From: Nitrososphaerales archaeon
Lineage (GTDB): Archaea; Thermoproteota; Nitrososphaeria; Nitrososphaerales; Gagatemarchaeaceae
DNA: 13,454 nt
Assembly: GCA_014874415.1 (NCBI GenBank)
Contig: JACWAI010000076.1
Span: 1 to 13,454, forward strand
Direction of reading: 5' to 3'
Shown: piece by piece, positions 1 through 13,454 of the stretch
How positions within the stretch are numbered: the stretch's first letter is position 1
How the letters are laid out: each line of letters starts with the position of its first letter
Position numbers and translations under genes: made by a program
Notes under the pieces: model-generated
Database searches by the model: none
What the model saw: only the letters and a program-made list of their open reading frames with translations
What the model was told of the DNA's origin: nothing

Positions 1-37
1 TAGCATTAGGGAGGCCGCCGGTCAACGTCGTGAACCC

Positions 38-1687
38 ATGAAAGTATCCGAGCTCCTGGTCCGCTCTCTGGAATCCTACGGCGTGACAAGGGCGTACGGA
101 CTGGTCGGGACTTCCGTGCTCGATCTCATGGACGCCCTGTCTTCAGGGAAGATCAGGTACGTCTCGACGCGACACGAGCAGGTCGCGGTAAGCATGGCCG
201 ATGCAGAAGGGAGAATGACCGGAAAACCGGGGGTCGCGATCGTCCACGGCGGCCCCGGTTTTCTGAACTCGATAGTCAGCCTGGCCAACGCCTGGAAGGA
301 CGGATCTCCGATGCTCCTGGTCGCCGGCGCGGTGAAGAGGAGGATGGTCGGGATGGACTCTTGGCTGGAAGTTCCCCAGTCGTCCATGGTGACGAGCATC
401 GTCAAGAAGGCCTGGCGGGTCGAGAGAGGGTCAGAAGCGGGAAAGACTTTTGCCGAAGCATACTCCCTTGCCGCGTCTTCGCCTTTCGGTCCTACTTTCG
501 TCGAGGTTCCCGAGGATGTCTGGAGCCAGGAGGCAGGAAAGGAAGTTGTCAGGGCATCGACAAAACCCGCGAAGCTGGCTACGGAAGAAGAGGTGAAGAG
601 GGTCGCGGACGCATTGATCGGGGCGAAGAGGCCCCTGATCGTGGTGGGAGGGGGGATCAATTCCCCTGCAGGAACGAAGGCCATGGAGGCGCTCCTCTCC
701 AAGGTCGAGGTGCCCGTTACGTCGACAGGGAACGGCAGGGGCGCTGTGCCGGAGGACAGACCGCTCGCGCTTGGCAGGATAGGATTCGGTGGCGGGAACA
801 GGGTCGCGGACAGTGCGCTGGCCCGAGCCGACCTTGTACTATGCATCGGATGCGGGTTGTCAGACGTATCGACCTACGGGTTCAATCTGACCCCCCGCGG
901 AGAGGTTATGGTAGCTGACCTGGATCCGCTCTGGAATAGAAAGCCAGTGCCGTACTCCGCGCACTTGGAGTGCGACGCCGCAGACTTCGCCCTGAGGGCA
1001 AGCCGTTACGTCGGCCCCAATGCAATGCATGAGGATTGGCGAGCGGTCATCGAGGTGGAAGCGAAAGGATGGCAAGCGCTGCTCAAGGAAGCGGAATCAC
1101 GGCGCAGGTCCAGCTTCGCAAACCCAGCTGCTTTCTTGCTGGCCCTAGACCGGGTGCTCCCCAGGGACGCCGTTCTTGCAGTGGGGCAAGGGCTCCACGT
1201 CTTGTACGCCTACGCTTTCATGAAAGTCAGGTCAAGCCGGTGCTTCCTCGCGGCCACGAACATGGGTTCGATGGGTTTCGTCTTCCCGGCAGCGCTTGGG
1301 GCCAAGATGGTGCTTCCGGAAAGAGAAGTGGTAGCGGTCATGGGGGACGGGGAGTTCATGATGACCATGCAGGACCTGGAGACGGCAGTCAGGGAGAAGA
1401 TAGGAGCCAAGATTGTCATTGTGAACGACAATTCATACAGGGTGCTCCTGATGCGGCAGAAGATACAGAAGATGGGAAGGGTATTCGGGACGACACACTC
1501 GAACCCGGACATCGCCAAGCTGGCGGAGGCATTCGGGACAGAAGGCATGGTCGTGGATTCGGATTCGAAGATGGGTGACGCGGTGGAGTTCCTGAAAAGG
1601 AAATCGGATAAACCCTTGCTCGTCGACCTCAGGGTGGACCCCGAGGACCTCCCGCCTCTGAACATCCAAGGCTCGCTGATGTTCTAG
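38..1687 (+). CDS. Thiamine-diphosphate-dependent enzyme, acetolactate synthase large subunit-like (three-domain TPP enzyme; exact substrate unknown)
   Basis: 549-aa ORF with an ATG start. The N-terminal pyrimidine-binding domain pattern is present (RHEQVAVSMADAEGRMTGKPGVAIVHGGPGFLNS). The C-terminal TPP-binding motif is GDGEF-x22-NDN (VMGDGEFMMTMQDLETAVREKIGAKIVIVNDNSY). Length and domain order are typical of the IlvB/Xsc/oxalyl-CoA decarboxylase superfamily. Confidence 0.85.
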   Translation: MKVSELLVRSLESYGVTRAYGLVGTSVLDLMDALSSGKIRYVSTRHEQVAVSMADAEGRMTGKPGVAIVHGGPGFLNSIVSLANAWKDGSPMLLVAGAVKRRMVGMDSWLEVPQSSMVTSIVKKAWRVERGSEAGKTFAEAYSLAASSPFGPTFVEVPEDVWSQEAGKEVVRASTKPAKLATEEEVKRVADALIGAKRPLIVVGGGINSPAGTKAMEALLSKVEVPVTSTGNGRGAVPEDRPLALGRIGFGGGNRVADSALARADLVLCIGCGLSDVSTYGFNLTPRGEVMVADLDPLWNRKPVPYSAHLECDAADFALRASRYVGPNAMHEDWRAVIEVEAKGWQALLKEAESRRRSSFANPAAFLLALDRVLPRDAVLAVGQGLHVLYAYAFMKVRSSRCFLAATNMGSMGFVFPAALGAKMVLPEREVVAVMGDGEFMMTMQDLETAVREKIGAKIVIVNDNSYRVLLMRQKIQKMGRVFGTTHSNPDIAKLAEAFGTEGMVVDSDSKMGDAVEFLKRKSDKPLLVDLRVDPEDLPPLNIQGSLMF

Positions 1688-1724
1688 AATCTGGTTGCGA
1701 GACGGCCTGCGCCCTCTTGAGAAC

Positions 1725-1731
1725 TTTTTAT
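1725..1731 (+). promoter_or_regulatory. TTTTTAT tract: either an oligo-T termination signal for the TPP-enzyme gene or a TATA box for the MBL gene
   Basis: It is the only AT-rich tract in the 187-nt gap. It lies 38 nt after the stop at 1687 and 111-144 nt upstream of the candidate MBL starts. Confidence 0.25.
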
Positions 1732-1874
1732 CGCCCTGCCGAGGGTCAAGGCCGAGGATATGTCGAAGTTCGGAGCAGCGCCACCGGCCCTGCTTGCTTT
1801 CGATTTCGGGGACCCGAGAGGGTCCGCATAGGAGTTCTCGTTTGTACGTCACCAAGGTCTCAGACCGGGTTTAC

Positions 1875-2744
1875 ATGCTGGACACCTACGCGCTCGGCGA
1901 GCCCAGGACAGTAGGAGCCTACCTGGTGAAGGGGCCGAAACCGACCCTGGTGGACTGCGGCTATGCCACCTCCTTTGAAAGCGTCCTCAAGGGACTGGCG
2001 GAAGCTGGCGTGATGCCATCCGACGTCAGGTACCTTATCCCGACGCACGTGCACCTAGACCACGCAGGGGCGGCGGGGCGCCTCCTCAGGGAAATGCCGA
2101 ACGCCGAGGTGATAGCCCACGAACGGGGCGTTCCTCACCTCATCGACCCCACGAGGCTGATAGAAAGCTCGACAAAGGTCTTCGGGGAGGCAATAATGGG
2201 TCTCTACGGCGCCCCCGAGCCGATCCCATCCGAAAGGATCACTCCAGTGGGAGAGGAGTCTCACCTTGACCTGGGGGACGGGCTTGGCATCACAATGATG
2301 CACACACCAGGACATGCACCCCATCAGATCTCAGTGTTGTTGGATGAGACGAAGGCGATGCTGACTGCAGACGCTGTTGGGATCGTCTACCCCGGGATGA
2401 AGGCCCTCATACCGACCACGCCTCCGCCAAGCTTCAACCCGGCCGAACTCGTGGCAACCATCAAATCAATCAGGCAGGCGAAGCCCACCGAACTCCTCGT
2501 CCCCCATTTTGGCGCGAGGGATGACGTGGACTGGGTCTTCGACCGGACGACCGAGTTGGTGCAGCGGTGGGTGGAACAGGTCAAGGCGCTCTGGAAGAGA
2601 AAGATGTCCCTGGATGACGCGACGGCTGAGATGGAGAAGGAAGTCTCGAAGGACGCCGGTACACACGAGCTCCCCATCTACGCCCAGATCTCTGTAAGAA
2701 CGTCCGTGATGGGCATAATGCACTACCTCGACAAGAACTTTTGA
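1875..2744 (+). CDS. MBL-fold metallo-hydrolase (beta-lactamase-like)
   Basis: HxHxDH zinc motif (THVHLDHAG), a downstream HTPGHAPH histidine motif, and the N-terminal pattern V-Y-M-L-D...AYLV typical of MBL proteins. The tracked ORF opens at 1695, but its first 60 codons are Arg/Ser/Pro/Cys-rich and unlike MBL N-termini. ATG 1875 is the likely start, with in-frame TTG 1842 as the alternative. Confidence 0.82.
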   Translation: MLDTYALGEPRTVGAYLVKGPKPTLVDCGYATSFESVLKGLAEAGVMPSDVRYLIPTHVHLDHAGAAGRLLREMPNAEVIAHERGVPHLIDPTRLIESSTKVFGEAIMGLYGAPEPIPSERITPVGEESHLDLGDGLGITMMHTPGHAPHQISVLLDETKAMLTADAVGIVYPGMKALIPTTPPPSFNPAELVATIKSIRQAKPTELLVPHFGARDDVDWVFDRTTELVQRWVEQVKALWKRKMSLDDATAEMEKEVSKDAGTHELPIYAQISVRTSVMGIMHYLDKNF

Positions 2745-2770
2745 ATCAGCACTCCCGCCCTCCCTGACCT

Positions 2771-3601
2771 GTGCCTCTGGTCTATGCATGCATAGCCCCT
2801 CACGGCGGGGAGATAGTACCGGAACTGGCGGGGAACAAGCTGCAACTCTTCTCTCCGACAAGGAAGGGGATGAGGGTGCTCGCCTCGGAGATGAAGGCCG
2901 CGAAGCCGGACACCATCGTGCTCGCGAGCCCCCATAACCTCAGGCTTCACAAGCACATCGGGGTGGTGACGGCCGAGTTCACGTCCGGGAGGGTCGTCGA
3001 AGGGAGGAGGGAGATCAGGATGAAAGCGAAGTGCGACGTCGACTTTTCTAAGAAACTGGCCGAAAAGGCGGAGGCGAAAGGGCTCCCAATCGTGGCGGCG
3101 AACTACGGCGTCTTCGAGGGTCCGCTTTCCGACATGGCCATGGATTGGGGGACCATGATACCGCTCTGGTTCCTCCTGAAGGGCGCCCGCCGGAAGAGCC
3201 GGGTGGCGATAGTGACTCCCTCCAGAGAAATCCCCCTGGGGCAGAACATCGAGTTCGGAAGGATAATCGCAGAAGTTGCCAATTCTGAGAAGAAGCGAAT
3301 CGCCTTCGTCGCGAGCTCGGATCAGGCGCACAGGCACAAGAAGAGCGGCCCTTACGGGTTCGACAAGAGAGCAGCGGAGTACGACCGAATTGTGGTGGAT
3401 GCGATCAAGAGGGACAGGCTCAAAGAGATTATGAAACTGGACCCCGACTTCGTCGAGGGCGCCCGGCCGGACAGCCTCTGGCAGATGGCCATGCTAGTGG
3501 GGGCCATTTCAGTCACTCCTATGAGGGGCGAGCTGGTGTCCTACCAGGTGCCTACCTACTACGGGATGCTTTGCGCCAGCTACCGCCCGGTGTCGAAGTA
3601 G
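2771..3601 (+). CDS. LigB-type (class III extradiol dioxygenase fold) family protein, function unknown
   Basis: 276-aa ORF with a GTG start. The N-terminus MPLVYACIAPHGGEIVPE matches the LigB-fold beta1-PH motif. Further His/Asp positions are present (ASPHN, DWGTMIPLW, SSDQAHRH). No partner subunit is visible. Confidence 0.65.
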   Translation: MPLVYACIAPHGGEIVPELAGNKLQLFSPTRKGMRVLASEMKAAKPDTIVLASPHNLRLHKHIGVVTAEFTSGRVVEGRREIRMKAKCDVDFSKKLAEKAEAKGLPIVAANYGVFEGPLSDMAMDWGTMIPLWFLLKGARRKSRVAIVTPSREIPLGQNIEFGRIIAEVANSEKKRIAFVASSDQAHRHKKSGPYGFDKRAAEYDRIVVDAIKRDRLKEIMKLDPDFVEGARPDSLWQMAMLVGAISVTPMRGELVSYQVPTYYGMLCASYRPVSK

Positions 3602-3611
3602 CGGGCCCCAT

Positions 3612-4325
3612 CTATTGGAGGTGCGTGTAGATTTCAGAGAGCGACTTGATCCGAGGGCAATCCGATTCAGGGTGAGAGCCGTCCCTGTCGATGAGTATGC
3701 CCAAGATGCCCGCGTTTCTGGCGCCGACGACGTCCGCCTCGTAGAGGTCCCCGACATGCACCGCTTCGTCCGCGTTGACCCCGGCACCCTTCAGCGCTAT
3801 CCTGAAGATCTCTGGGTGCGGTTTGGTGTAACCTACGACCCCAGAAATCACCACGGGGTCGAGGTACTTCAAGAGCCCGAGGGTCTCGACCGCCCGTCCG
3901 GTGTCGGCAGGGGCGTTAGAGATCAGCCCAAGCGAATAACCATCTCCAGCCAGACGGGCCAGTGTCGGCTCGGCGTCTGGGTAGAGGGCGAGGGGGATTT
4001 CGGATTCGAGCTCGGGCCAACGCTTTCGGACAAGCCTCGAGACCCTCAACGCCTCGGATTCGCTCTGATCGGGGAAGAGCGAAGAGAACACCTTCTGGTC
4101 AAGATGGCGATATGCATCGCTCGTCTGCTCCGGTGTCAGGACCTGCTGCCCATAGTAGGAGAGCCACCACGGCTCCGCGGCGAGATAGGCGGAGTGGATT
4201 CTTTCGAGAGGAACCTCTCGCCCTTCTTCCTGTAGGACCCTGCGGAATATCCTGTCGCGCCTCATGATTAGGAGGGTGCCGCCCAAGTCGAAGAAGACCG
4301 CTTTCTTGTGCAACGAAACAGCCAT
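3612..4325 (-). CDS. HAD-superfamily hydrolase, subfamily IA-like
   Basis: Four HAD motifs are present: motif I FFDLGGTL, motif II LISNAP, motif III GYTKPHPEIF, and motif IV HVGDLYEADVVGARNAG. It has an ATG start and lies 39 nt downstream of the DUF1634 gene on the same strand. Confidence 0.85.
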   Translation of the reverse strand: MAVSLHKKAVFFDLGGTLLIMRRDRIFRRVLQEEGREVPLERIHSAYLAAEPWWLSYYGQQVLTPEQTSDAYRHLDQKVFSSLFPDQSESEALRVSRLVRKRWPELESEIPLALYPDAEPTLARLAGDGYSLGLISNAPADTGRAVETLGLLKYLDPVVISGVVGYTKPHPEIFRIALKGAGVNADEAVHVGDLYEADVVGARNAGILGILIDRDGSHPESDCPRIKSLSEIYTHLQ

Positions 4326-4364
4326 TCAACAGCGGCCTAAATACATTTGAGCGAACCCCGGTTC

Positions 4365-4775
4365 TCACGCGTGAAACCCCGGGATGAATGGGGTGACGAG
4401 CATGCTGAACAGCAAAAGAGTCAGCACCACCCCGGTAATCACAACGTAGAGCCTGTCCCTCTCGGCACCGAACAGGAGCACGGAGATCGTGACACGTGCG
4501 ACCGGGGTGGCGATAAGGAGTATGACCCCAAGCTCAATCCACGAGAACGGAGAATAAGAAACAAGGCCGTTGAAAAGCCCTCCAAGGCTCACGTCGAGGC
4601 CATCGTGGGGGACAGTATTCGGATTGTAATTGAGGAAGCCCGACGTATCGGATGACCCCTGTGAAATCGCAAGCCCGATCGTCCCAAGGATCACAACAGT
4701 TGCTGACAGGATGACTCCGTATCTGAGGACCTTGCCGATAATGACGTTCATCTCTTCAGGGTCTTTCAGGTTCAT
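4365..4775 (-). CDS. DUF1634-family small membrane protein (usual partner of TauE/DUF81 permeases)
   Basis: 136 aa beginning MNLKDPEEMNVIIGKVLRYGVILSATVVILG, with 3-4 hydrophobic segments. Its ATG (4775-4773) overlaps the TauE stop as ATGA. The upstream 113 codons of tracked ORF 4365..5114 are an Arg/Gly-rich shadow of the TauE gene in another frame. Confidence 0.75.
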   Translation of the reverse strand: MNLKDPEEMNVIIGKVLRYGVILSATVVILGTIGLAISQGSSDTSGFLNYNPNTVPHDGLDVSLGGLFNGLVSYSPFSWIELGVILLIATPVARVTISVLLFGAERDRLYVVITGVVLTLLLFSMLVTPFIPGFHA

Positions 4776-5614
4776 ACGGAGACCCCCAGGGAGCTCAGTA
4801 TCATCTCGACTGCAGCGACTGCCAGGACGACAGCGAATGCCTTCCTTATGGTGACATTGCGGGAACGGATGAGGAGGCGAGCCCCGATGGCCGCTCCTAT
4901 CAGTATGCCCAGGGCGACTGGCGCCACTATGAGAGGGTCTACGTCCCCCCTGGCAAAGTAGATCCCGGCGCTGGCGGCGGCCGTAACCCCGATCATGAAG
5001 TTGGAAGTCGTGGTAGAGACCTTCATAGGCAGCTTCATGGCCAGGTCCATCGAAAGGACCTTGAATGCGCCTCCCCCGATGCCGAGCAGCCCTGAGAGGA
5101 TCCCGGCGACCCATGTTCCCGCCAGTCCTTCCACAGGCTTCTCCGAGTTGTACTTCATCAGCGACCCGTCTTTCTCGACGTAGGTCCCGGTCAGGCCTAG
5201 CCGCTTTGAAAGCCCCTTAAGCTCAGGGTTCTTCGGTATCTCCTCGCCTATTTTCATCAGCGTTGGCACAAGGGTGGCGAGAAGGATTAAGCCGAAGATC
5301 AGTTCGAGGGACGCGGAGCCCGTGTATGCCGCCAGAGCAGCACCGATGATGGCGCCAGAAGTGCTGCCGAGCTCGAGGAACATGCCCACGCGGAGGTTCG
5401 TCACCTTATCTTTGACGTAGGTGGAGGCCGCCCCGCTGGACGTGCCGATTATCGCCACGATGCTCGCCCCGATGGCGAAGTGTATGTCGACCCCGAGAAG
5501 TATAGTGAGGACTGGGATGATGACGACCCCGCCTCCCAGGCCAACCAGCGAGCCGAAGACCCCAGCAAATATAGAAATGAGGAGCAAGAGCGTGATGAAC
5601 TCGACTACGAACAA
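4772..5614 (-). CDS. TauE/SafE (DUF81) family anion/sulfite-type exporter permease
   Basis: 280 aa and polytopic. The glycine-rich signature is duplicated (LVGLGGGVVIIP near the N-terminus, LLGIGGGAFKV in the second half). It starts at TTG, with no in-frame ATG upstream of the first TM segment. A TATA-like element lies 24 nt upstream. Confidence 0.85.
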   Translation of the reverse strand: MFVVEFITLLLLISIFAGVFGSLVGLGGGVVIIPVLTILLGVDIHFAIGASIVAIIGTSSGAASTYVKDKVTNLRVGMFLELGSTSGAIIGAALAAYTGSASLELIFGLILLATLVPTLMKIGEEIPKNPELKGLSKRLGLTGTYVEKDGSLMKYNSEKPVEGLAGTWVAGILSGLLGIGGGAFKVLSMDLAMKLPMKVSTTTSNFMIGVTAAASAGIYFARGDVDPLIVAPVALGILIGAAIGARLLIRSRNVTIRKAFAVVLAVAAVEMILSSLGVSV

Positions 5615-5638
5615 TCTGCAGAAGCCGGCCGCTCCTGC

Positions 5639-5645
5639 ATAATTA
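5639..5645 (-). promoter_or_regulatory. TATA-like box upstream of the TauE gene
   Basis: The minus strand reads CTAATTATGCAGG. The box ends 24 nt upstream of TTG 5614, as expected for a leaderless archaeal mRNA. Confidence 0.45.
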
Positions 5646-5679
5646 GATGTTGGCTATCGGACTGAATTTGACCCGACCG

Positions 5680-6870
5680 TCACACGGAGCCAAGGGCTGC
5701 AACTATCCTCTCATGGCTCTGCTGTATTCCTTCCACGCCTGTGTTCAGGATCATGCAGGGAACCTTCCAGTCCTCGAACATCGACCTGAAGAAAGTGGCC
5801 TGACGGGCGTTGTCAGGCTCGAGGAGGTATGGATTGTACCACGGCTCGTAGGATATCGACCCCCACTGTTCCTTTGGTCCCGCTCCGGGCAACACCATGT
5901 ACTCCCCCCTCTGCAGGATGCTGATCGACTGGTCCGGGGTGAGCTTTGCTTCCGCGGGGCTGTGGTCGTCCCTGCGGAGGAGCACCACCAGGTTGATGGG
6001 CACCTCGTCTACGACCTTTTCCGACCCGAGGATGTCGTCTCTCCTGACAAGCGCCCTGGAGTTCCCGAAGGAGTAATAGCACTGGTGCCTCCCTTCGTTG
6101 AATACGCATTTCTTGCCTGTAAGGGAACAGCCAACATCACCCTCGGTGTACTCGCAGTCTTCTTTCCGAGTGGTGACGTTCTCGTTCATTGACCTGTCGA
6201 ACACCTCGCCGAGCCAGCCCTGCTCCTTCTGCGATTCGGACCTCATGTAGAGGGACCTCTCCGGCTGTCTGGCCACCAGCGGAGAGCTCTTTGCCGTGGC
6301 ACCGGATGGGAAACGAACGTATGCCCAGTCATCCCCACATATCTTCCCATCGGGGTCCATGAAAATCTTGAACGACTGCGTGGTCTTGCCCGTGCCCGTG
6401 GGGGCGACGATTACCACCCCTTTGCCCTTGTAAAGAGCGGTGGCGCCGTGAATCGAAAGGGTGTTCGCCTCCTTTTCAAGGACGGCCGCTGCCATGCCAA
6501 GGGCCCAAGACTTGCACTGGCCATAATACTCCGTGTTGAGGAAGAGCGCTTCCCGGAGTTCGGGACAGTAATAGGCCGAGGGCTCGATGCCTTCGACTCC
6601 TATGGCGGAATAGATTCTCGCCTTGGGAGGAGCCAAAGCCTCCGCCTTCCACCAGTTGTGCGACCAGAAACCAGCCTGATGCGCGCTGTTGGTCGAAAGC
6701 TCGACGACGACCCCATTCAGGTCCGCCTTCATCGAGCCGAATCCTGATCCATCCAAGGCGGACTTCGCACGCGCAAGCAGGGGGAGGAACTCTGCCTTGG
6801 GGGTGTTCTTTTTCCCCTTCACGCGCGCCCTGGATTGTGTGACATAGTTGTTGAAGGGAGGAAGCGCCAA
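5680..6870 (-). CDS. Truncated ATP-PEP-carboxykinase-fold / HprK-like P-loop protein, function unknown
   Basis: 396 aa. The Walker A motif APTGTGKTT is verified at nt 6379-6405. Several blocks are colinear with E. coli PckA as I remember it:
- NTEYYGQCKS ~ GTWYGGEMKK
- SIHGATA ~ SMHCSAN
- DPDGKICGDDWAYV ~ DPKRRLIGDDEHGW
- MNENV ~ LLENV
- GNSRA ~ ENTRV
- LVVLLRRDDHSPAEAKLTPDQS ~ [23 protein letters not shown]
- MILNTGV ~ YLVNTGW
It starts at TTG, 27 nt downstream of a TTTTAA box. An in-frame ATG at codon 47 is an alternative start. Confidence 0.7.
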   Translation of the reverse strand: MALPPFNNYVTQSRARVKGKKNTPKAEFLPLLARAKSALDGSGFGSMKADLNGVVVELSTNSAHQAGFWSHNWWKAEALAPPKARIYSAIGVEGIEPSAYYCPELREALFLNTEYYGQCKSWALGMAAAVLEKEANTLSIHGATALYKGKGVVIVAPTGTGKTTQSFKIFMDPDGKICGDDWAYVRFPSGATAKSSPLVARQPERSLYMRSESQKEQGWLGEVFDRSMNENVTTRKEDCEYTEGDVGCSLTGKKCVFNEGRHQCYYSFGNSRALVRRDDILGSEKVVDEVPINLVVLLRRDDHSPAEAKLTPDQSISILQRGEYMVLPGAGPKEQWGSISYEPWYNPYLLEPDNARQATFFRSMFEDWKVPCMILNTGVEGIQQSHERIVAALGSV

Positions 6871-6897
6871 TCGCTGGTTTGGCGCAAGCCCGCACCC

Positions 6898-6903
6898 TTA
6901 AAA
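6898..6903 (-). promoter_or_regulatory. TATA-like box upstream of the PEPCK-fold gene
   Basis: The minus strand reads GGTTTTAAGGGTGCGGGCTT. The box ends 27 nt upstream of TTG 6870, a near-leaderless geometry. Confidence 0.45.
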
Positions 6904-6955
6904 CCGTTGGCGAGTCCGAACAGGGGTTATTCGATTGCCGATGGGGAGATGGCTT

Positions 6956-8629
6956 CTACCGCCTGATCATCGGCGCTTGCAAGGGAGCTCTCTCAAGGCC
7001 GTGACGCGATGCCCTCTCGAGGTCCAGGCCTCCCCTGAGGCAGCGGTTCTTTACCACGCGGAGCATGGCCCACGCACCGAGCGCCATCATTCCCCCGGTG
7101 ACGTACTTGGTCAAGGGGTTCTGCTCGGCTGAGGCGCTGGTGGCGTCCCTCCTGGCGATCTTGGCGAGATGCCTATAGGATGCGTAGTACACCGCCAACT
7201 GAGACCTGTTGAGCTTGACCGAGGAGAAGTCCCTGCTCTTGAGGAGCCCCAGGGGGACGTTCTGCATGGGGGTCACGGTGAACTCGAAGGGCCGGCCGTC
7301 GTCAAGGGCGGATGCGCTCATGCGGTTGATCAGGGCGACTGTCTCCCAGTTGTCCTCGGGCGTCTCCCCATCCTGCCCCACCTGCACGGTGAAAGCGGGG
7401 CGCCAATAGTATTTGTTCAGGACGTAGGTCCCTCGCCATACTATTTCCCCCCAGCTCCCGTCCGGCCCGACATGCAGCGGCAGGGTCTTGTTGGGCATGT
7501 GCACCGAAGCGAGCCGGTCGCTCCCGGTCTCGATTCCGATCTGAAGACCGATCCAGTTGTCCGGCCCCGCCCTCATGATTCTTGACAGCTTGCGGATGAA
7601 CTCTGGGTACGCGGCCGGTATCGAGATTCTTCCGTGGGTGGGATTGGTCTGGTCGACGCCGGAGGTCGCTATCACTGCCGAGAACAAGGCCGAGATGGCC
7701 TCCTGGTTAGGCTCGAAGTTCCTCCCGTGCTCGTAGGCGAATATCTCGTCGCTGTGCAGCCAGGCGTTGCCCATCCCTGCCCTTATGTTGACCTCGAGCT
7801 CCCGTCTCACCTTCTCCGGAGGATAGTATCGGAGTGGCCTCAAGGTGACTTCGCAGAAGTCGCACCCTATGCCGCACCCGCGCATGACCTCCACCATGCC
7901 CTTAACGGAAGGGTTGACTATGTCCGGGATGTCCTCGAGCTTGGGGAACTGTTTCGAGAACTGATACCGGCTGATGAACTTGGAGCTCGCCTTCCATTCT
8001 TTGTGGAACGACCCGTCGAAGGTCTGGAAGCCTCTGAAGAACTCGGTATTCTCCCCTCCGTCCTCGACCACGTAGCGGAAGAGGTCAGAGACTATGTCGT
8101 CGGCTTCGCCCTGGTAGGCGTAGTCGATCCTGTTCTTCTCGAGCACATCGGGGTGGACAGTCAGCTCCCAGACGCCAGGACCTCCTACGATGAGCTTCGC
8201 CTTCTTCCCCGCCCTCGCCCTGTTGACGCGGGCCAGGAGGGACTCGAACTCTCTCTGCACATAGGCGGGGGCGGTTGTGTCGAAGAATACGGCATAGGAC
8301 ATGGTGAGCGGCCCCAGGCCGAGGGGGTCCATGGTCGACACCCCGATAAGCTCTGTGTCGTCATCAACGAACTCTGCTATGTGGTCCTCGTGGGCCACCA
8401 CGACTTCGCCCCTTTCGTGACGCTTGAGGACTGATGCCTCCAGCTTCCTGATGGCGTAGGGGGCGAAGACCGCCTTCCCGTCTTCCGACGGCGGGGGAGG
8501 TCCCTTCAGGAAGCTGTAGATAGAGCCAGGGAGGGCGCTTGTCGGAGCGCTGGCGAGGAAGTCGAGGAGGGGGACGCTCCTGTAGTTGCGGGCCAGGGTG
8601 GTGTCTGAAACGAGCACGAATCTCGCCAT
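6956..8629 (-). CDS. Radical SAM enzyme with an N-terminal B12-binding-like (Rossmann) domain
   Basis: 557 aa with an ATG start. The canonical CX3CX2C motif is in VMRGCGIGCDFCEV (C252/C256/C259, verified at nt 7853-7876). The N-terminal about 170 aa show the pattern of cobalamin-binding-like domains of class B radical SAM proteins (ELIGVSTMDP..., KLIVGGPGVWEL). Only one further Cys occurs in the whole protein. Confidence 0.85.
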   Translation of the reverse strand: MARFVLVSDTTLARNYRSVPLLDFLASAPTSALPGSIYSFLKGPPPPSEDGKAVFAPYAIRKLEASVLKRHERGEVVVAHEDHIAEFVDDDTELIGVSTMDPLGLGPLTMSYAVFFDTTAPAYVQREFESLLARVNRARAGKKAKLIVGGPGVWELTVHPDVLEKNRIDYAYQGEADDIVSDLFRYVVEDGGENTEFFRGFQTFDGSFHKEWKASSKFISRYQFSKQFPKLEDIPDIVNPSVKGMVEVMRGCGIGCDFCEVTLRPLRYYPPEKVRRELEVNIRAGMGNAWLHSDEIFAYEHGRNFEPNQEAISALFSAVIATSGVDQTNPTHGRISIPAAYPEFIRKLSRIMRAGPDNWIGLQIGIETGSDRLASVHMPNKTLPLHVGPDGSWGEIVWRGTYVLNKYYWRPAFTVQVGQDGETPEDNWETVALINRMSASALDDGRPFEFTVTPMQNVPLGLLKSRDFSSVKLNRSQLAVYYASYRHLAKIARRDATSASAEQNPLTKYVTGGMMALGAWAMLRVVKNRCLRGGLDLERASRHGLERAPLQAPMIRR

Positions 8630-8660
8630 GTCGGGAGGGTCCCTGAATGAAAGCCGCGCC

Positions 8661-8668
8661 TTAAAAAA
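8661..8668 (-). promoter_or_regulatory. TATA-like box upstream of the radical SAM gene
   Basis: The minus strand reads GAATTTTTTAAGGCGCGG. The box ends 31 nt upstream of ATG 8629, which predicts a very short leader. It is the only AT-rich element in the 73-nt intergenic gap. Confidence 0.5.
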
Positions 8669-8702
8669 TTCACTAGTGTCGCTTGGAATAAGGACGAACG
8701 GA

Positions 8703-9359
8703 TTAGCCTTCGGCTATTTCAGCCAGGTTGCGGTTCGAGGCAGCAGAGAAGTCGTAGTCCCTGGCGTCGTATCCTGAACGACAATAATCATCTCTGTGCT
8801 TGATTAGCAGCCACGCCTCTTTGGTCTTTCCAAGTCCCTTTGTCCTGACAAGGGCGAAGGAGCCCTGTAGCTTCTTGCCGAAGAGGGCGAACTTCAGGTT
8901 CCCGCCTCTCAGTCCCTCCGAGGCTACCTCTTCAGCCTCGTCCCTGGAAGTCACCTGCTTCCTCGTCCCTTTGGCGATTTCTATCTCCGGGGTGTACTTC
9001 CCCTCGTCCCAGATCATCACGGTCCCGGCGCCGTAACCCTGCTCTATGTTGCCTTCGAACTTCCTGTATTCCAGGTCGTGCGGGCCGGTGGGCATGGCCA
9101 GCCTCCTCACCCCCGGGTCTAGGGTGGGTCCTTTCGGGACCGACCAAGAGGGCATGACGTCTCCTATCTCGAGCCTGAAGTCGTAGTAAAGCGCTGTCGC
9201 CCTGTGCTTATGGACCACGTAGGCCAAGAAGCCCGATTCCAAGACCGATGACGGCTGTCCACCCCGCTTTTTCGCCTTTGCGCCGCTTTTAACGCGAACC
9301 TCTAAAAAACCACTCCAACGCTTATATCGAAACCTGAACTCAAAACAGCGCGGGTTCAT
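8703..9359 (-). CDS. Stand-alone LigD-type 3'-phosphoesterase (PE) domain protein
   Basis: Colinear PE-domain motifs: YVVHKHRATALYYDFRLE, SWSVPKGP, GPHDLEYRKFEGNI, GYGAGTVMIWDEGKY, LKFALFGKKLQGSFALVR, WLLIKHRD. The start is uncertain. ATG 9359 gives 218 aa, but a TATA-like box lies inside that extension. In-frame TTG 9242 (179 aa, MESGFLAYVVHKH...) is a plausible true start. Confidence 0.85.
   Translation of the reverse strand: MNPRCFEFRFRYKRWSGFLEVRVKSGAKAKKRGGQPSSVLESGFLAYVVHKHRATALYYDFRLEIGDVMPSWSVPKGPTLDPGVRRLAMPTGPHDLEYRKFEGNIEQGYGAGTVMIWDEGKYTPEIEIAKGTRKQVTSRDEAEEVASEGLRGGNLKFALFGKKLQGSFALVRTKGLGKTKEAWLLIKHRDDYCRSGYDARDYDFSAASNRNLAEIAEG
9322..9327. promoter_or_regulatory. TATA-like element in the divergent LigD-PE / AsnRS-like region
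   Basis: CTTATATCGA on the plus strand reads TCGATATAAG on the minus strand. It is the only strongly AT-rich element between the two divergent conserved cores and could serve either or both directions. It lies inside the longest version of the PE ORF. Confidence 0.3.
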
Positions 9360-9494
9360 TTAGAAACTTCCGAAATAGCTGAAACGCCCGAGTCGCCCGA
9401 AGAGGTATTCGGCGGCGACCTGACGAAAACATACAATCGTTTCAGGGCCTTCAAGGATCCGCGCCTTCAGGCGATCGCGAGAATCGAAGCTTCG

Positions 9495-10403
9495 TTGCTG
9501 TCTGGAGCCAGGAGCTACTTCGAGGCGAACGGCTTCAGCGAGATACTCGTGCCTCACATCACCAGGGCGACAGGGGCGTGCGAGAACATCGCGACCATGT
9601 TCGAGGTCAACTTCTTCGACGAGCGAAGATATCTGGCCCAGACTGGACAGCTATATCTGGAGGTCCTGACACCGTATCTCGGCAAGGTCTGGGCCGCGGG
9701 CCCTAGCTTCAGGGCAGAGCCCGACGTCGACGACAGGCATCTGGTCGAGTTCACTTTGGTCGAGATCGAGTTCAAGGGCGGCTTCGACGAGCTCCTGGGG
9801 CACATCGAGGGGACCATAACCTCGATGGTGGACAAGGTGCTGAAGACGAGAGGAGAGGACCTCGAGCTGCTGAGGGTGGACAAGGAGAGGCTCAGGGAAG
9901 TCAGGGCTCCATTCAGGCGCATTACCTACACCGATGCCGTGGATGTGCTGGCGGGGTCCGGCGTCAAGTGGGGGGACGACCTGAAGAGCGCTCATGAGAA
10001 GCATCTGACCCACTACTACGGTGGCAAGCCACTCTTCATCACCCACTATCCAAAGGCGATCAAATTCTTCAACATGAAGGAGAACGACGCCAACCCCAAC
10101 ATCGTAGACAGCGCCGACCTCATACTCCCGTTCAGCGGGGAGGCGGTCGGGGCCGCGGAGAGGGAGCACCAGTACGACAGGCTGGTAAGCAGGCTCCTCG
10201 ACTCGTCGATGTACAGGCTGCTCAAGGAGAGGGGGGGGAGCCTGGAGGACTTCGCCTGGTTCCTCGACTTCTACAAGGAGAACGAGGGGTGCAAGCACTC
10301 GGGGTGCGGGATAGGAATGAACAGGGTGACGCAGTTCGTGCTGGGAAGCGCGGACATCAGGGCGACGACCACCTGGCCCATGAACAGGGAGTCGAACGTC
10401 TAG
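9495..10403 (+). CDS. Asparaginyl/aspartyl-tRNA synthetase-like class II catalytic core without an anticodon-binding domain (AsnA/AS-AR-like paralogue)
   Basis: Class II motifs are present: motif 1 region (FEANGFSEILVPHI), motif 2 (FRAEPDVDDRHLVEFTLVEIE), motif 3 (GCGIGMNRVTQFVLGSADIR). AsnRS-like blocks are also present (TGQLYLE, DLILPFSGEAVGAAERE, WFLDFYK..HSG). The tracked start is TTG 9495. The reading frame is open and homologous from at least about 9440 upstream, so the true 5' end is uncertain. Confidence 0.85.
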   Translation: MLSGARSYFEANGFSEILVPHITRATGACENIATMFEVNFFDERRYLAQTGQLYLEVLTPYLGKVWAAGPSFRAEPDVDDRHLVEFTLVEIEFKGGFDELLGHIEGTITSMVDKVLKTRGEDLELLRVDKERLREVRAPFRRITYTDAVDVLAGSGVKWGDDLKSAHEKHLTHYYGGKPLFITHYPKAIKFFNMKENDANPNIVDSADLILPFSGEAVGAAEREHQYDRLVSRLLDSSMYRLLKERGGSLEDFAWFLDFYKENEGCKHSGCGIGMNRVTQFVLGSADIRATTTWPMNRESNV

Positions 10404-10423
10404 GACAGAAGTGTTTCGCCTGG

Positions 10424-10453
10424 GACCACTGGGGCTCTGCAGGCCCCGTGGTC
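10424..10453. terminator. Stem-loop between convergent genes
   Basis: GACCAC(T)GGGGC-tctgcag-GCCCCGTGGTC forms 11 bp with one bulged T and a 7-nt loop. It lies between the AsnRS-like stop (10403) and the DUF1801 stop (10452-10454), and the 3' arm overlaps the latter. No flanking oligo-T run is present. Confidence 0.3.
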
Positions 10454-10949
10454 ACCCTTTATCGGGGCTGGCGGCTCTTTTCACGAGCGCGCCGATCCTT
10501 GCCTCTTCGGCGGTGGTCAACCCCTTCAACGCGAAAGAGGTCGGCCAAAGGGTGCCTTCGTCGAGGTTTGCCTTGTCGCTGAAGCCCAACGTCGCGTACC
10601 TCGTCTTGAACTTCTCGGCAGGTTGGAAGAAGCAGACCACCTTGCCGTCCTCGTTGGCATACGCGGGCATACCGTACCACAGTCTCGGCGAGAGGGTCGG
10701 CGCTCTAGCTTTGATGATGGCGTGGATCCGCTCCCCCATGGCGCGATCCTGTCCCTTCATCGCGGCAATCTTCGCGAGGACGGCACTTTCTCCGTCCGCC
10801 TCGCCCGCCTTCAGCTCTTGGACGCGCTCCTTCATCGCGGCTCGTTCCTCGTCCGTGAATCCTTTGGACTTCTTTTCGGCCTCCGTGATGCTCTTGGCGG
10901 ACCCTTGCACGGGTCTCTTCGCAGGCTTCACAGTTGGGCTCTGCGACAT
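10452..10949 (-). CDS. DUF1801 / YdhG-like domain protein
   Basis: The C-terminal 120 aa carry the characteristic pattern ([78 protein letters not shown]). It is preceded by a Lys/Glu-rich helix ([17 protein letters not shown]). The likely start is ATG 10949 (MSQSPTVKP...), with ATG 10976 as the alternative. The longer tracked ORF (to 11186) runs into the low-GC segment and overlaps a plus-strand ORF. Confidence 0.72.
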
Positions 10950-11084
10950 TGGCGTAATTAACCGCTTACGAATCATGCCTGAACTCTCTCGTGCAGGAGG
11001 GCTTCCCAGATTTGGGTTAAGGCTCATGCTACACGGTACAATGTTCTGGCAGTCTCCTCCGCAAGAGAAATCTGCCACCTGCCG

Positions 11085-11091
11085 GATATAA
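11085..11091 (+). promoter_or_regulatory. TATA-like box upstream of the small zinc-ribbon ORF
   Basis: GATATAA lies 23 nt upstream of the second ATG (11115) and 17 nt upstream of the first (11109). Confidence 0.35.
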
Positions 11092-11108
11092 CACGGAAGA
11101 AACGACTG

Positions 11109-11309
11109 ATGAAAATGGCCCAGGCAAGTCACGTATGTTCCGGCTTTCTCAAGGGGAAGGGCGCTCTTTGCGCCAATTGCGGCCACCTAAGGAGGCGTCA
11201 TGCAGAGGCCCCTCTGAATAGCGCAGGCTACTGCAGAGAATGCGTGAGGCTCTGGAGCAAGGATCAGGCGCTATGGGACTGGAGGCGCCGCCTTTACGAG
11301 GTCGTGTGA
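11109..11309 (+). CDS. Small hypothetical protein with a zinc-ribbon-like CxxC...CxxC arrangement
   Basis: 66 aa (64 aa from the second ATG at 11115). It contains CANC and CREC pairs 17 residues apart, plus one extra Cys and His residues. The GATATAA box at 11085-11091 lies 23 nt upstream of ATG 11115, a leaderless geometry. I recognise no homology. Confidence 0.4.
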
Positions 11310-11447
11310 CTCGGCAGCCGTGACTGGGGCACGCGTATAAGTGCTCCGTTCCGAAGGGCGAAAGTGTACTCTGCTGGACCGAACGTGACATTCTATGGGA
11401 TGCGGATAGAAGATTCTACCAAAGCGAATTAAGCTCGCTGACCCAAT

Positions 11448-11810
11448 TTGATACTGGGGGAATTGGCCCTTCATCTCCGGAAGCGTGTCGCACAAGTGGG
11501 CGTTATCGTTTTCATCGCTTCCATGTTGACTCCCGTCCTCCCTCTCCCGTTTGTCGTCCTAGGCGGAAGTGCAGGTCTCGGAATCGCAGGAAATCTCCTT
11601 CTGTTCCTCCTTAGCGGCATCGTCCTCCTAGTCGCTGCCCTCACTCCGGGGACAGAAGGCGAGACTTGGGGATCGATGTGGCCACTTGTGGGCTACGACA
11701 ACGCCATAGACTCCCTGTATGTCAGAGGCCCTTGGCGGCAACGGTTCGAGGAATTGGACGAGTTGGAGTCCGAGAGACGAATGATGACGGCGATGAGCGA
11801 GTGGTTCTAG
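11448..11810 (+). CDS. Small hypothetical membrane protein (two predicted TM helices)
   Basis: 120-aa ORF with a TTG start (alternative GTG 11496 or an internal ATG). It has two long hydrophobic stretches (VGVIVFIASMLTPVLPLPFVVLGG; LLLFLLSGIVLLVAAL) and an acidic C-terminal tail. No family is recognised. Confidence 0.4.
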   Translation: MILGELALHLRKRVAQVGVIVFIASMLTPVLPLPFVVLGGSAGLGIAGNLLLFLLSGIVLLVAALTPGTEGETWGSMWPLVGYDNAIDSLYVRGPWRQRFEELDELESERRMMTAMSEWF

Positions 11811-11830
11811 CTGTTGAACATATACAAATC

Positions 11831-11852
11831 TGCCCCGGCCGGGATTCGGACC
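11831..11852 (-). other. tRNA 3'-end-like remnant (possible att-site relic), not an intact tRNA
   Basis: The minus strand reads GGTCCGAATCCCGGCCGGGGCA. This matches the T-loop (TTCGAAT with one mismatch), a 5-nt T-stem 3' strand, a 7-nt acceptor 3' strand and discriminator A. The upstream sequence cannot form the matching T-stem (3 of 5 pairs) or the acceptor 5' strand (GCCCCGG is absent). Confidence 0.3.
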
Positions 11853-12015
11853 TGCAAGTGCGGGCTTAAGCACCTTCAAAATAGTTAGGCGATTGCTCGG
11901 GGGTCAGGCGTTCACCACCCGTCGGATTTTCAATAGTTTCGGACATCCCTGGCTATTCAAAGCCAAACCTCGCGTCGAGGTTAAGACCTTCCTCACAAGG
12001 CTAGAACTTGGTTTC

Positions 12016-12264
12016 TTGGCCATTGAATTCTCTGAGCACGCGGTTCAGAAGCTGAAGATACTTCGCAGTCATGGAGTGGAGGTAACGAAGAAGTTGATCG
12101 AGAATACGGTTAGCAAACCCGATAGGGTCGTTCGTGGGGTAGGAGGGAGGTTGATTGCTGAAAGGACCCTCGATCATGACCATGTCGTCAGGGTTGTGTT
12201 TATCAGGAAGGAGGAGAGTGTGCGAGTGATAACGATGTATCCCGCGAGGAGGGGGCGCTATTGA
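12016..12264 (+). CDS. DUF4258-like putative toxin of a DUF4258/DUF2283 pair
   Basis: The pattern IEFSEHAVQKLKILRSHGVEVTKKLIENTV...GRLIAERTLDHDHVVRVVFIRKEESVRVITMYP resembles DUF4258. The tracked ORF opens at TTG 11893. In-frame TTG 12016 gives an 82-aa product, typical for the family. The stop overlaps the start of the downstream gene. Confidence 0.6.
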   Translation: MAIEFSEHAVQKLKILRSHGVEVTKKLIENTVSKPDRVVRGVGGRLIAERTLDHDHVVRVVFIRKEESVRVITMYPARRGRY

Positions 12265-12452
12265 AGGTGACTTACGAGCCAGAGGACGATGTCCTGATGT
12301 ACGAGGTCAGCGACGAGCCCATCGACCATGCCGAGGAGATGGACTCGGTCATCATCCACTTCACCAAGGAGGACAAACCAGTGCTATTGGAAATATTGGA
12401 CGCGAGCAAGTTCCTTTCGAAGACCATCCAAGCGACCAAGAAAGCCCACTGA
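12261..12452 (+). CDS. DUF2283-family small protein (putative antitoxin partner)
   Basis: 63 aa. MKVTYEPEDDVLMYEVSDEPIDHAEEMDSVIIHFTKEDKPVLLEILDASKFL matches the DUF2283 pattern (MKI.YD.E.D.LYI.L...I..SEE...GVI.D.d..g..vGIEIL.ASK). The TTG start overlaps the upstream stop (TTGA). A GAGGAGGGGG purine tract lies 5-14 nt upstream. Confidence 0.72.
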   Translation: MKVTYEPEDDVLMYEVSDEPIDHAEEMDSVIIHFTKEDKPVLLEILDASKFLSKTIQATKKAH

Positions 12453-12554
12453 GCGGCTGGGACTCGGGCATGATTAATCGTGCCATCGGTGCGCAAAGAA
12501 AACGGGTATGTCGATGCCAACAGAATCGGCTCAAGACGGGCCTGACTCTGCCCT

Positions 12555-13454
12555 TCAAACGGGTAAGCGACCTTTCCAGCCAACTAGCCAGTACGCTGCC
12601 TCCGCAGCGAAGAAGCTCACAAATAGTAGAGACGTCATCAGAATGGAAGAAACGAGAACGTCCTCGCGGGAGTAGAAGAAGCTTGTCTGAATTCCCAGGC
12701 CGAACACAATCACAGCCGCCAACGACAGCCAGCCAATCCAAGTGAGAACTGTTGCAACTAGCGGCACTTTGAGGAGCTCCGATGCTCCCTGCGCTCCGAG
12801 CCTGAGCCAGAGGACAAACCAAGTCACTAGGCCCGGGAGAGCGAGAAAGTACACAATGTAGGGTGGCCCGTAGAGCTCAAAACGAATTGCGAACGGAATG
12901 AACTGAAACACCGGGATGTACAAGAACATCAGCACGAATTCGAGGCCCCCATACCCAAGGGATTGGCGGACGGACAGGCGGCCGTTCCCTTTTTGGCTAC
13001 CGGGCAAGACCAAAGCCGCTCCAAAGACCACAAACATTACCGTGATTATTCCCGATAAGAAGGCAAGGTCGTTGGCCGTCTGGAAGTCTAGTGAGAGCGG
13101 AATCAGTGACAGGACAAACGACGGGATTGAGAGGACGAAGAGTAGTTTCCCCAAACCCACGCGGCCAACATGAAGCGTTGCAACTCCATTCTGAGTAGGC
13201 GGTGGCTGGAACTTCTCCATGACCTGGGTTGCAAGCCTGCCCTTCTCTGTGAGCGTGTACCGCCCACTTTCATCCTTTGAGACCAGATCTCCAAGATGTC
13301 TTAGATGGTAATTCAGCTTACCAGTATGTTCAATCTCCAAAAGGCCCAAGATTTCGACATATGCCAACGGTCCTCTCTCGCCCAGAGCTGAAAGAATCCT
13401 TCTCCTCGTGGGGTCCTTCAATATGCCGTGAAGCGAACCGAGGTCTGCTGCCAT
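12555..13454 (-). CDS. ArsR-type winged-helix DNA-binding domain fused to a polytopic membrane domain
   Basis: The N-terminal 85 aa match the ArsR/SmtB-like wHTH (ILKDPTRRRILSALGERGPLAYVEILGLLEIEHTGKLNYHLRHLGDLVSKDESGRYTLTEKG). About 6-7 hydrophobic helices follow. The ATG lies exactly at the window edge, so the ORF could extend further, although the N-terminus looks natural. Confidence 0.8.
   Translation of the reverse strand: MAADLGSLHGILKDPTRRRILSALGERGPLAYVEILGLLEIEHTGKLNYHLRHLGDLVSKDESGRYTLTEKGRLATQVMEKFQPPPTQNGVATLHVGRVGLGKLLFVLSIPSFVLSLIPLSLDFQTANDLAFLSGIITVMFVVFGAALVLPGSQKGNGRLSVRQSLGYGGLEFVLMFLYIPVFQFIPFAIRFELYGPPYIVYFLALPGLVTWFVLWLRLGAQGASELLKVPLVATVLTWIGWLSLAAVIVFGLGIQTSFFYSREDVLVSSILMTSLLFVSFFAAEAAYWLVGWKGRLPV

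Follow-up and report, generated by a model that had tools for sequence, protein, structure and literature searches.

A PEPCK-fold P-loop gene and a neighbouring radical SAM gene in soil Nitrososphaerota are probably independent accessory genes

Results

The DNA analysed here (the window, 13,454 nucleotides in full) comes from an uncultured soil archaeon. It carries two large genes arranged head-to-tail on the minus strand. Gene A (5680..6870, minus strand) starts with TTG and encodes a 396-aa PEPCK-fold P-loop protein of an uncharacterised family, while gene B (6956..8629, minus strand) starts with ATG and encodes a 557-aa radical SAM protein with a cobalamin-domain-like N-terminal Rossmann domain. 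The intergenic gap is 85 nt, and both ORFs lie exactly where a sequence-only reading of this DNA had put them. The coordinate 8668 given in that reading is 39 nt beyond the ATG of B, within the predicted B promoter. The conserved gene frame around the pair is bounded upstream by a stand-alone LigD 3'-phosphoesterase gene (8703..9359, minus strand) and downstream by a gene for a TauE/SafE-family anion exporter (4772..5614, minus strand). Its order in the clade is LigD-PE, B, (A), TauE, DUF1634, HAD, LigB, MBL, with A present or absent, and the gaps around A and B in the window are 65–85 nt. Database searches at E ≤ 1e-3 returned 653 relatives of A and 1528 of B. Since relatives are this numerous, their length is conserved and the top matches are 66–89% identical, A and B are genuine genes and not chance ORFs. 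Defence-system models gave no meaningful match in the window, and tRNA and Rfam searches of it gave zero matches.

TATA-like boxes are found 27–35 nt upstream of the start codons of B, A and TauE. The box of B, TTTTTTAA (8661..8668, minus strand), lies about 35 nt upstream of the ATG, that of A, TTTTAAG (6897..6903, minus strand), about 30 nt upstream of the TTG and within a conserved CAACGGTTTTAAG promoter, and that of TauE at 5639-5646 (minus strand). The promoters of A and TauE are conserved regardless of the upstream gene; the A promoter is present with or without B in front of it. A degenerate copy of the conserved element TTCGACATTCGAATAAC is located at 6926..6942 (minus strand). When about 2 Mb of locus sequence was scanned, 22 of 28 matches to this element were just upstream of A, and it may be an operator specific to A. 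Judged from sequence alone, these promoters suggest that A, B and TauE are separately transcribed, each from a conserved TATA-type promoter of its own.

B can be assigned to the radical SAM superfamily on the basis of its PF04055 score (29.8 bits, a marginal pass at a cut-off of 29.5) and a CxxxCxxC motif (CGIGCDFC, codons at 7853..7876, minus strand), the signature of radical-SAM [4Fe-4S] cluster binding. The cysteines of this motif, C252, C256 and C259, are invariant in 16 of 16 homologues. In the same set no Cys is conserved within residues 1–250 and no SPASM or twitch cysteines are conserved. C530 is the sole further invariant Cys, which means that B has no auxiliary-cluster motif. The B12-binding model PF02310 gives sub-threshold matches in 15 of 16 family members (best E 5e-4).

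Fold searches were run against the PDB with AlphaFold models of A and B that were built from shallow alignments and have moderate pLDDT (62 and 66, respectively). The best Foldseek matches of the B model are MgmA (9ccb, E 1.8e-8), a B12-dependent glutamine C-methylase of methyl-coenzyme M reductase, and MiaB (7MJV, E 7e-6); at E ≤ 1e-3 there are only MgmA and MiaB/MtaB. Both resemble the B model in domain order, with a Rossmann-type domain at the N-terminus and then a radical-SAM barrel, and MgmA is matched across both domains, although identity is just 12–13% and the TM-score 0.40–0.45, and B has about 100 additional C-terminal helical residues. A profile search of the PDB found MgmA and MiaB (E about 0.003–0.006), TM_1862 and nothing else, and a single-sequence search of the PDB found no match. 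On the evidence of the PF04055 score and these fold matches, B has a B12-type radical SAM architecture with a predicted cobalamin-type N-domain, in agreement with the sequence-only reading. Two more specific assignments were rejected. MiaB has three N-terminal cluster cysteines and a TRAM domain, whereas B has neither, and B scores 22 bits against a TIGR00089 cut-off of 251; it is not a methylthiotransferase of the MiaB/RimO type. A tetraether synthase (Tes/GDGT-MAS) was rejected as well, as neither sequence, profile nor Foldseek comparison with the PDB gave a match to the solved GDGT-MAS.

Relatives of B at 36–43% identity occur in marine ammonia oxidisers, Calditenuaceae, Thermoplasmata and Methanopyrus kandleri, and family members are also found in Bathyarchaeia. 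Identity is 41% to the marine ammonia-oxidiser protein and 36% to a B12 radical-SAM protein of M. kandleri. The latter match is ambiguous because M. kandleri carries a Grs homologue as well as Hgm. In Thermoplasmata and marine ammonia oxidisers the gene contexts are unrelated, no lipid gene adjoins B, and the names attached to B relatives in 30 sequence clusters are generic only. Hot-spring Nitrososphaeria have tandem B paralogues, which fits the multi-copy grs homologues reported for Nitrososphaeria (bioRxiv 10.1101/2022.08.15.504015).

The model of A matches the ATP-dependent PEPCK structure 1j3b over about 385 of 396 columns (Foldseek E 2.7e-12, TM 0.59), and its top 50 Foldseek matches are PEPCKs without exception (50/50), ATP- and GTP-dependent alike. 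The single sequence of A finds a PEPCK in the PDB at E 0.024; the match from the profile search was weaker because the alignment is shallow. NF006821, an NCBIfam model of a PEPCK subfamily, is matched by 16 of 16 family members (E 3.5e-15). Scores of A itself are 55.6 bits against a cut-off of 369 for this model, 25.5 bits for PF01293 (just under the cut-off of 26.5) and 12.9 bits for TIGR00224 (cut-off 590). The sequence-only reading had described A as a truncated PEPCK-fold P-loop protein and this holds, with the two-domain fold predicted over the whole length. A literature search turned up no relevant work on a PEPCK-like family of archaea.

Full-length homologues of A (79 in number) come from three archaeal phyla, have 97 positions that are ≥ 97% conserved and share 47–57% identity among the phyla; the active-site motif NTEYYGQCKSWALG is invariant. 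The motif equivalences were read from alignments of A with the PEPCKs of T. cruzi and E. coli. The family signature NTEYYGQCKSW (6505..6537, minus strand) corresponds to the Y207-G209-K212-K213 motif of PEPCK, with K213 replaced by S121 and with an invariant Cys, C119, at the position of Pck M211. The P-loop PTGTGKTT (6379..6402, minus strand) is equivalent to PEPCK kinase-1a (S250 to T256) and, like the kinase-2 motif GDDW, is invariant. Compared with PckA (E. coli Pck, T. thermophilus 1J3B), A keeps the P-loop GTGKTT, the GDD motif (D268/D269), H232, Y207, K212 and the NxR arginine R333, which aligns with R272 in the GNSR motif of A. Of the Mn2+ ligands K213/H232/D269 of the E. coli enzyme, A retains H141 and D181, whereas K213 is the invariant S121.

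PckA is about 530 aa long and A 396 aa. The alignment starts at Pck residue 94, so that Pck residues 1–93, including R65, have no aligned counterpart; the invariant R16/K21 at the N-terminus of A might stand in for R65, to judge from conservation. At the other end A stops about 15 residues beyond the NTG motif (aligned with Pck 437–445), residues 446–540 with the adenine pocket are likewise without aligned counterpart, and the adenine-binding segment (about R449 to T455) is missing. Unlike PckA, A has a Cys-rich loop, C239-x8-C248-x6-C255-x8-C264 (6079..6156, minus strand), inserted just before R272. Nitrososphaerota and Bathyarchaeia have four Cys in this loop and most Thermoplasmata have three; the loop is missing from one locus (L075) and has low pLDDT in the model. 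Its cysteine pattern suggests that it is probably a structural metal site.

The gene neighbourhood was surveyed in about 150 related loci with about 10 kb on each side, so adjacency was counted at the locus only. In the A-centred survey of GTDB species representatives (62 informative loci), B adjoins A in 10 of 32 loci from Nitrososphaerota, in 0 of 13 from Bathyarchaeia and in 0 of 17 from Thermoplasmata, a total of 10/62. In the B-centred survey of metagenome contigs, A adjoins B in 23 of 71 loci, many of which stem from shared peat studies and do not count as independent. On the B tree, A–B adjacency is limited to one clade in which B is at least 71% identical to the window copy. At least six changes of state are needed there, one gain and at least five losses, and the frame with A and the frame without A are both seen at 75–85% B identity. 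Remnants of either gene are found: a 3' remnant of A in L091, a 5' remnant of A in L142, and, in L019 and L026, a B pseudogene reduced to its frameshifted C-terminal part, with an intact A downstream of it. ORF clustering around 63 loci found no partner of A shared between phyla. An arginase-family gene next to A in Bathyarchaeia occurs only in a single group of closely related MAGs.

Discussion

Our results indicate that A and B are ordinary neighbours, because each gene has been kept or lost independently of the other across the surveyed loci. We consider it likely that they are separately transcribed accessory genes and not a functional module, B being a lipid-tail radical SAM enzyme and A a phosphotransferase. 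Their adjacency would go back to a single event, in the common ancestor of one Nitrososphaerota clade from peat and soil that does not oxidise ammonia. The adjacency persists in this clade over B divergence down to about 71% identity, and some selective or regulatory benefit of it within the clade is conceivable.

The sequence-only reading had proposed that the two proteins form a two-enzyme module, and it had set a gene-neighbourhood survey beforehand as the test. The pair proved not to be conserved across distant genomes. A facultative module restricted to one clade, in which B modifies a compound that A then phosphorylates, or the reverse, would agree with the co-directional genes 60–180 nt apart and with adjacency kept in 10 species-level and 23 metagenome loci at B identities of 71–90%. 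However, each gene has been lost alone while the other stays intact, their predicted promoters are separate and conserved, a third conserved partner was not found among the loci, and the genes are never adjacent outside the clade even though both families occur in Thermoplasmata and Bathyarchaeia. We regard such a module as very improbable, and the independent losses, with their remnants, largely refute it. The same reading had pointed to HprK-like kinases next to radical SAM genes in peptide-modification clusters. ScmC and the HprK-related kinases A/B (TIGR04249, TIGR04352, TIGR04355; PF27840) do have a PEPCK/HprK-fold P-loop as in A and radical-SAM neighbours, A has a weak precomputed match to PF27840 'ScmC', and the ScmC and HprK_rel_A/B models align around the P-loop of A at E 0.006–0.2. 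These scores are not significant next to the PEPCK match at E 3.5e-15, and Foldseek on A gives PEPCKs only. Moreover, cassettes of the SynChlorMet or HprK-related type consist of a SPASM-type radical SAM enzyme, PqqD and a precursor peptide, none of which is present here: B has no SPASM or twitch cysteines, a PqqD gene is absent from the window, the 65–85 nt gaps are too short for a precursor gene, and neither a conserved small ORF nor a PqqD-like gene lies beside the pair in any surveyed locus. The pair itself is not conserved, and a RiPP cluster of A and B, with a radical SAM enzyme and a kinase maturing a small peptide as in SynChlorMet or HprK-related-kinase cassettes, is hardly credible.

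What, then, could the separate enzymes do? A would be a soluble phosphotransferase that works on its own and is built on the two-domain PEPCK fold. Of the PEPCK active site it appears to retain the P-loop, the metal-binding His and Asp, and the residues (Tyr, Lys and Arg) with which PEPCK grips oxaloacetate or PEP. The Lys metal ligand, replaced by a Ser beside an invariant Cys, appears to be lost, as do the R65 loop and the pocket for adenine. Its most likely reaction would be phosphoryl transfer between a nucleotide (or another phosphate donor) and an acid resembling oxaloacetate or enolpyruvate, which may differ from oxaloacetate itself. A minimal but genuine ATP-dependent PEP carboxykinase of gluconeogenesis would have the same full-length fold and the conserved equivalents of Y207, K212, H232, the P-loop, D268/D269 and R333. 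It would hardly be expected to score below each PEPCK family cut-off (PF01293 25.5/26.5; TIGR00224 12.9/590), to have an invariant Ser for the Mn ligand K213 or to be without aligned counterparts of the R65 loop and the adenine-binding C-terminus. A is also patchily distributed and dispensable in close relatives, which is unexpected for a core gluconeogenic enzyme, and we find this identity unlikely. Another suggestion is that A, the TauE exporter, DUF1634 and the HAD phosphatase together handle an anionic acid of three or four carbons, sulfonated or otherwise, for example an oxaloacetate analogue of the sulfopyruvate type. Among the 32 Nitrososphaerota loci in which ORF clustering recognised A, 26 have a TauE-type gene nearby, including some where TauE identity is only 40–45% (for example L004, L009, L021, L025 and L027), and beta-sulfopyruvate binds to PEPCKs as an analogue of oxaloacetate (PDB 4ox2). 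Deletion of A nevertheless leaves TauE, DUF1634 and HAD in place, TauE has a conserved promoter of its own, the chemistry is pure speculation, and near A in Bathyarchaeia and Thermoplasmata the number of TauE genes is zero; such cooperation has little probability in our view. A further possibility, which we put forward tentatively, is that A is no PEP carboxykinase but the first representative of a new enzyme type in this fold, horizontally shared among soil and peat archaea of three phyla. It would be a compact two-domain phosphotransferase, with a Cys/His/Asp metal site in place of Lys/His/Asp and without the adenine pocket, that acts on an analogue of oxaloacetate and not on oxaloacetate itself, possibly a sulfonated one in connection with TauE.

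B is probably a Grs-like B12-type radical SAM enzyme that modifies lipid tails. It was likened to GrsA, GrsB, Cgm, Gmm and Ted by architecture and copy pattern: GrsA/GrsB, Gmm/Hgm, Cgm and Ted are archaeal proteins of 500–580 aa with a B12-type N-domain and a radical-SAM core, as in B, and grs genes and B-type genes alike are multi-copy and sometimes in tandem in Nitrososphaeria. A methylase-type assignment seems less likely than a Grs-type one, since the profile search of the PDB found no class B methylases of the MoeK5 or TokK type, only MgmA and MiaB. In the proposed mechanism, SAM would be reductively cleaved at the CxxxCxxC [4Fe-4S] cluster, and the resulting 5'-deoxyadenosyl radical, assisted by the N-terminal cobalamin-type domain, would take a hydrogen atom from a carbon that is not activated. 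As for the GDGT ring synthases (Grs) and the methylases and desaturases related to them, the substrate would most likely be a tetraether (GDGT) membrane lipid, at its isoprenoid tail.

Conclusions

Based on these results, a pathway that pairs a B12-type radical SAM enzyme with a PEPCK-like kinase has no conserved unit behind it, and effort is better spent elsewhere. With B, a well-populated clade from Nitrososphaerota joins the B12-type radical SAM enzymes that may shape tetraether lipids, which would be relevant to lipid-based climate proxies only if activity is demonstrated. A is the only moderately interesting part of the locus: a tightly conserved, uncharacterised PEPCK-fold offshoot that lends itself well to the search for new enzymes in uncultured soil archaea. 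The locus as a whole is a neat natural case of genes being lost repeatedly, and independently of one another, from a gene frame that stays fixed.

Gene order and transcription signals

Two long minus-strand ORFs proposed in the sequence-only reading are confirmed: gene A, encoding a 396-aa PEPCK-fold P-loop protein, lies at 5680–6870 with a TTG start, and gene B, encoding a 557-aa radical SAM protein with a cobalamin-domain-like N-terminal domain, lies at 6956–8629 with an ATG start, the gap between them being 85 nt. Given relatives of conserved length, both are real genes. In the protein collection A has 653 and B 1528 relatives at E ≤ 1e-3; the named matches come almost all from uncultured Nitrososphaerota (Thaumarchaeota), and the top ones are 66–89% identical with length conserved. 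An identical A protein is present in two Logan assemblies (public sequencing runs). The G+C content of the window is about 60%.

The same reading took the two genes for a candidate uncharacterised two-enzyme module. This is not supported, as A and B adjoin each other in one clade only and are lost independently. We surveyed gene neighbourhoods for conserved adjacency from both sides. In the A-centred survey (one genome per GTDB species; 146 relatives found, 80 loci examined) only loci reaching 1.9 kb or more upstream of A were counted, and B adjoins A in 10 of 32 Nitrososphaerota loci, 0 of 13 Bathyarchaeia loci and 0 of 17 Thermoplasmata-type loci. A B-centred metagenome scan found 236 relatives; 80 loci were examined and 71 had room downstream, with A downstream of B in 23 of these and no A in 48.

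On a neighbour-joining tree of B, adjacency is restricted to one clade, whose B proteins share 71% identity or more with that of the window, and the pattern needs at least six state changes, with A gained once and lost five or more times. The gene frame in this clade is fixed: LigD-PE (a stand-alone LigD 3'-phosphoesterase gene), B, optionally A, TauE (a TauE/SafE-family exporter gene), DUF1634, HAD, LigB-like, MBL and ALS-like. LigD-PE, at 8703–9359 on the minus strand of the window, forms the unchanging upstream boundary of the B/A slot, whose content varies. At B identities of 75–85%, A is either present in the frame or cleanly missing. Locus L091 keeps a scar of A made up of the promoter region and the last ~15 codons (ending …GHERIISALESPRRA and the stop), and L142 keeps the first ~12 codons (…PPLYNCVTQS). 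Conversely, A is intact in L019 and L026 with only a frameshifted remnant of the B C-terminus upstream, and in L005, L010 and L053 LigD-PE lies immediately upstream of A. Thus loss of one gene, whether A or B, does not entail loss of the other. The MAG YP3.bin16 has two A loci, L003 and L019; upstream of A, B is intact in one and reduced to a decayed C-terminal remnant in the other. The A–B adjacency is an accident of gene order peculiar to one lineage, and each gene leaves the arrangement independently; A and B are best read as independent enzymes.

Read from the sequence, a TATA-like box lies 27–35 nt 5' of the start codon of each of B, A and TauE. The A promoter (CAACGGTTTTAAG) is conserved with either B or another gene upstream, and the TauE promoter (ACATCTAAGTATGGA) with either A or B preceding. 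Individual boxes and context-independent promoters argue for B, A and TauE being three separate transcription units. About 20 nt upstream of the A TATA box there is a 17-nt element, TTCGACATTCGAATAAC, with two TTCGA half-sites; the window copy (6926–6942, minus strand) is degenerate. The element is found upstream of A in loci L001–L027 and L081–L149, conserved whether B or another gene precedes A, and of its 28 matches in ~2 Mb of surveyed loci, 22 lie a short distance 5' of A. The element probably acts as an A-specific operator.

Other genes in the window

The DUF1634 membrane protein gene (4365–4772, minus strand; E 2.8e-27) directly follows TauE, which it accompanies in nearly all Nitrososphaerota loci; in the mechanical ORF list it appears as a 249-aa ORF overlapping TauE. 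The HAD, DUF1634 and TauE genes adjoin a conserved divergent block at 38–3601 on the plus strand, which encodes an ALS-like TPP enzyme, a metallo-beta-lactamase-fold protein and a LigB/Memo-like protein. The ALS-like enzyme also matches sulfoacetaldehyde acetyltransferase models, with scores below their cut-offs. On the other side of the pair, 9495–10403 (plus strand) encodes a class II aminoacyl-tRNA-synthetase catalytic core of 302 aa that covers AsnRS profile positions 143–445 and has no anticodon-binding domain; it is more likely an archaeal protein of the asparagine synthetase A type than a tRNA ligase. At ~11200–12550 G+C falls to ~0.54 and only short ORFs without family matches are present, flanked by a DUF1801-like gene and an HTH/DUF7347 membrane protein (12555–13454). 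Defence-system models gave no meaningful match for A or B, and tRNA and Rfam searches gave no match in the window.

The radical SAM protein B

The sequence-only fold call for B, radical SAM with a cobalamin-like N-domain, was right: the protein has the CxxxCxxC motif, and its AlphaFold model (pLDDT 66, pTM 0.72) matches across both domains the B12-dependent methylase MgmA (9ccb, E 1.8e-8) and MiaB (E ~7e-6), with no other fold match at E ≤ 1e-3. The motif, CGIGCDFC (C252/C256/C259; 7853–7876), is invariant. The Pfam Radical_SAM score barely reaches its cut-off (29.8 vs 29.5 bits), and the B12-binding domain model gives a sub-threshold match, yet one seen in 15 of 16 family members. Since C530 is the sole further conserved cysteine, SPASM/twitch auxiliary clusters and the three MiaB-type N-terminal cluster cysteines are excluded. 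The tetraether synthase GDGT-MAS is unmatched in both sequence and fold.

Searching 1.8 billion cluster representatives gave 503 relatives of B. Among them are proteins of marine ammonia oxidisers (Nitrosopelagicus; 41% identity, in a cluster of 1978 members at 90% identity), Thermoplasmata (43%), Calditenuaceae (42%), Methanopyrus kandleri (36%), and Bathyarchaeia, Geothermarchaeota and an Asgard archaeon (~30–37%); the sole annotation of these is "B12-binding domain-containing radical SAM protein". In Thermoplasmata and marine ammonia oxidisers they are surrounded by housekeeping genes. Hot-spring Nitrososphaeria carry a B-like radical SAM paralogue upstream in tandem, 28% identical in L158. 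Such tandem pairs are seen on hot-spring contigs L150, L151, L157, L158 and L159, with a MarR regulator upstream in L150 and L151; in L152 the B homologue is followed by an MMPL-family transporter.

B12-type radical SAM proteins are reported to carry out archaeal lipid-tail chemistry: GrsA/GrsB are ring synthases, Gmm/Hgm and Cgm methylases, and Ted a desaturase; one to six grs homologues are found per member of the Nitrososphaeria, and Cgm homologues are present in non-ammonia-oxidising Nitrososphaerota (bioRxiv 10.1101/2025.10.20.683597; bioRxiv 10.1101/2022.08.15.504015; PMC8473941; bioRxiv 10.1101/2023.10.20.563219). In light of this chemistry B is a probable member of the lipid-modifying group (Grs/Gmm/Hgm/Cgm/Ted), and the tandem paralogues resemble the multi-copy grs homologues reported in thermophilic Nitrososphaeria. 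When the PDB is searched with the B profile, no class B methylase of the MoeK5 or TokK kind is found, so B may lean to the Grs type. In the best mechanistic reading B is a radical enzyme that cleaves SAM and probably acts on the tails of tetraether lipids.

The PEPCK-fold protein A

Sequence models give a weak and consistent pointer to PEPCK: PF01293 scores 25.5 bits on residues 104–181 (cut-off 26.5), and NF006821 matches residues 269–388 (E 3.5e-15) and is found in 16 of 16 members tested. The structural model (pLDDT 62, pTM 0.67; N-terminal half good) matches ATP-dependent and then GTP-dependent PEPCKs over ~385 of 396 columns (1j3b, E 2.7e-12, TM 0.59), and the best 50 of its 85 fold matches at E ≤ 1e-3 are all PEPCKs. 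In the profile alignment A residues 20–381 correspond to residues 94–445 of the E. coli PEPCK, Pck. Hence A is a full two-domain PEPCK fold shortened at both ends, where ~90 N-terminal residues, which include the R65 substrate loop, and ~95 C-terminal residues (adenine pocket) are missing, and these matches bear out the earlier call of a truncated PEPCK-fold P-loop protein.

Active-site residues Y207, G209, K212, H232, D268/D269 and R333 of Pck are retained as Y115, G117, K120, H141, D180/D181 and R272, and its P-loop (S250 to T256) corresponds to 157–164 of A. The Mn ligand K213 is replaced by an invariant Ser (S121) and M211 by an invariant Cys (C119). Across 79 full-length homologues from Nitrososphaerota, soil Bathyarchaeia and Thermoplasmata, 97 positions are at least 97% conserved, taking in the entire NTEYYGQCKSWALG motif, QPE, LLRR and PGAGPxExWG. 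A loop of three or four cysteines ahead of R272 is absent from one homologue and is thus probably a structural metal site.

Among the identities considered for A, a ScmC/HprK-related RiPP kinase is rejected, as those models reach only E 0.006–0.2 around the P-loop; the precomputed annotation "PF27840 ScmC" stems from a weak match. These weak scores, together with the PEPCK-fold features, place A in a distinct uncharacterised family outside PEPCK proper. That A is a genuine mini-PEPCK, as its fold matches and retained residues might suggest, is improbable; the Mn ligand is replaced and the adenine pocket is missing. It is also unlikely that A works with the adjacent TauE, DUF1634 and HAD genes: they share its frame, but they are retained where A is deleted, which weakens the idea. 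A is best read as a compact phosphotransferase of PEPCK fold whose metal site is altered and whose adenine pocket is missing, its substrate probably an oxaloacetate- or PEP-like acid.

A is 47–57% identical between Nitrososphaerota, Bathyarchaeia and Thermoplasmata (homologues in L029–L080), and a few of these loci carry bacterial MAG labels. The distribution suggests that A has spread horizontally between archaea of soil and groundwater, and some loci may be mis-binned. No gene families around A common to several phyla were found in the surveyed A loci, and in Thermoplasmata its neighbours are variable. In soil Bathyarchaeia an arginase-family gene (L030 9105–9998, and 15 other Bathyarchaeia loci) shares 4 nt with the beginning of A, and genes for DNA ligase and primase follow downstream; no other tight coupling was seen for A, and this one is limited to one closely related MAG set. 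The interest of the locus rests on A, an uncharacterised and strongly conserved enzyme family.

Follow-up and report, generated by a model that had tools for sequence, protein, structure and literature searches.

Few enzymes of central carbon metabolism are as well studied as PEP carboxykinase (PEPCK). The known functional branches of its superfamily are few, namely the ATP-, GTP- and PPi-dependent PEPCKs and HprK/P. The ATP-dependent enzyme (PckA; models PF01293 and TIGR00224; structures 1AQ2, 2PXZ, 1XKV and 1II2) is a two-domain protein of about 530 aa. HprK/P, the HprK-related kinases and ScmC (TIGR00679, TIGR04352, TIGR04249, PF27840) have a P-loop domain of the PEPCK-like superfamily and are similar in size to the protein described here. 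This protein is encoded in a 13,454-nucleotide stretch of DNA from a Nitrososphaerales archaeon of the Gagatemarchaeaceae (hereafter the window, i.e. the whole stretch analysed), by an intact open reading frame with a TTG start (Table 1). With 396 aa, it has the same two-domain fold as ATP-PEPCK, and we refer to it as mini-PEPCK. To judge from sequence, it defines an uncharacterised family whose members come from archaea not yet cultured and from a small number of bacterial phyla. Our literature search found no relevant paper on this family or on related PF27840, PEPCK/HprK or ScmC matters, no structure of the family has been solved, and the Gagatemarchaeaceae genome paper mentions neither PEPCK nor gluconeogenesis.

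Homology of the 396-aa protein to ATP-PEPCK takes in almost the entire chain and is well beyond chance. None of the curated PEPCK cut-offs is passed, and the shortfall is wide except for Pfam PEPCK_ATP (PF01293), where it is 1 bit (25.5 bits for a gathering score of 26.5); the best-scoring curated model, NF006821, gave 55.6 bits (E 3.5e-15; cut-off 369), NF006820 15.7 bits (cut-off 636) and TIGR00224 12.9 bits (cut-off 590). In profile-profile alignment, a diverse family profile was required for the PEPCK signal: with it, hhalign aligned query residues 4-396 with PckA 63-466 (98.8%, E 5e-17, 356 columns), whereas a profile built from close homologues alone gave noise against PDB sequences, the PEPCK signal being gone, and reached 44% probability against the single PckA sequence. 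The first-pass annotation had proposed comparing a model with known structures, and the AF2 model (pLDDT 79.6, pTM 0.82) matched ATP-PEPCK at E 1e-17 to 1e-19 (TMq 0.70-0.74). The best 35 Foldseek matches in the PDB were ATP-PEPCK throughout (E 1e-16 to 1e-19, lowest 3.7e-19; TMq up to 0.74), with GTP-PEPCK ranking after them. The two-domain PEPCK fold is thus present by AF2 model, Foldseek and hhalign, and the motif matches reported earlier are not spurious, given this homology and the alignment of the catalytic residues.

The same searches bear on another reading, in which the protein would be an HprK/P- or ScmC-like P-loop kinase or regulator acting on a protein or peptide and not on a metabolite. 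It takes support from a weak precomputed Pfam match to PF27840 'ScmC', from very weak NCBIfam matches (for the query, to ScmC and to HprK-related kinase A; for relatives, to HprK) and from a radical-SAM gene that lies upstream in the window, as it does in 3 related loci. However, these scores lie far below their cut-offs (TIGR04249, 11.4 against 125; TIGR04352, 10.7 against 200; TIGR00679, 16-19 against 240, in relatives only), the PF27840 match is flagged as weak, and the 50 best Foldseek matches are all PEPCK, with no HprK/P among them. Moreover, the protein has the PEPCK N-terminal domain and keeps the equivalents of Y207, K212, N331 and R333, which contact the small molecule, and all of these are absent from HprK/P, and the radical-SAM neighbour is not conserved beyond a few genomes. 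The protein falls outside the HprK family and ScmC on these scores, and we regard a kinase or regulator of this kind as very unlikely.

Table 1. Features of the window; residues are those of the 396-aa protein.
Feature	Residues	Position (nt)	Strand	Remarks
Mini-PEPCK gene		5680..6870	minus	
Short N-terminal arm	8-21	6808..6849	minus	candidate equivalent of PckA R65/K70 substrate arm
YYGQCKS	115-121	6508..6528	minus	PckA Y207-K213, kinase-1a block; Y115=Y207, K120=K212
SIHG	139-142	6445..6456	minus	H141=PckA H232, metal ligand
P-loop APTGTGKTT	156-164	6379..6405	minus	T158=S250, K162=K254, T163=T255
GDDW	179-182	6325..6336	minus	D180/D181=PckA D268/D269
ERSLYMR	204-210	6241..6261	minus	E204=E282, Y208=Y286, R210=K288 (phosphate contact)
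ENV	230-232	6175..6183	minus	PckA E311-V313; N-terminal anchor of insert-carrying hairpin
Four-Cys insert C239-x8-C248-x6-C255-x8-C264	239-264	6079..6156	minus	probable metal-binding knuckle; conservation in text
NSR	270-272	6055..6063	minus	PckA N331-T332-R333; substrate/gamma-phosphate Arg
PGAGPKE...EPWYNPYLL	328-350	5821..5889	minus	family-specific conserved motif; aligns with PckA 392-416 lid region (AGTE...FSACFGAAFL)
NTG	376-378	5737..5745	minus	PckA N440-G442; then 6-residue deletion taking out PckA R449
TauE/SafE permease		4772-5614	minus	downstream of mini-PEPCK gene
DUF1634		about 4365-4775	minus	downstream of mini-PEPCK gene
HAD phosphatase		3612-4325	minus	downstream of mini-PEPCK gene
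TTTTAA		6898..6903	minus	~30 nt upstream of TTG start; possible archaeal TATA box, from sequence

The segments of PckA that have no counterpart are residues 1 to ~57, the 76-97 insertion, R449/I450 and 467-540. The alignable part is longer than the first-pass annotation had placed it, from about PckA residue 110 to the NTG block: its start lies before residue 98, probably near 58-63, and it continues some 20 residues past NTG, to PckA ~466. The loss of the C-terminal region was correctly called (PckA 467-540 is absent and the R449 segment deleted); the N-terminal substrate arm, described there as missing, probably has a short counterpart. Homologue alignments show N8, T11, R16 and K21 to be near-invariant across phyla, and R16 and K21 have the R-x4-K spacing of PckA R65/K70. 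Within the set that binds oxaloacetate/PEP, Y115, T158, N270 and R272 align, and R16 sits in the R65 segment, at an edge of the hhalign alignment that is unreliable. From its conservation and spacing, R16 is a candidate equivalent of R65.

All of the motifs named in the first-pass annotation are present (HGATA with H141, GTGKTT at 159-164, GDD at 179-181, GNSR at 269-272, GQCKS at 117-121 and NTG at 376-378). The hhalign residue map gives as retained Y207, G209, K212, H232, S250 (as Thr), K254, T255, D268 and D269, and further K288 (as Arg), E311, N331, R333 and T455 (as Ser); at these sites virtually all of the 62 species-representative homologues show no variation. The Mn2+ site K213-H232-D269 is incomplete: H141 and D181 are kept, and the place of K213 is taken by S121 in the query and by Ser in each of the 62 genomic homologues and in almost every cluster with an intact catalytic set. 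The adenine pocket and the C-terminal subdomain are likewise lacking, R449/I450 falling in the 6-residue deletion and the protein ending at ~PckA 466; the only adenine-pocket positions that still align are I382 (I452) and S385 (T455). With the nucleotide-base pocket truncated in this way, nucleotide use is itself something that we infer. Several invariant residues are specific to the family and have no PEPCK counterpart (H64, W69, N72, W73, Y116, Q118, W122, W182, R300 and N346-P347-Y348), and the pocket may therefore bind something quite different. AF2 confidence is low at residues 324-340.

It could be asked whether PEPCK has here given rise to a pseudoenzyme or scaffold devoid of catalysis, given that related clusters with degenerate P-loops clearly exist and that the protein has no canonical Mn ligand. 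Against this, the P-loop Lys and Thr, the two Asp, the His and the two Arg do not vary within this orthologue group, although it spans phyla and overall identity is 35-57%. This is the signature of retained catalysis, and such a loss of function seems extremely unlikely. The view that this is not a decayed PEPCK has held up: the reading frame is intact, the catalytic set is essentially invariant, and close homologues at 72-85% identity occur across many Nitrososphaerota MAGs.

The residue numbers C239 to C264 and the span nt 6079-6156 reported earlier for the four-cysteine insert are exact. The second half of the insert, CVFNEGRHQC, overlays the PckA hairpin IDFDDGSKT, and the first half is extra sequence. 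The cysteines, whose conservation had been raised as a point to check, are conserved as a set: every one of the 45 close homologues has all four, and ~40 of the 62 species-level homologues have at least four Cys; elsewhere the insert is missing in its entirety. About 20 homologues with intact catalytic residues (Thermodesulfobacteriota, Nitrospiria and some archaea) are without it, and 14 clusters (50%-identity representatives) with degenerate catalytic sets keep it. A place for the insert in catalysis is thus contradicted, and its absence from intact enzymes together with its retention beside dead P-loops points to an accessory module, probably binding metal in a structural role. The final C-x8-C spacing is fixed and the earlier ones vary (x4/x8/x12 and x4/x6/x10/x11). 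The AF2 model is unreliable across the insert (pLDDT 44-60), and a Pfam scan of the protein gave no zinc-finger or Fe-S family match. On these sequence patterns, zinc is a more likely ligand of the module than Fe-S.

An Fe-S cluster or a redox-active switch, making the protein a redox- or oxygen-regulated metabolic kinase, would fit four invariant Cys placed directly before the substrate Arg R272, spacings atypical of classical CxxC zinc ribbons, and the retention of the insert in paralogues devoid of catalysis, which implies a separate function for it. We nevertheless find such a switch distinctly unlikely: the CxxCxxC motif of Fe-S type is absent, the distance between the first two Cys differs widely, a variability seen more typically in structural Zn sites, and whole lineages dispense with the insert. 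Furthermore, it occurs in hosts of aerobic type (Nitrososphaerota group I.1c) and of anaerobic type (Bathyarchaeia), as inferred from taxon labels.

The genome scan for homologues was seeded with a 7-sequence subset, the full family alignment being too diverse. It gave 62 species-level homologues in at least 8 phyla: in archaea, Nitrososphaerota, Bathyarchaeia, Thermoplasmatota, Hydrothermarchaeota and Aenigmarchaeota; in bacteria, Thermodesulfobacteriota, Nitrospiria, Dehalococcoidia and Brocadiia. The family is known only from uncultured soil and groundwater organisms, and roughly 96 species genomes carry the gene. Degenerate paralogues occur in fusions, either with an aspartate-aminotransferase-like (AspAT-like) domain (425 bits for NF004769, whose cut-off of 617 bits is not reached) or with an NF006821 PEPCK (416 bits, above the cut-off of 369); one of the AspAT fusions lies two genes away from a 633-aa PEPCK (locus L006). 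These fusions would tie the family to the oxaloacetate node, a link drawn from catalytically degenerate paralogues and not from orthologues.

Gene neighbourhoods across lineages point to no consistent pathway. The synteny of the mini-PEPCK gene with the TauE, DUF1634 and HAD genes extends to 13 genomes, in Nitrososphaerota only; in Bathyarchaeia the family gene neighbours an agmatinase gene, and in Thermodesulfobacteriota guaBA-LOG-SppA. The possible TATA box would imply a near-leaderless transcript of its own. Three candidate links were rejected. The radical-SAM neighbour occurs in only 4 of ~17 Nitrososphaerota loci. A sulfonate pathway, suggested by TauE and a TPP neighbour, is kept as a lead only: the TPP enzyme is generic, acetolactate-synthase-like and below all cut-offs including that of Xsc, and the restriction of the TauE synteny to Nitrososphaerota weakens the case further. 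The asparagine synthetase A gene adjoins the family gene in one Bathyarchaeia locus (L085), is 2.6 kb off in the window and is unconserved elsewhere. PADLOC defence-system models gave no match, and the SynChlorMet cassette was not seen in 80 loci.

The location of the gene, mostly outside pathway operons, is typical of pckA, and it is possible, though doubtful, that mini-PEPCK is a true PEP carboxykinase in minimal form (oxaloacetate + NTP <-> PEP + CO2 + NDP), with trimmed termini and with Ser and water in place of the Lys213 ligand, that has a gluconeogenic or anaplerotic role in these lineages. Nearly all PckA residues that contact oxaloacetate, phosphate and metal are kept and invariant, the lid-like motif is kept, the paralogue fusions suggest oxaloacetate, and JGI pipelines name a few family members ATP-dependent PEPCK. 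On the other side, K213 belongs to the Mn/CO2 site, where NF006821, the closest canonical subfamily, has Lys-Lys and almost all intact clusters of the present family have Ser, and this invariant exchange argues against a canonical PEPCK. The distance to the NF006821 and TIGR00224 cut-offs and the ring of family-specific invariant residues around the pocket also count against it. Taken together, the exchange of K213, the loss of the R449 segment and that of the C-terminal subdomain make canonical PEPCK kinetics or specificity unlikely.

Reading activity, substrate class and metal from the homology, we propose that mini-PEPCK might be a catalytically active enzyme of compact build within the PEPCK superfamily, performing phosphotransfer with an oxaloacetate/PEP-like carboxylate and carrying a structural-metal Cys4 insert, a proposal whose chances we judge to be evenly balanced. 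The first-pass annotation had suggested a different substrate; one that resembles oxaloacetate or PEP is favoured by the retained contact residues together with the paralogue fusions. In this proposal, K162 and T163 of the P-loop would hold nucleotide-Mg, H141 and D181 would bind a second metal, and R210 and R272 would contact phosphate and carboxylate, in a two-domain core that also keeps Y115, K120, T158 and N270. The short N-terminal Arg/Lys arm (R16/K21) would close the substrate pocket, and the gamma-phosphate would pass, in one or the other direction, between an NTP and a small 2-oxo- or 2-hydroxy-carboxylate, similar to oxaloacetate or PEP, that the metal holds. The four-Cys insert would enlarge the beta-hairpin ahead of R272, with a structural metal, Zn over Fe-S.

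A bolder idea, which we consider unlikely, is that of a new enzyme class on a minimal PEPCK scaffold: a metal-cluster kinase of a 2-oxo- or 2-hydroxy-carboxylate other than oxaloacetate, or an enzyme of a non-decarboxylating aspartate/oxaloacetate reaction, with the Cys4 site as a redox or metal sensor. If it were true, lactate-, glycolate- or sulfolactate-type substrates might be converted into a PEP-like 2-phospho-acid, and an unassigned step of central or cofactor metabolism would be filled in Nitrososphaerota I.1c, Bathyarchaeia and Thermoplasmatota. More generally, the host lineages are uncultured and abundant in soils and groundwater, and their oxaloacetate/PEP node is annotated by homology alone; assigning an activity to mini-PEPCK would put right annotations that now read 'hypothetical' or, where automated, 'PEPCK', and a reaction not yet described could come to light.

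To conclude, mini-PEPCK can be set beside several known systems. Some adenylate kinases (those of Gram-positive bacteria) carry a Cys4-Zn lid that is replaced elsewhere by a short Cys-free loop. By analogy, theirs too is an accessory four-Cys knuckle that a P-loop phosphotransferase carries in a mobile hairpin, lineage-variable while catalysis is kept; the two modules are unrelated in fold position and sequence, and metal binding is predicted for mini-PEPCK. Because it comes and goes between lineages, such a module lets nature itself test, cleanly, what accessory metal sites do in P-loop enzymes. HprK/P differs from mini-PEPCK in having neither the PEPCK N-terminal domain nor the oxaloacetate-binding residues. 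The PEPCKs of NF006821 (PRK09344.1-3), among them the 633-aa protein of locus L006 and the C-terminal portion of P0166, are full length, have Lys-Lys and lack the Cys insert; theirs is the curated model that scores best for mini-PEPCK and its relatives (33-66 bits), and they are fused to or adjoin degenerate members of the family. With ATP-PEPCK in general, mini-PEPCK shares the P-loop GxGKT, the His of HxxA, GDD, the Arg of N-x-R, a lid-like segment and the NTG block, as well as equivalents of Y207, K212, S250, K288, E311 and N331, and it differs by Ser at K213, by the 4-Cys insert in the 314-330 hairpin and by many family-specific invariant Trp, Tyr and Asn. Mini-PEPCK is thus a natural K213->Ser metal-site variant, otherwise known only as an engineered E. 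coli mutant (PDB 2PY7), and this conserved, slowly evolving, minimal version of ~400 aa shows which parts of PEPCK are dispensable, namely both termini and the adenine-contacting segment.

The mini-PEPCK gene is one unbroken ORF with a TTG start, about 30 nt 5' of which a TTTTAA could represent an archaeal TATA box, and an identical protein is already on record. A sequence search returned about 650 homologues, the best 120 of which (72-85% identity, 393-417 aa, annotated as hypothetical) come from Nitrososphaerota/Thaumarchaeota MAGs. The family is small, since only 215 clusters reached E<=1e-3 when 1.84 billion representative proteins were searched exhaustively with a profile; in a genome scan, 96 of 185,579 species genomes, all MAGs, carried a homologue. 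Archaeal carriers belong to Nitrososphaerota, Bathyarchaeia, Thermoplasmatota, Hydrothermarchaeota and Aenigmarchaeota, bacterial carriers to Thermodesulfobacteriota/'Deltaproteobacteria', Nitrospiria, Dehalococcoidia, Brocadiia and Methylomirabilota.

Single-sequence tests against PEPCK were borderline: Pfam PEPCK_ATP scored 25.5 bits (gathering score 26.5) over residues 104-181 only, the PEPCK subfamily model NF006821 of NCBIfam 55.6 bits (E 3.5e-15; cut-off 369), and direct phmmer comparison with T. cruzi PEPCK gave E 0.024. The profile of 17 diverse family members matched a small PEPCK alignment with 98.8% probability (E 5e-17, 356 columns), query 4-396 pairing with E. coli PckA 63-466. 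The protein is PEPCK-like beyond chance, and the motif matches listed in the first-pass annotation are not spurious. An AlphaFold model from 45 homologues (pLDDT 79.6, pTM 0.82; residues 1-6, 243-252 and 324-340 weak) indicates a PEPCK fold: its top 35 Foldseek matches were all ATP-PEPCK crystal structures (E 3.7e-19 to 8e-16, TMq 0.64-0.74), followed by GTP-PEPCKs. An HprK/ScmC-like protein kinase is poorly supported and highly improbable, as HprK/P was absent from the Foldseek top 50 and the ScmC label (PF27840) precomputed for the protein reflects a weak match; both identities were rejected.

Residue equivalences from the hhalign alignment of the query with PckA are listed in the table, and every motif named earlier proved real and correctly assigned. 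The P-loop is intact, and the protein keeps two of its three Mn ligands, the Arg/Lys residues at both phosphate/carboxylate positions, the Tyr/Lys/Thr/Asn around the oxaloacetate site, a segment resembling the lid, and a basic, conserved arm at the N-terminus; the sole altered catalytic-site residue is the Mn-ligand Lys213, replaced by Ser. The mapped positions are essentially invariant in 62/62 full-length genomic species-level homologues extractable from the scan. Because this holds while identity between phyla drops to 31-57%, the pattern reads as a signature of retained catalysis, in agreement with the earlier view that this is not a decayed PEPCK, and a pseudoenzyme is poorly supported and scarcely credible. 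Nearly every catalytically intact 50%-identity cluster, longer relatives of 450-630 aa without a Pfam match included, has K120-S121 instead of Lys-Lys, a hallmark of the family. Those longer relatives (P0144, P0154, P0162, P0167, P0176, P0197 and similar) share the Y-K-S, H, GKS/T, DD, ER, ENV and NxR motifs, differ in their C-terminal half, match no Pfam or NCBIfam model and apparently make up a second branch of the superfamily, also uncharacterised. In another relative, P0181 (754 aa), an intein (Pfam Intein_splicing, E 1.5e-16) occupies residues 216-393, about 20 residues past the P-loop.

Compared with PckA, the protein lacks residues 1-~57, the 76-97 insertion, six residues that include R449/I450 and everything past ~466, which bears out the reported loss of the C-terminal adenine-lid region. 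The N-terminal arm, which had been called missing with alignment starting only near PckA 110, is in fact present in a shortened form. In the profile-profile alignment, PckA 98-152 is matched by query helix 25-42 together with the TNSAHQAGFWSHNW segment, and 24 further residues precede this helix, among which N8, T11, R16 and K21 show no variation in close homologues and hardly any in the 62 species-level homologues from many phyla. Short strands flank the arm on both sides in the AlphaFold model, as in PckA. Judged by this conservation, the arm is clearly present and constrained. The R16-x4-K21 spacing equals that of R65-x4-K70 in PckA, and we infer that R16 is the equivalent of R65, a pairing that hhalign did not produce at the alignment edge.

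Taken together, the mini-PEPCK would be an active NTP-dependent phosphotransferase whose substrate is a small, metal-bound 2-oxo- or 2-hydroxy-carboxylate resembling oxaloacetate or PEP. A canonical minimal PEPCK, with which the retained active site would agree, is rather unlikely, given that K213 is invariably Ser, that the adenine-contacting segment is lost and that many invariant aromatic residues are specific to the family; for these reasons an altered reaction or specificity is favoured, with about an even chance of being right.

Features of the mini-PEPCK, its neighbours and its relatives (L, homologue loci in their own coordinates; P, family relatives; residues paired with E. coli PckA)
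Feature	Position	Strand	Remark
Mini-PEPCK, 396 aa	window 5680..6870	(-)	
TauE/SafE permease + DUF1634 + HAD phosphatase	window 3612-5614	(-)	3' of mini-PEPCK
Radical-SAM protein, 557 aa	window 6956-8629	(-)	directly upstream; B12-binding-like N-terminal part
LigD 3'-phosphoesterase domain protein, 218 aa	window 8703-9359	(-)	stand-alone
Class-II aaRS catalytic core, 302 aa	window 9495-10403	(+)	without anticodon-binding domain
Agmatinases	L021, L024, L026, L028, L029, L031, about 7105-7998		4-nt overlap with mini-PEPCK gene
Agmatinase	L056 6531-7406		order reversed
Fusions P0139, P0141, P0164, about 780 aa	L006 8001-10346; L088 1517-3874		
P0166, 899 aa	L090 8001-10700		
P0144-type relative	L092 3118-4812		
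P0226, 597 aa	L094 7001-8794		
Y115			Y207
G117			G209
K120			K212
S121			K213; Mn ligand lost
H141			H232
T158			S250
K162			K254
T163			T255
D180/D181			D268/D269
E204			E282
Y208			Y286
R210			K288
E230-N231-V232			E311-N312-V313
N270-S271-R272			N331-T332-R333
N376-T377-G378			N440-T441-G442
I382			I452
S385			T455

The four-Cys insert, proposed earlier as a possible metal or Fe-S knuckle, was numbered exactly (C239-C264, nt 6156-6079); its conservation was confirmed in close homologues (all four Cys in 45/45) and failed in about 20 of the 62, where a nine-residue Cys-free loop (xDxDFxAFG) replaces it with all catalytic residues intact. The holders of this loop are Thermodesulfobacteriota, Nitrospiria, one Hydrothermarchaeota, one Dehalococcoidia and a few other archaea; about 40/62 have at least four Cys. 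The last pair is fixed across phyla as C-[VM]-F-[DN]-x-G-x-x-x-C-[YF]-[YW] and overlays the PckA hairpin IDFDDGSKT, and the first two Cys belong to the added sequence, their spacing varying between C-x4-C, C-x8-C and C-x12/13-C and the gap after them being x4, x6, x10 or x11. When the 50%-identity clusters were limited to those of 300 aa or longer, catalytically intact ones lacked the insert in 42 cases and had it in 5, and 14 others combined it with a degenerate P-loop, His or Asp. Hence the insert is a real, selected module, separable from catalysis both ways, and is accessory and lineage-variable. AF2 confidence is low across it, and no Pfam metal-binding family matched it. The variable spacing, the lack of CxxCxxC and the occurrence in hosts of both aerobic and anaerobic type make a structural metal site (probably Zn) more likely than a redox/Fe-S switch, which is improbable.

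Domain fusions, found among the degenerate paralogues and not in the mini-PEPCK orthologue group, are a more telling clue to substrate than gene neighbourhoods. P0139, P0141 and P0164 join an N-terminal class I/II aminotransferase domain, whose best models are aspartate transaminase (425 and 408 bits, under equivalog cut-offs), to a Cys4-bearing, catalytically degenerate mini-PEPCK domain. A Band_7/flotillin gene always adjoins them, and in L006 a PEPCK_ATP gene (633 aa) is found two genes away from the fusion. P0166 consists of a degenerate Cys-less mini-PEPCK-like domain and, after it, a full NF006821-type PEPCK (416 bits; exceeding the cut-off of 369), an arrangement resembling a 'dead' PEPCK-fold unit placed in tandem with a 'live' one. 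These fusions tie the ancestry of the family to the aspartate/oxaloacetate/PEP node.

Neighbourhoods are conserved within lineages only. In 13 Nitrososphaerota loci and the window, the gene is followed on the same strand by TauE/SafE permease, DUF1634 and HAD phosphatase genes (gaps 33-72 nt). A 249-aa ORF (4365-5114) overlaps TauE in the window; DUF1634 homologues have 128-136 aa, and the true start is probably near 4775. The radical-SAM protein (Pfam Radical_SAM 29.8 bits; TIGR04013 weak) has an orthologue in the same position in L009, L014 and L016, absent there in most other Nitrososphaerota loci. The aaRS-like core best matches AsnRS and archaeal asparagine synthetase A and is probably an AsnA-type asparagine synthetase; in one Bathyarchaeia locus (L085), the homologue is preceded at 12 nt by a true AsnA gene. 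In six soil Bathyarchaeia loci, agmatinase (TIGR01230 223 bits, cut-off 174) overlaps the gene start and is translationally coupled to it; an agmatinase gene also adjoins it in another archaeon (L056). Thermodesulfobacteriota show guaB-guaA-LOG-gene-SppA (about 9 loci), and an Omnitrophota homologue is flanked by ndk and yicC/gmk. No partner common to all lineages emerged from the neighbourhoods compared, which suits a stand-alone central-metabolic enzyme. P0226, a catalytically intact distant relative, has a riboflavin operon (ribBA-ribH-nusB-ribD-ribE) on one side and cobalamin lower-ligand genes (cobC-cobU-cobT-cobQ) on the other, a possible sign of a cofactor-pathway kinase in this branch.

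To conclude, no solved structure, curated family or paper was found that covers the mini-PEPCK, and that name is apt once the arm is taken as shortened and the Cys insert as accessory. As a predicted metal site, the insert resembles the Cys4-Zn lid carried by some adenylate kinases. The protein descends from ATP-PEPCK and would work like it, but it falls below every curated membership threshold and lacks two features that define that family, namely a full Mn site and an adenine pocket with the C-terminal subdomain. Within the PEPCK superfamily it forms a minimal branch that is so far uncharacterised.
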